This document shows positions 1 to 64,000 of a stretch of 64,000 nt of DNA, one piece after another. The notes under the pieces were generated by a model that had not been told where the DNA came from, ran no database searches, and saw only the letters and a program-made list of their open reading frames with translations. The stretch is taken from positions 2,790,001 to 2,854,000 of the forward strand of contig JAQOWU010000008.1 of NCBI GenBank assembly GCA_030867685.1. The letters are read 5' to 3'. This DNA comes from Wickerhamiella versatilis. Taxonomy: Eukaryota. How positions within the stretch are numbered: position 1 is the stretch's first letter; each line of letters opens with the position of its first letter. Position numbers and translations under genes: made by a program.

Positions 1-2220
1 CTAATTACCATTATTTTTGTTTCTATACTGGAGGAGAGGTAATAAACACTCGAGAGAGCAATTTTGGGTAAGGAAAGGGTGCTCGAGCAGCTCGGAAGAC
101 GACGCACGATATTTGACATCAACACAAAGACACTGGCTAAGGAAACCCTTCAGGTTGGGCGTCAGTGACTCAGGATGTTTCAGCTTCGGTGTGCCATTAG
201 TGGCGATCAAATAGAGAGCCTTCAACGGTTCTTCATTAAAATATGGGGGCTCACTCTCTATCATTTCAATCGCCATGATACCGAGCGACCAAACATCAAC
301 CTTTGCACCGTATTCCTTTTGTTTGAGAACCTCGGGTGCCATCCAGTAAGGTGTACCAGCCATAGTGGCACGCTTATTTCTCTGGTCCGTAAGCTTGGCG
401 CAGAAACCAAAGTCAGTAATTTTAATGTGACCATACCGATCCAGCAGCATGTTATCCGACTTTATATCTCTGTGAATGATTGATTTAGAATGTAAGTGCT
501 GGAGACCGCGGCACGTCTCGCGACACACTGTTGCAATTTGTTGTTCAGTCATTGTGTTATTCTCAATCACATCAGTAAGGGGTCCACCCTCCATATATTC
601 CATGACAACCCAGAGGTCACTGTTGCCTCGTAAGTAAGCCTCAAGGAAGTTGACTATATTCGGGTTCTGAGACTCTCGCATGACCGTAATCTCATTAACT
701 ATCAGTTCCTTACGTGGCTGGCTCATCAGATCAATTTGCTTGATGGCCACACTGTGGTGTGTCTCCTTGAGCTTACCGAGAGGCCGGGCACGGTAAACCG
801 AACCAGAAGCACCCTGCCCAATCTTCTTAATCTTCTGATAGAGGGCTGTGGGATTCTCGTCGCTCACCACTTGACGGAGACGCTGAATTATCTGAGCCTC
901 GGTCAACGTCGAGGCTCGTTTCTGAGGCTGCTGGCGGGGTTGTCTCACAGGAGCCATAGGAACCAATGATGTAGGGAGATTAGTCTCCTTTTGCTTCATC
1001 GTGGGCGTTGCATTCTCCTTTGGAGATGCTATTGGGTGCTGATTCTGCTGCGGAGTTTGTGGTTCCGATTGCGCAACGGCCTGCTTCAGGTGAGGCACCG
1101 ACTGCGGCTTGGTCTGTACAGGTTGAGCCACTGGTGCTGGCGCTGGCGCTGGCGCTGGCGCCGGTGCTGGACGAGGTTGCAGTCGCTTGACAGGTGATGG
1201 AGAATAAGGAATGGCTGGCTGAGCCGTCGCAGGTTTGGGTGCTGGTGCCCGCGGTGCGTTACGAGACTGGGGTGCAAAAGGTGCGGCTCCATATGTTCCA
1301 TTAATAGTGGTCTTGGGGGCAGATTGGGTTGATTTCACGGAATCGGGAGACGAACCACCAGACTCATTGACGTCTTTATGCTCAGTTCTATCAGTGGTGG
1401 CGGCGGTATTTGCGGCGGATGCAATAGGTGCCTTCTGAGGGGGCGTGATATCAATTGGCGGTGGCGGTGGGGCTCGTCGTGGAGTGATGGGCTTGGGTGG
1501 TGGTGGTGCTGGCCGAATATTGGTGAACATCGGCTCCGAGATACCGCCAATTCCCAAGGTGGGATCCTCTTCTGGTTCTCCCATATTTTTTTCGTAAAAC
1601 TTGAGGGCGTCAACAACAGCCTGTGGGTCATTAGTGAAGTCCTCACTAGTGATCGCAGAAGACTGGAGAAGCTTTTCCCATTCCTGCGGGAGGCCTGTAA
1701 ATGCCCCTGAATCCGCGTCGAATCCTACATGCACTTTGTGGGTGAAGTTTGTGGGTCCAGACACCCCTGAAGGAATCTTAGAATATATATCGTCAATCCA
1801 CGCGTATAGCTCGGTGTCAGATTTACACGCAACAAACAATGATTTCATCGAGTGCTTGCGTATTATCTCAAAACAGTATGGCTTCGAGTCGGTGCGGGTG
1901 ATCGACTGTACGGTGGACAATGGGACCTGAGTAGAGGTTCCAGATCCCTGCGAATCGCTTTTATTGAAAAATAGGGTGGCATCTCGAAGGATTAAAAATT
2001 TTCGTGTCCAAAGCCACCTCATGGAACCTTCCTCCTTAACAGATACCCACCCTCGCCGTACGGTTCGCATCGGCGAATTACGATTACCGAGGATAAAACC
2101 ACTCCCATTTGATGCGCCCCTCATGATGGATTCCGGCGAACCTGGGCTGGTACCAGGCGGTGCGGGGGCGCGACGAGGAGGTGTGAACGCATCAGTCGTA
2201 TATGTGGCGGGGAAGCTCAT
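1..2220 (-). CDS. CLA4: PAK-family Ser/Thr kinase Cla4 (PH + CRIB + kinase domain)
   Basis: 739-aa ORF; N-terminal PH domain (WLWTRKFLILR), CRIB motif VSGPTNFTHKVHVGFD, kinase motifs GQGASG, HRDIKSDN, DFGF, GTPYWMAPE; the PH domain distinguishes it from Ste20. Confidence 0.93.
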   Translation of the reverse strand: MSFPATYTTDAFTPPRRAPAPPGTSPGSPESIMRGASNGSGFILGNRNSPMRTVRRGWVSVKEEGSMRWLWTRKFLILRDATLFFNKSDSQGSGTSTQVPLSTVQSITRTDSKPYCFEIIRKHSMKSLFVACKSDTELYAWIDDIYSKIPSGVSGPTNFTHKVHVGFDADSGAFTGLPQEWEKLLQSSAITSEDFTNDPQAVVDALKFYEKNMGEPEEDPTLGIGGISEPMFTNIRPAPPPPKPITPRRAPPPPPIDITPPQKAPIASAANTAATTDRTEHKDVNESGGSSPDSVKSTQSAPKTTINGTYGAAPFAPQSRNAPRAPAPKPATAQPAIPYSPSPVKRLQPRPAPAPAPAPAPAPVAQPVQTKPQSVPHLKQAVAQSEPQTPQQNQHPIASPKENATPTMKQKETNLPTSLVPMAPVRQPRQQPQKRASTLTEAQIIQRLRQVVSDENPTALYQKIKKIGQGASGSVYRARPLGKLKETHHSVAIKQIDLMSQPRKELIVNEITVMRESQNPNIVNFLEAYLRGNSDLWVVMEYMEGGPLTDVIENNTMTEQQIATVCRETCRGLQHLHSKSIIHRDIKSDNMLLDRYGHIKITDFGFCAKLTDQRNKRATMAGTPYWMAPEVLKQKEYGAKVDVWSLGIMAIEMIESEPPYFNEEPLKALYLIATNGTPKLKHPESLTPNLKGFLSQCLCVDVKYRASSSELLEHPFLTQNCSLECLLPLLQYRNKNNGN
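1131..1170. repeat. Hexamer microsatellite (GCTGGC)n encoding a Pro-Ala tract in Cla4
   Basis: ctggtgctggcgctggcgctggcgctggcgccggtgctgg; PAPAPAPAPAPAP in the protein. Confidence 0.8.
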
Positions 2221-3250
2221 ATGTATTAGAGTTCAACAGAAGAATAGATTTAGCAACTTCACCACGATGCTATTTGCTAGACCCTGCTCGTTAAAGTCTA
2301 AATTCAACAGAGCCTGGTACAAAAACTTTGATGGTTGAGCAAGCCGTACACACCAGCTAAAGCTTCTTCTGCAAAAAATAAGGACAGCAAAAGCAAAGGG
2401 AGGTACACTGCTGTTTCTGTGTCCTTAACAACTACCGGCTACCTTCCGGTGGTGTATGTGTGGGTGGTTGGCAGGTAAGGGGTTCTGCGCGTGGGACGTA
2501 GCGAGTTAATGAATTTTAGGGCACGGGTATTACGCGACACGGTCAGTGGTGCTAAAGTTGTATTATACGCGTACAAATTGAATAATTATGCTTTGATGTT
2601 CAATGGATCTTCTTTCTGTACTTCTCACCGTGCTTCAGCGCATATTCTTCAGTTTGTTGTGATCTACTGCTTTCTTCGACGCGTGTCTCAGACTTACACG
2701 TGACACCACATTGGCACCCAAACAAGGATTTTTTGACTATCTCAAATGATTAAATTAAATTATTAAAGTTAGTTGGTATCAGTGGTCCTCTGAGAGTTAG
2801 TCTCTAAACCTTCACCCTCGCGCGTGCAGCCCCTGTCTAGCAATTACTCTCCAGGAGACATAATTGATTTATTGTTGGTCATCCTCTGGTATGCTAGCCC
2901 AAAAGTCGACTCCTATGACTAGCAGCTTTCATTAAAACCTAAATCAGCGACTGAAAACTCAAGTTAAACTAGGTTCTACGAAGTTAAGAAACACCAAGGG
3001 GTGCAGGTCCAAAAATTCCTTGACGGCCTTGCGGTCGCCAAGCGTGGTCATAAATAAATTTTCAACTAGCAAAAACACAATCTCGGACGGATCCTCACTG
3101 ATATGTGTAATGCCCGTGCATAAGGATAAAAGAAGAAGAATATTGTGTTATGTCAGCATATATACCATTCGCTGTGGCCAGAGGCAACTGTCAAAATGGC
3201 TTGATATGTACATATTAATAGGGTATCCTGCATATTTCTCTTAGATAGGC

Positions 3251-5401
3251 TTAAGGTGAGCTCATTGTAAGGTCTATAATATCTGATTCTTGCTGCGGCG
3301 GTATTTCCGATTTCTGCAATTCTGAGACAGATATAAAACCGAATTTACCTAGAGTGTCAGTTGAATCAGCACCTGGCTTATCAATTTCAGCATCTTTAGT
3401 GCTTTCGTCATCCAGCCTTGAGCGCTTGGTTCCTCGCTGCTTTGCTGGTTTAGGTGTGCTACGTCTGCGCTTCGGCTTCATGGCTGAAATAATATCTCCA
3501 CAAGACAGGGCCGCGCTGTTTTCAGCCGGAGTCTCCACAAAAATTTCCCGATATTGTGGACCAGCCTCTCGGGGTATAATTCTTTCAGACATGTGGTATT
3601 GAAGTTTCACTGGCGCGGCGGAGTTGAAGTTAATCTTAGATTGGATATATTTATGACCCTGAAGTGCCAAGTCAAGCTTGGACTCCTCCTTCTCGGTCAT
3701 TAGCATATAAACAGCCCCCTTACGCTTTCTACCAGTACGGCCCATACGCTGGATGTTGCGAATAGGTGAGCGGGACTGGTCATAGCATATAATCATATCC
3801 ACCTCCCCAATATCAAGCCCTTCCTCGGCAATAGAGGTTGCTACAATAACGTTTATATCCCCTGCGCGAAATTTACCAATCAATGCCTGCTGTTCCTTCT
3901 GGGACATGCCCTTTACTGCCGAGTCTTTGGCTTTTGTGGTCTGACCCACAAATAAACGAGCCCGAACAAATTCAGGGCAATGAATGCTAAGTACCCATGC
4001 AATTTCTGCGGCAGACTCCCTAAATTCGGCAAATATGATTATCCGAGAATCAGCCCCTTTCTGGAGTAAAAAATCTGCCACAATGTCCACAAGGTGTAAA
4101 AGTTTTGGATGCCCAATGAATGTGGGCTTGCGTTTTTCATCAGCGTCATAAATCATATCATGCGTTTCCTTAACTAACTGCTTGAAGTCAGAGTTTTCTT
4201 TCAGCGCCTGCGCATTCTTACCTTTAGAGGTTTTGATGCTGTCGCAGATATCATTCAATCGCTCATAAAACGGGAAAATCCCGTGTGTTTTAAGGAGCAT
4301 TGTGGCATATGCAATGCGTTGCACTATACCAGCAACAGCCCGGATGCGGTAGAAACGCCATTTCTCGGGACCATGTTGGTAACTCGGCAAACTCGATAAT
4401 TTACGCAACTCAGTTATTATGGCAAAATGACTTATATTGGTTGGATCATTGGTATGTACGACACCGGCCCGGTACAGCTCGGCAACTGGCTTCTTCAACG
4501 CTGCAGCTACCAAGTCAAGCAGGCGCTCTTGCTCAGCTGAATTTTTGACCACAACCTTTTCACAGTCACGACCATGTGAATATTGTTTAATATCAAGATT
4601 TTCGTCACCACGGATCTCCGTCTGGCTAATATGCAGATTGTCAATGATAGTTTGAACCCCATCGAGCTTTCCTGAAGGGGTGGCTGTTAATCCTAGGATT
4701 CTAACAAACGGGTTTTTCTTCAAGATCGTATTGACAACATTAACGTAGGAGTGATTACCAGTTGCCCTGTGTGCCTCATCAACCACAAGACATACGATAT
4801 CCTTGGGATCCACCAACCCACTACGTAAGTCATTTTCGACGGTTTGTGGGGTGGCAAAAAATACCCTTTTGTTCTTCCATTCACTAATTCTTTCCACGCG
4901 GGGCACCACATCTTGAAGAAGGGCAGATGTTTCTGATATTGGTACACCGCTCATCTCCAAGAAGCTTTGAACTTGTTGTGCGACCAAGGGTCGCGTAGGT
5001 GCCATGAAGATACATTTAGACGACTTGGTCCATCTCCAGAAATTGAGCATTATCACGCTAGCGATAAACGTTTTGCCCAATCCCGTTGGTAGAGCGCATA
5101 TCATATTTCGGGTTAACGCCTTCCGAATTATATTGCGCTGATAGTCGCGCACCGGCATATTCACAGGGTAAACCCATGAGCTCAATGCTTCATAATTTAA
5201 ATCATGATGTGCCTGTCTCGATGCAATCCCCGATGATTCGGGTCTAAGGTCAAAGCGTGGAGGCTCGCCACTTGAGGGAGGCCGGGACGGCATTTCTGCC
5301 ACTGAAAGTAAATCTATCTCATCACTCCCTATATTAGTAGCGGGATCAGTGGGATGTGACCATGCTGCCTCTGGATCCAGCTCAATGTCGCTACTTGACA
5401 T
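3251..5401 (-). CDS. MPH1: FANCM-like DEAH-box DNA helicase Mph1
   Basis: 716 aa; ALPTGLGKT, VVDEAHRATG, LGLTATP, ATSIAEEGLDIGEVD, IQRMGRTGR; N-terminal WVYPVNMPVRDYQ typical of Mph1. Confidence 0.93.
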   Translation of the reverse strand: MSSSDIELDPEAAWSHPTDPATNIGSDEIDLLSVAEMPSRPPSSGEPPRFDLRPESSGIASRQAHHDLNYEALSSWVYPVNMPVRDYQRNIIRKALTRNMICALPTGLGKTFIASVIMLNFWRWTKSSKCIFMAPTRPLVAQQVQSFLEMSGVPISETSALLQDVVPRVERISEWKNKRVFFATPQTVENDLRSGLVDPKDIVCLVVDEAHRATGNHSYVNVVNTILKKNPFVRILGLTATPSGKLDGVQTIIDNLHISQTEIRGDENLDIKQYSHGRDCEKVVVKNSAEQERLLDLVAAALKKPVAELYRAGVVHTNDPTNISHFAIITELRKLSSLPSYQHGPEKWRFYRIRAVAGIVQRIAYATMLLKTHGIFPFYERLNDICDSIKTSKGKNAQALKENSDFKQLVKETHDMIYDADEKRKPTFIGHPKLLHLVDIVADFLLQKGADSRIIIFAEFRESAAEIAWVLSIHCPEFVRARLFVGQTTKAKDSAVKGMSQKEQQALIGKFRAGDINVIVATSIAEEGLDIGEVDMIICYDQSRSPIRNIQRMGRTGRKRKGAVYMLMTEKEESKLDLALQGHKYIQSKINFNSAAPVKLQYHMSERIIPREAGPQYREIFVETPAENSAALSCGDIISAMKPKRRRSTPKPAKQRGTKRSRLDDESTKDAEIDKPGADSTDTLGKFGFISVSELQKSEIPPQQESDIIDLTMSSP

Positions 5402-5477
5402 GGCCCGGGCGCGTTCCTTAACTAATCACAATAAATTATTTTTGAGGAAAAATATATAAAGCGTTCACTAAACGTAT

Positions 5478-7244
5478 CTAATCCCAATCAGACTCACCCC
5501 TGAGATTAAGTCTTGAACCTACACGACTCGGCACTTTTGCACTGGGAAGCGTGGTGCTCACTGCACTTCTATATTCATCCAGCGGGTATTCATGTGTTGG
5601 CAGACCATCCTCCGCATGCCCTGATCCAGCAGAGTCACGCGTTAACGGAATCCATCCCCGCATACCTGGATAGAGTTTGTAAATAAGTCTTAAAATGACT
5701 GCAAGTAGTAAAACAATTATAAGACTCAAAAAAGCAAATGAACGATTAGCACTCGCTCGTGGCAAAGGCGCGTTAGCTATCTCCCCACCAGGTACGAATT
5801 CAGTACCATAACTTTGAAATCCTACATCACTAGATCCCATGGTTTGCGAAGAGGCGTATAATACAGCCCGGCCCAGTGTCCAAGAAATCTCGGTACCACG
5901 AATATCTACGGCAGATTGAAAGGAATCCCTGAAATTATGCGGCGAGTTTGGATCCTGTGTTTCCAGGCTGAACTCGAATCCCTTGTTTAGCACATTCAAA
6001 ACCCACGTAGACTTGAAGCAAGCCTTCCTAACGTCCTTAATTTTGGAGTAATTATCATTCACAGTCTCCCAGTCGCTTTCACAAAATTCCTTAACCTTAG
6101 GCAGTAAGGAACCCAACTCGAATTTTCCATTAGTCCCAAATAAGTCCTGAGCAGTGTACCAGAATTCTGAAACACCGACAAATTTTTGGTTCGGCAGATC
6201 AAAGTCAGGTACATGGACACCATCGAACAAGCACGGCTGATCCTCACAAGGCAATCCCTTGTTGAGCAAATCTTCAATAAGAGAGCTACATTCATCAAAA
6301 CGGCCGGTACCGTCAAATAGAAACTCTATCTTCTCTTCGTGGTCATTACGAGGATGCGTCAACCATTGAAAGTCACGCGTTCCCGACTGTAAACAAGGGT
6401 CATGGACAGCAACTGGGGAACCGTGTTTAGCAGGTTCCAAAAGTTCATCTGAAATATTCTTCACCAATCGATCCCTCAGCCTGGCCTGGGCCTGGTTTGC
6501 ACCAAATCCTAGCCAGGTAGTGACGAAAACGTTCCACTCAAGAGATTTACCTTCCAATGTCCGAAGAGCCACTTTATGCAAATCATCCTTATGGCGTTCA
6601 GCTGTTTCCCCTTCAGGAACAAATGCAAGCTGTGCTGATGCTCCTCCCATATCCAAAAATCCATAGGTATCTTGATAATTGTTCATATCATCAGGCATGT
6701 CCCAGTTTACAAGATAGTTTAGGGCGAGCCACCCGTACAGGCCTTCGATTTTTCCATCGATCACATTAACATGTGAAGAGCATTCCGGCACATAAAATTT
6801 CGTTCTCTTTTGCAGACTGGAACAGACCTCACTCAAAATCTCGTCTTGGTCTGTCTTAGGCAGAAGTCGGATTCCCGCCGTGGCAAGAAAGAAAAATGGG
6901 GTCTCATGCTGCGACTCTGCCGGAACGAGCTCAGTTGCTCTGTCCACAAGTAAGGAAAGATGCTCTGGCCAGATCTGGGAAATATTTCCGGCAAAGTTGG
7001 AGATGCCTTTGGGAATCTTCAGTATTCCGTGTTTCTGCGCTTCGACAGCAACCAGGGATGAACGAAGAGGACTATCCGGTGGCATCTGCTCGAGCATTTT
7101 TCCCGGATCCTGCCACGAGTACACGTAGACGCGACTTCCGGATGAGCCGGCGTCAACGATAACTGCGTAACGCATGCTTACGCAGGACGCTTGATGATCC
7201 GGGGGGCTTATGTTGGCATAGTCAGGCCAACAAGCTCTTAGCAT
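5478..7244 (-). CDS. YND1: Golgi apyrase (GDA1/CD39 NTPDase); an alternative start ATG lies at 7175
   Basis: Apyrase conserved regions DAGSSGSR, ATAGIR, EGLYGW, DMGGAS, SWTLG; a single C-terminal TM helix as in Ynd1. Confidence 0.88.
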   Translation of the reverse strand: MLRACWPDYANISPPDHQASCVSMRYAVIVDAGSSGSRVYVYSWQDPGKMLEQMPPDSPLRSSLVAVEAQKHGILKIPKGISNFAGNISQIWPEHLSLLVDRATELVPAESQHETPFFFLATAGIRLLPKTDQDEILSEVCSSLQKRTKFYVPECSSHVNVIDGKIEGLYGWLALNYLVNWDMPDDMNNYQDTYGFLDMGGASAQLAFVPEGETAERHKDDLHKVALRTLEGKSLEWNVFVTTWLGFGANQAQARLRDRLVKNISDELLEPAKHGSPVAVHDPCLQSGTRDFQWLTHPRNDHEEKIEFLFDGTGRFDECSSLIEDLLNKGLPCEDQPCLFDGVHVPDFDLPNQKFVGVSEFWYTAQDLFGTNGKFELGSLLPKVKEFCESDWETVNDNYSKIKDVRKACFKSTWVLNVLNKGFEFSLETQDPNSPHNFRDSFQSAVDIRGTEISWTLGRAVLYASSQTMGSSDVGFQSYGTEFVPGGEIANAPLPRASANRSFAFLSLIIVLLLAVILRLIYKLYPGMRGWIPLTRDSAGSGHAEDGLPTHEYPLDEYRSAVSTTLPSAKVPSRVGSRLNLRGESDWD

Positions 7245-7511
7245 TAGACAATCTAGAATATCTTAAACTTTATATTCTTGCGGTAAAACAGCCATAATTT
7301 TTGAATAGAGAGAGTTGGATTTCGTGGTATCAGTTGACTACTATTACACGCGAAGAATTAATCAGGTTACTTACTTTTATGGCTAATGCTCTAAATACTA
7401 TTTAAATACTATTTAGTATAAGAGTAAATCTGATCGGTTTCATCCATAATTCCACAGTTGTGTGGGTTTCAGTCGTAACTTCCTCTGGTTAGATCCTACG
7501 TAAGCGTCTAG

Positions 7512-10331
7512 ATGGACGACCTCGAGGGCCATGCTGCAGCTCTTTTCCAGAAGCAGCATCTTCATGGTCTGCCATTTGAGAGGATTATAGCTTGTACTCG
7601 TATCTATGAGGCCGTGACTGCACAGGAAGCTGCTGCCCCTACTCCACCTGCGAAAGCAAGAGTCATGATTGTGTCTCAACGTACAAATGATGGAACGATC
7701 CTTGTGCATAAAGGACGCCAAAATAAAGATAAAAGCATACAGATCGGAAGGTCTTGGGTACTGAGTGAATTGACACAGCTAAATGGGATTCCATCGGGAC
7801 ATAGAGATGCGCTCTGCGCCACGTTCCGTAAATCATATTATTGGGTATTCTCCGACGAAAGCTCACGAAATGACTTCTGTGCAGTGCTAACCCGCTGCTA
7901 CAGGGATTATCTTGGTAAATCTTTGGCTGTTGTTAATATTTGGCATGAAGTTCCACGCGCCCGTGAACGTACGAGCGAAAGGGACCGCGAGCATTCTGCA
8001 CACCAGCAGGACACTGTAGAAGAATCAACGCATAATGAGTCCGATTGGGAGTCGGCAAAAGAATCTATGCGTGATGATGATTTGGAGAGCCAGTCAGAGC
8101 CTCGAGCAAATAAAACTCTACAGCCTTCTGTGGAATTTACCGCTCAAGAACCGCAGGGAAGCTTGACGCATTCGCCTGTATCGAAGAAAACATCTCATCA
8201 TACACGAGATCTATCCGACAGTATACCACCCCTGAATCCCTTGAATCAGCGCAGGAGATCGGTCACAGAAACCCCTGGAAGCACGACAAGTGGACCCAGT
8301 GAAGTTTCACCCATCAAATTACCCGCCCATCATGGTCGGTACCCGAGTGTCTCCGATGTTCTAGAGGAGGATGCAAGCGAGGATCCTCTGGTATCTGCAG
8401 CTAAAGAATTTCAATGGAATGGTGAAGACGTCGACCAGCTTGAGGCACAAATTGGTGATAAACTCGTAGTACTGGGACAGTCTAATGTTGAAGATGTTGT
8501 TACACTTGATCAGCGTCTTGATGAGCTTGTATCCCTGGTTGATGAGAGTATTGCTGAATGTGATCGAATGGATCAACAGTTGGCGAGCTATGCAGTTCAG
8601 CTCACTGGGGCCAGTAACGAGGTTACATATCTAGAGGGACAGTCTGACGGTCTGCAAGTTATGGCGACAAATCGTAAACTGCTATACGAAACAGTCGAGC
8701 AGTTCTTGCAGGAGGCTGATGTCACATCCAATTCTTTGTCTATAATCAAAGAGGCTCCAATGACTGATACTTCTAAGCTGAGAAGCGCATTATTGTCCCT
8801 TTATAGAGCAATTAAAGCTCGTCCTACTGAGCAGTGGATTCGCGTAGCCGAACAATTCAGTGAGCGTCTTCGCAGGTTCCTCATAAAGCAATATCCACGG
8901 CAAACTGATGATAACGATTTTGCTCGCTATGACGCACTGGTGATTCCTCGTGTCTATAATCTCGCTGGTTTCGTTCTCTTTGCGAAGCAAACTGGTAGAG
9001 TTTACACATCAATTCAACATGAATATGGGCGCGTGGCTGGTGAATATTATAATGCCCACTTCCAAACATACTTTGCGAAATGGAAGCAAGTTCTTAAAAG
9101 TGTAGCAGGTGGGAGGCCTCCTCCATTACATCCTCCAGCTCCTAATGGTCTTTCTTTGAGTCATGGTAATTTGAAGTTGACATACCAGCATCTCAAAGAT
9201 CTTGCCAAAAAAATCGAGCTCCATGTCGCATCTCAGCAACAATTTTATATCTGGTTCTTGCACATGTCGACTTTTGCGGCCAAAAGCTTCACAAAATATT
9301 CTGACGATATCCCAGACCCAACTCTACCACCCAAATTCCACAGAGTTGAATCTTCGGCTACTGAATCTCAGGCAATCACTAACTTACACCATGAAGTTTT
9401 TGGTGCCCTCGAGGATTCACACCTGGCATCTCTAGTGCGCACAATTTCTGAAACAGTTCCTCTTGAAAGTGTATTTTTAGGAGCGCTTCTTGAGCAGAGA
9501 TTGAATAAATTACGAGGGACTGACCAAGAATTCCTTGTAGCAGTTTTCCGAACACTTCATGCACGGTTGCTGTCACAGTGGTCTGACTTCGCTAGTTCTC
9601 AAGCACAAGGTATACTTGGGGGCCAAGGGACCATCAAAAAGCGTGTGGGTGTGTTACTGGTCGTAAAGCGCTTCACAGAGCTGGTCAAAATGGTTGAACA
9701 TGCTTTCTCGGAATCGGATGGAGGTCAAGGTGCTCCCCAAATGCGATCCTTGGTGGATAAATCGATGGAGCAACTTTTCCGTGCTATATTCCAAGGCTTT
9801 TCTTCACAGTCTAGGCCTGCAGCGGTCTCTGCCGTCGCTGATGAATCAAAGAGTCAACTGAATAGCCATGTTGTTCTTGTCGAAAACATGCACCATATCG
9901 TGTCGCAGCTTGATGGTTTTGATGCGTCCTCTAGTGCCAAGGTTGTTTTTGATGCGCGAAAAGTGTATAAGGAAGAGCTTGAAGCTTACATTTCCGATGT
10001 TCTACAACGGCCATTAGGTCGAATGCTAGAATTTTTGAGACAACAAGATCTTCAGAAAGGCTCTACGCTCAAGCCCAAGCATATGGTTGAAAAGCTGAAA
10101 AAACTAGTTGCAACTTATGATCTAAAAGAGTTGAGACGTGGAGTGGAAGCATTGCGCAAGCGTGTTGAGAAACACTTTGAAGACAATAACGTACTTTTTG
10201 ATAAGGTTTGGCATGCAATCCAGGCGGAGTATCTAAGCATTCATAGCCGGCTGGTCCGGTTTGCCCAAGAATATCATGCTGAAAACATCATTGAGGTTTC
10301 AAGAAAGGATATTCAGCAGCTACTTAAGTGA
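7512..10331 (+). CDS. SEC3: Exocyst subunit Sec3
   Basis: 939 aa; N-terminal PH-like segment (IQIGRSWVLSEL), coiled coil with EGQSDGLQVMATN, C-terminal LRKRVEKHF. Confidence 0.88.
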   Translation: MDDLEGHAAALFQKQHLHGLPFERIIACTRIYEAVTAQEAAAPTPPAKARVMIVSQRTNDGTILVHKGRQNKDKSIQIGRSWVLSELTQLNGIPSGHRDALCATFRKSYYWVFSDESSRNDFCAVLTRCYRDYLGKSLAVVNIWHEVPRARERTSERDREHSAHQQDTVEESTHNESDWESAKESMRDDDLESQSEPRANKTLQPSVEFTAQEPQGSLTHSPVSKKTSHHTRDLSDSIPPLNPLNQRRRSVTETPGSTTSGPSEVSPIKLPAHHGRYPSVSDVLEEDASEDPLVSAAKEFQWNGEDVDQLEAQIGDKLVVLGQSNVEDVVTLDQRLDELVSLVDESIAECDRMDQQLASYAVQLTGASNEVTYLEGQSDGLQVMATNRKLLYETVEQFLQEADVTSNSLSIIKEAPMTDTSKLRSALLSLYRAIKARPTEQWIRVAEQFSERLRRFLIKQYPRQTDDNDFARYDALVIPRVYNLAGFVLFAKQTGRVYTSIQHEYGRVAGEYYNAHFQTYFAKWKQVLKSVAGGRPPPLHPPAPNGLSLSHGNLKLTYQHLKDLAKKIELHVASQQQFYIWFLHMSTFAAKSFTKYSDDIPDPTLPPKFHRVESSATESQAITNLHHEVFGALEDSHLASLVRTISETVPLESVFLGALLEQRLNKLRGTDQEFLVAVFRTLHARLLSQWSDFASSQAQGILGGQGTIKKRVGVLLVVKRFTELVKMVEHAFSESDGGQGAPQMRSLVDKSMEQLFRAIFQGFSSQSRPAAVSAVADESKSQLNSHVVLVENMHHIVSQLDGFDASSSAKVVFDARKVYKEELEAYISDVLQRPLGRMLEFLRQQDLQKGSTLKPKHMVEKLKKLVATYDLKELRRGVEALRKRVEKHFEDNNVLFDKVWHAIQAEYLSIHSRLVRFAQEYHAENIIEVSRKDIQQLLK

Positions 10332-10437
10332 AAATAAAGAGCAATAGGTCTTTGTTGATATTCTTTTAGACTCTCTTTACTGAACGCTACATTTATTATA
10401 TAATATTTCATAAAAATAATTCTCTTTTCTTTAGGCA

Positions 10438-11604
10438 ATGGGTGCCAACCAAAGTGGTATGGCAAGGCCACAGCCTAAGGAAACCCTTTACGATCTCTTA
10501 GGTGTTGACAGATCAGCGGATGCATCAGCACTCAAGCGGGCTTACCGAATGCGTGCACTAGAGTTGCATCCAGATCGCAATTTTGGGCATGCCGAGGAGG
10601 CGACAGCTAATTTTGCCAAAGTGCAGGCAGCATACGATATATTAACTAACATTGATGAACGCAAGTGGTACGACTCTCATGAAGATGACCTAGGCTATCA
10701 TGAGTATAACCAGAAAGTTACCAAGACTTCAGAGATCCTTGCCTATCTCAATCCAGCATTTCAACGTACACTGGATCCAAAGAAAGATGAGATGTATCGT
10801 TTGGCTTCTGAATTTTTCGAGCGGCTGAAGCACGAAGAATTCGAGGCGGCCTTTGATCAAGGCCGTGCATTGACCGATATAGCGGTTCATGATGCCCCAC
10901 CTTTTGGCCATATTGATACACCATGGTCAGAAGTAAAGCGCTTCTATGACATATGGGGGACTTTTGTGACAATCAAGCGTTTTGAATGGGAGGATGTCTA
11001 TCCAGTGCATCATGCACTCGACCGACGCTCACGTCGTGATTTTGAGAATAAGAATAGGCATCTCCGTGAAGCTGCTAAAAAAATTTTCTCAAAAAATGTG
11101 CGGAATATCGTAAATGATTTGAGACAAGCGGATGTCCGAAAACCTCGTCCATCCAAAGCAGAGAAACCCACTGCACCAAAGCCAAAGGCTCCACGCAATA
11201 TCGGGGAATACCAGGAGCAGCAATGGACCGAGGTTGATGTTAAAAAGCTTGATGAAGCGGATAATCTAGATTGTATTGCTTGCGGTGAGACTTTTTCTAC
11301 CGCAGAAGAGCTCCACCTACACGAGTTAAAGCCGAGCCACAATAAAGCAGTTGCAGAATTGAGACGTGAAATGTTGAATGATGATCGGGAGCTTCAGGAG
11401 CAAATGGACTCTCTGGAGGTGAATGATATTGTTTCAGCAATGGGCAGGTACCGAGAGAAACCCGTAAAGCCGGCGAAAGCTAAACCAAAAAGTAAATCCC
11501 AAAAGAAGAAGAAAAAGCAGGAGATAGTAATGAAATGCCCTGTATGTGAAGAGGAGTTTGAAAGTGCTCCCCAACTACAGATGCATCACCGGATGCACAC
11601 ATGA
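10438..11604 (+). CDS. JJJ1: J-domain co-chaperone Jjj1/DNAJC21 with C2H2 zinc fingers
   Basis: J domain with HPD, ERKWYDSH, zuotin-like region, two C2H2 fingers (CIACGETF, CPVCEEEF). Confidence 0.85.
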   Translation: MGANQSGMARPQPKETLYDLLGVDRSADASALKRAYRMRALELHPDRNFGHAEEATANFAKVQAAYDILTNIDERKWYDSHEDDLGYHEYNQKVTKTSEILAYLNPAFQRTLDPKKDEMYRLASEFFERLKHEEFEAAFDQGRALTDIAVHDAPPFGHIDTPWSEVKRFYDIWGTFVTIKRFEWEDVYPVHHALDRRSRRDFENKNRHLREAAKKIFSKNVRNIVNDLRQADVRKPRPSKAEKPTAPKPKAPRNIGEYQEQQWTEVDVKKLDEADNLDCIACGETFSTAEELHLHELKPSHNKAVAELRREMLNDDRELQEQMDSLEVNDIVSAMGRYREKPVKPAKAKPKSKSQKKKKKQEIVMKCPVCEEEFESAPQLQMHHRMHT

Positions 11605-11688
11605 TTGGCAATGAGCAATAGGTGAGGAAAGTCTTGTTGTCATTATATTTAATATTATTTTTGATATAGAGCAGAATTAAAAAAATGT

Positions 11689-13260
11689 CTATCTAGTTCC
11701 TTCATGGCTGTTAAAGATGTTGATTTCTGAATTCGATTTTAAAACGTTGGGCCTCTGCGAAACTCGAATTTCATTAAGATGCTCGAAATAATCTTCGCCT
11801 ACTCCAGTGCAATATTGCCCATTAAAAACACCAACCTCGAAACCAGTCAAGGGCGATTTATAGTGCTCACCATTGCGGGCCGTCTCTGAATTGCGACAAG
11901 CCGCAATGAGATCTTCGAGCTTCTGGTAGAAGAGACCATCACATCCTAGTTCCCGCTTTATTTCTTCTTCGGTACGTCCATGAGCAACAAGGGCCCGGGA
12001 GTCTGCCAAGTCAATGCCGTAAATATGATTGTTCCTGATTGGAGGCGCACAGCTGGCAAAATATACTCGACGAGCTCCTGCCTCCCGGGCCATCTGCACA
12101 ATTTCATAGGACGTCGTCCCACGCACTATCGAATCATCAACAAGCAGAACTGACTTGTCAGTAAATTCGTAAGGGTTTGCGTTCAACTTTCTTCGAACCG
12201 ATGACCTACGTTCTTGTTGATTTGGCATGATAAATGTACGGCCGACATATCTGTTTTTGACAAATCCTTCGCGATATGTTATTTTCAATTGAGCAGAAGT
12301 GGCTAGGGCTGCTGCATTTGCCGTGTCAGGGACAGGGATAACAACGTCAATCGCATCCTTCACTGCTGAAAGAGATCCAAACTGACTTATGATGTTGTCT
12401 GCCAGATTCTTTCCCATTTCCAGACGACTACGATACACCGAAATACCATCAATCACTGAATCTGGTCTTGCAAAATACACATATTCAAAGATGCATGGAG
12501 AGTAAGATTTTGGAGGAACCACTTGAGCCAAGAAAGGTTCACTCTGGTTCTTTGTGACAATTACCGCTTGTCCTGGCAGCACATCCTTTATACCCTTGAA
12601 TCCCAATGCCTGCAAGGCAATATTTTCGGAAGCCATCATCCAGTCACGCCCCGCCGCTGTATCACGATAGCCATAACACAAAGGTCGAATCGCATGTGCA
12701 TCTCTAAATCCAACAATACCGTAGCCTGCTATCATAGCGACACACGCATAGGCACCCTCAGCAATTTCATAGACCCCTCTAAGTGCTTCTACAATGTCAT
12801 CCGGATTAATGCGACGTTTGTTAAATTCTTGAAGTTTGCAAGCAAATGCATTTAGAAGCAACTCACTATCGCTATCAGTGTTGATATGACGATGTACCAC
12901 TTCATCCATATAGCTCTTAAGCTTCTGTGCTGATACCAAGTTGCCGTTGTGGGCCAGGCTCAGTCCATAAGGGCTATTGACGTAAAATGGCTGGGCTTCT
13001 GATGTACTCGATGAACCAGCTGTTGGGTACCTAAGATGGGCAATTCCCATATTTCCAGTCAAATTCTTTATACTGCTAGGAGTGAATACTTCACGAACCA
13101 TTCCGTTGCCCTTACATTGATATAGACGACCTCGAGGTTCGCAAGTCATAATGCCAGCCGCATCCTGACCTCTATGTTGAAGATAATGACATCCTTCAAG
13201 AAGATCGGCTGCAGCAGGGCCGTCATGATCCGCTAGTAAAGTGCCCAGAATGCCACACAT
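11689..13260 (-). CDS. ADE4: Amidophosphoribosyltransferase
   Basis: N-terminal MCGILG (Ntn nucleophile Cys), QHRGQDAAG, FEYVYFARPDS, PRPP-binding VLLVDDSIVRGTT. Confidence 0.97.
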   Translation of the reverse strand: MCGILGTLLADHDGPAAADLLEGCHYLQHRGQDAAGIMTCEPRGRLYQCKGNGMVREVFTPSSIKNLTGNMGIAHLRYPTAGSSSTSEAQPFYVNSPYGLSLAHNGNLVSAQKLKSYMDEVVHRHINTDSDSELLLNAFACKLQEFNKRRINPDDIVEALRGVYEIAEGAYACVAMIAGYGIVGFRDAHAIRPLCYGYRDTAAGRDWMMASENIALQALGFKGIKDVLPGQAVIVTKNQSEPFLAQVVPPKSYSPCIFEYVYFARPDSVIDGISVYRSRLEMGKNLADNIISQFGSLSAVKDAIDVVIPVPDTANAAALATSAQLKITYREGFVKNRYVGRTFIMPNQQERRSSVRRKLNANPYEFTDKSVLLVDDSIVRGTTSYEIVQMAREAGARRVYFASCAPPIRNNHIYGIDLADSRALVAHGRTEEEIKRELGCDGLFYQKLEDLIAACRNSETARNGEHYKSPLTGFEVGVFNGQYCTGVGEDYFEHLNEIRVSQRPNVLKSNSEINIFNSHEGTR

Positions 13261-13998
13261 TCACTCTTGAACTTGCAAGAAAAATTCTTATTACTTAATA
13301 TATGTATTTCCATAACTCCGATAAATACGTATCGGTGGGCACCTTCCAATCAGTTTGTAGAAATTAATTCTAGAAAAAGACAAATAATCTCTCAGGATGA
13401 GTACTTTGATTTTTCCCAGGATATGTTCATCATCTAAAATCAACGCATTGAATATATATATATAAACCATACCTTGATATTCGTCTAAATTGTCGCATTG
13501 TTAATGACTTTCCGTGACTTTTAAAATCAAAAAAAAGATGAGGAAATATCTGGGAAGAAAAAAAAACTACAGCACCTGCCGTTCTCACGTGGTCTCCCAC
13601 CGTAATACTGAATCAGGCTCTCAGCAGCTTATGTATGGCTGATCGGACGGGAAGCCCAGTTACCTGCTGGATATGGCCGTAGCTGTTAATTGTAGTTTTG
13701 CTATCCAATATATAGTGGATTTTTCTTTATGTATTGGTATGATTCTTTTATTACACTAAGTATCATAATTGCAAGATCAATTATTTATTTCCCTACTAGT
13801 TTTGTCCATGTCATAAAACATTATTATTCAAAATAACGGTTTCAATATGACAGGTGTTAAGTTGAAATTATTTGTTGTCATATACTGCATTTCGACGCTT
13901 TGTCTCGCAAAATAAATACTCTGCCTGCCGTTATATACGAGAATACATAAAACATTCTCGCAGACACAAGTTTGACAGCCAGTTTGTCATCACCCCAG

Positions 13999-15021
13999 AT
14001 GAGGAACGAGGACGCGTTAAAGGCGGGCCACCGAGCAGTAATAGCAGGAGCAAATTTTAATAGAGATGCTTCTTGTTTTGCTCTCGCTTATGACAGAGGA
14101 TTCCGTGTATACAATACAGACCCCCTGGAGGTATGGGTGGAGAGGGAATTTGGCGAAGGTGGCCTGGGGATCGCCACAATGCTGGACCGGACAAACTATT
14201 TGGCCTTAGTTGGAGGGGGAGTACGTCCACGGTATCCTGCAAATAAGGTGATTCTGTGGGATGATATGCAGAACAAGGCTGTGCTTACTCTTGAGTTTGT
14301 CCTGCCTGTCTTAAACGTTTTGCTAAGCCGAGAAGTCATTGTGGCAGTCCTAGAACGGCAAGTGCATGTATATAGCTTTGCAAGCCCCCCTCAGCAACTT
14401 GCTAGCTTTGATACTGCAGCTAATCCCAATGGATTGGCTTGTCTTCGGGACGGCATTCTCGCCATGCCAGGACTGGTCGAAGGGCGTGTCGAGCTTGTAG
14501 ACGTGAACAAGCCTAATTGCCCGGTGCGCGGGTTAATAAGGGCACATAAAGGTCCCCTACGATCAATAGCCTTGAGTAACTCGCTGCTGGCCACTGCTTC
14601 TGTGACTGGAACACTCGTGAGGGTATACTCGCTGTCGTCCATGGGACTGCTACATGAGTATAGACGTGGTCTTGATAAGGCAACTGTATGGTCAATGGCA
14701 TTCTCCCCCTCCGGCAATCAGCTCGCAGTGCTCTCTGATAAGTCCACGCTCCACGTTTTTGTATGTGGGGAGACTGTGGACCATAAGGAGAACCGACATC
14801 ATGCGCTGGCTCATGTACCCTTGGCTCCAAGGTACTTCCGTGATGAATGGAGCTCGTTATCATGCCAGGTAAGTGGTCATGGCCGGGGGTTACTAGCGTG
14901 GACTGATGAGAGCAGCATTGTCATCTTGTGGAAAGCTACAAACGTATGGGAGAAGTATGTTGCACTTCAAGATAGCAAAGAGCTTGTTCGTGAGGCACGA
15001 CGTAAAATAGAACTGTGTTAA
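13999..15021 (+). CDS. HSV2: PROPPIN (Atg18/Hsv2/WIPI family) WD-repeat phosphoinositide-binding protein
   Basis: FNRDASCF, NYLALVGGG..P.YPANKVILWDD, ATASVTGTLVRV, YRRG variant of the (F/L)RRG lipid motif; first ATG at 13999. Confidence 0.8.
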   Translation: MRNEDALKAGHRAVIAGANFNRDASCFALAYDRGFRVYNTDPLEVWVEREFGEGGLGIATMLDRTNYLALVGGGVRPRYPANKVILWDDMQNKAVLTLEFVLPVLNVLLSREVIVAVLERQVHVYSFASPPQQLASFDTAANPNGLACLRDGILAMPGLVEGRVELVDVNKPNCPVRGLIRAHKGPLRSIALSNSLLATASVTGTLVRVYSLSSMGLLHEYRRGLDKATVWSMAFSPSGNQLAVLSDKSTLHVFVCGETVDHKENRHHALAHVPLAPRYFRDEWSSLSCQVSGHGRGLLAWTDESSIVILWKATNVWEKYVALQDSKELVREARRKIELC

Positions 15022-15113
15022 GCCGGTTCCTAGCATTAAGTTATTATTTTTTTTTGAATTATGAGCAGTCTATTTTTATTCGTTACATCATAGATATATA
15101 CATATCTGGACTG

Positions 15114-15347
15114 TTAATGTTCAGGGTCAGTATCATAAGTCCGACGTTTTGAGTAGGGTATTGGAATAGGAATAGGAAAAACGGGCTCCCGTGTGAGATC
15201 TGCAAAGAAGTCTTGAACCTTGTCACGCACACGGCGGGGACGCTGATTAGATCCGAAAACTGCGATCTCATCCTGAGAGGACGAAGAATAAGTTGATGAT
15301 AGCGAGGATCCACTGCTCCTGTTTTTCTGAGACGTTATAAAGGTCAT
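15114..15347 (-). CDS. Small hypothetical Ser-rich protein (77 aa)
   Basis: ATG-initiated ORF in an otherwise empty interval; TATA-like TTATATAA about 45 nt upstream; no recognisable family. Confidence 0.45.
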   Translation of the reverse strand: MTFITSQKNRSSGSSLSSTYSSSSQDEIAVFGSNQRPRRVRDKVQDFFADLTREPVFPIPIPIPYSKRRTYDTDPEH

Positions 15348-16367
15348 GATATTCCTTGGAAATTATTTTCTGAAGATTGGTCGCTATTCTTTATATAACC
15401 GTTGAAAAATTACGAGGCTCATGCACCTAACCCTGGGTTGTCATTAGATGCAGTCATCCCTGCACGTGGAAGTCACTATTGCAGGCCGGGGTCTTGGCAA
15501 TTCTGTTAACACATTTTTAGAAAGCTCTCTTTGATAGTCAGACAGAACTTCCCAGCACTGAGATTTAAGAAGCTCTTGGCGTAACACCCTTGATTTTTAA
15601 GAGTGGGGATTCGGATGTTTGCGAGAGCATGTGAATGGATCGCTAATTTGTTAGTTCTACGACTATTTTACATGGCATTGAAGCTGTGGGAATATTGAGA
15701 ATCAGTAAAATACCCACTTTCATACTTCACTAGAATTGCATATCACCCAGTGCTGCTCATGTGTAAAATCATAGAGGTTTTTGAACGAAATACTCTATTG
15801 TCACATGAAATATTTAGATTATGGTGCGTTAGTTTAGTTACATGGCACCTTGTATCTCTATTCTACTACGCAGTGTTATTCACATGATCTATCTTAGAAA
15901 GCAACAAGATCGTGAAGCAAACCTCGGTGATTTCAAGCTCCTCTGCTGATAGTAAAAATATTTCTTGAATGTGGTGATTGTGGGATAGAGTTCAAAATCA
16001 TTTCCTGCATGGAAGGTGGGCGTTGATTCGATTTACCTTGCAAGCTATCATCCTTGAAAAAGGAGACATGTTTTGAAGGTTTACCATTCTTCCTTCTTAA
16101 TAAACTTATGATTTCCATTATAACCTTCAACAATAGCTAAGATTCAAAGTCCTTTTATGGACATCAAGATTTCTGGAGAATGTGCGCACCCTAACCACTA
16201 CGCAGTCACTCGACACTTAGAGGAGAGTGGGCTTTGTCGGCATAGAGGCATTAACTCTTATTAGAAAAAAAACTCGCCAAATATATCTCGTGCAAATATG
16301 CATCGCATCGAATATTCTCCATGTACGTACTTCATATTCATATCATCTCTTCTTCCAATAGCTGGGC

Positions 16368-17276
16368 TCAGTCAACGACCTCACAAAAGACCTTGGATTC
16401 CGAGTAAGGGAATATAGTGTTATGATAATCATTCACAAATCTCTCACACTCTTCTTCACTTCGAAAACGTAGTAAAAATGGGTTACCTCCATATCTCACC
16501 TTGTCAACAGGCACTTTTTCCACTGATAATTTATCACCATCAATCAGATCATAATCCCAAAGAACACGTAAAATCGATAGTTCACTATAGCCATAAGGTA
16601 ATCCAAGAATCAGCGCGTGACAGCGTCGATTCAGCCCCGGTACTTTATCCAGTAGAGGACTATGGAGTCCCCTAATGTTACTTTCAACAAATCTCAATCG
16701 TAAAGGCATACCACACAATTCTGATCCCAAAGTCTCTTGATAATATACCAGTGCAGCATCTTTAGACTCAAATTCTAGGAAGTATCCCATCCACTTTGTC
16801 AAATTAATCGGATTGCGAGCCCTCTTCACCTCGAACTTTATCTCATCAAGCTTGGGATCATAAGATCCAACACGAAGACTCTTATCTGGAAGTAACCTCT
16901 CAAAATCTGTACGTTGGAAGCTCAGGTCAATGCAATACCAGTATAGAATGTTGGTAACTTTGTTGGTATGCAAGAATTTAATTTGACGTCCTAGACCTAT
17001 GTTCTCGAGCTTTTGCTGCCTCAGACGCTGAGTTGTGCCTTTTCCTGGCCCATTATTCCATCCAAATATTTTGCGCATCAGCTTTCCAAGACTGGACCTG
17101 CCGCCTTGGGGCTCCTCCACCATTCGGGGCGGGGGATGGGGCGCTGGCCCATGAGAAGATCGAAGCGCCCCTAGTCTCGGTCCAAATACTTGTCTATGAG
17201 TCTTTTCAGGATGCCTGTCATTGTGATACCGGCGTGGAATGAATGACCGGAAGCCAACCAACCGCTGCCTGAGCAT
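16368..17276 (-). CDS. PET54: Mitochondrial RRM-like RNA-binding protein, Pet54-like translational activator
   Basis: Presequence-like start MLRQRLVGFRSFIPRRY at 17276; blocks DFERLLP, FEVKRARNP, YFLEFES, LWDYDL, RFRSEEECERFVNDYH, SKVFCEVV parallel my recollection of S. cerevisiae Pet54. Confidence 0.6.
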   Translation of the reverse strand: MLRQRLVGFRSFIPRRYHNDRHPEKTHRQVFGPRLGALRSSHGPAPHPPPRMVEEPQGGRSSLGKLMRKIFGWNNGPGKGTTQRLRQQKLENIGLGRQIKFLHTNKVTNILYWYCIDLSFQRTDFERLLPDKSLRVGSYDPKLDEIKFEVKRARNPINLTKWMGYFLEFESKDAALVYYQETLGSELCGMPLRLRFVESNIRGLHSPLLDKVPGLNRRCHALILGLPYGYSELSILRVLWDYDLIDGDKLSVEKVPVDKVRYGGNPFLLRFRSEEECERFVNDYHNTIFPYSESKVFCEVVD

Positions 17277-17967
17277 GGGTAAGGGGATGGGCTCTTCGGC
17301 CTGTGTGGGGCTCCTAGGCTCCTGGTCAATAACAATATGCTGATAAACTTTGATCATCAGGTTGAAGCATAAGCTGTTATATATTTATATCTTCTTTCAT
17401 CATATTCTACGCATAAGTCACAACACGCGTGCTGCTGCTATGTGCTGCAAGGAGCTGGATTGGTACAGTATCGCAAAAACCTTCCTAAATCTGAACTGCC
17501 ATATCAGGCAGCTCTATTGAAAAATTCAAGACGAATGAAATGGTTTTCATGTTGATTCCGTCAGATAGCATTGCCTTGCAGAGCTGCGAACGTCAGAAAT
17601 GATCACTCATTAAGATATGGTCACAACGAGGTTGTACAGCGGATCTAAGAAGTTAAAAGCATGGAATAATACCTATTTACCATGCCGTTTAAGAACGTTT
17701 AAGCATCAAACCTTATAATATTATAGCTGAAATGAATTGGCGTAAGTACGATACTCGATACCGCCTGCGCAAAAAAAAGCTAAAAGTCATCATAATTTTC
17801 AGGGGAAAGTCGAGTATTGTCACGTAAACAATGGCAGCATACCATCGTGAATCTTTATCAGGCATCTTGACCCACGCCCCCAGGGTTACTAAAGCAGCCT
17901 TCCCGCCGCTGGGTGAGTCTAATTGTTGATAGCGGGGATAGAAGCTGCTCAATCGCGGTGTATTGTG

Positions 17968-19698
17968 ATGTCGTCCGATTCACAGACACATACCTTTGAG
18001 CGTCGTTCCAGTGTAGACGCGTTTCCACGTGGCATTTGGGGTAGTCCTGTCGCAAATGGGAGCAACACATATTCCTCCTCATATCCACTCGGGCTGTCAC
18101 ATACTGAAAGTAAAACATTCAGAAGTGGCTCTTTAGCTTGGGGATCTGCTTCAGCTACCACAGAGCGTCGAGTTAGCCATGCTTTGACTGAGCCAGCAGG
18201 GCAGTCGGGTATATGGGAGGGTCCGCGTCGAAAGTCAACTGGTGCTGCATCTTCAGCACCGAATAACCCCCCATTGCTGGCATCATTGATGCCCATGGGA
18301 CAGCCTCAACCCCTCAATTTCACTGCTCCGAGCATATCATTACTTGACCAATTCGCGGGGATTGGCGAGGCAACCCGAACTGCCGAGCTTGCACGAACAG
18401 GTACTGGAGGAGCGAAACAGTCGAACATAGCAGGTCATCAATCTCCTCACACTTCTCCACTGTTGGCGAAATCGAGGTTGAGTATGAGTTCAAGCCCTCC
18501 TCTGATGTCTCCGTCTGGAGCTCGTTCTCCGGCTGCTATACCTGCGACTCTGACGCCGTTGTCAACTCCCACACAGAGAGTACCATTGCAGTCGTCAACG
18601 GTACCATCAGCTCCGTCGTCGCCACCTCGAAAACCGGGTGCTCGGCGAAAAGAATGGCGGCGGAAACGAGGCGAGCCGCCGATTATTGAATCACTACGCA
18701 ACAAGAAGTATCATATCACAATAGAATCGATTTTAGGCAACGTTGCCGATGTGAGTACAGACCAGTATGGCTCTCGTTTTATCCAGGAGCATCTAGCAAG
18801 CGCCTCGGAGGAGGTGCGACATAGATTCTTCGAGGAAACACTGGAGAGTTTGCTGCCTTTAATGACAGATGTATTTGGAAATTACGTTGTACAGCAGCTG
18901 TTTGAGCTCGGACTGCCGGAGCAGCGCTCACAAATGGTGGAGAGAATGTATGGCAACGTGTTGAACTTGAGTTTACAGATGTACGGGTGCCGGGTGGTAC
19001 AAATGGCTTTGAGATACTCGAAGGAACCTGAGAAGTTGTACCTGGCAGGCGAACTACGGGAGCATGTGGCCAAATGTGTTAGGGATCACAATGGCAACCA
19101 CGTTGTACAGAAAGCTGTCGAATATATCTCTCCTGAGCATGTTCAATTCATATACAGCGAGATCATATCGAATGGCTTTGACTTCGCGAAACACACTTAT
19201 GGCTGCAGAGTAGTGCAGCGCATTTTGGAATATGGTGACAAGCAATCCAGAGAACTTCTTCTGGAGCAGTTGAGAGACCATTTCGCGGATCTAGTGGTTG
19301 ACCAGTATGGAAACTACGTGGTCCAGCATATTGTGGAAAATGGCAGTGATGATGACCGCAAGCGAGTGCTTTCCTCTATATTGCCCAACATTGTGCCACT
19401 TTCGCTACATAAATATGCATCAAATGTGGTCGAAAAGTGCTTCTTGCGAGGAAATGCGCGACAGAGATCCGAAATTGTTCAAGAAATTTTGACGGCACCG
19501 TCGCAAGGATCAAACACACCGGCAGTCGTTACGATGATTCGTGATCAATATGCAAACTATGTAATTCAGAAGATTTTAGATGCTGCTCAGGCTGACGACT
19601 ATGCCCGCCTTGCCGCCGCAATCAGACCTCACATTCCAGGCCTGAAACGAAGTTCGTATGGAAAGCATCTAGCATGCATAGAGCGTTTGCTCGCCTGA
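17968..19698 (+). CDS. PUF3: Pumilio-family mRNA-binding protein Puf3
   Basis: Eight PUF repeats with canonical recognition residues (DQYGSRFIQ, DVFGNYVVQ, QMYGCRVVQ, DHNGNHVVQ, HTYGCRVVQ, DQYGNYVVQ, HKYASNVVE, DQYANYVIQ); first ATG at 17968. Confidence 0.88.
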   Translation: MSSDSQTHTFERRSSVDAFPRGIWGSPVANGSNTYSSSYPLGLSHTESKTFRSGSLAWGSASATTERRVSHALTEPAGQSGIWEGPRRKSTGAASSAPNNPPLLASLMPMGQPQPLNFTAPSISLLDQFAGIGEATRTAELARTGTGGAKQSNIAGHQSPHTSPLLAKSRLSMSSSPPLMSPSGARSPAAIPATLTPLSTPTQRVPLQSSTVPSAPSSPPRKPGARRKEWRRKRGEPPIIESLRNKKYHITIESILGNVADVSTDQYGSRFIQEHLASASEEVRHRFFEETLESLLPLMTDVFGNYVVQQLFELGLPEQRSQMVERMYGNVLNLSLQMYGCRVVQMALRYSKEPEKLYLAGELREHVAKCVRDHNGNHVVQKAVEYISPEHVQFIYSEIISNGFDFAKHTYGCRVVQRILEYGDKQSRELLLEQLRDHFADLVVDQYGNYVVQHIVENGSDDDRKRVLSSILPNIVPLSLHKYASNVVEKCFLRGNARQRSEIVQEILTAPSQGSNTPAVVTMIRDQYANYVIQKILDAAQADDYARLAAAIRPHIPGLKRSSYGKHLACIERLLA

Positions 19699-19782
19699 GC
19701 CATGTGTGAATATGTACATGTAAGTAAAGCTAGTAAGATTAATTTATATTGAAATCACAAAGTGTGAACGTAAGCACTCCTC

Positions 19783-20646
19783 ATGTACAAAGCCGCGCTC
19801 CCATATGGTGGCGGTTGGAAAAAGCAGGTTGCAGCTTGGATAGAGGAAGATGTTCCCAGTTTTGACGTCGGGGGACTTGTGGTAGGTAACAAGGTATCAG
19901 AGGCGACAGTCTGGTGCAAATCACCCGGCGTGTTGGCTGGTGTGCCTTTCGCCAACGAGGTATTTCTCCAATGTGGACTCGAGGTTAACTGGCTTGTGGA
20001 CGAAGGCAAAATGTTGGATGCACCTCCTAAACAGGCAGTAGCACGTGTTAAAGGCCCTGTGTGCCAGCTACTTCTGGCAGAACGTACTGCCCTCAACTTA
20101 CTCAGTAGAAGTTCCGGAATTGCCTCACGTAGTCGCTTAATTGTCGATGCAGCTCGAAATTCAGGCTATAAAGGTATGATAGCGGGTACCCGCAAAACTA
20201 CACCCGGCCTGCGTATCGTGGAAAAATACGCCATGGCCGTTGGGGGTGTTGACATGCACCGGTATGACTTAAGTTCCATGGTAATGCTGAAAGATAACCA
20301 TGTCTGGAGTACTGGATCCATTACGAATGCCGTCAAGAATGCTCGGGACTTCGTCGGATTCAGTGTCAAAATTGAAGTGGAATGCCAGTCAGAACAGGAA
20401 GCTGAGGAAGCAATCATTGCTGGCGCAGATGTGGTGATGCTTGACAACTTGACCCCCGAGGGCCTCCATGCTGCTGCTGCATCATTGAAAAAGCGACATG
20501 GCTCGGGTGTGTTGGTGGAATGCAGTGGTGGGTTAACTTTGGAAAATATCTCTGCATTTCTATCGAATGATGTGGACATTTATTCAACGTCTAGTGTTCA
20601 TCAAGGTGTACCTGTGGTTGATTTCAGCATGAAGATTGATCACTAA
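19783..20646 (+). CDS. BNA6: Quinolinate phosphoribosyltransferase (nicotinate-nucleotide pyrophosphorylase)
   Basis: [51 protein letters not shown]. Confidence 0.96.
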
Positions 20647-20808
20647 CCCATGAATTATTTCTGTGCAATCCTATATCAATGAAGGGTCCTGGCCCCAACC
20701 CTTGAGCTATGGTCTATCGTAGTGTCGAATATCAGAATTAGAATTGCATAATTAGAGAATACTCGTTGTCATCACATTCAGCGCATAGCGCCCTATATAA
20801 GTCCTAAA

Positions 20809-21765
20809 TTATTGTAATCCACGTTTCAAACGCAGGCTGTCTCGCTTTCGCTTCGCGACAACATTAAGTATGTCCTGAGATATCTCGCGCTCATCCACCG
20901 CCTGACCAGACACATTGGTCACATTGGTCACATTGGGTGGTGTTTCTGTAAATGGTGAGGCAAGTGACGTTGTTGCTCCAACAGGTAATACACCTACACC
21001 TCCCAATGATTCCCTAAATCTCGAAAAAGATGGTCTCTCTTGATAACGTTCATGGGTGTCCGCGAAATCAAACTCAGCACTTCCATCTGCTTCCCTCGTG
21101 CCATAATCGTCATCAACGATCCCCTCCATGCCTGAATTACCAAAATAGTCGCTTTCAGGGGGGTCTTCTGGTCGATCATTGAACTCCTCCCGCCTGCTAT
21201 AGAGGACTAGGATCCGATGCCTTATGGCAGGAAGTCGGTGGGGAAACAGAACCCGCTGCCTCCTCGCTGCTTTTACTGTATCATGCGCGACACGATGAGT
21301 GATTCCACTTGGGGGAAACTTGCCTGAAAATGGTGCAGACGTAGGATCAGAGGTTACAATGTCAAACGTCTCCATAACTAACGCGTCTTGTTGCTCAGTC
21401 CAGGGGTGCTGTGAGACAGATGCTATGGACTCGTCTTCACTGCTTGCAATGCTTGAAATGCTACCGAGACGATGTTGCGTGAAAGATGCTGGAGGCGGTA
21501 TGGGGGCATCAGGTGTATGCGGAACTGATCCTCCTTGGCTCGGATCACGCGGATCTTGAGTCCATGGGGGAATCTGAATGCTCAGTGGTTCGGCATCCCT
21601 CTGCCTCTGCCAGTTGCCGTATCCCTCCTCGTATGTTGGGCCGAAACCGCCTGTGAATTGGTGATACCGTTGCGGATTGCCCGCCTCATCATTTTTGTCT
21701 ATATAGGCTGAATTCCAGGTATTTTGATGGGGTGGCATATTCCCTGCACCGCTCCCACGTTCCAT
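20809..21765 (-). CDS. Hypothetical fungal protein with a central Myb/SANT-like helical segment
   Basis: 318 aa from ATG 21765; mostly disordered with one ordered block WTEQQDALVMETF...DPTSAPF...PPSGITHRVA...IRHRILVL and a basic C-terminus. Confidence 0.7.
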   Translation of the reverse strand: MERGSGAGNMPPHQNTWNSAYIDKNDEAGNPQRYHQFTGGFGPTYEEGYGNWQRQRDAEPLSIQIPPWTQDPRDPSQGGSVPHTPDAPIPPPASFTQHRLGSISSIASSEDESIASVSQHPWTEQQDALVMETFDIVTSDPTSAPFSGKFPPSGITHRVAHDTVKAARRQRVLFPHRLPAIRHRILVLYSRREEFNDRPEDPPESDYFGNSGMEGIVDDDYGTREADGSAEFDFADTHERYQERPSFSRFRESLGGVGVLPVGATTSLASPFTETPPNVTNVTNVSGQAVDEREISQDILNVVAKRKRDSLRLKRGLQ

Positions 21766-21852
21766 GTACAGTTCTGCAGATGTGATGATCCTTGTGCAGA
21801 TGCGTACACGAAGGGCAAACAACTGTAGGTTATGTAATAATGGTGCTTGAGG

Positions 21853-22635
21853 TTAGGTCTGTAGCTCTGCCCAGAATGCATCATTTTTGATAATGTCACA
21901 ATGAAGAATACGTATTTGTGTTTTCTCGCGGCTTTTTAAACGCCTTTCTGTTTGACGAGAGCTAATCCCAGGCTCTAAAGGTTTGAATGGACGTAATAGT
22001 ACTGTGCCCTTGCGATAAACCTCTGGCTCATTGTTATAGTTAATACCAAACTCAGTGAATAGAATTTCATTTTTATCGCTTGATACTGTTCCTCTTAACC
22101 GCTCTTCTGCCGCAGCAGGACTGTATTTCCCTCTTTCCACGAGAGCCCAAAACGTCGTATTATATAAGTTATTGATATGGCAATCTGCCTGTCGCCAGGA
22201 AAGGTAATCCCTTAAATGTTTGAGAGTGGGATAAACCACCGCACGCCCATCAAATGTAGGTAGGTGATTGGGGTCCAGTGATCTTTGCATTTGCTCTGGA
22301 AAATGATAGAGGTACCAAGCAGTAAACGTCGAGACGACCGTAGAGACCAGTTTAGATTCGCGACGCTCGAATAACTGTGTGGACCGATCAAAGACGAAAG
22401 AGTATTCGTCACTATCACCATATGCTACAATGATATCCTGAACGTTACGGAAAACACCTAATGCGGCAAGAGTCATTGTTTCGAGTGCTCTATGATCGTT
22501 AGGCTTGGAGAAATTATAAAATCTCGATAAGCGGTGGAACGAGCGTCCATCTACGCGTACTAATATGTACGTGTCAGGTAGCAAGTAATTCTCCCGCTCA
22601 AATTCTCTGACATACTCAAACCGAGAGTTGGCCAT
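21853..22635 (-). CDS. THG1: tRNA(His) guanylyltransferase
   Basis: MANSRFEYVREFE, VRVDGRSFH, YGDSDEYSF, FDGRAV, WRQADCHINNLYNT, KNEILF. Confidence 0.96.
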   Translation of the reverse strand: MANSRFEYVREFERENYLLPDTYILVRVDGRSFHRLSRFYNFSKPNDHRALETMTLAALGVFRNVQDIIVAYGDSDEYSFVFDRSTQLFERRESKLVSTVVSTFTAWYLYHFPEQMQRSLDPNHLPTFDGRAVVYPTLKHLRDYLSWRQADCHINNLYNTTFWALVERGKYSPAAAEERLRGTVSSDKNEILFTEFGINYNNEPEVYRKGTVLLRPFKPLEPGISSRQTERRLKSREKTQIRILHCDIIKNDAFWAELQT

Positions 22636-23372
22636 GGACGCAGCTGCCGTCAATTTTTAATCTTGATGTCAGGTTTTTTTGCTTATTATCATTGTTTGTC
22701 ATCGTCGATTCACAAACTGTGAAACTTGGGCTATTGCCATCCTTAGACTAATTTTTTTTTCTTTTGCCGAATTCTATACTTATCTTGAAGTTGAGTCATC
22801 AGCTATCCCCTTGTCCCCTATTTAGAACGCAAGTAAAAAATGCGCAACAAACTTGCAAATGTGAGTTTTTGAAGCCAAGATAATTCGGTATTTTTAGACG
22901 TATTATTTAACTTCTAGGGTTTTGAAGTTGCTGATACTTGCAATTTCTGCAGCATGACCGAGTTCTTGCATTGCGACCTTATTTCGTTGGAGTTCTGATT
23001 TGACTTTATCTAGGAGTTTCGCTTATGTGCTAGTTTGAGTTACCCCTCGCTTGGCATCAGCCGCGACTGTGAGTCGTGTTTCATGTGTTTTAGATTTGGG
23101 GTTTGGGCCTTAGCTCCTCAATCGCTTTGCGATAACATTTTACTTCGATATCTTTCGCTGTAGCTTCCTATCAGGTCATTTATCAATTAATTTTGCTTTT
23201 TAATCGTTTTGCCTGTCGTTTTTCCTTTGCTATAGATGTCCCCGAAAATAGCTGCATTCAGGCTCCTTCGATAGTATGAAAAATGGTGCAGTGAACGCAT
23301 GATCCAGGGTTGGGGCATACTTTAATTATATATGAGACTGTCGGCCCACTATTCTATTCACTCAGTTTTTAG

Positions 23373-23669
23373 ATGTACGCCCTTGTCCTCGCTGTTCTTT
23401 CTGGTGTCTACGCGTGGTCTAATAGCACTGCAACCGCGGAAGTCACTTACTTCACTACTTACTGCCCGTCCCCAACCACTTTCACCCATGGATCGAGTAC
23501 CTATACAGTATCCGAGGCAACCACTCTCACCATTGAGGACTGTGGCTGCACTAAGACTCCCGCTGCTAGTGCTCCGTCTACCTCCGCCCCTGAAGTGGCC
23601 AACGGTGCTGCTGCTAAGGGTGCTGCTGCTGCTGCTGGTGTTGCCGCGGCCGTCGCCTACTTGATCTAA
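23373..23669 (+). CDS. Small GPI-anchored cell-wall protein, Sed1/Spi1/ccg-6-like
   Basis: Signal peptide, motif [33 protein letters not shown], omega region ANGAAA plus hydrophobic tail; TATA at about 23326. Confidence 0.88.
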
Positions 23670-24117
23670 GATCTCTTTGGGATGCAGCAGCTCACCTGTC
23701 CTCGGGCCATAATAATAGTTGTTATCTTTTATTTCTGTCCACAATGTATTTGGCGCCTAATCATATGTAGATTACGTGTTTATATAGTTTTTTTCCGTTC
23801 ATTGAATCAATTATCTTGAGTGAAACAATATTATTCTAATATCGAGACCATTTTGTCGAACATGTGCTTGATTGATTTTTATGTCTTCTATTTGGCATGT
23901 ACATGGTCTGTTATTCACCCGAGATCTATCCTCGCAAAACATACTACCTTTTTAATTACTATCGACAAATTGGTGAGTGAAAGGTAATACCAACGCGGCA
24001 AAAGAGATAATTAGAGCAATACTAAATAAAGACCGTGTTATGTGTGAGATAGGCCATACTGATCTCAGACTGTGCAGAAACTGAGAAAACGATTACGTAA
24101 CAAAAAAAAGAAAGTTC

Positions 24118-27100
24118 ATGTCGGTATCGTTCCATACTCTTGAGCGAGAGCGTGGATTCAGATACCCATCAGACAAGAAGAGCAAGTATGGACTACTGCA
24201 TGAGGCAGTGCAGCCACACATTGGGTCCTTTGATGCTATCTTCTCTGGTCCACAGGGTGGGTTGCTCGAACAAGCGGTTCGAGACATCGGCTCTAAAGTC
24301 ATATTCGACAACCCAGAAAACCAGCCTAATGGAACAAAGCTTAAATATTGGATCGATACTGCTTCGGTAGCCAGACCTTCAGTTAGTCCTCGAGACAAGC
24401 TGTCAGTGGATCGCAAAATGTGGCCCGCAGAATGTCGGGAGCGTATGATCACCTACAAGGGTAAACTTTCCATAAGATTCGCATATAGCGTCGATGATGG
24501 CCCCATTGAATATGAGAATCGTGACTGTGGTGAAGTACCTATTATGCTTTGCTCGAATCGATGCCACCTTCAGGATTTAAGCCCAGCCCGAATGGTCGAA
24601 GCACGGGAAGAGAGTGAGGAAATGGGCGGATATTTCATCGTGAATGGTATCGAAAAGTTGATACGTATGCTAATCTTGCAACGCCGGAATCACCCCATGG
24701 CAATCGAACGATCTAGTTTCACCAAGCGTGGGCCCGCATACACAAAGTATGGTATTCAGATTCGAAGCGTTCGCCCAGATCAATCTTCGCATACAGTGGT
24801 TTTGCATTACTTAAGTGACGGACAGGTCACCTTTAGATTCTCATGGAGGAAAAACGAATATTTGGTACCGGCAGTGATGATATTGAAGGCATTGACGCCA
24901 GAGGCAAACGATAGACAAATATTTGACGGTATCGTAGGCACCGACACTTCGAACTCATTCTTAACCGATCGATTGGAACTGATGCTTCGTAACTATAAGA
25001 CATACAAAGCAGGAAGCCAGCTTCAGGCATTGGCATATCTGGGTGATAAATTCCGCGTCGTACTAGGTGCACCACCGGACATGCCGGATGTAGAAGCCGG
25101 CCGTATGTTTTTGCACAAAATCGTTCTCGTTCATCTTCCTGGTGATAACGTTGCAAAAGAACGCCTAATGCTATTTATGATCAGAAAACTTTATGCACTG
25201 GTGGCTGGTGAGTGTTGTGCCGATAACCCCGATTCTGCACAGCACCAGGAGATACTTCTACCAGGACTACTTTACAGCACAATTATTAAAGAGAAATTGG
25301 AGGAGTATCTTAATGCATTCCGTGATGCAGTGAGGACCTCTCTTGTGCGGCGCCAAGTGGTAAACTTCGCTGATAAACGTTCTCTACAACGGATATTTAC
25401 ACGAATGAACGAAGACATAGGTAAGAAGATGCAGTACTTCATATCAACCGGTAACCTTGTGTCTCCTACAGGCCTTGACCTTCAACAGGTTTCTGGGTTT
25501 ACAGTGGTTGCAGAAAAAATTAATTACCACCGGTTCTTGGCTCATTTCCGCATGGTACACCGTGGATCTTTCTTTGCCGAATTGAAAACAACTACGGTGC
25601 GTAAGTTACTTCCAGAATCTTGGGGATTTATGTGTCCTGTGCACACACCAGATGGTGCACCATGTGGCCTTCTGAACCATCTATCACACAAATGTCGCGT
25701 TGTGACTTCAGCAAATATAGACGAAGATGCTGTTATAGAGCAGGTCCGAGCTTTAGGTGTACCACGTCCTGAAGATGTTGCAGTTAGTGGACCTGATGTA
25801 TCTTGTGTCCAGCTTAACGGACGTGTTATTGGATACACAACCCATCAACATGCACAGCTTGTCGCGCAGATGCTGAGGAACCAGAAGGTAAGCAAGAACC
25901 AGAACCCTGGCATTGAGATTGGTTGGGTTCCTCCAAGTTCTGGTGGTCAGTACCCTGGCCTCTATCTTTTCAGCGGATTGGCACGAATGGTGAGAGCAGT
26001 CAAAAACCTTGCCACTAATAAGGAAGACTGGGTTGGTCCTTTTGAACAGGTCTATCTTAACATTGCCGTCGTACCGGAAGAAATAGAGCCCAAAGTACAC
26101 ACACATGTTGAATACTCTCCGACAGATGTGCTTTCTATCCTAGCAAATATGACTCCTTTCTCAGATTTCAACCAGAGCCCACGAAACATGTATCAATGCC
26201 AGATGGGAAAGCAGACAATGGGTACACCAGGTACAGCACTTGCCTATCGTAGTGATAATAAGCTGTACCAATTGCAGACAGGTCAATCTCCTATCGTACG
26301 CGCAGGCCTATATGATGAATATGGTCTGGATGAATTCCCTAACGGCACGAATGCTGTTGTGGCTGTTATATCATATACAAGTTACGATATGGATGATGCT
26401 ATGATTTTGAACAAGTCTGCATTAGAGAGAGGGTTCGGCCACGGATCAGTGTACAAGGTTGAAAAGGTAGATCTCTCGCTTCGACGACGTCCAGGCGACC
26501 CTATCACTGAAAGGTTTGGCTTTGGCGATGATGGCTGGCCAGAGGAATGGGGCCAAAAGTTGGACTCTGATGGTATGCCAGTCATTGGTCGTCTCCTACA
26601 TGAGGGTGACCCTCTGGTTGCGTACTTTGATGAGCTATCAGGCTGCACCCGTGTCAAGGCGTACAAGTCCTCAGAGCCAGCATATGTCCAGGAAGTCAAG
26701 CTGCTTGGTGATGATTCTGGAAGCGGAGAACTTCAAAGTATCACAGTGAAGCTTAGACTTGACCGGACACCAAATATTGGTGACAAGTTCAGTTCAAGAC
26801 ACGGTCAAAAAGGCGTCTGCTCGCAAAAATGGCCACAAATTGACTTACCTTTCAGCGAGTCTGGTATCAGCCCCGATATTATCATCAACCCGCATGCATT
26901 CCCTTCTCGAATGACAATCGGAATGTTTGTAGAGTCTTTAGCTGGTAAAGCTGGTGCGATGCATGGGTTCGCACAGGATGCGACACCCTTCCAATTTAAT
27001 GAGAATCAAACTGCGGCCGATTATTTCGGCGACCAACTTAAAGCAGCTGGTTATAATTTCCATGGAAATGAACCTATGTATTCAGGTGTCACAGGTGAAG

Positions 27101-27615
27101 AGCTTCGTGTTGATATCTATGTGGGACTTGTATTTTATCAGCGTCTGCGTCATATGGTTAATGATAAGTTCCAGGTGCGCTCAACTGGTGCCGTTAACCG
27201 TACCACAATGCAGCCTGTGAAAGGCCGTAAGAAGGGTGGTGGTATTCGTGTTGGTGAGATGGAACGTGATGCATTTTTGGGTCATGGTACGGCATTTTTA
27301 CTTCAGGACCGTTTGCTCAACTGTTCGGATTACACTCGTACATATTTATGCCGAACCTGCGGTTCTTTGCTTGGAACCCAGCCCTCTGTGCCCCGTATAG
27401 GTGCAGCGTCAGTTGTCCGATGTCGCCGATGCGCTCACCGTGTTACAGGTCGGGCGCCAGAAGGAAGTGAGCCTGTGTGGGAGGATGGACAAGGTACTCG
27501 ACTCCAGGGCGGTGCAAATGTTGCAGAGGTTGCTATTCCATTTGTTCTAAAGTATCTGGACTCAGAGCTCGCTGCTATGGGCGTGCACCTAAAATTTGGC
27601 TTGTGCCCGAAATAA
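24118..27615 (+). CDS. RPA135: RNA polymerase I second-largest subunit
   Basis: 1165 aa; GGYFIVNGIEK, RKLLPESWGF, GDKFSSRHGQKG, NPHAFPSRMTIG, YQRLRHMV.DK, GGIRVGEMERD; Pol I-type N-terminus. Confidence 0.97.
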   Translation: MSVSFHTLERERGFRYPSDKKSKYGLLHEAVQPHIGSFDAIFSGPQGGLLEQAVRDIGSKVIFDNPENQPNGTKLKYWIDTASVARPSVSPRDKLSVDRKMWPAECRERMITYKGKLSIRFAYSVDDGPIEYENRDCGEVPIMLCSNRCHLQDLSPARMVEAREESEEMGGYFIVNGIEKLIRMLILQRRNHPMAIERSSFTKRGPAYTKYGIQIRSVRPDQSSHTVVLHYLSDGQVTFRFSWRKNEYLVPAVMILKALTPEANDRQIFDGIVGTDTSNSFLTDRLELMLRNYKTYKAGSQLQALAYLGDKFRVVLGAPPDMPDVEAGRMFLHKIVLVHLPGDNVAKERLMLFMIRKLYALVAGECCADNPDSAQHQEILLPGLLYSTIIKEKLEEYLNAFRDAVRTSLVRRQVVNFADKRSLQRIFTRMNEDIGKKMQYFISTGNLVSPTGLDLQQVSGFTVVAEKINYHRFLAHFRMVHRGSFFAELKTTTVRKLLPESWGFMCPVHTPDGAPCGLLNHLSHKCRVVTSANIDEDAVIEQVRALGVPRPEDVAVSGPDVSCVQLNGRVIGYTTHQHAQLVAQMLRNQKVSKNQNPGIEIGWVPPSSGGQYPGLYLFSGLARMVRAVKNLATNKEDWVGPFEQVYLNIAVVPEEIEPKVHTHVEYSPTDVLSILANMTPFSDFNQSPRNMYQCQMGKQTMGTPGTALAYRSDNKLYQLQTGQSPIVRAGLYDEYGLDEFPNGTNAVVAVISYTSYDMDDAMILNKSALERGFGHGSVYKVEKVDLSLRRRPGDPITERFGFGDDGWPEEWGQKLDSDGMPVIGRLLHEGDPLVAYFDELSGCTRVKAYKSSEPAYVQEVKLLGDDSGSGELQSITVKLRLDRTPNIGDKFSSRHGQKGVCSQKWPQIDLPFSESGISPDIIINPHAFPSRMTIGMFVESLAGKAGAMHGFAQDATPFQFNENQTAADYFGDQLKAAGYNFHGNEPMYSGVTGEELRVDIYVGLVFYQRLRHMVNDKFQVRSTGAVNRTTMQPVKGRKKGGGIRVGEMERDAFLGHGTAFLLQDRLLNCSDYTRTYLCRTCGSLLGTQPSVPRIGAASVVRCRRCAHRVTGRAPEGSEPVWEDGQGTRLQGGANVAEVAIPFVLKYLDSELAAMGVHLKFGLCPK

Positions 27616-27861
27616 AATTACAATCTACATCTTAGGAATAATATCAGTAGATTATTTTCAAAATAAGACAAGTTTCTATATTCTTTTTTTTATGAGTCAC
27701 AGAATACATGGCAATGTGGGAATTTTATGACGATTCTCCAACCTGGTTCGATGCCACTACTATATTCTCAAACAAGTTAGATATTTGAACACTTTTTGTC
27801 ACTGCATAATGAAATGAAACCAAGAATTAGACCAAAACTACGCAATCGAAAAGAAAAAAAA

Positions 27862-30495
27862 TTAGCAAACGTAATTGAGATATGCAGTAGTACTGTCTAC
27901 CTGGTGGATTCTTCGCACATATTTGTAAACTTCGTCAGCCCAAAGTACTGACGAGGCAAGGCAAGTTAAGAAGACAAGATCACCAAAACTGAGAGCTTCG
28001 GTTTGGAATATATTTTGAACGAACGGAATATATATTACCGCGAATTGCCCCATTAGAGACATACCTACGGCAAAATTGAACATACTGTTGCTGAAGAAAC
28101 CAAGTTGAAATATTGAACGCGTTGCACTTCGGGACGTCAACGCATTGAATAAATCAAATAGAACGAAACAAGTGAAAGACATCGTGGTATCTCGTCTTGT
28201 CACTTTATTGTCTGACATTTCCCACACGTATACAGTCATTGTTCCTACTAAAATAAAAACTCCTCTCATCATTACAGAACGCACGATATGGTTCGTCAAA
28301 ACCTGTTCGGTCCGCTTACGCGGCGGCTTGCGCATTTCATCCGGGTCAGGCGCCTCGACGCCAAGCGATTGAGCAGGGGGTCCATCCATTAAAATATTAA
28401 TCCACAATATTTGCATTGCATTCAATGGATTTGGTATCCTAAACAGCGTGGATACAACAATGAGAGATAAAGCAGCCACGGAAGTTGACAACTGGAATGT
28501 AAGAAAACTACGGATGTTCGTGAATATCGCTTTACCCTCACGAATAGCACTCAAAATGGTGCTGAAATCATTATCCACTAAGATCATATCACCAGCCTCT
28601 TTTGCTACATCTGTGCCAGAACCCATAGCAATGCCAATATCTGCGAGCTTCAATGCTGGCGCATCGTTCACGCCATCACCAGTCATTGCAACAATGTGGC
28701 CGTGCTGCTGTAAAGCCTTCACTATCTTCACTTTCATTTCAGGCGATGTGCGAGCAAAGACCAATATTTGACCAACGGCTTCTTGGAGCTCAATGACTGA
28801 GAGTTTCTCGAGATCTTGCCCCAGCATAATGCTTGCCTCTGCTGCAGCAGAATCCCTCGGGACTGGAATACCAACCTCTCTAGCTGCGGCTGCAGCAGTA
28901 ACTTCATTATCACCTGTTATCATAATAACTCTAACACCGGATTCACGTAGTTTTTGTACACTTTCGCGAACCCCTGGTCTTGGAGGATCCTGCATGGCAA
29001 CTAAACCAGCAAAAACGAGATCATTTTCTGACGGACCATAAGCTAAAGTTAAGATTCTCATGCCATGTTCAGCTTGCTGGTAAGACTGCTCAACAATATT
29101 GGTACGATGTGAGTCAGTCATCTTGAGCTCTCTATTCTCTTCTGCCAAGTATTTAGTGCACATTGGTAAAACCTTTTCCATTGCCCCTTTGACATATATA
29201 GTGTTGTTTATTGTAATGCCCATCCACTTATTGGCACTACTGAATGGAATCTCATGACTGACTTCTCCAGTGCGCTGGGCAGGAAAGCCATGAAAAGCGG
29301 CATAACGGAGAAGAGCCACATCGACCGCATTCCCTTGAAAATCTCCTGAATCGTTGGGAGCTGCATCATTACAGTTAACTGCAACCTCAACAAGTTTAGA
29401 GACTGGGAGATTACGGGCCTCCATCCATAGATGATTCGGACCTAATACTCTCGCTATTTTGAGCCCATTCATGGTGAGAGTGCCTGTCTTGTCAGAACAA
29501 ATCACATCAACGCTTCCTAAAGTTTCAACACTAGGAAGTCTTCGCACTATGGCACGCTTTCGGGCCATGCGAAGAACCCCGAGCGCCAATGTGACCGTCA
29601 CAATGATAGGTAGACCTTCGGGAATCGCTGCGACAGCAAGTGATACGCCAATCTGGAACATTTCCAAAATGGACCGACCCTGAATGATTCCTATAAGAAA
29701 AATCAGGCCAATAACCCCGAAACTCAGTAGACTCAGTTGATGACCTAAATGCCCCATAGTGATTTGAAGCGGCGTTTTAGGCTTGTCAATTTCAGACATC
29801 ATGTGGAAAATTACCCCAAACTCCGTATCTCTACCTATCCCTACGACCAGGCCAGTGCCTTTGCCTGCGGTAACCAGTGTCCCCATGAATGCGATGTTAT
29901 GCCTTTCTGATATCGTAGTGGGAGTATCCAATTTTGCAGTAGACTTGTCTACCGGCGTGGTTTCACCAGTCAAAGACGATTCGTCTATCATAAGATGTAC
30001 AGACTCGATAATTCTCACGTCTGCAGGAATTCTATCTCCAACGCTGAATTTCACGAGATCACCAGGAACAAGTGATTCAGCTAAGATTGTGCTATAGTTG
30101 CTTCCCCGAATATTATGTGCACTAGGGGGCACGAGAGTACTGAGCGCCTTCAGACTTTCTTCGCTTCTGTACTCTTGTACAAAGCCGACACCAACAACGA
30201 ATAGAACAGCAATGGTTATAGAGACGGCATCTTCCGTATTTCCAAGGAGTAAGGATATCCCAGCAGATCCCATCAGAAGTAAAATAAGCGGATTTTCGGT
30301 GAACTGCGCCAAAAATTTCTGGCCCAGTGAGTCGTCTTCTTCGCTCTCAAAGACATTAGCACCGTAATTCCTACGGCGTTGAGCTACATCCGAAAAACTT
30401 TCGACACCCCTCGTTACAGAGGTATGTAGTTTTTGGGCTGTTTCTTCGGGTGATAGTTGGCTAAAGGCCAGAGAAGAGGTGCCACCTCGACTCAT
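27862..30495 (-). CDS. PMR1: Golgi Ca2+/Mn2+ P-type ATPase (SPCA)
   Basis: DESSLTGE, AAIPEGLP, phosphorylation site DKTGTLT, TGDGVNDAPAL, ILWINILMDGPPAQSLGVE. Confidence 0.95.
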   Translation of the reverse strand: MSRGGTSSLAFSQLSPEETAQKLHTSVTRGVESFSDVAQRRRNYGANVFESEEDDSLGQKFLAQFTENPLILLLMGSAGISLLLGNTEDAVSITIAVLFVVGVGFVQEYRSEESLKALSTLVPPSAHNIRGSNYSTILAESLVPGDLVKFSVGDRIPADVRIIESVHLMIDESSLTGETTPVDKSTAKLDTPTTISERHNIAFMGTLVTAGKGTGLVVGIGRDTEFGVIFHMMSEIDKPKTPLQITMGHLGHQLSLLSFGVIGLIFLIGIIQGRSILEMFQIGVSLAVAAIPEGLPIIVTVTLALGVLRMARKRAIVRRLPSVETLGSVDVICSDKTGTLTMNGLKIARVLGPNHLWMEARNLPVSKLVEVAVNCNDAAPNDSGDFQGNAVDVALLRYAAFHGFPAQRTGEVSHEIPFSSANKWMGITINNTIYVKGAMEKVLPMCTKYLAEENRELKMTDSHRTNIVEQSYQQAEHGMRILTLAYGPSENDLVFAGLVAMQDPPRPGVRESVQKLRESGVRVIMITGDNEVTAAAAAREVGIPVPRDSAAAEASIMLGQDLEKLSVIELQEAVGQILVFARTSPEMKVKIVKALQQHGHIVAMTGDGVNDAPALKLADIGIAMGSGTDVAKEAGDMILVDNDFSTILSAIREGKAIFTNIRSFLTFQLSTSVAALSLIVVSTLFRIPNPLNAMQILWINILMDGPPAQSLGVEAPDPDEMRKPPRKRTEQVLTNHIVRSVMMRGVFILVGTMTVYVWEMSDNKVTRRDTTMSFTCFVLFDLFNALTSRSATRSIFQLGFFSNSMFNFAVGMSLMGQFAVIYIPFVQNIFQTEALSFGDLVFLTCLASSVLWADEVYKYVRRIHQVDSTTAYLNYVC

Positions 30496-31032
30496 TTTCC
30501 ACTTACGTAATTTAAGTTGAGCTACGTTGACATCTTAATAGCGAAAATTAGTTTTTGTTTATTATGGTATAATTGCAGGCATAAATTCTTGAAAATATCA
30601 ATTCAAAAGAAAATAACTTTTGCCGACATGGCTCATCTCGGAAAGTTGATTTAAGACTTGTGCCAGTAAGAAATAGAAATCCAGAGATAGTGCCATAAAG
30701 ATTTGAATTTAAGAGTTGATATGTTTAGCCATAGTACTGTGACTCACTATTTGTTCCAATCAAACAATCAAAACGTGAGGTGCAGCTAATCTATCTGGTC
30801 TTAGTGGGCCAAGCCACTGGAGGGGCGCAGTTGATATGGGATTGTTCGCCAGATCAAAACTTCACAACATCATTATTGGGACTTGTATCTTGTCGCTGGA
30901 GAACTTTTTTTTTAGAATGGGTTGTAATATTGGAGTGCGTATAATGAATTAAGTTGTATGCTAAAACAAGGTATCACTTAGATACCAGGGCAATTATACA
31001 TCATTATGTATGTCGTGATTTCAGGGAGATAC

Positions 31033-32124
31033 TTATTGAACGTATTCATCCGCTGCTTTTTTCATGCGATTCATGATGGCTAAACCCTCATCATCAAGGG
31101 GTACTGCCTCCACGACAATGGCATCAACATTTGCTTCATCTGCTTCCCTAAAAGCCGCGAAAAGATTATGTGAAATCTCTCCACCAGACAAGCCTAGAGG
31201 AAGGTCCACTGATTCATAGTCACCGAACGAGATATCGGAGGGCCAGGTCTTGGTTCGCAGGACTGCTATCTTGTGCGCAGGGCGGGTACTAAGTGCTTGT
31301 TTCACTGACTCAATTTTAACTTGAGGGTTTGCAAGGATCACAGTAGCTCGCGGACTATAGTGCCGATATTTCATACCCGGGGTTCTGACTTTTTCGTTTA
31401 AACCCGCTGTAGGGTTGGCGACCACAACGTCTTTCCAAGCTTCGCCTCCTACATCCTTGATCTGCTCCAAGCTGACACCGCCGGGACGGAGTATTTGTGG
31501 CGGATTAACCAAACCATCAACAACGGTCGACTCAACCCCGACGTCAGATGAGCCTCCGTCAAGGATGAGAGGAATCTTTCCGTTCATATCTGCTAGCACA
31601 TGTTGAGCTAAGGTGCAACTTGGTTTTGTGGATGCATTTGCAGACGGGGCCGCTAATGGCAGATCGCTAAGTTCAATCAGGGCACGGGCTACCGGGTGTC
31701 TAGGCATGCGCACACCGAATGTGGACTGCCCCTTAGTGCAAAGGGTCGAAATTTGGGTATTTGAGGGAAGAGGTACTAAAATGGTTAATGGTCCAGGCCA
31801 AAATGCAGCAAGCAATGGTTCATAAATTGCAGGTACACCCTGGGGTAGGAGCTTAGATTCAAGCTGTTTTCGCGATGAGACATGGATGATGAGTGGATTG
31901 TCTGCAGGTCTGTTTTTAGCTGTATATATTGATTGTACTGCATTCGTATTTTGACAATTTGCACCTAGTCCGTAGACGGTTTCAGTGGGAAACGCAACAG
32001 GCTGGTTTGAACGAAGAACTTTGACCGCTTCCTGGAGGTGATCTAGCGTTGATGATGGGGCAATTCTAATGCCGCTTCCATCAAACGCAATTCGGGCAGG
32101 ATCTACCTTAAGCACTTTCGTCAT
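31033..32124 (-). CDS. SUA5: Threonylcarbamoyl-AMP synthase (t6A biosynthesis)
   Basis: AFPTETVYGLGA, KNRPADNPLI, WPGPLT, AAPSANAS, GVESTV, PGMKYRHYSP. Confidence 0.96.
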   Translation of the reverse strand: MTKVLKVDPARIAFDGSGIRIAPSSTLDHLQEAVKVLRSNQPVAFPTETVYGLGANCQNTNAVQSIYTAKNRPADNPLIIHVSSRKQLESKLLPQGVPAIYEPLLAAFWPGPLTILVPLPSNTQISTLCTKGQSTFGVRMPRHPVARALIELSDLPLAAPSANASTKPSCTLAQHVLADMNGKIPLILDGGSSDVGVESTVVDGLVNPPQILRPGGVSLEQIKDVGGEAWKDVVVANPTAGLNEKVRTPGMKYRHYSPRATVILANPQVKIESVKQALSTRPAHKIAVLRTKTWPSDISFGDYESVDLPLGLSGGEISHNLFAAFREADEANVDAIVVEAVPLDDEGLAIMNRMKKAADEYVQ

Positions 32125-32217
32125 AGAACGGAAAAAAAATATTAGTCATGCAATAATTGTGGAGTTGATCAACAGCGCTTTTAGCATGCATAGATACAAT
32201 TAACTATTGATAGTGTA

Positions 32218-33000
32218 CTATAGAAATCGAATTACAATAGCCACCATGATAGCTATGGTGGTGACAGTCATAGCAGGCAGGCGGTAATCCACTGCAAAGG
32301 ACTCATCATGGCTCCTGCCAGTAGCTGCCTTTGTCCTCGAAGGGAGGACACTGCTGCTCGCCAATGTATGATTATGATATTTTCCTGTACTATGCGCCGC
32401 TGACTGAGTACTCATTCTTTCACTGACGAGAGTTCCATTTTGTGGACGATGTTTTTCATCGTTGTCCCCTGTTTGTGTAGCAGAATGAGAGTGAGAGGGA
32501 GACAAACTCATCTCAAACTTCGTGTTTGGAGACTGCGTTAGTGACATGGGTACTGTGGTGTCATTGGCGAGAATTGTCACACCCTTTACGTGGCGAGATG
32601 CGTACTCTGCAATTTGTTGCTTCCAGCCCTTCGCTGTCGTCGACTGAGATTTTTCGCTGGTTGATACGGAATTGGTGCTGCTGCTGCCGCTGAGAACGGC
32701 CGTTGTCGAATTTGTGAATGCAGAACCCGAGGGCCGTGTAGCATTATATTCCGCACATTGTCCTTCAGAGAATGTAGTTATGAATTGGGTGAGTGCGCCT
32801 TGAGGGCATGAGCTATAACAGGAGGCACCATTGGTGTGTACGATATCACATTCACAGTTAAAATCTCCCTGACAGGTGATAAACACAGCATTGAACTCAT
32901 GCAGACAGTTTTGAACTTCCGCAGGATCACATGTGGTCAATTGACTCTTTGATTTTCCGAGAAATAATGCGATCCAGCCTATTTTTTGTAGCGTCAACAT
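32218..33000 (-). CDS. Secreted/GPI-type Ser/Thr-rich cell-surface protein with an 8-Cys CFEM-like N-terminal domain
   Basis: Weak signal peptide from ATG 33000, eight cysteines including CxC, Ser/Thr-rich stalk, hydrophobic C-terminal tail. Confidence 0.72.
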   Translation of the reverse strand: MLTLQKIGWIALFLGKSKSQLTTCDPAEVQNCLHEFNAVFITCQGDFNCECDIVHTNGASCYSSCPQGALTQFITTFSEGQCAEYNATRPSGSAFTNSTTAVLSGSSSTNSVSTSEKSQSTTAKGWKQQIAEYASRHVKGVTILANDTTVPMSLTQSPNTKFEMSLSPSHSHSATQTGDNDEKHRPQNGTLVSERMSTQSAAHSTGKYHNHTLASSSVLPSRTKAATGRSHDESFAVDYRLPAMTVTTIAIMVAIVIRFL

Positions 33001-33417
33001 ATTCAGGTTTCGCGCGAGAATGATATGGGTAAGGGTACACAACGGGTCAAATTCGCTTATTTATTATTACATTGGCTTTATTTAGATGGGGAGCTTGAAC
33101 GTCTTACGATGGACATCAAGTATAAGGACACGAAACTGTGCTAGAGCGTAGACATCTAGTGGGTAGTACCCCAAAAATCTCAATAGCCTCACTATCATCT
33201 AGAACGATTCTCCGGATTAAAATTCGGTCTGCCAACTTAGAGCACACATTTGACCTCACTACCCGCGATCAACATGATAGCGCAGAGCGCAAGAGGACAA
33301 AGAGCACCTGATAACAAAATCTAGCAGGAGTCTGGCAATCGTACTCTGCGAATTACCAATTGCGGAAATTCTAGCCATAAGAGGAATATATCCCAGTAGA
33401 GAATAAACCTCTAAACC

Positions 33418-34035
33418 ATGTTAGCACTTTTTCGCATCGCTCATCACCCGCTTTCTGAGCTGTCTTCACTGCGACATCATCGGGCACACCGAGGGCGTGT
33501 AGATATCCACATGCAGCGTGAGATGGAGTGGATGGCACAAGGTGTCGTGACAATGCGAGGTGAAATTCAGCAATTGCAAAGTCGGATGGAGCTTTGTTCT
33601 CATTTATTGAGTGACAAACTATCACTGGAATCTACCTGGGAAGAGCACCTTGAAGGGGCATATGATGATACCGTATTGCAAGCAATGCTTCAGGAGAAAG
33701 ATGTGTCTAAACAACCAGTCTTTGCAAAACCGAGAGCTTACACTCACCAGCGTCACTGGCAACGCCTAAGAATTCGATGGTGGCGACCAAGATTCAGTGC
33801 ATACATAGCTCTCCACGAAGAATTTATGGATCTCGCTGAGCGTAGGGATGCCGTGAAAGAGCTCAATGTGAGATTTGCCAATGACTGTGAGCGACTTCGG
33901 GGCCAGATTAGTGACTTGCGCCGGGTACCTGAGCAGCAAACTCTGAACCAAACTCAGCGCAGCAAAAAAAGAAAACTGATCACAGCTCCAGGGTTACCAT
34001 TCAATCAAATAGAACCTTTTGTCGAACGTAGTTAG
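33418..34035 (+). CDS. Hypothetical coiled-coil protein (205 aa; start may be ATG 33511)
   Basis: ATG ORF filling the gap; two heptad-like helical stretches and a basic KKRK motif; family not recognised. Confidence 0.55.
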   Translation: MLALFRIAHHPLSELSSLRHHRAHRGRVDIHMQREMEWMAQGVVTMRGEIQQLQSRMELCSHLLSDKLSLESTWEEHLEGAYDDTVLQAMLQEKDVSKQPVFAKPRAYTHQRHWQRLRIRWWRPRFSAYIALHEEFMDLAERRDAVKELNVRFANDCERLRGQISDLRRVPEQQTLNQTQRSKKRKLITAPGLPFNQIEPFVERS

Positions 34036-34149
34036 TTTAGTAGTCCCTCGCACGTGTGCAATCCACTCTATACACGGCTTAGTCGAGGGCTAGGGTTTCC
34101 CATTACAAGTTATCCCTATTAAGTACGTGCAAGTTTGGAGAAGCCAGCA

Positions 34150-34458
34150 ATGGCGTCTAGGGAGAGTGAGCAGGAGCAGGAGCAGAAGCTACGTGAGATG
34201 TATGGAAAACTTCCTACCCGCGCAGACATCCTGAAGAACCAGCTCAAACAGCGTAGATTCTTCGACTCAGGGGATTATGCCATGTCAAAGGCTGGCAAGA
34301 AGACTGAAGAGGTGGGATCTGAACACCCAGACCCACAGCAAATCCCTCATCGCGGTCAGCTGCTCCCGACGAACGTGGGTACCTCGCCGGTGCGTCGGAG
34401 TAGTACATTGGCACCAAAGCCTGATCGAAATTCTGACATTATTGAGGACGAAAAATAG
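34150..34458 (+). CDS. IGO1: Endosulfine (Igo1/Igo2, PP2A-Cdc55 inhibitor)
   Basis: LREMYGKLP and the Greatwall/Rim15 site RFFDSGDYAMSKAG, followed by HPDPQQIP. Confidence 0.92.
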   Translation: MASRESEQEQEQKLREMYGKLPTRADILKNQLKQRRFFDSGDYAMSKAGKKTEEVGSEHPDPQQIPHRGQLLPTNVGTSPVRRSSTLAPKPDRNSDIIEDEK

Positions 34459-34492
34459 CTATTTAAGTCTCTAGGTAGACCACTGGATGTAA

Positions 34493-35767
34493 TTACAGCA
34501 TCAATAAATCATCGCCAGGAGCAGGGGCCGGCGGGTTTGGAGCATTTTGTTGTGGCTGACTAGGTTGAAACGTCTGATGGAGTGATGATGCTCCAGGATT
34601 CTGCTTAGGTGCCTGATTTGAGAGCCCAGGTGCGGGTGCGGATGCGGATGCAGGTGCACTGGTCTTTGAGGATTCCCAAAGCGACTCAAATAAATCAGTC
34701 TTTTTCTGGGGAGGAGCTGGCTGGGGCTTTTGAGCCGGCTCCGCGGATGCGAAATTGTCGAATCCGAACATGTTTGTTGACATGGAGGGCGACTGGGGCT
34801 GCATCGACGTTGAGGATGGTCCAGCACCAGCAGTGGGCATCGGGGCTGAGAAGAGATCGAGAATGCTATCTTTAGTGTTTGCCGGTGCAGAGTTGGTCGA
34901 GGTTGCTGGTGCCGACTGGAAATCAGCAAATTCATCATCGTCTTCCTTCCCCGCACCCTTGTCGTTATCAAAAGATATAATATCCTCCTTTGCCGCAGTT
35001 TGTGACGTGGCTCCTCCACGGGACGACCTGGATGAGCCGACAGTGGGCCCTGCATCGTACTCTTCGAATTCATCATCACTACCGCCACGAGCACTGTAAG
35101 ATGCTCTATTGAAATCCCTTGCATCCATTGCACCACCGCCATAAATGCCATCAGCAGCGCCACCACCGAATTTACTTGCCCGGAGTTGTTCACTGCCAAA
35201 GCCTCCATACTTCTTTCCTGAGCCCCCGAAGCCACCTCCTACAGAGCTCAATGATCCTACACCGGTTTTCATGTTCAACGCCCGGCTCTTCTTCCGTTCA
35301 GCCCGAATCCTGTCGGTGGATCCCAGGAGCGCGATGAGATCCTCGGCTCGCTTTCTGATACCTTGGCCCTGATCAACCCCATATCTATCAATGTAATGGA
35401 AATGTCGTAGCATGTCAATAACAGCCGTATGGGATCGCGCATAGTCAACCACACGTTCACTTCCATTTTTGATCAAGTAGTCCAGAAGCTGTAGGGCCTT
35501 GAAGATCTGTCTCCATGAAGACGCTGACTTTTCTGTGAAGCGCCGGTAGACAAACGGCATTACCTCATGAAACTGTTGGTAGCCTTGGGTCGCGTCTGCA
35601 ATCTGCTGCATGACGGTCGTCGAGGCACCCCATGGCTCATTGTTTGTAGCTTCCCGGACTTTCGCCTCTATGTCCGAGAAATTAAGTACTGCATTCTGAG
35701 CCTTACGCACGTATGCCTTAACGTCATACAGCGAAACGTTAGACAGTTGATCACGCAGATTATCCAT
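34493..35767 (-). CDS. ENT3: EpsinR-like ENTH-domain clathrin adaptor Ent3
   Basis: SLYDVKAYVRKAQN, VREATNNEPWGAS, WRQIFKALQLLDYL, DDDEFADFQSA, clathrin-box-like DLF/DDLL motifs; ATG at 35767. Confidence 0.9.
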   Translation of the reverse strand: MDNLRDQLSNVSLYDVKAYVRKAQNAVLNFSDIEAKVREATNNEPWGASTTVMQQIADATQGYQQFHEVMPFVYRRFTEKSASSWRQIFKALQLLDYLIKNGSERVVDYARSHTAVIDMLRHFHYIDRYGVDQGQGIRKRAEDLIALLGSTDRIRAERKKSRALNMKTGVGSLSSVGGGFGGSGKKYGGFGSEQLRASKFGGGAADGIYGGGAMDARDFNRASYSARGGSDDEFEEYDAGPTVGSSRSSRGGATSQTAAKEDIISFDNDKGAGKEDDDEFADFQSAPATSTNSAPANTKDSILDLFSAPMPTAGAGPSSTSMQPQSPSMSTNMFGFDNFASAEPAQKPQPAPPQKKTDLFESLWESSKTSAPASASAPAPGLSNQAPKQNPGASSLHQTFQPSQPQQNAPNPPAPAPGDDLLML

Positions 35768-36389
35768 TAGTTCAAGCGAGACTGGACTGGGCGACGGCGT
35801 CGGGTAAGCTGCGTAAGCGAATAACTTTTTGGGCCCATGGGCCGATGAACCAACTGACCTCTGAAACGGTGACTGGAGCCGCAGAATATTTATAGACAAA
35901 GAATGATGCCTTAGAGCCTATTTCTAGACATCATAGTTTATTTTGAGGCATTGTCTGGGTAGGTCTCAATGCATGGTGGCTATAAGTCCAATCCAGCACT
36001 TGAAGTGACATTTTCTTTTGGTTTAATATACCCAATCGCTATATTTATTTAATATGCTTTAAAATAAATCCGCCACAAAAGGTTAACCCCATCAGGAACC
36101 ATGTGGAAGCCAAGAGAGCTCTGCAACTAAGCAGCCACGTCACCACCCTTGCCCCGATTCATATGTTGTTAGATAGTTGTTGCGGATCACGATGCCGGGA
36201 TTAGTTCGTCAAAGGCTTTCTATTACGAGGGATTTCGAGAAGTGTAAGCAGTGAATATATTGTATTGCCTGATATATTTTTTCACGATCATCGATATAAA
36301 GCCCCATTACCAACATGCTATTAACCCTAACCACAACAGGCTTCAGTAGTGGTGGTATATAAGGGCAGCCCCCAGCGGCCGTAAGGCGA

Positions 36390-36917
36390 ATGTTTAAGAG
36401 GCTTTTTAGCACATCTACATCAAAAATGGGTAACAAGGTATTTTTCGACACCGCTGCAAACGGCAAGCCATTGGGCCGCATTGTTTTCAACCTCTACTCT
36501 GAGGAGGTCCCCAAGACCGCTGAGAACTTCCGTGCTCTCGCTACTGGCGAGAAGGGCTTTGGCTACAAGGGCTCCTCTTTCCACCGTGTGATCCCCAACT
36601 TCATGCTCCAGGGTGGTGACTTCACCAACCACAACGGCACTGGTGGTAAGTCTATCTATGGCTCCAAGTTCCCTGATGAGAACTTCACCAAGAAGCACAC
36701 CCGCCCTGGTCTTCTTTCCATGGCCAACGCTGGTCCCAACACCAACGGCTCCCAATTCTTCGTCACCACCGTCCCCTGCCCATGGTTGGACGGCAAGCAC
36801 GTCGTCTTTGGCGAGGTCAGCGATGGCCTTGATGTCGTCAAGAAGATCGAGTCTTTCGGCTCGAACTCTGGCCGCCCCTCCGAGACCATCACCATCACCG
36901 ACTCTGGTGAGCTGTAA
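36390..36917 (+). CDS. CPR1: Cyclophilin A peptidyl-prolyl isomerase; two in-frame ATGs (36390 mitochondrial-type, 36426 cytosolic)
   Basis: [52 protein letters not shown]; strong codon bias. Confidence 0.95.
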
Positions 36918-37169
36918 ATGTCTCGTTTCTTAAGCTAACCGTTATGTCTTATCTAGATTAGAGATGTATATGAAAATGAAGATTTCCAAATTTTCTGTTT
37001 ATGTTTTTTGTCCGTTGCTGCAGCTGCTCCGCGCAGGCTATTTAGGGTCATCAGAGATTTAGAAATTAGAAATTAATATAGTATGTATTTAGGCCCCACA
37101 TCCACCCACAATGCATTTAGGATTAAGTACTTAGCTTGTTGGATTTGTGATAGGTGGTTCTCTGCTGAC

Positions 37170-37730
37170 ATGGGCGCGACGCGCCGGCGTGGGCGGGCAG
37201 CACAGGGCCATTTTGGACTAACTGGCCGCTACTACCCGCCTCAGTCTGCAGCAGCCGATGCGCCTCGCCCTCATGTCGTGGTGGATCCAGGCGAGGCTGT
37301 GGCAAGCATACGTCATTTCGCCCGTCGACTGAGGGTGCCACCACAGGCCGATGTCGAGGACTTATTGCGAATTAGAAAGTTTAGCAACCCATCATTATTC
37401 CATTCAGCACGAGGGCCACCAGAGGGCCTGGAAATGCAACTTTTATGTCTACTGCATGGATTCCCGCGTCATTCGCCAGTTCGGGTAATCCGGCAGCAGG
37501 AAACATCTGAAGAGGAGGTCATAGACTTCTTGAAACCCACAGTTTGCATCAGCTTGCCGAAGCGAGAACACGAAGCCCCGACTCAATTTTATGAGGCGGA
37601 GGTTCCGGATAGCGAGCCTGAGTGCGACATTGGGGTTTCTACCAAACTAAAAAGCCCCGTGCGGGTTACGGCTTCGAGTGCGCAAAAACACTCCGAATGC
37701 CAAGACCCCGATCGCCAAAGCAATCCGTAG
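37170..37730 (+). CDS. Hypothetical protein (186 aa; 3' end overlaps GYP8)
   Basis: ORF filling a gene-sized gap; likely ATG at 37170; acidic EVPDSE motif; no family recognised. Confidence 0.4.
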   Translation: MGATRRRGRAAQGHFGLTGRYYPPQSAAADAPRPHVVVDPGEAVASIRHFARRLRVPPQADVEDLLRIRKFSNPSLFHSARGPPEGLEMQLLCLLHGFPRHSPVRVIRQQETSEEEVIDFLKPTVCISLPKREHEAPTQFYEAEVPDSEPECDIGVSTKLKSPVRVTASSAQKHSECQDPDRQSNP

Positions 37731-38492
37731 CCCGAAGGGCGATCGTTTCTGATGATGTGCAGCGTGTTGGGAAAGCAGTTTGAGTTCCTTTACTGCCTGG
37801 GCTGGCCGGAGTTTCGCACTCGTCTTCAGCACAGAGTGGCGGCTTATTTTCTTCCATCCTGCAAGCTTTGCCAGAGGGACTTTCTTCTCCAGGTCCTTAG
37901 CAAGAATGGTGGCACGGGCCCATTTTCGAGGAAGTTCAGCCGCTACGTGCTGAAGTGAGCTCAAATAAGCATCCTTATCAACAACAGGCTGTCGCTGCCA
38001 GCATAAAATGCATAATGCCGCATAAATATATATACAATTTTTTAGTCCCATCCCAATGCAGCGCCTGGCCACATGTGGATCCTCGATGTCATGCGTAAGA
38101 AGTGTAAGGAGTGGTGCGACTGCGAATAGCGATGCGTGCACAGTTTCCTGTTGGGATTTCACTATCCAGCCAAACGAGTTGCGATCCGCCTTCGCAAGCA
38201 ATTGGGGCACAAGTGTCACAATCGCGAGGGTCGGTTCAATATTGGGCGTCATGAAATCGCGGAGCTGTCGTAGCGTGACATTTTCGAGCTCAGAAACTGA
38301 CTTACAATGAATTGCAATATCGTGAAAACCCTGGTAATAATGAAGACCAGGGTGTTTTTCCAGCACGGCCATCACCCGGTCCTCGAGCTCGCGTTTTTCG
38401 CTCACCGACAAAGGCGTTCGCTCAACGTCCAGCCTAACCTGACGGGCATCTGGGTGTGCACACTGCTTCTGCTGCTGCTGCTGTTGGCCCAT
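37647..38492 (-). CDS. GYP8: TBC-domain Rab GAP, Gyp8/TBC1D20-like
   Basis: Arg finger QVRLDVERT, Gln finger LHYYQGFHDI, LRDFM, LLTHDI, C-terminal TM helix; ATG at 38492. Confidence 0.82.
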   Translation of the reverse strand: MGQQQQQQKQCAHPDARQVRLDVERTPLSVSEKRELEDRVMAVLEKHPGLHYYQGFHDIAIHCKSVSELENVTLRQLRDFMTPNIEPTLAIVTLVPQLLAKADRNSFGWIVKSQQETVHASLFAVAPLLTLLTHDIEDPHVARRCIGMGLKNCIYIYAALCILCWQRQPVVDKDAYLSSLQHVAAELPRKWARATILAKDLEKKVPLAKLAGWKKISRHSVLKTSAKLRPAQAVKELKLLSQHAAHHQKRSPFGLRIALAIGVLAFGVFLRTRSRNPHGAF

Positions 38493-38752
38493 GTCTAGCC
38501 GGTGTGAGTAGGACAACGGAGGAAAATGCGCCTGTATGTCCAACCGACTTCTAGTTCTGGGTGGACAAAGCCTTCTGTAATAAGCAGTAGTTTTATAGAG
38601 TGCCCCTAATTACACGGCGGATAAACCCTAGTAGTAATTGGGTTGAGAATGATGACTGGGTAATAAATTGATAGAGGTTTAGCTGAGCTGGCCCCACCAC
38701 ACATTCCACTGCGGTTATTTTCCACCAAACCCAACGCGGTAATTAATAGCTT

Positions 38753-39610
38753 ATGGCACTACTGGGCCGTGGTCGATTTAGTGAGGTGGTGCAGGACGCC
38801 AAGTCAGCTAGTGTGGCTATTAAAAAGATAGACAAGGACTTATTACAGGCTCCTCACAGCTACAAGGCTGAGCTCAAGGCCTTAGAGTTGCTTCAAGGCT
38901 CGCAGAATATCTTGCAATTTCTCGGGCTGGATTCTCGCGCTCCCTTCGATGAGGTATGGATCCGGATGCCGTACTATCAATTTACCCTCGAGCAGGTGAT
39001 TTTTCATTATGCCAAAGCGAAGTATCCACCGGGAAGTGGATGGAGGAACGTCATGCCCACCGATACCGTTAAAAGAATCGTGGGTGGAATTGCCCGTGCA
39101 CTAGCGGCAATTCACGAGAAACAAATCATTCACCGAGACGTGAAGCCCGAAAATGTATTGTTCGCATCGTTGGATGGGGAGCCTACTTTGGTTGACTTCG
39201 GCGTAGCCTGGGTCCCTGGTGTCGGAGAGGAACCTAAGGTGTGCGATGTTTCAACCGGGGAATATAAGGCACCGGAACTACTTTATGGATTGCATAACTA
39301 CACTAATAAGATTGATATATGGTCTCTCGGTTGCATTTGGGCTCGTCTAGTGGGCCAAGATTGCCAGTCATTATTTTCGCCCTTTGTGAGCGATATATCA
39401 CTTGTGGGTGCTCAATTCGATCTTCTTGGTTCGCCCTCACTGGCGGAATGTCCCAGCCTGCGGGGCAGTCTTGTGGAGAATCTCGCTGTGGTCAATCCAC
39501 CGCGACCTCCTAGGGTGGCAGCAGAGCCACTGGCCCTTCTAGATTATGAATGGACCCGCAGACCAAGTGCGGAAGATGTGCTTAAAGTTTTTGACCTAGA
39601 ATTACGATAA
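38753..39610 (+). CDS. CAK1: Monomeric CDK-activating kinase, Cak1/Csk1-like
   Basis: Degenerate Gly loop GRGRFSEV, PHS...E in place of PSTAIRE, HRDVKPEN, DFGVAW, DVSTGEYKAPELLYG. Confidence 0.75.
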   Translation: MALLGRGRFSEVVQDAKSASVAIKKIDKDLLQAPHSYKAELKALELLQGSQNILQFLGLDSRAPFDEVWIRMPYYQFTLEQVIFHYAKAKYPPGSGWRNVMPTDTVKRIVGGIARALAAIHEKQIIHRDVKPENVLFASLDGEPTLVDFGVAWVPGVGEEPKVCDVSTGEYKAPELLYGLHNYTNKIDIWSLGCIWARLVGQDCQSLFSPFVSDISLVGAQFDLLGSPSLAECPSLRGSLVENLAVVNPPRPPRVAAEPLALLDYEWTRRPSAEDVLKVFDLELR

Positions 39611-39670
39611 ATTAATTATGGTTCGTACTTTTGGGACCAGCTAGGAAAGGTCAGTAGACTCTGGTTAGAG

Positions 39671-40840
39671 TTATACCCAGAGTTCTCTGAACTTGTTTTT
39701 CGCCCGTGACCGAAGTTTTCGACATTCAACTTCAGGACATTGCTTCGCCTTTCCCTGAGCTTTTGAGATGTCAAAGGCGCACCGCCCGCAGTACACATGT
39801 TGACACCCTCTGGCAAATACTCTTCGTGAGAGGAGTAAATCTTTACCCTGCAGCGTTTTGTCGCCTTCCCCAAGGGTACACTTGCAGCTAATACACTCAA
39901 CATTATCACAAGCTTGGCGAGTGAATCCAGGGGATGCCGGCTGAGGGTCTGGTGGTTTGCGGATTTGATCTACTGACAGTTGTTTGCGGCTGGAAGTTTC
40001 ATCAAGGCTATGCATAAGTGCGTGCTCGAGCATTCGGTGCTCCAGAGACCCTAACTCATCACCTCCCTGCCGGGGTCCGAAGTTGCCCATAAAGCCCGAA
40101 TACTGTTGAGGGGGAGACATATTCCAAGAGGCCCTTGTGGATTCCGCTGCTGTGGGGGGCCGGAATAATACCCGGTTATGACTTCTCGTGGGTGGGCGCT
40201 GGCGCCGTGACCTACGCTGTGGCGTGGCCAGTCGCCGGCTCGTAGGGAACACATGTATGTCATTAATGTTACGGAAAATGCGAGAGAGATCACCAAAGAA
40301 ATGGGTAAGTTGGCCATTATATACCTCATCGTCAATCTCCTGTTCGAACACAGCATCGATATCTTGGTCGCCATCGGGCTGGGGCTCATAGTCCGGATCG
40401 TTATCCGGATCGTCTAAATCATCCCGGGCAACTGCTCCCCAGGTCCTTGATGGCGCTTGCTGAGGTGGCATTCCGAATGCAAGAAGAGGCATATCTGGGC
40501 GAGGTTCTGTTTGCCCTGACGATTGGGCAATGTTTGCTCGTCGTCTATGCTCCTGCCGAATGCGCTCCAGACGTTGCTGAGAAGTCAATGGTCTTGCACT
40601 GACGACCTGGATATCCTCGCAACTATTATTTTGACGTTGTGACAGCTGTGGCCGCTGCTGCCGTTGTGACTCAGGCAATTGTGGCGGGGATACCTGCCGC
40701 ATCTCAACAACCACAACCTCGTCCTCTGAGGACTCAGTGGAGCGACGTTCCCGTCTTTGCCGCTCATTGAGTCCTCCGTTCACATTTTGAGTTTCTCTTG
40801 ACTGAGTGTCCTCCCCAGTCAGGTCAATGTATTCAGGCAT
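39671..40840 (-). CDS. SLX5: SUMO-targeted ubiquitin ligase subunit Slx5 (SIMs + split RING)
   Basis: SIM motifs YIDLT, EVVVVE, DIQVVS; GFTR; RING CISCKCTLGEG...LSRRVF..CQHVYCGRC...CPEVEC. Confidence 0.78.
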   Translation of the reverse strand: MPEYIDLTGEDTQSRETQNVNGGLNERQRRERRSTESSEDEVVVVEMRQVSPPQLPESQRQQRPQLSQRQNNSCEDIQVVSARPLTSQQRLERIRQEHRRRANIAQSSGQTEPRPDMPLLAFGMPPQQAPSRTWGAVARDDLDDPDNDPDYEPQPDGDQDIDAVFEQEIDDEVYNGQLTHFFGDLSRIFRNINDIHVFPTSRRLATPQRRSRRQRPPTRSHNRVLFRPPTAAESTRASWNMSPPQQYSGFMGNFGPRQGGDELGSLEHRMLEHALMHSLDETSSRKQLSVDQIRKPPDPQPASPGFTRQACDNVECISCKCTLGEGDKTLQGKDLLLSRRVFARGCQHVYCGRCAFDISKAQGKAKQCPEVECRKLRSRAKNKFRELWV

Positions 40841-41070
40841 CACTTAGAAGATCCAGCTTCTACGGACTCAAAACAGAGCGACCTCGGGGTCCAATACAGA
40901 TTATTTAATCAAACGCTCCCAAAAAGTATATTACCATAGGGCTCGACCTATTAATAAGTTTACTCTAGATCTTATCACATATTACATAACTTTAAGGTCA
41001 AAAGCCCTAGTACAGTCACAAAATTCTACTCACTCTTTCTCGGCGAGTCGGATTGTCCAGTACTCCAAAA

Positions 41071-42234
41071 ATGTCCCACCGTAAGTACGAAGAGCCTCGC
41101 TCCGGTTCGTTGGCATTCTTGCCCCGCAAGCGTGCGTCCTCGCCCCGTGGTCGGGTGAAGGCTTTCCCCAAGGACGACAAGAGCAAGCCAGTCCACCTCA
41201 CCGCCTTCCTCGGTTACAAGGCCGGTATGACCACCATTGTCCGTGACCTTGACCGTCGTGGATCCAAGATGCACCAGAGGGAGATCGTTGAGGCTGCCAC
41301 CGTTGTCGACACCCCACCCCTCGTTGTTGTTGGTGTTGTTGGCTACGTCGAGACCCCCAAGGGCCTCCGAAGCCTTACCACCGTGTGGGCCGAGCACCTT
41401 AGTGATGAGGTCAAGCGCCGCTTCTACAAGAACTGGTACAAGTCCAAGAAGAAGGCCTTCACTTCTTACGCCAAGAAGTACGCTGAGGGCACCTCTTCTA
41501 TCGAGACCGAGCTCGAGCGCATCACCAAGTACGCCTCGGTTGTCCGTGTCCTCGCCCACACCCAGATCCGCAAGACTCCTGTTGGCCAGAAGAAGGCCCA
41601 CCTTGCTGAGATCCAGGTCAACGGTGGCTCCATTGCCGACAAGGTCGCCTGGGCTAAGGAGCACTTCGAGAAGACCGTCGACGTCTCTTCTGTCTTCGAG
41701 CACGAGGAGAACGTTGATGTGACCGCCGTCACCAAGGGTAAAGGTTACGAGGGTGTTACTGCCCGTTGGGGTACCACCAAGCTTCCCCGTAAGACTCACC
41801 GTGGTCTTCGTAAGGTTGCCTGCATTGGTTCTTGGCACCCCCACAACGTGCAGTGGACTGTCGCCCGTTCTGGTCAGGACGGTTTCCACCGCCGTACCTC
41901 GCTCCACCACAAGATTTACCGTATCGGTAAGGGTGAGGACAAGGCCAACGCTGCCACCAACTTCGACAAGACCGAGAAGACCATCACCCCCATGGGTGGC
42001 TTCCCCCACTACGGTGAGGTCAACAACGACTTCCTTCTTATCAAGGGCTCTGTCCCTGGTACTAAGAAGCGTGTTCTTACCATCCGTAAGCCTCTGAAGG
42101 TCCACACCTCTCGTATCCACACCGAGACCATCGACCTTAAGTGGATCGACACTGCCTCCAAGTATGGTAAGGGCCGTTTCCAGACTCCTGCCGAGAAGGC
42201 TCAGTTCCTTGGCACCCTCAAGAAGGACCTTTAA
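41071..42234 (+). CDS. RPL3: 60S ribosomal protein L3 (uL3)
   Basis: [45 protein letters not shown]; extreme codon bias. Confidence 0.98.
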
Positions 42235-42425
42235 GCGTCTTAATAGATGTCAAGCTAACTTATAGTTTCATAAAAAAACTTCTGTCTATAAGCTTTAGCT
42301 ACTAAAAACAAGCAGGCTATATATTCGTAATAGTCATGGGATAATGGATGATATTAGAAGCAATTAGGGAACTACCAACCCTGTCAGCGAGCCGGTGCGA
42401 AGCAACGCCATCATTCATTGTCGGC

Positions 42426-42857
42426 TTATTGTACATCTGGTGACTCTGCCGTGGTGGTCTGCTGCTCCACGCGGTTAATATCCATGGCTTCACCCGCTTC
42501 AATATCTTGCAATAATTCCTTTTCAATCGCTCTTTCAAGATTAACAAAGTCGATCACAGCGTGTAGGTCAGTCGCGTCTGCAGAAAGGACCTGCTCATTG
42601 GTACCAAGCCTCGCATCCACAACGCTCTCCCAAAGACTCTGGAACGCTGAAGAGCTAGGGGATGTTATGGCAGGACGCTTACTGCTCGCCCTACTACGGC
42701 GTGGTACCGCAGAGGGAGTAAGTGGAGAGTGTGCAAAACGTTTAGCTCCTGAATGCCTCGGTGTGGGCTCATTCGCCCGTGAAGAAACGTCAATAAGGGG
42801 CTCACGAGATGTACGCATCGTCCGTGGTGAATTCCTGGCCTCTGAGGCCAACCTCAT
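42426..42857 (-). CDS. Small hypothetical protein with a D-box-like motif and several S/T-P sites
   Basis: 143-aa ATG ORF; REPLIDVS motif, basic disordered N-half, acidic helical C-half; divergent from the 42990 ORF. Confidence 0.55.
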   Translation of the reverse strand: MRLASEARNSPRTMRTSREPLIDVSSRANEPTPRHSGAKRFAHSPLTPSAVPRRSRASSKRPAITSPSSSAFQSLWESVVDARLGTNEQVLSADATDLHAVIDFVNLERAIEKELLQDIEAGEAMDINRVEQQTTTAESPDVQ

Positions 42858-42885
42858 TTGAATAAGCTACTTTCTGGAAATCAAG

Positions 42886-42982
42886 ACGCGTCCTCAAGCA
42901 CGGCAAGATTAGTCACCCGTATACGCGAGCCTCAACAAGCAAACCTGAGTTTTTGTCACGTTACAGTCGGGCATAAACGCGT
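42886..42982. promoter_or_regulatory. MCB (MBF-binding) elements in a short divergent promoter
   Basis: ACGCGT at 42886-42891 and 42977-42982, ACGCGA at 42923-42928. Confidence 0.5.
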
Positions 42983-42989
42983 TCAGACA

Positions 42990-43256
42990 ATGTTGGATAC
43001 CTCCGCAGATAAGGAGAATGTACCACCGGCATCGTATGCACAGCCGCCAATTTCGAAAGGTAAAGGGGCTCGTAGGCCTTTGCAGGATATCAGCCCTGCG
43101 CCCGACTCAACAACCTCTGGATGGATTCGCTCTGACAACACTTCCACGGCAGAGACTATAAAGCAGGATAACTCAGAGAGAAGCCCGTCACCAACTCCTC
43201 AACCGAAGAAGAACTTCCGTCGGCCCAGAAGCACAAAGATCGGACATATGCGGTGA
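42990..43256 (+). CDS. Small Mes1-like candidate APC/C pseudosubstrate inhibitor (88 aa)
   Basis: KEN box DKENVPP, D box RRPLQDIS, C-terminal ...GHMR tail; ATG in acaATG context. Confidence 0.72.
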   Translation: MLDTSADKENVPPASYAQPPISKGKGARRPLQDISPAPDSTTSGWIRSDNTSTAETIKQDNSERSPSPTPQPKKNFRRPRSTKIGHMR

Positions 43257-43267
43257 TGCGTTTTTCT

Positions 43268-43489
43268 TCACTCCTCTCGAGGTTTCTTAACCATCCTAGA
43301 GGTAAGAAACTGGTTGACTTGATGTTGGACGCTCGCAACGTCCTTGCGGAGCTCAGCCAACGGTGCTGTCGGGCGAGGCGGGTCTAGTGCGTCCCGTGAA
43401 GTATCCTGTGGAGGAGGTGTGGTTTCTGTTGCCCGTGAGAATGTATGCTCCTCACTACCGTTTTGGTATATCGCAGTTAGAGCAGTCAT
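43268..43489 (-). CDS. GON7: EKC/KEOPS complex subunit Gon7
   Basis: 73 aa from ATG 43489; LTAIY...HTF and LAELRKDVASVQHQVNQFLTSRM match the Gon7 pattern L..LR.....LQ..IN.FLT.RM. Confidence 0.82.
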   Translation of the reverse strand: MTALTAIYQNGSEEHTFSRATETTPPPQDTSRDALDPPRPTAPLAELRKDVASVQHQVNQFLTSRMVKKPREE

Positions 43490-43739
43490 GCAAGCAGCTG
43501 ACACACCCCTATCCGTCCTGTAGCTTGAGTCAAGTTGTGCGGTGGCCTTCAAAAGACTGCTGGCGTACAACGATACCCTTACTATTTTTCTAAGATTAAA
43601 TTATTATTCTCCAATGCGTCATAATTTCATGAGTCGTGAAACAGTAGTGGAGCCCTGAAGCTCTCTAGAGTTCAAGCTAAAAACAGTATCATATAGAAGA
43701 GCACTAGCTAGCAATATATAACGCATCATTTATCTTAAT

Positions 43740-44867
43740 TCAAGCCTTCAACAACTTCTTATATTCAATTATCTGGTCACTCTCAGAAGATGCTGAGCGA
43801 TTTGCGTCTCGCACTGCCTCCAGGGACTTTTTCCAAGCTTCAAGACGATTGTCTATCTCCTGCCAGTGAGCAGTACTGAACTCGCCAACAGCAACTACAC
43901 GCTCGACACTGAGCTTACTCTTGAGTTGGTTCATTCGAGCCTCTAGCAGTCCAGACTTTACCGCATCAACGATTAGCGGTTCAACCACTGACTCGCTGAC
44001 ACCCGTCGCGGCTGCAACTTCAGAATAAGAAAGCTCCCGTTTCTCAGAAGAGATCTTGGCCAAGGCAAATATGCTAGCCTTTTTCTGAGCAGCAGGTCGG
44101 CTGGTGCCCTTGGCATTGCCATTAGCGACTTCCTGAATTTCGGATACCAACTCAGGCTTTTGCTGAATAGCACTCAATGCCAGAACCTCATCAAAGTCAT
44201 AAACAAATGGGCTTTCTAATGCGCGAGTAGCAACCAAAGGTGCAAGTTCTGCTATGCCCTCCCTGCAGGTATTAAGTACAAACCGATAGGACTCCTTCGG
44301 CGACGCTCGTTCCAACAGATCATTTATACGAGACGCTATTTCGTACGCTCCAGTGCTGTCAACCTTGCTCCAGTCCACAACCCATTTGCTTATAACGTCT
44401 AGCTGTGGCACTAGTTGCCGCACGCTATTCGCAGCTGATGCAAAGTCCAAAACTTTAGAAAAGACCACAAGACGCTGGTGGGCCGACTCATCAGGAAGTA
44501 GGTTGAAAAGGTTACCAAGAACAGCCAGAATTACTACTTGCTGCGCTTCGGACTCGGGCACATCGCTTGCCAAGTTTGCTAGAATCACGGGCAAAAGTGT
44601 GTTAAAGTCCGGAGCTGTTGACAGCACGTGAAGCAAGAGATTATAAGCAGGCTCAAATTCGGTGATAGGAGCCTGCAACAAGGCGCTGGAGCCCTCTGCA
44701 AGGGCAAAGTAAAGCTCTTGGCAATGTGCATCATCAGAGGCAGAGCGTAGCTCAACAGCAAGTGGATACATGGTTTCCTCACCACTTAGGCTGTCAATAT
44801 AAGCTGCTATTTCAGCTATATTGTCGGCGAGTACACCATCAACGATCATAAAGCTCTGACCCGCCAT
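43740..44867 (-). CDS. Eukaryotic translation initiation factor 3 subunit M (PCI domain)
   Basis: EFEPAYNLLLHVL, VLGNLFNLLP, FVYDFDEVL, PCI winged helix LSYSEVA...VEPLIVDAVKSGLLEARMNQ, F...WQEIDNRLEAWK. Confidence 0.85.
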   Translation of the reverse strand: MAGQSFMIVDGVLADNIAEIAAYIDSLSGEETMYPLAVELRSASDDAHCQELYFALAEGSSALLQAPITEFEPAYNLLLHVLSTAPDFNTLLPVILANLASDVPESEAQQVVILAVLGNLFNLLPDESAHQRLVVFSKVLDFASAANSVRQLVPQLDVISKWVVDWSKVDSTGAYEIASRINDLLERASPKESYRFVLNTCREGIAELAPLVATRALESPFVYDFDEVLALSAIQQKPELVSEIQEVANGNAKGTSRPAAQKKASIFALAKISSEKRELSYSEVAAATGVSESVVEPLIVDAVKSGLLEARMNQLKSKLSVERVVAVGEFSTAHWQEIDNRLEAWKKSLEAVRDANRSASSESDQIIEYKKLLKA

Positions 44868-45064
44868 ATGAAAAATCCAGCTGAAGCTGACTCAGACTGT
44901 TCGAGGTAGAGAAGAACTTGGCAGGGCCTGTGTCCCTAACCATGTATGCTATGGCTTTGAATAGAGTTTTTCCTGTTTTTAATATTAATCTAGAGAAATT
45001 AATCAATAAGTTTATACTGCGAAAAAGTTAAAGCCAGTTAACCTATCATCATTTGGTCAACATT

Positions 45065-47077
45065 CTAGAGCTTCTGACACGAGTTACAGTCCATAACCTC
45101 GACAGACCGGTTGAATTGCTGAGTCGACTGAGGAATATCCATTGCTGGATTTTCAGTGAAGAATCCATAAGGATGCAAACCGACGATAATACGCTCTATC
45201 GGCATTACCGGGAAGTCTTCAGGACGCACATGATGGGTCAAGCCAAACGAGTGCCACAGCACGACGTCATCATTGCGAACACTCTCATCGCGATCCACAG
45301 CATCGCGAACACCACCAGTCTCATAACTGGCTTGATTTGTCCATACACCACCACCATAGAACTCGTTGTCCTTATATTTGGTGACCCAAAAGTGGTGGTT
45401 ACCAAACTGAGCACGGTTGTTCGCAACAGTTCCAGGTGGTGCCATAAGTAGAGCTGAGGGGCAGTGAGCAAACTTGTATCCAATTGGTCTCATAGACACC
45501 GGATTAATCTTGTTCTCATTTACTATCTTGACGAAGCGATTGACACTTTGATCGCAGTCAAATGCTGTTGATCGTTCAATGGGAGTATCACTGTTATAAA
45601 ACCCGTTTCCATGGGGATTCTTAGGGCCCCGAGGCACAAGTTTGGTATCGCAGCATTCGATTGTATTCTTGTGGCCATCGATAGCGGGGTCAATACGCAT
45701 GGAGAATATGTGCTGATGGGAGGCAGCCAATACAGAAGGAGCAACGACCATACCATACTTGGTTGTCTTGCCAGGGTCAATGTACTGTGTAGACACGACA
45801 CCGGTGGCACGGATCTCTAGTTCAATATTTCCTGCCTGGTCCAGATGATAGAGGAACATATACTCATAGTTTGCCACGGTCAATACCGTTTGAAGCACTA
45901 GAATACGACGGCGAGCAACACGACCGTTGCCGGTGCGGAAATTTTGATGCTTCATTAGTACACCATCATCTTGCTCGTGCATGCACACAACGTTCTTACG
46001 CGTCTCTATTTGACCGTTACCGTGCACCAAAGTACCGTCGAAATACTTGATAACACCGAGACAGTCGCAACCTAGACCAAGTGTGTTGGCAGCGTAACCA
46101 GCACCAATGTCACCTAAATCGAATGCCTGCTTACGGTGAAGCGGAGGTCTTGGATCACCATATGGGACGGTCATCTCGTTAACTGCGATCCGATAGAATG
46201 TCATGCGACCATCGAAACGCAAGTCATAAAGCACAACACCCTCACGGGGATTGAATCCTACACGGAAACTCCACTTCTGCCAGCGAACAAGGGAACCGTC
46301 AATGGTGAAACTTGGACCTTCTGGCTGAATGACGTTGTAAGGCTTAATATCGCGCATCTGGAGATCGGGCCTCAATTCGGCCATGTAATCCTGGTTCTTG
46401 AAATCATCCAAAATAGAGGTCGCTGGATTCCTGGTGTTGTAGGCGATATAGTTGCCGACGTCATCACTATCACCACCTGTGGCACACCAGTCGATGCGCA
46501 CAAACTCCTTAGTGAAGGCATCCATGATAACGACAAAAGGGAGAGGGCGAGCGTATATATTGGAATCTGGGTGATTTGAATCAGGATTGCGCATGTACAT
46601 CAACCAATTGTGATAACGTGGGATCTTGTGGGGCGTGTCACAGCCGTACATCCATCCATCTGGGCTTAGACAATCCCACTTATCTTTAGGAATACCCAGC
46701 TTCAGTAGAGCCTCTTGAACTTCTGGGAATTTTAACAGATAAGGTTCAGCGAGGTCATTCTCCAAAGCATCGCAGGTCAGGTGCTTGTCAGTGGGAAATT
46801 CCTCGCTCTTGACAACCTTCTGTGCGTTGATATCTACCCAAAGTTGCGACGCTTCATAACTATCAAGGTCGTAATAAACTGCGTATGCTACTCGTGGGGG
46901 CGGAGCAATAGGGCTACCCGCATGCTCGGCATCCAAGTACTTGATCATGTATGACTTCGGTGGCTCCCACACACAAATATTCTTGATATGGATTTGATGG
47001 CCTTTGTTGGCATCATAAACCACTTTCAGAGCTAGCTTGGCCTCTTCAGGAGTAAGCTGATCAAAAGGATGCACCAT
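45065..47077 (-). CDS. Copper/TPQ primary amine oxidase, probably peroxisomal
   Basis: HPFDQLT, VPYGDP, AFDLGD, TPQ consensus TVANYEY, Cu ligands HQH and HHVRPEDFPVMP; C-terminal QKL as a PTS1-like variant. Confidence 0.93.
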   Translation of the reverse strand: MVHPFDQLTPEEAKLALKVVYDANKGHQIHIKNICVWEPPKSYMIKYLDAEHAGSPIAPPPRVAYAVYYDLDSYEASQLWVDINAQKVVKSEEFPTDKHLTCDALENDLAEPYLLKFPEVQEALLKLGIPKDKWDCLSPDGWMYGCDTPHKIPRYHNWLMYMRNPDSNHPDSNIYARPLPFVVIMDAFTKEFVRIDWCATGGDSDDVGNYIAYNTRNPATSILDDFKNQDYMAELRPDLQMRDIKPYNVIQPEGPSFTIDGSLVRWQKWSFRVGFNPREGVVLYDLRFDGRMTFYRIAVNEMTVPYGDPRPPLHRKQAFDLGDIGAGYAANTLGLGCDCLGVIKYFDGTLVHGNGQIETRKNVVCMHEQDDGVLMKHQNFRTGNGRVARRRILVLQTVLTVANYEYMFLYHLDQAGNIELEIRATGVVSTQYIDPGKTTKYGMVVAPSVLAASHQHIFSMRIDPAIDGHKNTIECCDTKLVPRGPKNPHGNGFYNSDTPIERSTAFDCDQSVNRFVKIVNENKINPVSMRPIGYKFAHCPSALLMAPPGTVANNRAQFGNHHFWVTKYKDNEFYGGGVWTNQASYETGGVRDAVDRDESVRNDDVVLWHSFGLTHHVRPEDFPVMPIERIIVGLHPYGFFTENPAMDIPQSTQQFNRSVEVMDCNSCQKL

Positions 47078-47128
47078 GTTCTCCTAGGGTTGTTGCTAAC
47101 TTCGAACGCGCCATTATTATTCCCGCGC

Positions 47129-47371
47129 TATATATACTATCATACGATAAAGCTAAGGGTTAGGGCAGATCCCAACGCGGCAAAATGAACCGAGGGAAGG
47201 TAAAAGCCCCTGTCAGCCGAAATTATAATTCGGAAGTCTCTAAATTGGTTTTTTTTTCATTAAAACGATATATGCAGCAGCTCACACATGGATAAGTAAG
47301 ATCAAACTTTTTTAGAGCACAATAGGCCGCTTCATATTTGCTTACAGCGGTAATTAATTATCTCAGATAAG
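47129..47371 (-). promoter_or_regulatory. Amine oxidase promoter: TATA box and clustered GATA sites
   Basis: TATATATA 47129-47136; GATAAA 47146, GATAAG 47291, TTATCT 47358, GATAAG 47366, consistent with nitrogen-catabolite control. Confidence 0.45.
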
Positions 47372-47874
47372 ACTTAGGCCCAGATATTCTAGGAAAACTT
47401 ATTCTTAAAGTAGTCAAAATGAGGATCGAGGGACCCCATCAGTTGGAAAGCTTCCTGAAGATCACCATGAGGTCGTCGGCTGGCTTTACTCTCACATCAC
47501 ATTTGCGGGTTTGTAAGTTCTAATGTGGTAGATTAGCCGAGGGCGATGAGTCAAGCCGGAGCAAATGTCGACAAATCAAAAGGTAATCGGTGCTTTTGAT
47601 GTTAGCTGATATTTACATGATGATAGTCGATCTTGTTAACTAAGTTGCTCGTATTCACGCTCCACAAGCTACCTTGGATTTCATATAATTATGCCACTAA
47701 CTTTGCGGAAATATGCCTTTAGTGAAAAAAAAATACAGCAGCTCTTAGTTTGTGGACATTGGTTGGAAAATGCTTAACTTACTTACCTATAGGCCTGCTT
47801 TGAATGGTTAATTGCGGCTGGCTACGGTAAAGAACCTACTGTCACATCCCGAGGTTGATGACTGTACCTAGTCT

Positions 47875-49296
47875 ATGCTCGGGGGTCCTCTATGGAATAA
47901 CGTCCTAATTCTGGATAAAGGCACTTGGGAGGATGTGCACACTGCAGCCAGTGCAATACGTGATAGACTTGTAACGCAATTACTTGGTCGCCACGTGGTG
48001 CCTGTTACGCAAGGGCTTGAATATTGGAAGAACTTGAATTGGGGGGTTTATTGGGTACAGACCTTACCTTTTCGCCTTCTCAATGTCAATGTAAGAGGAA
48101 TAAAAAATGCCTTTGCTCATATAGTGGAGAAAGCGCCCGATTCTTTGTACTTAAAGCTTCTTTACGGCTGGCGAACCATATCCGCATTGATTTCAGCCCC
48201 CGTGGCAAGAGATGTTCGAACAAATGTCGAACGGCTGGAAAAAGAATTTAGCTTTATTTCATTTCGTGTTGGAGAGCTCGTCTCCGCTGAAAGCACCGAA
48301 GACCTTTTAGACAGGTTGTATAGCGTTGCAAATATACCGCAGCATCAAGCAGATGGTACCCCAGAAGAAGCGGTGATAAAATTACAAGGGGTGCTCGATT
48401 ATATTTCGGATGACAAGGGTGCCAGAAGTTGCAAACCTCTAATGGCTGTGCGGTGGTGGCCTGCCTGGGCTCTGTTTGCGATCTCTACATGGTATATTAC
48501 AGGATCTTGGCAAGACTTCCTGAATTGGTTAGATGTTTCAGTGCTGGAGACGTTTAAGGACTTTTGGCGCAATTGGATCTTGGAGCCGCTTTATCGTATA
48601 TATCTTGTGATCAGACACGATCCAAATGGAAGGGTTGCGCTTATGGCAAGGGGTTCTTTAGAATCTGATGTTGCATCCTTAGAAAGGATGATCACAGAAT
48701 TTGTCGCTGACACTAACCCCGGGGCCGATGTCAGTTCAGTGGGATCAGCGGTTCGAAGTGGCGATATGACACCAGTGTTACTGGCGTATGAACGGCAAAT
48801 TTCTCACCCCATTTTGCCCTTGTTGAAAGGTGAACTATTGAGGACCCTACTCATCCAGGTCCAGAAAACGAAGGTTGATGCTGAGGTAGCTTTGAGTGGT
48901 ATCGACAATCTCTTGGAAAGTCAACAGCTTGTTTTTGGTCTTGTCGCTGCACTTCCGGCATTGGCAGTAGCATGGGCTACAGTATCCGCGTTACTGAAGA
49001 ATATTTTGGGTGCTCCTATACGCTTATCAAGGGTAAGGAGGCTGCGAAAGGCTCAATTTTTGGCCAGACTCGGCAATATCGATGCTATTCTCGATAAGTC
49101 TGACGCTCAATTAGGATTTGAAGCAATTGGTGCTATCTGGTGTGAAGTATCCTTACTGCGAAGAGACATAGACTCATCCGATTTCTCTTCTGAACGTAGA
49201 GCACAATTGCTCAACGATTTAGATAGACTGTTGACCATACGACAACAATCTCAAGCACTCACAACCATGGACAGAATTTACATAAAATATGGTTGA
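47875..49296 (+). CDS. NCA2: Nuclear control of ATPase protein Nca2
   Basis: VRWWP, FWRNWILEP, IRHD, SLESDVASLERM, LLIQVQKTKVDAEVALSGIDNLLESQQLVFGLV. Confidence 0.88.
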   Translation: MLGGPLWNNVLILDKGTWEDVHTAASAIRDRLVTQLLGRHVVPVTQGLEYWKNLNWGVYWVQTLPFRLLNVNVRGIKNAFAHIVEKAPDSLYLKLLYGWRTISALISAPVARDVRTNVERLEKEFSFISFRVGELVSAESTEDLLDRLYSVANIPQHQADGTPEEAVIKLQGVLDYISDDKGARSCKPLMAVRWWPAWALFAISTWYITGSWQDFLNWLDVSVLETFKDFWRNWILEPLYRIYLVIRHDPNGRVALMARGSLESDVASLERMITEFVADTNPGADVSSVGSAVRSGDMTPVLLAYERQISHPILPLLKGELLRTLLIQVQKTKVDAEVALSGIDNLLESQQLVFGLVAALPALAVAWATVSALLKNILGAPIRLSRVRRLRKAQFLARLGNIDAILDKSDAQLGFEAIGAIWCEVSLLRRDIDSSDFSSERRAQLLNDLDRLLTIRQQSQALTTMDRIYIKYG

Positions 49297-49440
49297 TTTA
49301 AATTCAATGCGTTTCTACATAAGTAATAAAATTCTAAGCGTAGACAGAGAACCATTTCTAATGCTCGCTAGAATGTCTCAGAGTCGCTGCATATCGGAAC
49401 CGAATTAACTCCTGTTGCATTACTAACACTTTATCACGGA

Positions 49441-50253
49441 ATGCCTTCTCAACAAGTCCCGGACACCATTCATGAAGTCTTAGAGAAACTGACACTTCTG
49501 AGTAAAGAGAATGTCCTGAATAGTGACGAGTACGGCAAGATTTCAAGTACATTGCGATCTAAGCTGCCTCCACCCCCACCGCCTCCCACAAAGTCGGAAA
49601 AATCAGGCAATATCGTCAAGGCACTTTACAATTTCGAGCCTCAGCATTCTGAAGATCTTGTACTTCGAGAAGGCATGCAGATCGAAGTGATCGAGCAGTT
49701 GAGTGAGTATTGGTGGCGTGGTAAAGTAGTTGGCTCATCAGCTGCAGGTGTATTTCCGAGCAATTATGTTGAGAAGGTCTCCAATGGGGACTCTACGCCA
49801 AAACAAGAATCAAAGCCACAACCATCTAGAGCTGACTCGGGTACCCCACCCCCTAGTTACTATGGACAGGCGAGTAATCACCAGTCGTCAGACGGACCTA
49901 AGCCGTTCAATGGTCAGACATTTGGTGAAGTCTCCCATGAAAAACAGGACTATGGGGCTCCTCCAGCGTCCTGGCAACAGCCCCCAGCCCCGTCTTGGGT
50001 GGGTCAGGCAGGACCTCAACAGAACTCCAATTATTATCCTCCCCCTCAGCAGCAATATTATTACCCGCCTCAGCAACAGGCATTTCCTGCGCAGCCACAG
50101 CCACAGCCACAATCACAACCACAGCCGCAGCAGTCACAATCTAACAGTCACCACCACCATAAGCTAGGCAACCTGGGGAGACGCTTTGGCGACTCTGTTA
50201 TGTTTGGTGCTGGTGCCACGCTTGGTTCCGATATGATCAATAAAATCTTTTAA
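49441..50253 (+). CDS. PIN3: SH3-domain Las17-binding protein Pin3/Lsb1 with Q/P-rich region
   Basis: SH3 (ALYNFE...DL...WWRG...GVFPSNYV), PPPSY PY motif, Q-rich tract, conserved tail FGDSVMFGAGATLGSDMINKIF. Confidence 0.88.
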   Translation: MPSQQVPDTIHEVLEKLTLLSKENVLNSDEYGKISSTLRSKLPPPPPPPTKSEKSGNIVKALYNFEPQHSEDLVLREGMQIEVIEQLSEYWWRGKVVGSSAAGVFPSNYVEKVSNGDSTPKQESKPQPSRADSGTPPPSYYGQASNHQSSDGPKPFNGQTFGEVSHEKQDYGAPPASWQQPPAPSWVGQAGPQQNSNYYPPPQQQYYYPPQQQAFPAQPQPQPQSQPQPQQSQSNSHHHHKLGNLGRRFGDSVMFGAGATLGSDMINKIF

Positions 50254-50441
50254 TTGCATTACTAGAATTCTATCTAACGTTCGAAAATATACATTCCTTG
50301 GATACAAGAATCCGGTCTGTTTGGTAGTGACCCCGGTCCTGATCCTTTAGTAATCGCTGCCAAATCCGTTGGCTGAAGTGGTGTGTATATAATCATTAGT
50401 TGCGGCAACCTAGCAACTTAACAGAGGTCCTGAAACCGAAT

Positions 50442-50621
50442 ATGTCGGAAAAAGCACCACAGCAACAGCCGCCGCCGCAGCAAGCACCACCACAAGAACA
50501 ACATCACCACCATGGTATAGGCAAGGCCGCCAAGGGTCTTGCGAAAAAGTTCGGTGATTCAGTGATGTTCGGTGCTGGTGCAACACTAGGATCAGATATT
50601 ATGCGCAAGTTGGGTGGTTAA
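50442..50621 (+). CDS. 59-aa mini-paralogue of the Pin3 C-terminal tail
   Basis: Q/P/H-rich leader plus FGDSVMFGAGATLGSD, identical to the upstream gene at protein level but with synonymous codon differences; own TATA (TATATAA about 50386). Confidence 0.75.
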   Translation: MSEKAPQQQPPPQQAPPQEQHHHHGIGKAAKGLAKKFGDSVMFGAGATLGSDIMRKLGG

Positions 50622-50812
50622 GAGGTTGAACGTGTAGGCAAGCCAAAAATACCTTATTGCTTGCCATGATATATTATCCCCATGAATTTTTCGATGCCTT
50701 TTTGCATCTACTTATGTCTAGTTATATTATAGTTATTATTATGTATTGATTCTCTATACTTCGTTGAGGGAGGGGGTGTGGCTATTGGAACAGGCTGCCC
50801 GTCAAACTGCTT

Positions 50813-52111
50813 ATGAGAACTGTCGCAGCGGTTTTCGGGGCGTGTGCTACTGCCTCGCTGGCATCGATATTAGCGACCCTGTGGTTTGTTCAACCCCCAA
50901 AAAAAGATGTTAAAAGGAAAAACTCATCTGAGTGGCCTCAAGAGATAGTTGACGAGCAACAAGCACGAAGTAGAGCTTTTCTCAGGGATGAGGGAATGGA
51001 CAAACTTCGGCGCTCCACAGTCGTAATAGTTGGTGCAGGTGGGGTGGGGTCTTGGGTTGCAACTATGCTTGTACGTACCGGTGTTGGGAAGGTTAGGATT
51101 ATTGACTTTGATCAAGTGACACTAAGTTCCTTGAACCGTCATGCCACGGCCACCCTGGCTGATGTAGGGACCCCAAAAGTTAATTGTGTGGCTAAATTTC
51201 TCACAGCTGTAGCGCCTTGGGTGACCATAGAGCCAATAATTTCTTTGTGGACGAAAGATCACGCCCATCTTCTCGATGGTGCCGACTACGTTGTTGACTG
51301 CATAGATAACATTGAGACGAAGGTGGACTTACTGGCACACTGCTACCATAATAAAATACCAGTTATTGCATCTATGGGAGCGGGCTGTAAAGGGGATCCC
51401 ACACGGGTGGACATCCGGGATATCTCCCAAACTATTGAGGACCCATTATCTCGGGTGACGCGCGTAAAATTGCGTTTCAAAGGAATCAGTACCGGGATCC
51501 CTGTGGTATTTAGTAGCGAAAAGCCTGGGCCAGATAAGGCTAAGCTCTTGGATATTGCTGATAAAGAGCTGGAAAAAGGTGAAGTGGGTGAGTTATCGGT
51601 CCTTCAAGACTTCAGGGTGCGTATTTTACCGGTTTTGGGACCTATGCCAGCACTATTTGGTCTTACAATCGCCACACATCTATTGACCTGGCTCGGCGGC
51701 TATCATAGTGTGTATGATCCAGTTCAAGGTGGCTATCCCTTGGTCCCCAAGAATCGTCATAAGCTACATGACTCTCTATTTCACAGTCTTATCGGCCAAT
51801 TTGCACGACTCAAGACCCCAGAGGCAAGAAAAACGACCCTCAGCGTCGAAGACGCTGCATACATATTGGATGAGGTCTGGCGGGGAAAAACGATTACTGG
51901 CCAGTGCAATCATATCAGGCTGACCTTATGGGACCCCGCGGGACCACGAGATGTTACAAATATTATACCCATGAATTCGGAACAGGCCACACGACATGAA
52001 CAGTTAGTGCTCAAGGAAGGAAAGGCCCTATCTGACGTGTGGCCGCAGGAAGTATTGGAGACCGTGGCAAAACGCCAAGAACTTAATCAATGGTACCTTA
52101 ATTTTCGCTAG
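50813..52111 (+). CDS. TCD2: tRNA threonylcarbamoyladenosine dehydratase (ThiF/E1-like, ct6A), Tcd1/Tcd2 family
   Basis: N-terminal TM, VGAGGVGSW, IDFDQVTLSSLNRHA, DCIDN, DPLSR, VVFSSEKP, FRVRILPVLG; TCD1 vs TCD2 not resolvable. Confidence 0.88.
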   Translation: MRTVAAVFGACATASLASILATLWFVQPPKKDVKRKNSSEWPQEIVDEQQARSRAFLRDEGMDKLRRSTVVIVGAGGVGSWVATMLVRTGVGKVRIIDFDQVTLSSLNRHATATLADVGTPKVNCVAKFLTAVAPWVTIEPIISLWTKDHAHLLDGADYVVDCIDNIETKVDLLAHCYHNKIPVIASMGAGCKGDPTRVDIRDISQTIEDPLSRVTRVKLRFKGISTGIPVVFSSEKPGPDKAKLLDIADKELEKGEVGELSVLQDFRVRILPVLGPMPALFGLTIATHLLTWLGGYHSVYDPVQGGYPLVPKNRHKLHDSLFHSLIGQFARLKTPEARKTTLSVEDAAYILDEVWRGKTITGQCNHIRLTLWDPAGPRDVTNIIPMNSEQATRHEQLVLKEGKALSDVWPQEVLETVAKRQELNQWYLNFR

Positions 52112-52154
52112 TTAATATGTATAGTATCTATTACATGGCATCGCCTGCGACACC

Positions 52155-53102
52155 TTAAATTCGACATATGGTCTTCATCCGTTCGTACACCAGGAACGAG
52201 CACGCAAACATCGGTGCGATTTTCATATAACCTATTGATAAACCGACAAAAAATGCTCTGATTCCACCCTCTGCATATATTGCCTTGACTGTATTCATGA
52301 GGGTTAATTTGCTTTTGGTAATTCCCGCCACTTGCATTCTTCTCCGCACAACTTCAAGTGGATAGGCAGACGTTTGAGCCAGGACGCCGCTGAGGCCACC
52401 AGCAATAAGCTGCGCCCAGTTGTGCAATGGTTTTTTTCCGGTGATACGAGAGGTTCGTGCCTGCCAATTAACCGCATAGCTGTGCAGCCACTCATTTCTA
52501 AAAATATCATGTAGAATATCATGCGCAAGGAAAGAAACTCCAGCGTAGGGTATTACCCCCAGAAGGGTGGGAAAAAATCCTGAATACAAGTTCAAGATCT
52601 TTTTCGATCCGCCGTCCTCTTCCAAAATTGCCCTCACAGTGTGGAACAACCGGTGCTCCTGAAATTCGTTCCCGCGATAAGCTATCTGGACCCGTATTAC
52701 ATCCAGCGGGTAGGTAAACAATACCGAGCACAGACCTGCAAGTGATCCGGTCAAAAAGCGTCGGACGTGTGTTTCATGATCATTGGAGGAAATGATAACG
52801 CCTCTGATTTGCTCATATGCCACAAACTTGACAGCGGCATAGGGAAACACCCGTAAGAGAGTTGCACTGTGACCTCTTAGCAGCCCAAATACACCCTCTG
52901 TCCGCGTTATATAGCGAATAGACCGGGGGAGTCCCAACAGGGTACCTGCCCACTGCTGAAACTCAGGATTTTTTGTCTGGAACAAGATCTTTACTCGATC
53001 AAGTGGTGCTATTAGTGTCTTAGCAGCACAGCCTGCTACACCTCCTGATATTGCAGAACGAAATACATAGTCTAGATTCTGCCGATCAGTCGGTGGAGGC
53101 AT
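52155..53102 (-). CDS. LEU5: Mitochondrial coenzyme A carrier
   Basis: Three carrier repeats (APLDRVKILFQT, YPLDVIRV, YPLEVVRRRMQ); GHSATLLRVFPYAAVKF and GLSIGYMK typical of Leu5. Confidence 0.88.
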   Translation of the reverse strand: MPPPTDRQNLDYVFRSAISGGVAGCAAKTLIAPLDRVKILFQTKNPEFQQWAGTLLGLPRSIRYITRTEGVFGLLRGHSATLLRVFPYAAVKFVAYEQIRGVIISSNDHETHVRRFLTGSLAGLCSVLFTYPLDVIRVQIAYRGNEFQEHRLFHTVRAILEEDGGSKKILNLYSGFFPTLLGVIPYAGVSFLAHDILHDIFRNEWLHSYAVNWQARTSRITGKKPLHNWAQLIAGGLSGVLAQTSAYPLEVVRRRMQVAGITKSKLTLMNTVKAIYAEGGIRAFFVGLSIGYMKIAPMFACSFLVYERMKTICRI

Positions 53103-53421
53103 ACATACAAGCAAGACAATATGTCTCTGTCTTGATTAGATAAGACATTTCCACCCCATATAGTAATATCTCAGGCTTATTGGTGTCCTCATGATGCTGC
53201 ATGATCTATTAGTGTTTAGGAAGCATTTGTGCTTTTTATGTAGCAGGATCATAATTATTCTATGGACGTGGACAACACAGTTGTTCGCTCGTCAACGGTT
53301 CCTCTCCTTTTGTCGAACCCCGCCTCCGCGAGATCGGCCGAAGGATAAATAAATCTATATATGAAAAATTGCTGGAGGCAAACTTAGACTGTGAAAACTA
53401 CAAATCCTAGTATTAAGAAGC

Positions 53422-53889
53422 CTACTCGTACAGCCACTCAGCGAAAGCAGACTTGTAACGGAAAACTTCCTCCTTCTTGAACCACAAGTCAATCTCGCGC
53501 TTGGCGGACTCAACAGAGTCAGATCCGTGAGCAACGTTGCGGCCAACCTCGATGGAGTAGTCACCACGGACGGTACCGGGGGCAGAGGCAAGTGGGTTGG
53601 TGGCACCGAGGATGGTACGACCAGCCTTAACAACGTCCTTACCCTCCCAGACGCTGGCAACAGTAGGACCAGACATCATGTATTTCTTGAGACCGGGGAA
53701 GAAGGGCTTCGAGGTCAGATCAGAGTAGTGGGTGTCAAGGAGATCAGAGTCGGCCCAGACCATCTTCAAGGCGATCAGCTTGTAGCCCTTGTTGCTGAAA
53801 CGGCTCAGGATATCCCAGGTGAGACCGCGTGCAACGGCATCGGGCTTGCAAAGGATCAAAGTGGCCTCAGAAAACTTTTCGTCAGACAT
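53422..53889 (-). CDS. YNK1: Nucleoside diphosphate kinase
   Basis: KPDAVARGL, HY.DL..KPFF, GATNP, PGTVRGD, active-site RNVAHGSDS. Confidence 0.96.
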   Translation of the reverse strand: MSDEKFSEATLILCKPDAVARGLTWDILSRFSNKGYKLIALKMVWADSDLLDTHYSDLTSKPFFPGLKKYMMSGPTVASVWEGKDVVKAGRTILGATNPLASAPGTVRGDYSIEVGRNVAHGSDSVESAKREIDLWFKKEEVFRYKSAFAEWLYE

Positions 53890-54892
53890 GATGTTGTCAG
53901 ATTAGGAAATAAGCTGACCACGACTTTGACACGGTGTGCTGAGTCATACAATCGTCGGAACGGCGTCGCCATGTGGATCGCTCAGTGGCACATAAACTAG
54001 TTATGGAGCTTGGCGTGCGATGATACACAATACAATTTCGACAGTAGCTAATGAATAGTAGTCAAAGGCTTTATCTTTCTTTGGTTTCTACTCTCCAAGG
54101 TTCAACCAAGTTTTTCCATACCGAAAATAAATAGTTTTGAATTTTTGACCAGACGAACTTTTTCGAACTGATAAGTCTTAGTACCCCTCTGGGTAAGCAC
54201 CCGAAAATTTCTGGTTCCGTAGGACACAGGCTATGCGTGCTATATATAGGGTTAGGTGAAGATGCACAATCGTGAATAACCGAGAATTGCCGCAGCTGCC
54301 ACGTAGATGGTAATGACGTATATCATTTTGCAGCAGCCTCACATACAATATGTCGAACAGAAAGTCAACAAAAAAAATTATTAGCGACATATGTACACCC
54401 CCAACTGAAAACTACGAGTAGAATACAATAAGTTGCAATTAAAAGGTATTATTGTTATTTGATAAGTAGCACCATGACACGATGATCAATTAGAAGCATT
54501 TGAAATAGAATTTCGATTTTGGCTACTATTACTTCAGCAAGAAAAAAAAACACAACAAGCCGTCCATCGTTTCCATAAGATTATCACCGCGCCGGTTCTG
54601 CTCGTTTGCCCTGATCACCTAACCCTATCGTAAACCTAGCCTTGCATACACGAGCGCTGCTGGTTGCTCACGATGGCAGCAAGACACCAGCACCAATATC
54701 ATCAAAATGTAAATTTTCACCAATATTTCGGATCTTATTTGATGCAAACGGGCCACATTTTGGGGCTTATATCAGGAATCGGATTTAATTTTGGGCTCTT
54801 GCTACACGACCAGATTATTAAGCGTGAGCGACGAGTATATGCTTAAAAATTGCCTGGCACCCAGGACTAGATTATTTTCAATATCTCGAGCA

Positions 54893-56437
54893 ATGGATCG
54901 TCTATACACGGCTGAAGCAGGTAGCCCCTTGGAGTGGATTACATCACTTGACACTGAATATGAACCAGAAGTGAATCTTCGTAAGTGTTCCATTATCGGT
55001 ACAATTGGGCCTAAGACCAACAAGCCTGAGATTTTGGTTGAGTTGCGTAAGGCTGGGCTGAACATCGCTCGTATGAACTTCAGTCATGGTACTCACGAAT
55101 ACCACAAGTCAGTTATTGATAACTGCCGTAAGTCCGAGGAATTGTATCCAGCACGTCCTTTGGCCATCGCTCTGGACACAAAGGGTCCCGAAATCAGAAC
55201 GGGCAACACCAGGGACGGAAAGGACTGGGATTTCCCAGCTGGCCATGAGTTCATTCTGACCACAGATGACGCTTATGCTGAGATTTCCGACGCTGAGCAC
55301 ATGTATGTGGACTACAAGAACATTACGAAGGTGTTGGATGTAGGCAAGCTTGTCTATGTTGACGATGGTGTGTTGCAGCTGAAGGTTCTCCAGATCATTG
55401 ATGACAAGACTATCTTGGTCAAGGCTTTCAACAACGGCACTGTGTCTTCGAAGAAGGGTGTGAACCTTCCCAAGACTGATGTGGATCTTCCTGCATTGAG
55501 CGAAAAGGATATTGCTGACATCAAGTTTGGTGTTGCGAACCATGTTGATATGATCTTCGCCTCGTTCATCAGAACAGCTGCTGACGTGCGTCACATTCGC
55601 AGTGTTCTCGGTGAGGAAGGAAAAGACATTAAGATCATCGTGAAGATCGAGAACCACCAGGGTGTCCGTAACTTCGACGATATCCTTAAGGAGACTGATG
55701 GTGTCATGGTTGCTCGTGGTGACTTGGGTATTGAGATCCCTCCTCAGCAGGTGTTCTTGGTCCAGAAGCAGTTGATTGCCAAGAGTAACCTCGCAGGAAA
55801 GCCTGTGATTTGCGCCACTCAAATGTTGGATTCGATGATCCGCAACCCTCGTCCCACTCGTGCTGAGGTTTCAGATGTCGGTAACGCGGTATTGGATGGC
55901 GCTGACTGCGTGATGCTTTCGGGCGAAACTGCTAAGGGTAGCTATCCGGAAGAGTCTGTCTCCATTATGCGTGAGATTTGCTTGCTGGCCGAGCAGTCCA
56001 TCTGTTACAACAGCCTTTACAATGACTTGCGTAACTTGGCTCCATCTCCCACCACAACTGTTGAGACCGTTGCCATGGCTGCTGTTGGCGCCGCTTTCGA
56101 GCAGCGTGCAGGTGCAATTGTTGTTCTTTCAACCAGCGGTGGTACTGCCCGCCTCTGCGCCAAGTATCGCCCGGTTTGCCCAATTCTTATGGTCACTCGC
56201 AGCCCAATGGCTTCGCGTTATTGCCATCTTTACCGTGGTGTGTACCCCTTCGTGTACGAGAAGGAGCGTGCCTCCTCTGCTGAGGCCTGGCAGCTTGATG
56301 TTGAGGAGCGCATCCACTGGGGTATCGAGGAGGCTATCAAGCTGAACATCCTTAAGAAGGGCTCACCTATTGTTACTATCCAGGGTTGGAAGACTGGCGG
56401 TGGCCACTCCAACACTTTGCGCATCGTCTACGCTTAG
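54893..56437 (+). CDS. CDC19: Pyruvate kinase (upstream in-frame ATG at 54839)
   Basis: [59 protein letters not shown]; strong codon bias. Confidence 0.97.
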
Positions 56438-56608
56438 GTTACATTTACTCCCCAACTGATAAGCGAAAATATTAGTTTTAAATATATAACCCGATTTCTT
56501 AAAAATGATGCTTATTATAATTATCCGTGAAAATTTTATTCATTGTCGTTATCTTATCTTGTGTTATCATAACATTTTGTTCTCGCCAAGTAGGACGGTT
56601 CATCATCA

Positions 56609-59032
56609 TCAGAAGTTCTCATGGAATTTTAATTTTTCAGATACTTGATTGCGAAGAATTTCTGTCAGTTTTAACCACGCAGAGCTATGCGAAGGGGCGA
56701 TTTCTCCCATCCAATCAACTATTTCGATAGCCTTAAGCCAATTCCAGTCTTGGGAGAACACATCATCAATGTAATCCTTGAGACGGATCACATCTTCAAG
56801 ACAAGGTCCAGAGGGAAATTGCCGGACCCATTTATGGAGTAGGTGTCTGATATCATCGATATCCTTTATTCCAGCCAACCCCACAGGCTCATATTCAGCA
56901 GTCTGTAGCGGGGGAGATGACGCCTCGACAGAGAATTGTGCCGCACCACTATCAACAATTTCCCTTTGAATTGTCGCTGGTAGTTCATCGAACACCGCAC
57001 GATCAACCACCATGGTTGACTGAGGAGGCGGGTCTAGCATTTGAGTGAGCGTTGCTCCACCACGTTTAGAAGTTCTCCGTCGTGGCTGCAACTGAACGAA
57101 GTCCTTTTCACGAATTGGCGTAGTGGGTGGTGTACTTTTGGGTAAACTTGTAAACACAGATGGAGCTGTGTGCTGCTGGCACACCTTAACGTGCAACCCC
57201 ACTCCTCTGAGCTCGAGCGGTGGGCACATAATAGGATCAATGGTAGAATGTACAATCCTACGCAGATAGGGAAGATCCCATTGATTCTGCAACTTATTAC
57301 TTTTCGTGGATATGTCACATAACCCGTGTCCCATATATTTTGGTGGTAGGAAGCCCACTCCGGGGGCACGCTGGTAAACCTTTACTGTCAATACATCAGG
57401 GGTAAGCTTAGCCTCGAAAAGGCGCTCTGCCAACTCTGTGACAACCGAATCTACAAATTTTTCTGCCTCATCACTATTAATTACCCGCACGCCCCAGCCA
57501 ATCTCGACACCAATGGTCTTTGGCGGTTTGTCGAGAGGTACCAAATCATCACTATCGCGTCCCTGTGCGGCGTGGAATAACTTTAATCCTTGAACACGGC
57601 CAAAATGGGATTGAAGCGCTGCCATCCCCCATTTTTCCAACTCTGAAATCTTGATGATTCCCAAAGCGCCAAGTTTTTCTGCCGTACTATAACCGACCCC
57701 AGGCAAGTCTCGCACAGACAGCTCAGATAGAATATTTCGATCTCTTATGAGCTTGATCCCTGCAGGCTTTGCAAGCTTCAAAGCTATTCGAGCAAGAAGA
57801 AGATTTGAACCAGCACCTATACTGACATCTATACCGCTCTGATTTCGTACAGCCACACAAATCTGCTCCATTAGCCGCATGACATCCTCATCGTTTCTAC
57901 AGATTGATGATACATCGACTAATGCCTCATCCACTGATATCGCCAGAATATAGTCTGCACCAAGCGATGTCAACACACTGTACAAGGCATCTGAGCAACG
58001 TTCATAGGCATCAAAGTCATAGGGAAGACAGATAATTTTCGGGCAAAGCTTTCGTGCATGTTTAACCCACATACCGTTGTGAACACCTAAAGCGCGTGCT
58101 ACGTAGTTGGCACTTGCAATATCTGATGAGTTTCCACCCCAACTAACACAGACAGGCTGATTTTGTAGATCAGGACGCTTCTGGAGAGCTACAGAGACAA
58201 AAAAAGAGTCAAAATCAACATGTAGAAGCATACGCTCGCCCTCAGGCATTCTTCGTGTCGGCAGCTCGCGACAACGAGCTCTAAGAATTTGCTTCCGAAT
58301 ACTCAAAAAATGCAAACGTGATCGTGCATAGTACGACGAAATAAAATCCTCTGAGAGGCAATTCACCCGCTGGCGCTCTCCAAGAATCCATTGAACTTGA
58401 GCTTCGGGGCATGTATCGATATTACCAGGAATAAGCTTCACAGGGTCCTCTGGTACAACATTATAATCCACAATTCCTATGTCTTGGCCTCCATCATCTT
58501 CAATTTCTTCGACGAGTTCATCTTCTATGCTGTTTTCCTGTTCAAACATATCATTGCCGGTTAATGACTTTTCAGGTTCCTCCTTATACATTTGATCCCA
58601 AAAGTTATTTTCGGCAAAGGTACGAAATCGACGCCAGTCTAACTGACGACCAGCTTTTGCGGACTCTGTTATCCACGCTGGCTTGACAACTTTGTATTTG
58701 GCATATTGTTCGATCTTACGGCTCGTCAACGATTGTGCAACTATATGTGTCGCATAGCTTTTACCTGCGAGAAATGCACATACCTTCCCACCATGCATAG
58801 AAATAAGACGCTGAAGCTCATTATTTGAAGGAACAGTGTATCCAGTGATGTAGATCACGCACCCCTTAAAGGCATCTGAAACCTTTGTGGAATCAACTTG
58901 GCGTTGTGTATCAAGTTTTAACTGCTTGTTCGAGAAATATTCTGAGAAACCTGTTACTGCTTTGTATTCTGAATTAATTGATTCGTCTCCTTCGACCGTA
59001 TGGTCCCTTATGCGCTTTGCCGAAGGGTGCAT
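56609..59032 (-). CDS. REV1: Y-family translesion polymerase / deoxycytidyl transferase Rev1
   Basis: N-terminal BRCT (YITGYTVP, VVKPAWITES), SRLHFLS, HVDFDSFFVS, ISVDEA, LPGVG, KYMGHGLCD, UBM-like ELPATIQREI. Confidence 0.94.
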   Translation of the reverse strand: MHPSAKRIRDHTVEGDESINSEYKAVTGFSEYFSNKQLKLDTQRQVDSTKVSDAFKGCVIYITGYTVPSNNELQRLISMHGGKVCAFLAGKSYATHIVAQSLTSRKIEQYAKYKVVKPAWITESAKAGRQLDWRRFRTFAENNFWDQMYKEEPEKSLTGNDMFEQENSIEDELVEEIEDDGGQDIGIVDYNVVPEDPVKLIPGNIDTCPEAQVQWILGERQRVNCLSEDFISSYYARSRLHFLSIRKQILRARCRELPTRRMPEGERMLLHVDFDSFFVSVALQKRPDLQNQPVCVSWGGNSSDIASANYVARALGVHNGMWVKHARKLCPKIICLPYDFDAYERCSDALYSVLTSLGADYILAISVDEALVDVSSICRNDEDVMRLMEQICVAVRNQSGIDVSIGAGSNLLLARIALKLAKPAGIKLIRDRNILSELSVRDLPGVGYSTAEKLGALGIIKISELEKWGMAALQSHFGRVQGLKLFHAAQGRDSDDLVPLDKPPKTIGVEIGWGVRVINSDEAEKFVDSVVTELAERLFEAKLTPDVLTVKVYQRAPGVGFLPPKYMGHGLCDISTKSNKLQNQWDLPYLRRIVHSTIDPIMCPPLELRGVGLHVKVCQQHTAPSVFTSLPKSTPPTTPIREKDFVQLQPRRRTSKRGGATLTQMLDPPPQSTMVVDRAVFDELPATIQREIVDSGAAQFSVEASSPPLQTAEYEPVGLAGIKDIDDIRHLLHKWVRQFPSGPCLEDVIRLKDYIDDVFSQDWNWLKAIEIVDWMGEIAPSHSSAWLKLTEILRNQVSEKLKFHENF

Positions 59033-59264
59033 TCCATTGCCTATTTTCCAAATTATGTAATGGACATATGGCTAGAGCATTCAGGTAGTCAGTTTGCAAT
59101 GTATCACGCAATAAGATGTTTAAAATAAATTTGTAAAGATTCGTGTCGCCAATGGTGTATTTTTTCGAGCGGGCAGGAACTTCGAGCCTACCTTCGATAC
59201 GAGTTCTATCTTTAGGTGCTTACATAGCTAACACTACTAAACACACTCGATCTAGTTGCCTTTG

Positions 59265-60443
59265 ATGGTAGCTCAGCGGCGAAAAAACAAAGGTGCAGTT
59301 TTTGGAATGCTGCCTAGCTTTGTTACGGCAGATAACGGCCCAGATGGCACGGTAAGTAGGCCGAGAAGGAAGCTTAGTAGCGAAGCCTTACGCGAAATAA
59401 TTATGGTCGTTGTTGGGCTAGCAGTCATTGCATTCCTCTTCCTAAGTGGTAGCAGCGATGGCGGTGGCTCACAGTGGTCTCCTGGCTCTACAAAGGTTGC
59501 TGGACGGCCTGTAGTCAATACCCCAGATATTTACATTGTCCCACCTCATCTTAACCTGGCCAGTAAGGAGGGAGGTGTTAAAAAGGCACCATCAGATAAA
59601 CAGATGGGTATGGAGCCAGAAGTTGCCAAAGGAAATGGTCCTGTTCCTTGGTATCGATTTATCGGCGACAAAAGCCCACGGGTTGTTGTTGTAACGATTA
59701 TAGATGATGTGAAGTATCCAAGAGAATATTGGGAAAAAATTGTAGAAAACCGGCTCAGTTATGCAAAGCTACATGGCTACGGTGTCATCGTAAGACTGAC
59801 TTCCGACTACGCCAAGTTCATCGACAGCACGTCACATCAAACCGCAGGGTGGGCCCGTATAGCTGTTGCCCGGGAAGCCATGGAATCTTTCCCCAAAGCT
59901 AAAACTTTCTGGTTCATTGACCAAAATGCGCTCATAATGAACCCACAGGTTGACATTGTCGAAGACTTTGTAAAACCGGAAAACCTGGAGTCGAAGATGC
60001 TTCGGAATGTCCCTGTGCAACGCGATTCAGGGATCATTCGCACCTACGTGAATAATAGGGCGTCTGATGTCTCACTCATTTTTAGTCGCGATGAATCCAA
60101 AATGTCAACCAACTCGTTCGTCTATAAGAATTCGTTGCAGACGAAGGCTTTTTTCGAAACAGTTATGGACCCCCTATTCCGGGGCTACCGAAATTTCTGG
60201 AACGAAGCCGATGCGATCAATCATGTCATGCAATGGCACACATATTTCTTAATGCATGCTGCTATTGTGAACCCTAAATTATTGGCCTCCTATGCGACGC
60301 CGGCGGAAGGTCAATATCATGATGAATTACAGTACACTGATGGAGATTTTACGGTCATGGTGAAGTGTGATTATGCCACAGAGGCGTGCAAGAAAGAATT
60401 TATGCGATATTGGAATGGCCGTGGTGGTAGAAAAGGTGCATGA
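59265..60443 (+). CDS. MNN11: GT34 alpha-1,6-mannosyltransferase Mnn11
   Basis: Type II TM anchor, ENRLSYAKLHGY, GWARI..REAMESFP...FWFIDQNALIMN, HVMQWH, YTDGDF; start uncertain. Confidence 0.78.
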   Translation: MVAQRRKNKGAVFGMLPSFVTADNGPDGTVSRPRRKLSSEALREIIMVVVGLAVIAFLFLSGSSDGGGSQWSPGSTKVAGRPVVNTPDIYIVPPHLNLASKEGGVKKAPSDKQMGMEPEVAKGNGPVPWYRFIGDKSPRVVVVTIIDDVKYPREYWEKIVENRLSYAKLHGYGVIVRLTSDYAKFIDSTSHQTAGWARIAVAREAMESFPKAKTFWFIDQNALIMNPQVDIVEDFVKPENLESKMLRNVPVQRDSGIIRTYVNNRASDVSLIFSRDESKMSTNSFVYKNSLQTKAFFETVMDPLFRGYRNFWNEADAINHVMQWHTYFLMHAAIVNPKLLASYATPAEGQYHDELQYTDGDFTVMVKCDYATEACKKEFMRYWNGRGGRKGA

Positions 60444-60636
60444 GTTCTACTTTATTTGTATTGGGGGTAGCCCATTATTTTGCAGTGCTTTCAGATGGTC
60501 CTGCCTTAGTACAATTAAATGATGTTTTTGTTCCCTTGTAATACTGAAATAAATAAAGTATCAGACTAGTTTCTAAACTGAAGACATAGATTGTGGCTAA
60601 GCATCTGTCGTACAACTATGAGAGCGAACGGTTTCG

Positions 60637-60643
60637 TGACTCA
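60637..60643. promoter_or_regulatory. Gcn4/AP-1-type site TGACTCA upstream of the MFS gene
   Basis: Exact TGACTCA about 35 nt before ATG 60679. Confidence 0.3.
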
Positions 60644-60678
60644 TCATTGATTCACAATTATAGTTAAATCGCTTTTGA

Positions 60679-61965
60679 ATGGGGGAAAAATCTGGCATAA
60701 TTTTGAAACTTCTGCCTCATTCTGCGGATAATGAATCTGTCGAGGTATCTGATGAGCCTATCGATGTGGAGCACATTCCTGATGGTGGATGGCAGGCTTG
60801 TCTTGTAGCATTTGGATCATTTACTGCTATTGTGGCGACCTTTGGTGTATCTGCAGCGGTTGGTACGATTCAGCAGTATGTTGCTTCTCATCAGCTTTCT
60901 GATTACTCGACTTCTTCAGTCGGTTGGATATTTAGTGTCCAGCTTTTTCTTTTCTACTTTGTAGGAATCCAAGTGGGTCCAATATTTGACACTTATGGGC
61001 TTCCTCCCCTCCTTTTTCCTGGCTGCATTTGCTGGTGCCTTGCTATTATGTTTTTGAGCGAGAGTCATGAGTATTACCAGTTTATGTTAAGTTACGGTAT
61101 ATTTGGAGGTCTTGCTTCTTCCACGATATTCAATCCTTCTGTCACAGTGATATCGCACTGGTTTTTGCGTCGTCGTAGCCGGGCAATAAGTTTTGCTGCA
61201 TCTGGATCGGCAATTGGGGGGCTCTTTATGCCGAAAATGGTGTCTAGATTAATCCCTCAAGTGGGATACGCGTGGGCTGTCAGGATTCTGGGTTTCATTG
61301 TGCTATTTCTTCTGCTAATCACTTGCCTTTTAATGCGCTCGCGTCATCGTAGAAGAACTCATATTGACTGGCGCGAGTCGATGATAGACATAAGCGCACT
61401 CAAGGAGAAAGAGTTTGTGGCATGTGTAATAGGTCTATTTTTCGTTGAATGGGGAATTTTCATTCCTCAGATTTATATTCCTACTTACGCAGTAAGCCAA
61501 AATTGGAGTCCAGACAATTATTTACTGATGTACATGAACGCTTCAAGCTTTGTTAGTAGACTGCTTGTAGGGTGGCTTGCCGACAAATTCGGCACCTTCA
61601 ACCTCATGATATTCAATGCTCTTGGTGCTGGAATAGTCTGCTTTGCTCTCTGGCTGCCAGCGGGACCCCATCACAATGGATTGATAGCCTTTGTGGTGGT
61701 TTTCGGTTGGTTTTCAGGGGCTGTCATTGCTATGACATTAACGGTAATTCCTGCACTCGCGCAGCCCAAAAATGCTGGGCGACGCTATGGAACTGCTTAT
61801 ATGATTGCCAGTTTTGCCGTTCTCACAGGGTCTCCCATTGCAGGGGCTCTAACGGACCATAACTATTTGGGATTAATCCTATTTACAGGGTGCGTTTACA
61901 TTGCGGGCTCTTTATGCTTCGCTATCTCAAGGTGGTGGGCTGCTCCAAATCGGTGGGTATATTAA
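60679..61965 (+). CDS. MFS transporter, monocarboxylate-porter (MCH4/MCH5-like) family; candidate thiamine or thiamine-precursor transporter
   Basis: PDGGWQA motif, GWIFS, GPIFDTYG, ISHWFLRRR, GWLADKFG, LTGSPIAGAL; about 12 hydrophobic segments; TPP aptamers in its 3' UTR. Confidence 0.9.
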   Translation: MGEKSGIILKLLPHSADNESVEVSDEPIDVEHIPDGGWQACLVAFGSFTAIVATFGVSAAVGTIQQYVASHQLSDYSTSSVGWIFSVQLFLFYFVGIQVGPIFDTYGLPPLLFPGCICWCLAIMFLSESHEYYQFMLSYGIFGGLASSTIFNPSVTVISHWFLRRRSRAISFAASGSAIGGLFMPKMVSRLIPQVGYAWAVRILGFIVLFLLLITCLLMRSRHRRRTHIDWRESMIDISALKEKEFVACVIGLFFVEWGIFIPQIYIPTYAVSQNWSPDNYLLMYMNASSFVSRLLVGWLADKFGTFNLMIFNALGAGIVCFALWLPAGPHHNGLIAFVVVFGWFSGAVIAMTLTVIPALAQPKNAGRRYGTAYMIASFAVLTGSPIAGALTDHNYLGLILFTGCVYIAGSLCFAISRWWAAPNRWVY

Positions 61966-61969
61966 ACAA

Positions 61970-61985
61970 TACTAACTTACAACAG
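61970..61985 (+). promoter_or_regulatory. Spliceosomal branch point and 3' splice acceptor just after the MFS stop codon
   Basis: Perfect TACTAAC (61970-61976) followed by ttacaaCAG (AG at 61984-61985). Confidence 0.6.
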
Positions 61986-61997
61986 GTAAAAAAGAAT

Positions 61998-62083
61998 TGC
62001 CGCGGCGGGTGCCCCTTTGTTACTGGGCTGAGATTACACCGTTTGCACTCGATCAAGTTCGTACTTGCGAGAGGATTGTGGCA
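61998..62083 (+). promoter_or_regulatory. TPP riboswitch aptamer 1
   Basis: P1 ugccgcg/uguggca, P2 gcgg/ccgu, P3 gccc/gggc, invariant CUGAGA, P4-P5 CUC-GAU-CAAG-UUCGUA-CUUG-CG-A-GAG matching the TPP consensus. Confidence 0.92.
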
Positions 62084-62102
62084 CTATAGATCTTGTTTAA
62101 GA

Positions 62103-62183
62103 AGTCGCGACGGGTGCCTTTTTAAAGGCTGAGATCAAACCGTTAACACTCGATCAAGTTCGTACTTGCGTGAGAATGTGACT
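62103..62183 (+). promoter_or_regulatory. TPP riboswitch aptamer 2 (tandem copy)
   Basis: P1 agucgcg/ugugacu, P2 acgg/ccgu, P3 gccuu/aaggc, CUGAGA, same P4-P5 core; compensatory changes relative to aptamer 1. Confidence 0.92.
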
Positions 62184-62272
62184 CTATAAATCTTTTTTAT
62201 CAAATATGGCTCTTTTAGGAAATTTAGCCAGTCATTTGGAGCTTAAATTAGTCTATGTAGATGCTCCAGATG

Positions 62273-64000
62273 CTACTGCTGCCTTTCTCTAAATTTATAG
62301 GAGTCTCCGGTTATGTCCCAATAAATACATCTGCAGACATGGGCAATGGCAGCTCTCCCTTGCCAGACTGGAACAACGCCTACGAGAAATAGAGCACACC
62401 ATATCCATAAAATCTGAATGACAACCCACCCTGTGAAGAATGGCCGACTAAACACATAGCCACTGCCATACAATGGCATGGGGAATATGATGAGTAGCGA
62501 AAGAACCAGAATGGCACATATAACACGTGCAGCTACCACATATACATTTAAACGAGTCTTTTTATCAGCCCATTTATAGGATATTGATGAAGTGTTCTCT
62601 GTGATAACCTTTTCGTTATCCTTTTCAGGCGCTGTGCTGCTCGAAATTTCAGATATGTCAGAACTTTCAGCAATATGAAATTCTCGTAGTTGATCGAAGT
62701 TGTAATGAGCATGTCCAGTAAATACTTGGATTATGGGGATCCAAACTAATGGACTAAAGGTGCTAATGAGCATAGAGCCTAGACCAGCGTAGCTGGATCC
62801 CGTGGTAGCAACGGTAACAGCACCGTGTAAGCCATAAGCTATAGTAACCAGTGCAACGACGCCTGAAATACTACCCAGTATTGCAGAGATAATTGCAGAC
62901 CACTTTGTGAGACCACTCCAGAATAAGGTCAAAACTGCAGGAACAAATGCTCCGCCTGCAACTACTGCAATCAAATCGAAGAGCCAGCTTAAATTGACTC
63001 CAGCATAGTAAAGGCCAAGAGCAAATCCAACCATGGTAGACACAAATACGACAACACCTGCATGTGTCATGAAAATGAGCTGCTTTCCACTCGCGCGAGG
63101 GTTAATGTAAGGTTTGTACACATCATATACAAATACTGTACTCGCTGCTACCATCTCTGCAGAAGCAGCACTTGTAACTGACATCAGTACTAAAAGTAAG
63201 GCACAAGCTGCACCCCTTTCACCCATTAAAAGGGTTGCGGCTTTTGGAAGTACCAGGCCTGCGCTTACTTCTTCAGCGGACATTGGCTCGGATTCGAGAA
63301 CTCTAGCACTGAGACCCAGCACAGTTGCAAGTCCAAATGGACAACCGTACCATGCAATTCCACCCATTATATATCCTGGTATAACTGAAGAGGGAGCCGA
63401 AGCTAAGGATTTTTGCCAATAGCCCTGATCAAGACATATTGGTGTGATCGCACTCGACAATGCAAGAGCGAGAAACAATCCTCCTCCATGTGAGCTGATT
63501 GTCAGATAGGAGCCATTCTTGTTACCTTCAATGGGCTTAGTCTTCGCCAGTTCGACGAGAAGATCATACATACGACCAGGCGACCCGATTTGCGAATTCG
63601 TCGTATATGCATTGAATAAAAACACCAGAGCAATAGTCAAAATAACTATTGTATGGAGATAGTCTGTCAAAAAAGTCGATTTGAGTCCCCCGAAAAGAGT
63701 GTAGCAGGTAACGGGCAATATTATGAGGAAAGTAGCTGCAACAATATGCATACCAGTAAGATAATTTACGACAACTGATGCACCATTTAGTAGCTCTACA
63801 GTGACAAGCATATTTACAGCGATGGCAAAAAAAAGGAAAACTAGATGAGCAGACTTTCCAAATCTCACACGTATTAATTCCAGATAGGTGTGACACCCCG
63901 GTGCTTTTCGCTTTACCTCCATAGCCAGAACAGCAAATATGAAACATACCACGCCACATCCGCTGGCATAATACAGACCACCCGCAACTCCATAATTATA
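62273..64000 (-). CDS. DUR3: Urea/polyamine sodium:solute symporter, Dur3 family (5' end lies outside the window)
   Basis: Frame stays open to the window edge (YNYGVAGGLYYASG); KRKAP..HTYLE, YTLFGGLKSTFLTDYLHT, GNKNGSYLT, DQGYWQK, AGLVLP, VYDVYKPYINP, FFTGWV. Confidence 0.88.
   Translation of the reverse strand, partial: YNYGVAGGLYYASGCGVVCFIFAVLAMEVKRKAPGCHTYLELIRVRFGKSAHLVFLFFAIAVNMLVTVELLNGASVVVNYLTGMHIVAATFLIILPVTCYTLFGGLKSTFLTDYLHTIVILTIALVFLFNAYTTNSQIGSPGRMYDLLVELAKTKPIEGNKNGSYLTISSHGGGLFLALALSSAITPICLDQGYWQKSLASAPSSVIPGYIMGGIAWYGCPFGLATVLGLSARVLESEPMSAEEVSAGLVLPKAATLLMGERGAACALLLVLMSVTSAASAEMVAASTVFVYDVYKPYINPRASGKQLIFMTHAGVVVFVSTMVGFALGLYYAGVNLSWLFDLIAVVAGGAFVPAVLTLFWSGLTKWSAIISAILGSISGVVALVTIAYGLHGAVTVATTGSSYAGLGSMLISTFSPLVWIPIIQVFTGHAHYNFDQLREFHIAESSDISEISSSTAPEKDNEKVITENTSSISYKWADKKTRLNVYVVAARVICAILVLSLLIIFPMPLYGSGYVFSRPFFTGWVVIQILWIWCALFLVGVVPVWQGRAAIAHVCRCIYWDITGDSYKFRERQQ

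What the first reader, a model, noticed from the sequence alone, without database searches (positions are those of the whole stretch)
42990..43256. Mes1-like APC/C pseudosubstrate inhibitor microprotein in a budding yeast
Seen: the 88-aa disordered ORF has, in order, DKENVPP, RRPLQDIS, CDK-type SPSPTP, and ends in ...KIGHMR. Established (recalled): fission yeast Mes1 is a ~100-aa APC/C inhibitor with the same order of motifs (NKENEPP, RRPLQELS, C-terminal MR), and plant OSD1/UVI4 also carry MR tails. S. cerevisiae instead uses the larger Acm1, which lacks this tail. Inference: a retained Mes1-type regulator in Saccharomycotina, easily missed by annotation.
Basis: partly seen in the sequence, partly recalled or inferred. 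Interest (0 to 1): 0.72.

Follow-up and report, generated by a model that had tools for sequence, protein, structure and literature searches.

The report
Tiny candidate APC/C brake in yeast
A budding yeast transcribes a gene for an 88-residue, probably unstructured protein that is little more than three docking motifs for the cell-division ubiquitin ligase APC/C, laid out as in the fission-yeast meiotic inhibitor Mes1 but apparently switched on at the start of DNA replication, so it is a good but untested candidate for a minimal brake on that ligase.

Summary
The ORF and its motifs are real. It has a full-consensus KEN box (7-13), a D box (28-35) matching all five coactivator-facing positions, and a terminal MR. 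No other ORF among 1,071 sampled has the three; shuffles give 1-3 per million. It is transcribed unspliced in two RNA-seq studies, with 42990 as first ATG. A model docks both degrons into this yeast's Cdh1 (0.91, controls 0.00), possibly from memory of Acm1-Cdh1. New here: three MCB-like sites at the promoter, a motif that also marks PCNA, a Rad21-family gene and thymidylate synthase in this genome. Together with the expression level, this points to a G1/S, Acm1-like job in a Mes1-like body rather than a meiosis-specific role. Not shown: translation, inhibition as against plain destruction, and homology to Mes1. No orthologue beyond a 97% identical copy was found, so motif conservation is untested. 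The 'CDK' sites are minimal only; no ABBA motif or securin patch is present. Verdict: new variant of a known kind, interest 0.55.

The parts
42990..43256 (+). 88-aa ORF, predicted disordered, no intron
   Evidence: translation; RNA depth 214-261 per mate direction over 43004-43247 in run X9, no joints, no other letters; first ATG after the mapped 5' ends
43008..43028 (+). KEN box, residues 7-13 (DKENVPP), full [DNE]KENxxP consensus with Pro at +2 and +3
   Evidence: consensus in PMC5717348 section 5 and PMC3690534; residues 8-13 in the model interface
43071..43100 (+). D box, residues 28-37: P1 R, P3 P, P4 L, P6 D, P7 I, P8 S match; P9-P10 (Pro-Ala) miss the N[N/S] that contacts Apc10; S35-P36 is a minimal CDK site
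   Evidence: consensus RxxLx[D/E][hydrophobic]xN[N/S]; L31 contacts Cdh1 L162/D163/Y193, equal to S. cerevisiae L255/D256/F286
43182..43208 (+). S/T-P cluster S65, S67, T69 (minimal CDK-type sites)
43206..43229 (+). basic patch K73-R80, possible nuclear localisation signal (inference)
   Evidence: sequence
43248..43256 (+). C-terminal Met-Arg tail and TGA stop
   Evidence: 0 of 196 long ORFs end in MR; the three coactivators of this genome end in LR, LR and IR
42886..42982 (.). three MCB-like ACGCGW sites (42886-42891, 42923-42928, 42977-42982) in the 132-bp gap shared with a divergent gene
   Evidence: only cluster of three within 100 bp in 464 kb; calibration on MBF-type genes
42911..42925 (+). 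transcript 5' ends of the ORF, back to back with the 5' ends of the divergent gene (42890-42910)
   Evidence: molecule starts at 42925 in X9; adaptor-bearing loose ends at 42911 and 42915 in X12 (the adaptor is recognised as a template-switch oligo from recall)
42426..42857 (-). divergent 143-aa gene of no known family sharing the promoter, with its own D-box-like motif at 18-25
   Evidence: motif unchanged in a 61% identical homologue P0004
43268..43489 (-). convergent Gon7-family gene, 11 bp beyond the stop; it bounds the ORF on the right
   Evidence: PF08738 E 1.9e-8

Best explanation
A minimal, MBF-induced (G1/S) inhibitor of APC/C-coactivator complexes, most likely APC/C-Cdh1: Acm1's job done with Mes1's anatomy. 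Steps: (1) the gene is transcribed as an unspliced mRNA (shown); (2) MBF drives a G1/S peak through the MCB-like sites (inferred); (3) the disordered protein occupies the KEN and D-box pockets of one coactivator WD40 domain at once, the two motifs being 17 residues apart (modelled, not shown); (4) the MR tail, 50 residues further on, tethers it to a TPR pocket of the core APC/C, as Nek2A's does on Apc8/Cdc23, and so stands in for Acm1's ABBA motif as the third contact (inferred by analogy); (5) the non-consensus end of the D box gives poor Apc10 engagement, so that it blocks substrates faster than it is ubiquitinated by Cdh1, while Cdc20 probably destroys it in mitosis (inferred from Acm1 and Mes1). 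A second use at the meiosis I-II transition, as for plant OSD1, is not excluded.
For: The protein is almost only APC/C-binding motifs, with no domain. The layout is far beyond chance. Of 15 genome-wide DNA matches to KEN followed 13-33 codons later by RxxLx[DE][ILMV], this is the only disordered, ATG-led, in-frame case; the rest are out of frame or interrupted (11), frames with no Met before the motifs (2) or inside an SMC-like coiled coil (1). So no other protein here has the Acm1/Mes1 layout under this pattern. Model with own Cdh1 WD40: ipSAE 0.91 in 3 of 3 runs, best of 3 controls 0.00, runs agree in at least 62% of contacts, partner pLDDT 50-52; interface is residues 8-13 and 28-36 in the known pockets. 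The mark was reached by 51 of 78 solved and 2 of 108 mismatched microbial pairs. KEN-to-D spacing: 14 residues between the KEN Pro and the D-box Arg, against 15 in Acm1. MCB-like sites lie within 200 nt upstream of 3 of 3 canonical MBF targets tested, against 12 of 163 background ORFs; this ORF has three. Two KilA-N plus ankyrin (Mbp1/Swi4-type) proteins are encoded. mRNA depth is about twice that of the eIF3m end and of the divergent neighbour in run X9, and comparable to them in X12 from another study. Cdh1, Cdc20, an Ama1-like coactivator and Cdc23 are present.
Against: No orthologue beyond a 97% identical copy, so selection on the motifs is untested; the divergent neighbour did return a 61% homologue. 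Translation is not shown and codon usage is uninformative (0.007 in frame, 0.007 in one reverse frame). The complex resembles solved Acm1-Cdh1 (4BH6), so the pass may be from memory, disordered partners are outside the tool's calibration, and a substrate would dock in the same way. Only one of the three MCB-like sites lies upstream of this ORF's 5' ends, and all three could serve the divergent gene. ACGCGW is not clearly enriched over the window (47 against 35.5 +/- 7.1), and 1 of 163 background ORFs also has three sites. No ABBA motif and no full CDK site, both features of Acm1. The growth conditions of the RNA runs are not given.
Confidence: 0.55

Rival explanations
1. An ordinary APC/C substrate with some other job (for instance through the basic C-terminal half); KEN, D box and MR are three degrons that time its destruction, the MR tail giving early, checkpoint-independent turnover as in Nek2A.
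For: Nek2A carries KEN, D box and MR as degrons, not as an inhibitor layout (PMC7271329). Seven lysines, two between the degrons. The model cannot tell substrate from inhibitor. MBF-driven genes are often APC/C substrates (own knowledge).
Against: Little is left for another function: about 50 low-complexity residues with no family match. Nek2A's MR route needs a leucine-zipper dimer, which this chain lacks. D-box P9-P10 are non-consensus, as in Acm1.
Confidence: 0.22
2. A true functional counterpart of S. pombe Mes1: a meiosis-specific inhibitor that holds back the Ama1-like coactivator and Cdc20 between meiosis I and II.
For: Same three motifs in the same order as Mes1 and OSD1. A divergent coactivator ending in IR, read here as Ama1-like, is encoded.
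Against: Mes1 is meiosis-specific, whereas this mRNA is abundant in both RNA studies sampled. MCB-like sites are present, and no URS1-, MSE- or FLEX-like site was found in 42601-43000 (those motifs are recalled).
Confidence: 0.12
3. A shrunken securin: N-terminal KEN and D box followed by a separase-binding half.
For: KEN and D boxes in a disordered chain are the only widely shared securin features besides a glutamate patch (PMC6690013). No securin was detected in this genome (PF04856, a search that rang nowhere and so says little). PDS1 is reported absent in part of one small-genome yeast clade (PMC12629084).
Against: Securins bind separase through a C-terminal region with a conserved glutamate patch; here the C-terminal half is basic, has two glutamates and no [DE][ILV]E or ExxR motif. 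No splice extends the ORF and Gon7 begins 11 bp after the stop. An MR tail is not a securin feature in the passages read.
Confidence: 0.06
4. A transcribed but untranslated or functionless ORF whose motifs are chance.
For: No distant homologue, no Pfam or Atlas recognition; codon usage uninformative.
Against: 1-3 per million shuffles; own 5' ends 65-80 nt before the ATG and a depth step over the ORF; both degrons match secondary consensus positions.
Confidence: 0.05

Closest known systems
Mes1 of Schizosaccharomyces pombe (meiotic APC/C inhibitor; PMC3084671, PMC3406007)
   Same: KEN box, D box and C-terminal MR in the same order; small size (Mes1's length of about 100 aa is recalled); no folded domain.
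   Different: Mes1 is meiosis-specific; this gene is transcribed in both RNA studies sampled and has MCB-like sites. No sequence link to Mes1 was obtained. Mes1's MR tail had not been tested functionally as of PMC3406007.
Acm1 of Saccharomyces cerevisiae (APC/C-Cdh1 pseudosubstrate inhibitor; PDB 4BH6; PMC3690534)
   Same: KENxxP then RxxLxD[LI]S at nearly the same spacing (14 against 15 residues from KEN Pro to D-box Arg); non-consensus D-box P9; budding-yeast lineage; likely interphase timing.
   Different: 88 against 209 aa; no ABBA/A motif, no N-terminal Cdc20-specific D box, no full CDK site; has an MR tail (that Acm1 lacks one is recalled).
OSD1/GIG1 and UVI4 of plants (PMC3406007)
   Same: GxEN/KEN, D box, MR tail; OSD1 acts in both mitosis and meiosis and needs D box and MR tail.
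   Different: Different kingdom, larger protein, no detectable similarity; described as evolutionarily unrelated to Mes1 in the passages read.
Nek2A MR-tail degron (PMC7271329)
   Same: KEN, D box and terminal MR; MR docks on Apc8/Cdc23, which is encoded here.
   Different: Nek2A is a dimeric kinase and a substrate; this protein has no kinase or zipper.
Securins (Pds1, Cut2, PATRONUS; PMC6690013)
   Same: Disordered chain with N-terminal KEN and D box.
   Different: No glutamate patch or long separase-binding C-terminal region; MR tail.

Membership tests
Mes1 / OSD1-type APC/C inhibitor | KEN (or GxEN) box, D box and C-terminal MR in that order | tested here: met
   layout defined in PMC3406007; chance test
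Mes1 / OSD1-type APC/C inhibitor | KEN- and D-box-dependent binding to coactivator WD40 domains | tested here: inconclusive
   model supports it (0.91 against 0.00) but resembles solved Acm1-Cdh1; no binding data
Mes1 / OSD1-type APC/C inhibitor | inhibits ubiquitination of other substrates (pseudosubstrate or competitive substrate) | not testable with these tools
   needs an in vitro APC/C assay
Mes1 (S. pombe) proper | meiosis-specific expression | tested here: not met
   abundant mRNA in runs X9 and X12 of two studies, MCB-like sites; conditions of the runs are not given, so this rests on the inference that both are not sporulating cultures
Mes1 (S. pombe) proper | sequence homology or synteny with mes1 | tested here: inconclusive
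   no hit other than a 97% copy; no Pfam, PDB or Atlas link; no call returned Mes1 for a direct comparison; such searches miss motif-only kin
Acm1 | KEN followed by a D box at a spacing that lets both bind one Cdh1 | tested here: met
   14 residues from KEN Pro to D-box Arg against 15 in Acm1; both docked in the model
Acm1 | ABBA / A motif upstream of KEN | tested here: not met
   no strict or loose match; only 6 residues precede the KEN box; 5' ends exclude a longer N-terminus
Acm1 | N-terminal Cdc20-specific D box and full CDK / 14-3-3 sites | tested here: not met
   one D box only; no S/T-P-x-K/R
Acm1 | D-box extension that disturbs Apc10/Doc1 | not testable with these tools
   the defining paper (Qin et al. 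2019) was not held; seen only as cited in PMC12401543; P9-P10 here are Pro-Ala, non-consensus
Securin | N-terminal KEN and D box in a disordered chain | tested here: met
Securin | C-terminal separase-binding region with a conserved glutamate patch | tested here: not met
   no [DE][ILV]E or ExxR, basic C-terminal half; feature from PMC6690013

The most novel reading that the evidence does not exclude
The KEN / D box / MR microprotein is the ancestral ascomycete APC/C brake, still present in a budding-yeast lineage in its G1/S form. S. pombe Mes1 would then be its meiosis-restricted descendant and S. cerevisiae Acm1 a version that gained ABBA and CDK/14-3-3 control and lost the tail. An unannotated family of such microproteins would exist across yeasts, invisible to homology search, and this 88-aa chain would be the smallest natural three-point APC/C inhibitor and a direct way to test what the MR tail of Mes1-type proteins does.
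Probability: 0.25. Interest if true: 0.78.

Novelty: new variant of a known kind. Interest (0 to 1): 0.55.

Why it matters
APC/C inhibitors are known as lineage-specific inventions (Emi1/2, Acm1, Mes1, OSD1) without sequence kinship. A budding-yeast protein that joins the Mes1/OSD1 layout, MR tail included, to Acm1-like G1/S timing would tie these together, either as a third independent arrival at the same design or as a surviving common ancestor. At 88 residues it is a clean test object for how a KEN, a D box and a tail suffice to block the ligase, and it shows that core cell-cycle regulators can hide among small ORFs that homology searches cannot place. Ten literature searches listed no MR-tailed inhibitor in a budding yeast, judged from titles and abstract starts; most subscription papers are not in that library.

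Tried and rejected
Homology: 5.8-billion-protein search at near length, 1 hit of 2 candidates (P0002, 97%, three changes at residues 54-57, outside the motifs); at longer lengths 0 of 134 candidates; HMMER over 1.84 billion representatives, only P0002 (a relative over 50% identical would be hidden behind it); Pfam 0 families; PDB 0; ESM Atlas best 0.76, below use, and nothing among named clusters. Metagenome scan: 3 loci of 194 candidate stretches (L022-L024), rejected as chance: weak or 14-residue matches (E 2e-5 to 1e-4) in contigs with no sign of this gene neighbourhood. The 132-aa form in the databases (P0002, P0007) is rejected as a gene-caller extension: the window has TTG at that start and the mRNA 5' ends lie downstream of it. 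An intron or a longer spliced product: no joints in two RNA runs. Contig runs X2 and X4, laid in the hope of a sister-species copy, did not cover the ORF; of 14 listed runs 4 were laid. Codon-usage test uninformative. Securin Pfam search uninformative. The neighbour as securin: its DIE-like stretch is not kept in P0004. Earlier scan notes: none on this sequence, on look-alike loci, or on securin/Cdh1 words in this genome. No single-chain fold was run, as the chain is predicted disordered. The MR-tail/Cdc23 contact was not modelled. Supplements were not read; the OSD1 alignment (PMC3406007 Fig. S1) and the gene-absence tables of PMC12629084 could bear on the comparison.

Full report
Observation. 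The + strand at 42990-43256 encodes 88 residues with DKENVPP (7-13), RRPLQDIS (28-35), SPSPTP (65-70) and a final MR. The chain is rich in S, P, T, R and K and predicted unfolded. It has no Pfam family, no PDB relative and no usable Atlas hit. It sits between a divergent 143-aa gene and a convergent Gon7 gene, near RPL3 and eIF3m. The genome has 9.88 Mb in 8 contigs. RPL3 scores highest against entries that I recall as Candida, Kluyveromyces and Saccharomyces ribosomes (688-678 bits), ahead of those I recall as fission yeast (669) and Chaetomium (651), which fits a budding yeast by a small margin. A place in the small-genome Wickerhamiella/Starmerella group is my guess from genome size and scarcity of introns and was not tested.

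Chance. With loose definitions, 1 of 1,000,000 shuffles has KEN, D box and [ILM]R end in order (3 in any order). In 464 kb of this genome (40 stretches of 10 kb plus the window) 0 of 196 long ORFs and 1 of 875 short ORFs has all three, namely this one; 0 of 196 long ORFs end in MR. One motif alone means little: [DN]KENxxP codons occur 6 times genome-wide against 6 in the control; four of the others lie in long ORFs and one in a 12-residue frame, and none of them ends in MR. Two genome-wide patterns for KEN followed 13-33 codons later by a strong D box gave 8 and 7 DNA matches (controls 9 and 7). In frame and open were this ORF, two frames with no Met before the motifs, and one SMC-like coiled coil (the SMC label is by eye). 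Under this pattern, which needs an acidic P6, a hydrophobic P7 and no intron, no other protein of the genome has the Acm1/Mes1 layout.

It is a gene. Two raw RNA-seq runs of the same species label, from different studies, were laid on 42150-43950 (4 of 14 listed runs were laid; two were contig sets that missed the ORF). In X9 depth rises from about 70 to 214-261 per mate direction over the ORF, against about 90-140 over most of the divergent gene and about 120 for the end of eIF3m. In X12 it is of the same order as its neighbours. 5' ends map to 42911-42925, there are no joints, and no ATG lies between those ends and 42990. The 132-aa version in the protein collection starts at a TTG upstream of the 5' ends and is an artefact of gene calling. 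Translation is not shown, and codon usage does not discriminate. The growth conditions of the runs are not given.

Quality of the motifs. The KEN box meets [DNE]KENxxP, with prolines at +2 and +3 (PMC5717348 section 5; PMC3690534 passages). The D box meets every coactivator-facing position (R1, small P3, L4, acidic P6, hydrophobic P7) and the preferred S at P8, but has Pro-Ala where N[N/S] contacts Apc10. Acm1's inhibitory D box also departs at P9, and residues after it are reported to disturb Apc10 (Qin et al. 2019, not held; seen only as cited in PMC12401543). KEN Pro to D-box Arg is 14 residues, against 15 in Acm1.

Partners and model. The genome encodes Cdh1 (P0005; best PDB hits FZR1/Cdh1), Cdc20 (P0006, 52% identical over the matched region), a divergent third coactivator ending in IR that I read as Ama1-like and Cdc23. 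Folded with the Cdh1 WD40 domain, the protein scored 0.91 in three runs, best of three controls 0.00; runs agree in at least 62% of contacts and partner pLDDT is 50-52. The mark was reached by 51 of 78 solved and 2 of 108 mismatched microbial pairs; disordered chains are untested. The interface is residues 8-13 and 28-36, with L31 against Cdh1 L162, D163 and Y193, which align with L255, D256 and F286 of S. cerevisiae Cdh1, the D-box pocket. A like complex is solved (4BH6), so this shows that the motifs fit the pockets, not that this copy binds, and a substrate would fit equally well.

Timing. Three ACGCGW (MCB-like; consensus recalled) sites lie at 42886, 42923 and 42977, the only cluster of three within 100 bp among 216 sites in 464 kb (0.23 such clusters expected in that length). 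The motif appears to be in use here: PCNA (-46, -41), a Rad21/Rec8-family gene (-12) and thymidylate synthase (-15) each have it, 3 of 3, against 12 of 163 background ORFs, one of which is PCNA itself and one of which has three sites; Exo1, Cdh1, Cdc20, the Ama1-like gene and Cdc23 have none. Two KilA-N plus ankyrin proteins of the Mbp1/Swi4 type are encoded. Against this: only the site at 42886 is upstream of this ORF's 5' ends, and the promoter is shared with the divergent gene, which has its own conserved D-box-like motif. No URS1-, MSE- or FLEX-like site was seen. Mes1 is meiosis-specific (PMC3084671 Introduction). The balance favours a mitotic G1/S gene.

Conservation. This is the weak point. 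Searches of 5.8 billion proteins at near and longer lengths, of 1.84 billion representatives, and of metagenome contigs returned only a 97% identical copy and three chance loci. The neighbour has a 61% homologue on a 74-kb contig, so a sister species is in the collection, but its DNA could not be fetched. Selection on the motifs, and any descent shared with Mes1 or Acm1, are untested.

Mechanism. Best reading (0.55): an MBF-induced microprotein that fills the KEN and D-box pockets of Cdh1, and probably Cdc20, and anchors its MR tail in a TPR pocket of the core APC/C, as Nek2A does on Apc8 (PMC7271329 passages), thereby keeping APC/C-Cdh1 off after G1 until it is itself destroyed. OSD1 needs both D box and MR tail in plants and also acts in mitosis (PMC3406007 passages); Mes1 is a pseudosubstrate for one coactivator and a competitive substrate for another. 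Shown: gene, transcript, motifs. Modelled: coactivator docking. Inferred: translation, G1/S timing, tail docking, inhibition. Rivals: plain substrate with another job (0.22), meiosis-specific Mes1 counterpart (0.12), shrunken securin (0.06; no glutamate patch, PMC6690013 passages), functionless ORF (0.05).

Comparison and novelty. It works like Mes1, OSD1 and Acm1 on present evidence, but is not filed as Mes1 (meiosis-only expression not met, homology unresolved) or Acm1 (ABBA, first D box and CDK sites not met). Five earlier notes of this scan describe an Acm1-like family with three docking motifs in filamentous ascomycetes; they are unchecked AI notes, were not tested here, and only suggest that such inhibitors may be more widespread than annotated. 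Ten literature searches listed no MR-tailed inhibitor in budding yeasts, judged from listings. Also read as passages: PMC4114781 and PMC12629084, which added little beyond the reported absence of PDS1 in part of one clade; sections 7 and 9 of PMC3690534. No supplements were read.

Verdict. Observation confirmed; interpretation partly supported and shifted from 'retained meiotic Mes1' to 'Mes1-shaped, Acm1-timed candidate inhibitor'. New variant of a known kind; interest 0.55. The boldest reading, an ancestral three-motif APC/C brake linking Mes1 and Acm1, has probability about 0.25 and would deserve about 0.78.

Noticed in passing
window 42426-42857 (-): Transcribed 143-aa gene of no known family, sharing the MCB-bearing promoter; N-terminal D-box-like motif at 18-25 unchanged in a 61% identical homologue, S/T-P-rich middle, conserved helical-looking C-terminal part. 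Possibly a second unannotated G1/S APC/C substrate.
   Followed up: partly
window 42890-42925: The two divergent transcripts start back to back within about 1-35 nt, so each gene's upstream elements must lie in the other's transcribed leader.
   Followed up: partly
L094, L095, L096 (upstream of PCNA, a Rad21/Rec8-family gene, thymidylate synthase): MCB-like sites lie unusually close to the start codon (-12 to -46) in this genome, as does the -13 site of the ORF studied.
   Followed up: partly
L034:1435-2718 (+): Strongly diverged Cdc20-family coactivator ending in IR, with no DR[FY]IP C box in the frame read; Ama1-like by my reading; a 5' exon may be missing.
   Followed up: partly
L003 and L008: Both Cdh1 and Cdc20 of this yeast end in LR rather than IR.
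   Followed up: no
L095 (G000:C8:3974327-3974572): Only one Rad21/Rec8 N-terminal match in the genome, and a weak one (E 6.7e-9); whether Rec8 is present was not resolved.
   Followed up: no
window 43206-43229: The basic patch KKNFRRP loosely recalls the basic stretch before the RL tail of Emi1/Emi2 (recalled, not tested); here it is internal, so probably a localisation signal or chance.
   Followed up: no
window 43268-43489 (-): A 73-aa Gon7-family (KEOPS) gene, itself small enough to be missed by annotation.
   Followed up: yes
window 2532-2684: Three ACGCGW sites within about 150 bp upstream of a PAK-type kinase gene (1-2220, -), a second possible G1/S promoter.
   Followed up: no
L028 (Exo1-like ORF) and L025 (GATA-type ORF): Other good KEN boxes in the genome lie in an Exo1-like nuclease (with a D box upstream) and a GATA-type factor, both named by eye; likely APC/C substrates.
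   Followed up: no

Follow-up and report, generated by a model that had tools for sequence, protein, structure and literature searches.

Two TPP riboswitch aptamers in tandem lie just downstream of the stop codon of a transporter gene in a budding yeast, and their position raises the question of whether a eukaryotic riboswitch could act there without redirecting splicing. The aptamers had been proposed in an earlier note from the letters of the window alone (the whole stretch of DNA analysed here, 64 kb), together with a separation of about 100 nt, an identical 24-nt core and the characteristic sequence elements of the family. RF00059 (TPP) accounts for two of the four gathering-level Rfam matches in the window, both on the + strand. 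Aptamer 1 is matched at 61995-62093 with 59.0 bits (E 5.1e-9) and aptamer 2 at 62100-62193 with 65.6 bits (E 1.2e-10), both exceeding the gathering score of 54.3. Each match covers the model fully (1-105), the optional P3a being missing in both copies. Over the 25 modelled pairs of P1-P5, standard pairs occupy 48 of the 50 cells of the two copies; the two non-standard cells, a C.U in P3 and a G.A in P4, both belong to aptamer 1. CUGAGA and GCG, described in the available text of PMC9544697 as the pyrimidine and pyrophosphate sides of the ligand contact, respectively, are found in both aptamers, as is the GAUC...GCG arm. The earlier description holds in its particulars: the proposed limits, 61998 and 62183, coincide with the outermost P1 bases of aptamers 1 and 2, respectively, the units are 101-105 nt apart from start to start, and the identical 24-nt core is real. 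The locus is therefore confirmed as containing two genuine, intact TPP aptamers in tandem, TPP binding itself being predicted from sequence and model. The features of the region are collected in Table 1.

Table 1. Positions of the aptamers, genes and flanking elements in the window.
Feature	Position	Strand	Remarks
MCH/MCP-type MFS transporter gene	60679..61965	+	complete ORF, 428 aa; stop TAA 61963-61965
Candidate long-range helix, 5' arm	61934..61964	+	around the stop codon; inverted repeat I1
Branch-point box TACTAAC, then CAG 6 nt on	61970..61985	+	perfect match, between stop codon and aptamer 1
A-rich arm of 11-bp clamp with T-run 62191-62201	61985..61995	+	in MFE and all constrained folds
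TPP aptamer 1	61998..62083	+	P1 = 61998-62004 / 62077-62083; constrained pairs all standard
AU-rich linker	62084..62102	+	MFE: 62089-62104 predicted to pair with 62118-62136 (5' half of aptamer 2)
TPP aptamer 2	62103..62183	+	P1 = 62103-62109 / 62177-62183; constrained pairs all standard
AU-rich tail, putative 3'-end formation region of MFS mRNA	62184..62300	+	fading RNA depth
Candidate long-range helix, 3' arm	62220..62257	+	core 62233-62242 has a local alternative partner, 62263-62272
DUR31-like sodium:solute symporter (SSF) gene	62273..64000	-	ORF and Pfam SSF; stop 62273-62275; 5' end past window edge

The alignment of the two copies has 86 columns, 21 of which differ. Ten of these differences are located in stems, where each keeps or improves the pairing; no pair is broken. 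Two-sided changes are seen at three pairs, 61998/62083 (U-A to A-U), 62000/62081 (C-G to U-A) and 62014/62025 (C-G to U-A), which bears out the claim that compensatory differences preserve the structure. The other stem changes, from aptamer 1 to aptamer 2, are one each of C.U mismatch to U-A, G-U to A-U and G.A to G-U. The covariation score is reached by 56 of 500 shuffles, a weak control because the alignment has two rows only. An additional G-C to A-U change, at the pair 62057/62064, appears in RNA reads from paralogous aptamers, and in run X9 both sides of this pair change with equal read counts (74 and 74; 83 and 83). Judged from the sequences, the stem-preserving divergence is not what neutral decay would readily produce and suggests that both aptamers have been kept by selection. 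The RNA reads also reveal another tandem pair of TPP aptamers elsewhere in the genome, more strongly expressed and with the same unit spacing (~105 nt) as the pair at the MFS locus; tandem TPP aptamers are thus present in at least two places of one yeast genome.

The gene upstream of the pair encodes a transporter of the major facilitator superfamily (Pfam MFS_1, E 9.5e-38). Among its named relatives the best is 'MFS.3 Starmerella bombicola' (49% identity); others are MCH4, MCH5 and monocarboxylate permease, and its neighbours in the protein atlas are MCH2/MCH5 clusters. The alignment extends to the very last amino acid of its C-terminus in all 20 of the proteins aligned. Since the reading frame is complete, the aptamers are located after the stop codon, as had been claimed, and are not intronic in the coding sequence; the distance from the stop codon to aptamer 1, on the same strand, is about 32-33 nt. 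Thiamine or one of its precursors is the candidate substrate of the protein. RF00059 is absent at ten metagenome loci found with the 20-protein MFS alignment, but these carry distant paralogues (28-42% identical) and say nothing on the conservation of the aptamer pair. No thiamine biosynthesis gene is present among the ten reading frames upstream: a 'ThiF family' match there was rejected as an E1-like domain, and a mitochondrial carrier as a generic one.

Whether the aptamers are part of the MFS transcript was examined in four RNA runs, of unstated thiamine status and growth conditions, whose libraries appear unstranded. Depth is about 8-21 over the MFS coding sequence (8.6-21.2), shows no dip around the stop codon (6.5-17.8 over 61915-61975) and is 4.4-9.9 over the 5' half of aptamer 2. 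In all four runs it continues from the coding sequence into aptamer 2 and the tail, to ~62280, and dies away by about 62280-62400. Reads of paralogous aptamers swamp the bins at 61976-62097, which prevents a direct reading of continuity across aptamer 1. No single read spanning both aptamers was seen at the MFS locus, and a joint transcript is deduced from depth; no poly(A)-tailed reads and no clustered read starts were found in the four runs, and exact 3' ends and strand are not fixed by the reads. With unstranded libraries and no poly(A) ends, membership of the pair in the MFS mRNA rests on the continuity of depth and on the near silence of the convergent gene (depth ~0-2.5 from 62342 on). 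The earlier note had allowed that MFS transcripts might always end before 61998; the coverage, continuous with the coding sequence, speaks against this. Its statement that both aptamers lie in the MFS mRNA is supported to the same extent, by continuous depth and a nearly silent neighbour. The AU-rich tail, where depth fades, contains the sequence TATAAA, a T-run and a hairpin formed locally by 62233-62242 and 62263-62272; part of it coincides with the 3' flank and the stop codon of the DUR31-like gene. The MFS and DUR31-like genes are convergent, with a 308-nt gap between their stop codons that consists mostly of aptamer.

Folding predictions differ for the two aptamers. The native P1 of aptamer 1 is predicted to form with high probability (0.93) in the free ensemble, while the native fold of aptamer 2 has a predicted probability of ~0.11 without ligand. 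A competing fold is predicted only for aptamer 2, and no separate expression platforms are evident. The duplex between the linker and aptamer 2 (-11.4 kcal/mol) is equalled by 60 of 500 shuffles and is not significant. A longer-range helix, between the region of the stop codon and the tail, would enclose both aptamers, with 61941-61950 pairing to 62233-62242; it reaches -25.8 kcal/mol, where shuffles average -14.9 (sd 3.1), and is equalled by 1 of 500 of them, a weak support because it is one of six duplex tests. The A/U clamp has a predicted pair probability of 0.99 and is equalled by 13 of 500 shuffles, which is unconvincing in a sequence of such low complexity. The whole UTR is predicted to fold no more stably than its shuffles (z 0.04), so that global fold stability is uninformative here.

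The arrangement shares features with several known systems. The TPP aptamer of the plant THIC gene, like the present pair, is a 3' UTR element, and its presumed outputs are the selection of a 3' end and the stability of the transcript; the mechanism, as Wachter et al. reportedly put it in 2007, is splicing of a 3' UTR intron that removes a processing signal. The plant aptamer is single and has an acceptor AG in P2 (as far as described in PMC8216456 and PMC9544697). Here, in contrast, there are two aptamers, the 5' strands of their P2 helices read GCGGGU and ACGGGU, with no AG acceptor of the plant or algal kind, and no splicing is seen in the four runs. Diatoms carry 3' UTR TPP aptamers that, in the available text of PMC9544697, are conserved, post-stop, free of a splice acceptor and without thiamine response; a polyadenylation signal beside P1 led to a hypothesis of alternative polyadenylation (PMC9544697). 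Those aptamers are described there as single and these are tandem, and the unresponsiveness of the former is a warning for the present pair. Bacillus anthracis is said to have tandem TPP riboswitches, each with its own terminator. Two TPP aptamers in one leader, in a 5' UTR intron, are described for Saprolegnia NMT1, and 3' UTR TPP aptamers for Postia placenta (both in the available text of PMC5882874). In Saprolegnia and B. anthracis, as probably at the MFS locus, two aptamers for the same ligand stand in series on one RNA, apparently derived by duplication; there they are upstream of the regulated coding sequence, whereas here they are downstream.

Among fungi, the characterised TPP riboswitches all regulate splicing, and those embedded in introns use alternative 5' splice sites (as far as the available texts of PMC5997356, PMC3597705 and PMC8216456 go). 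The examples described for N. crassa NMT1/THI5, THI4 and NCU01977 and for Candida DUR31 are single aptamers in introns near the 5' end (PMC5997356, PMC3597705), and in NCU01977 the 3' strand of P1 engages in long-distance pairing (PMC3597705, PMC5997356), which provides a lead for the long-range helix at the MFS locus. The aptamer and the thiamine-related cargo are the same as in this intron-embedded type; the present pair differs in being double and post-stop, with no junction reads and no more than chance complementarity of P1 or P4/P5 to splice-like sites. TPP riboswitches at MFS genes of the MCP family, which resemble monocarboxylate porters, are known from Starmerella bombicola and Candida apicola (available text of PMC5997356): the same aptamer family adjoins the same transporter family, again in budding yeasts. 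Those loci are, so far as described, not adjacent to DUR31, in contrast with the DUR31-like neighbour here. The main text of PMC5997356 contains neither 'tandem' nor 'two riboswitches', and gives no position relative to the MCP gene and no number of aptamers. A literature search in which subscription papers were incompletely covered found no description of a tandem or 3' UTR TPP riboswitch in yeast. The novelty claimed in the earlier note was too strong, with TPP aptamers at yeast MCP genes (PMC5997356), as a pair in Saprolegnia and in 3' UTRs of Postia placenta (PMC5882874) already in print.

To our knowledge, every eukaryotic riboswitch of known mechanism redirects splicing. The reading favoured here, tentatively and at somewhat less than an even chance, is that the pair controls 3'-end formation or mRNA stability independently of splicing, acting in cis on the MFS mRNA. 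TPP would lock the aptamers into their P1-closed folds, upon which the flanking AU-rich segments would swap partners. One such segment could be the linker (62084-62104), whose alternative partner is the 5' half of aptamer 2; another could be the tail (62184-62272), which may pair with the region of the stop codon or with itself. The re-pairing would alter the site and efficiency of 3'-end formation at the terminator shared with the DUR31-like gene, and the changed 3' end would in turn change the length and stability of the MFS mRNA. With two sensors in series, the response would depend on the occupancy of both. Against this explanation stand the splicing mode of all characterised eukaryotic TPP riboswitches and the TACTAAC-CAG just before aptamer 1, and the diatom 3' UTR aptamers described as lacking a thiamine response count against it as well (PMC9544697, available text).

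The TACTAAC box gives substance to a mechanism in which the aptamers, in an unusual layout, govern splicing after all. TACTAAC occurs only three times on both strands of the window, and one of these boxes, with CAG following it, is only 22 nt from the start of aptamer 1. A pattern scan for donor, branch point and acceptor returns a 96-nt, weak-donor candidate intron at 61890-61985 on the + strand. Use of its donor, GTGCGT at 61890, would join GG to G and then TAA and truncate the protein by 24 residues, within its last membrane helix, so that TPP would switch the gene between a full-length transporter and a crippled one. This would be the mode of all characterised fungal TPP riboswitches (PMC5997356, PMC3597705, PMC8216456, as far as available). 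However, no splice junction with at least 3 reads is present in 61000-62800 in the four runs (depth ~10-20, thiamine status unstated), no junction read uses the TACTAAC-CAG and no loose read end is found at 61986. GTGCGT is a poor match to a donor, and the aptamers would be outside the intron, downstream of the acceptor, an arrangement for which no precedent is known to us. Complementarity of aptamer strands to splice sites or to a distal alpha element is not beyond chance (467, 379 and 164 of 500 shuffles equal), and both splice-site masking and P1 alpha/alpha' pairing were rejected accordingly. Splicing control of this kind is considered unlikely. The same scan gave a 494-nt candidate (+) and a 456-nt candidate (-), and none of the three candidate introns has read support; on the minus strand, 61970..61985 reads as a GTAAGT 5' splice-site match.

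It is also conceivable, though with a low probability, that the aptamers are real and do not regulate the MFS gene, being either a duplicate of the other tandem pair or conserved, switchless aptamers like those described for diatoms (PMC9544697, available text). The stronger expression of that other pair, its identical spacing, and the scarcity of significant expression platforms (one helix from six tests) would fit this view, which is opposed by the preservation of pairing at 10 of 10 stem differences in spite of changes at 21 of 86 columns, by the retention of CUGAGA and GCG, and by the TPP riboswitches that two other yeasts carry at genes of this transporter family (PMC5997356). A different role for the shared terminator would be a read-through gate, in which TPP-dependent folding decides between stopping there and an antisense run-on that represses the DUR31-like gene, one sensor pair thus serving two transporter genes. 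The convergent arrangement and the short, largely aptamer-filled gap suit such a gate, and Candida DUR31 is described as a riboswitch-controlled thiamin transporter (PMC5997356). A few reads reach ~62585 in runs X9 and X10, and in a sister species, whose MFS protein is 84% identical, the MFS and SSF proteins have their longest reported contig in common (74256 bases), which makes a conserved linkage probable. Yet depth past 62342 is only ~0-2.5, in unstranded reads, and since the riboswitches at MCP genes in S. bombicola and C. apicola are described as not adjacent to DUR31 (PMC5997356), the adjacency may be a local accident; the gate is distinctly unlikely. A separate small non-coding transcript, starting inside or just after the 3' end of the MFS gene, is very unlikely. 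Orphan transcripts of this type, bearing riboswitches and of poor coding potential, are described for Brettanomyces (PMC5997356), and in run X13 the depth over 62159-62280 (8.3-14.9) is above that over the coding sequence (8.6-10.0). In the other direction, depth is undiminished at the stop codon in all four runs, read starts are not clustered, and the ~32 nt before aptamer 1 leave no room for an intergenic promoter.

The favoured mechanism, splicing-independent control of the 3' end or of stability, can be extended to a bolder proposal, a long shot at present: the tandem sensor would set 3'-end formation at a terminator common to two convergent candidate thiamine transporters and, when occupied, would cause the MFS transcript to change its end or to run antisense into the DUR31-like gene, co-regulating both, in a tandem design that recurs at the second locus. 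With its aptamers behind a gene that seems to lack introns, the locus would be tractable for asking if a eukaryotic riboswitch can instead target 3'-end formation, mRNA stability or read-through, and such a case would reveal what two sensors in series add. The finding also speaks for a role of the MCP-type MFS family in thiamine-related transport. If the pair should prove inert, as in diatoms, this yeast would represent a second lineage retaining 3' UTR TPP aptamers without evident reason.

The SSF protein encoded by the convergent gene is closer to 'Dur31.2 S. bombicola' (51% identity) than to 'Dur3 S. bombicola' (45%); this DUR31-like identity of the neighbour was absent from the earlier note.

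The Rfam scan of the whole window at the gathering threshold returned four matches, two of which are TPP aptamers (RF00059) on the forward strand, each spanning the full model. An earlier note, made from the sequence alone, had claimed a tandem TPP riboswitch pair at 61998-62183 and expected two such matches; both were obtained above 54.3, and the pair is real. The two limits coincide with the outer ends of the P1 helices of aptamer 1 (61998-62083) and aptamer 2 (62103-62183), respectively. The units repeat at 101-105 nt, the CUGAGA and pyrophosphate-arm GCG motifs are retained in both, and the identical 24-nt core described in the note is present in the P4/P5 arm of each copy. The anatomical reading is thus supported.

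Features annotated in the window
Feature	Position	Strand	Evidence and remarks
RF00059 match, aptamer 1	61995-62093	+	59.0 bits, E 5.1e-9, gathering score 54.3
RF00059 match, aptamer 2	62100-62193	+	65.6 bits, E 1.2e-10, gathering score 54.3
MFS gene, 428 codons	60679-61965	+	Pfam MFS_1, upstream of aptamers
Sodium:solute symporter (SSF) gene, DUR31-like	62273-64000 (stop 62273-62275)	-	Pfam, downstream of aptamers
ThiF-family (E1-like) protein and mitochondrial carrier	50813-52111 and 52155-53102	+ and -	9-11 kb upstream
U4 snRNA gene	2992-3127	-	Rfam, 94.9 bits, far from aptamers
5S rRNA gene, stand-alone	13564-13684	-	Rfam, 77.6 bits, far from aptamers; no adjoining rRNA genes

The pair sits in a 308-nt gap separating two convergent reading frames. 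Relatives of the MFS protein are named monocarboxylate permease, MCH4 or MCH5, the top named one being 'MFS.3 Starmerella bombicola' (49% identity), and its neighbours in the Atlas are MCH2/MCH5-type clusters. Since the protein and 19 relatives (20/20) share the same last alignment columns, the same-strand frame is complete and the aptamers, 33 nt from its stop codon, are truly post-stop, as had been proposed. The symporter is 51% identical to 'Dur31.2 S. bombicola' compared with 45% to 'Dur3 S. bombicola'; PMC5997356 describes Candida DUR31 as a thiamin transporter under riboswitch control. The DUR31-like fragment is 97% identical to a 653-aa protein, which suggests about 78 further N-terminal residues outside the window, and a riboswitch of this gene's own, if any, would fall beyond it as well. 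In a sister species the MFS and SSF relatives are 84% and 79% identical, and the two genes are probably still linked, because both records report the same longest contig (74256 bases). For the ThiF-family protein and the mitochondrial carrier no evidence of a thiamine role was found, the Atlas names indicating a generic carrier only.

Raw reads from four RNA runs (X9, X10, X12 and X13; two studies under the same species label) were placed on 61000-62800. The libraries behave as unstranded, since coding-sequence reads are about equal in the two orientations, and depths are therefore sums of both.

RNA depth at the 3' end of the MFS gene and beyond (bins 61976-62097 are unusable, as reads of paralogous aptamers accumulate there)
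Run	61854-61914	61915-61975	62098-62158	62159-62219	62220-62280	62281-62341	62342-62402
X9	21.2	17.8	9.9	5.0	1.8	2.0	–
X10	19.6	13.5	4.4	5.3	6.2	5.7	2.5
X12	9.8	6.5	4.8	3.5	2.4	0.8	–
X13	10.0	8.6	6.5	14.9	8.3	0.6	–

Depth persists past the stop codon and is at most ~1.5 over the DUR31-like coding sequence (62403-62800) in all four runs; in these unstranded reads, coverage of aptamer 2 and of the AU-rich tail therefore carries on from the MFS coding sequence rather than from the convergent gene. With depth continuing through aptamer 2, MFS transcripts apparently do not always end before 61998; such early ends were an outcome that the earlier note had named as refuting its claim. Judged from unstranded depth, the RNA fades out at about 62280-62400, so that the 3' UTR would measure some 300-400 nt. 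No splice junctions with at least three reads, and no clustered read starts or ends or poly(A) loose ends, were found at the locus (61000-62800) in the four runs. In 4/4 runs the DUR31-like gene is near-silent (~0-2.5), in contrast to the expressed MFS gene that converges on it.

When the Rfam structure is projected onto the two aligned units, 48 of 50 cells (25 pairs, two copies) hold standard pairs, and slid controls drop to 27-48% paired. The copies differ at 21 of 86 aptamer columns, 10 paired and 11 unpaired, and none of the 10 paired-column differences breaks a pair. In three pairs (two in P1, one in P3) both partners differ, which bears out the compensatory differences noted from the sequence; in addition, a C.U mismatch in copy 1 becomes U-A in copy 2, one G-U becomes A-U and one G.A becomes G-U. 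The covariation score is reached in 56/500 shuffles, a weak control with only two sequences. Independent support for selection on aptamer structure comes from RNA reads of paralogous aptamers, in which 62057 G>A accompanies 62064 C>T at matching counts (in X9, 74/97 and 74/99 in one orientation, 83/101 and 83/101 in the other), converting a P5 pair from G-C to A-U.

About half of the reads (189/374, 136/246, 87/186 and 239/379 in the four runs) are only 90-95% alike to the window and stack on the conserved core 62026-62081, to a summed depth of up to ~146-170. Their flanks differ from the window and are of two left and two right kinds. The final nine letters of a 30-letter loose end after 62081 are the opening nine of the loose end before 62026, and reads joining 62081 back to 62026, a step back of 56, number nine in X9, five in X10, one in X13 and none in X12. 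Taken together, these observations show that another locus, outside the window, carries two tandem TPP aptamers with a core-to-core period of ~107 nt; its expression is several-fold that of the MFS gene. The tandem TPP arrangement thus recurs within the W. versatilis genome.

The TPP aptamer family and its association with MCP-type transporters are already known: PMC5997356 lists 'MCP in S. bombicola and C. apicola' as a sixth group of genes carrying riboswitches. Neither the location nor the number of aptamers in this group is stated in its main text, where 'tandem' and 'two riboswitches' do not occur; the supplement may hold such details. Among other papers, PMC5882874 reports that the 5'UTR intron of Saprolegnia NMT1 contains two aptamers and that Postia placenta has aptamers in 3' UTRs; in a survey of 156 fungi the cases are located in introns or 5' UTRs, and the word 'tandem' is absent (PMC11683625). 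No account of two TPP aptamers arranged in tandem behind a yeast stop codon was found in this literature; a doubled layout that follows the stop codon and apparently lacks an intron, and the fact that tandem pairs occur at two loci, seem not to have been described previously.

Fungal intronic switches are reported to hide or uncover alternative 5' splice sites, or to pair the P1 3' strand with a distal element (PMC5997356, PMC3597705). Unlike these, the best duplexes here between the splice-like/stop-codon region and the aptamers are at chance (467/500 shuffles equal or better), as are those of the two P1 3' strands with the upstream 600 nt (379/500 and 164/500). In plants and green algae, the P2 stem of the switch contains an acceptor AG (PMC9544697), in contrast with the P2 strands here, GCGGGU and ACGGGU.

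In the thermodynamic model aptamer 1 folds natively by itself (P1 probability 0.93), while the native fold of aptamer 2 has a probability of just 0.11, because a linker hairpin captures its P3 and CUGAGA segment. This predicted 19-bp interrupted hairpin joins 62089-62104 with 62118-62136 and is not significant (60/500 shuffles equal or better). An 11-bp A-run/T-run clamp of low complexity (61985-61995 with 62191-62201; 13/500 shuffles) surrounds both aptamers. A longer helix is predicted between the stop-codon region 61934-61964 and 62220-62257, at -25.8 kcal/mol against a shuffle mean of -14.9 (sd 3.1; 1/500 as good, one of six tests). Its core, 62233-62242, is the complement of 61941-61950, a stretch of 10 nt within the final MFS codons, and has an alternative local partner at 62263-62272, which closely resembles that stretch (the resembling segment, 20 nt past the complement, is also given as 62262-62271). 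In the model, this choice between long-range and local pairing has the form expected of an alternative-pairing platform, a candidate that falls where RNA depth ends. Whole-UTR stability is no better than that of shuffles (z 0.04).

As the splice-type designs were tested without a match and the fold models offer alternative pairing, we tentatively favour, at somewhat less than even odds, a mechanism in which the tandem aptamers would act on 3'-end formation and mRNA stability, independent of splicing; everything from the aptamers in the UTR onward is what we infer. Control by splicing would instead use a TACTAAC box and a weak donor at 61890 to define a 96-nt intron, with a protein ending 24 residues early. 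A perfect TACTAAC followed by CAG does lie between the MFS stop codon and aptamer 1, and the heptamer has just three copies on both strands of the window, a second lying at a distance of 412 nt on the opposite strand; however, this candidate intron has no read support in the four runs under their growth conditions.

The convergent arrangement invites read-through or antisense transcription into the DUR31-like gene, its only support being that arrangement and a handful of reads past 62342. The aptamers may be conserved without switching anything, a possibility shown by the diatom case of conserved 3'UTR TPP aptamers (PMC9544697), or may belong to an independent small transcript as reported in Brettanomyces (PMC5997356), the present data being unstranded.

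No junction reads were found in the four runs for a minus-strand unit that runs antisense across the 3' end of the MFS gene. It comprises a perfect GTAAGT (61980), a perfect TACTAAC (61558) and a CAG at 61525, forming a 456-nt intron-like unit (61525-61980), and two of the three TACTAAC copies in the window are separated here by no more than 412 nt, one on each strand.
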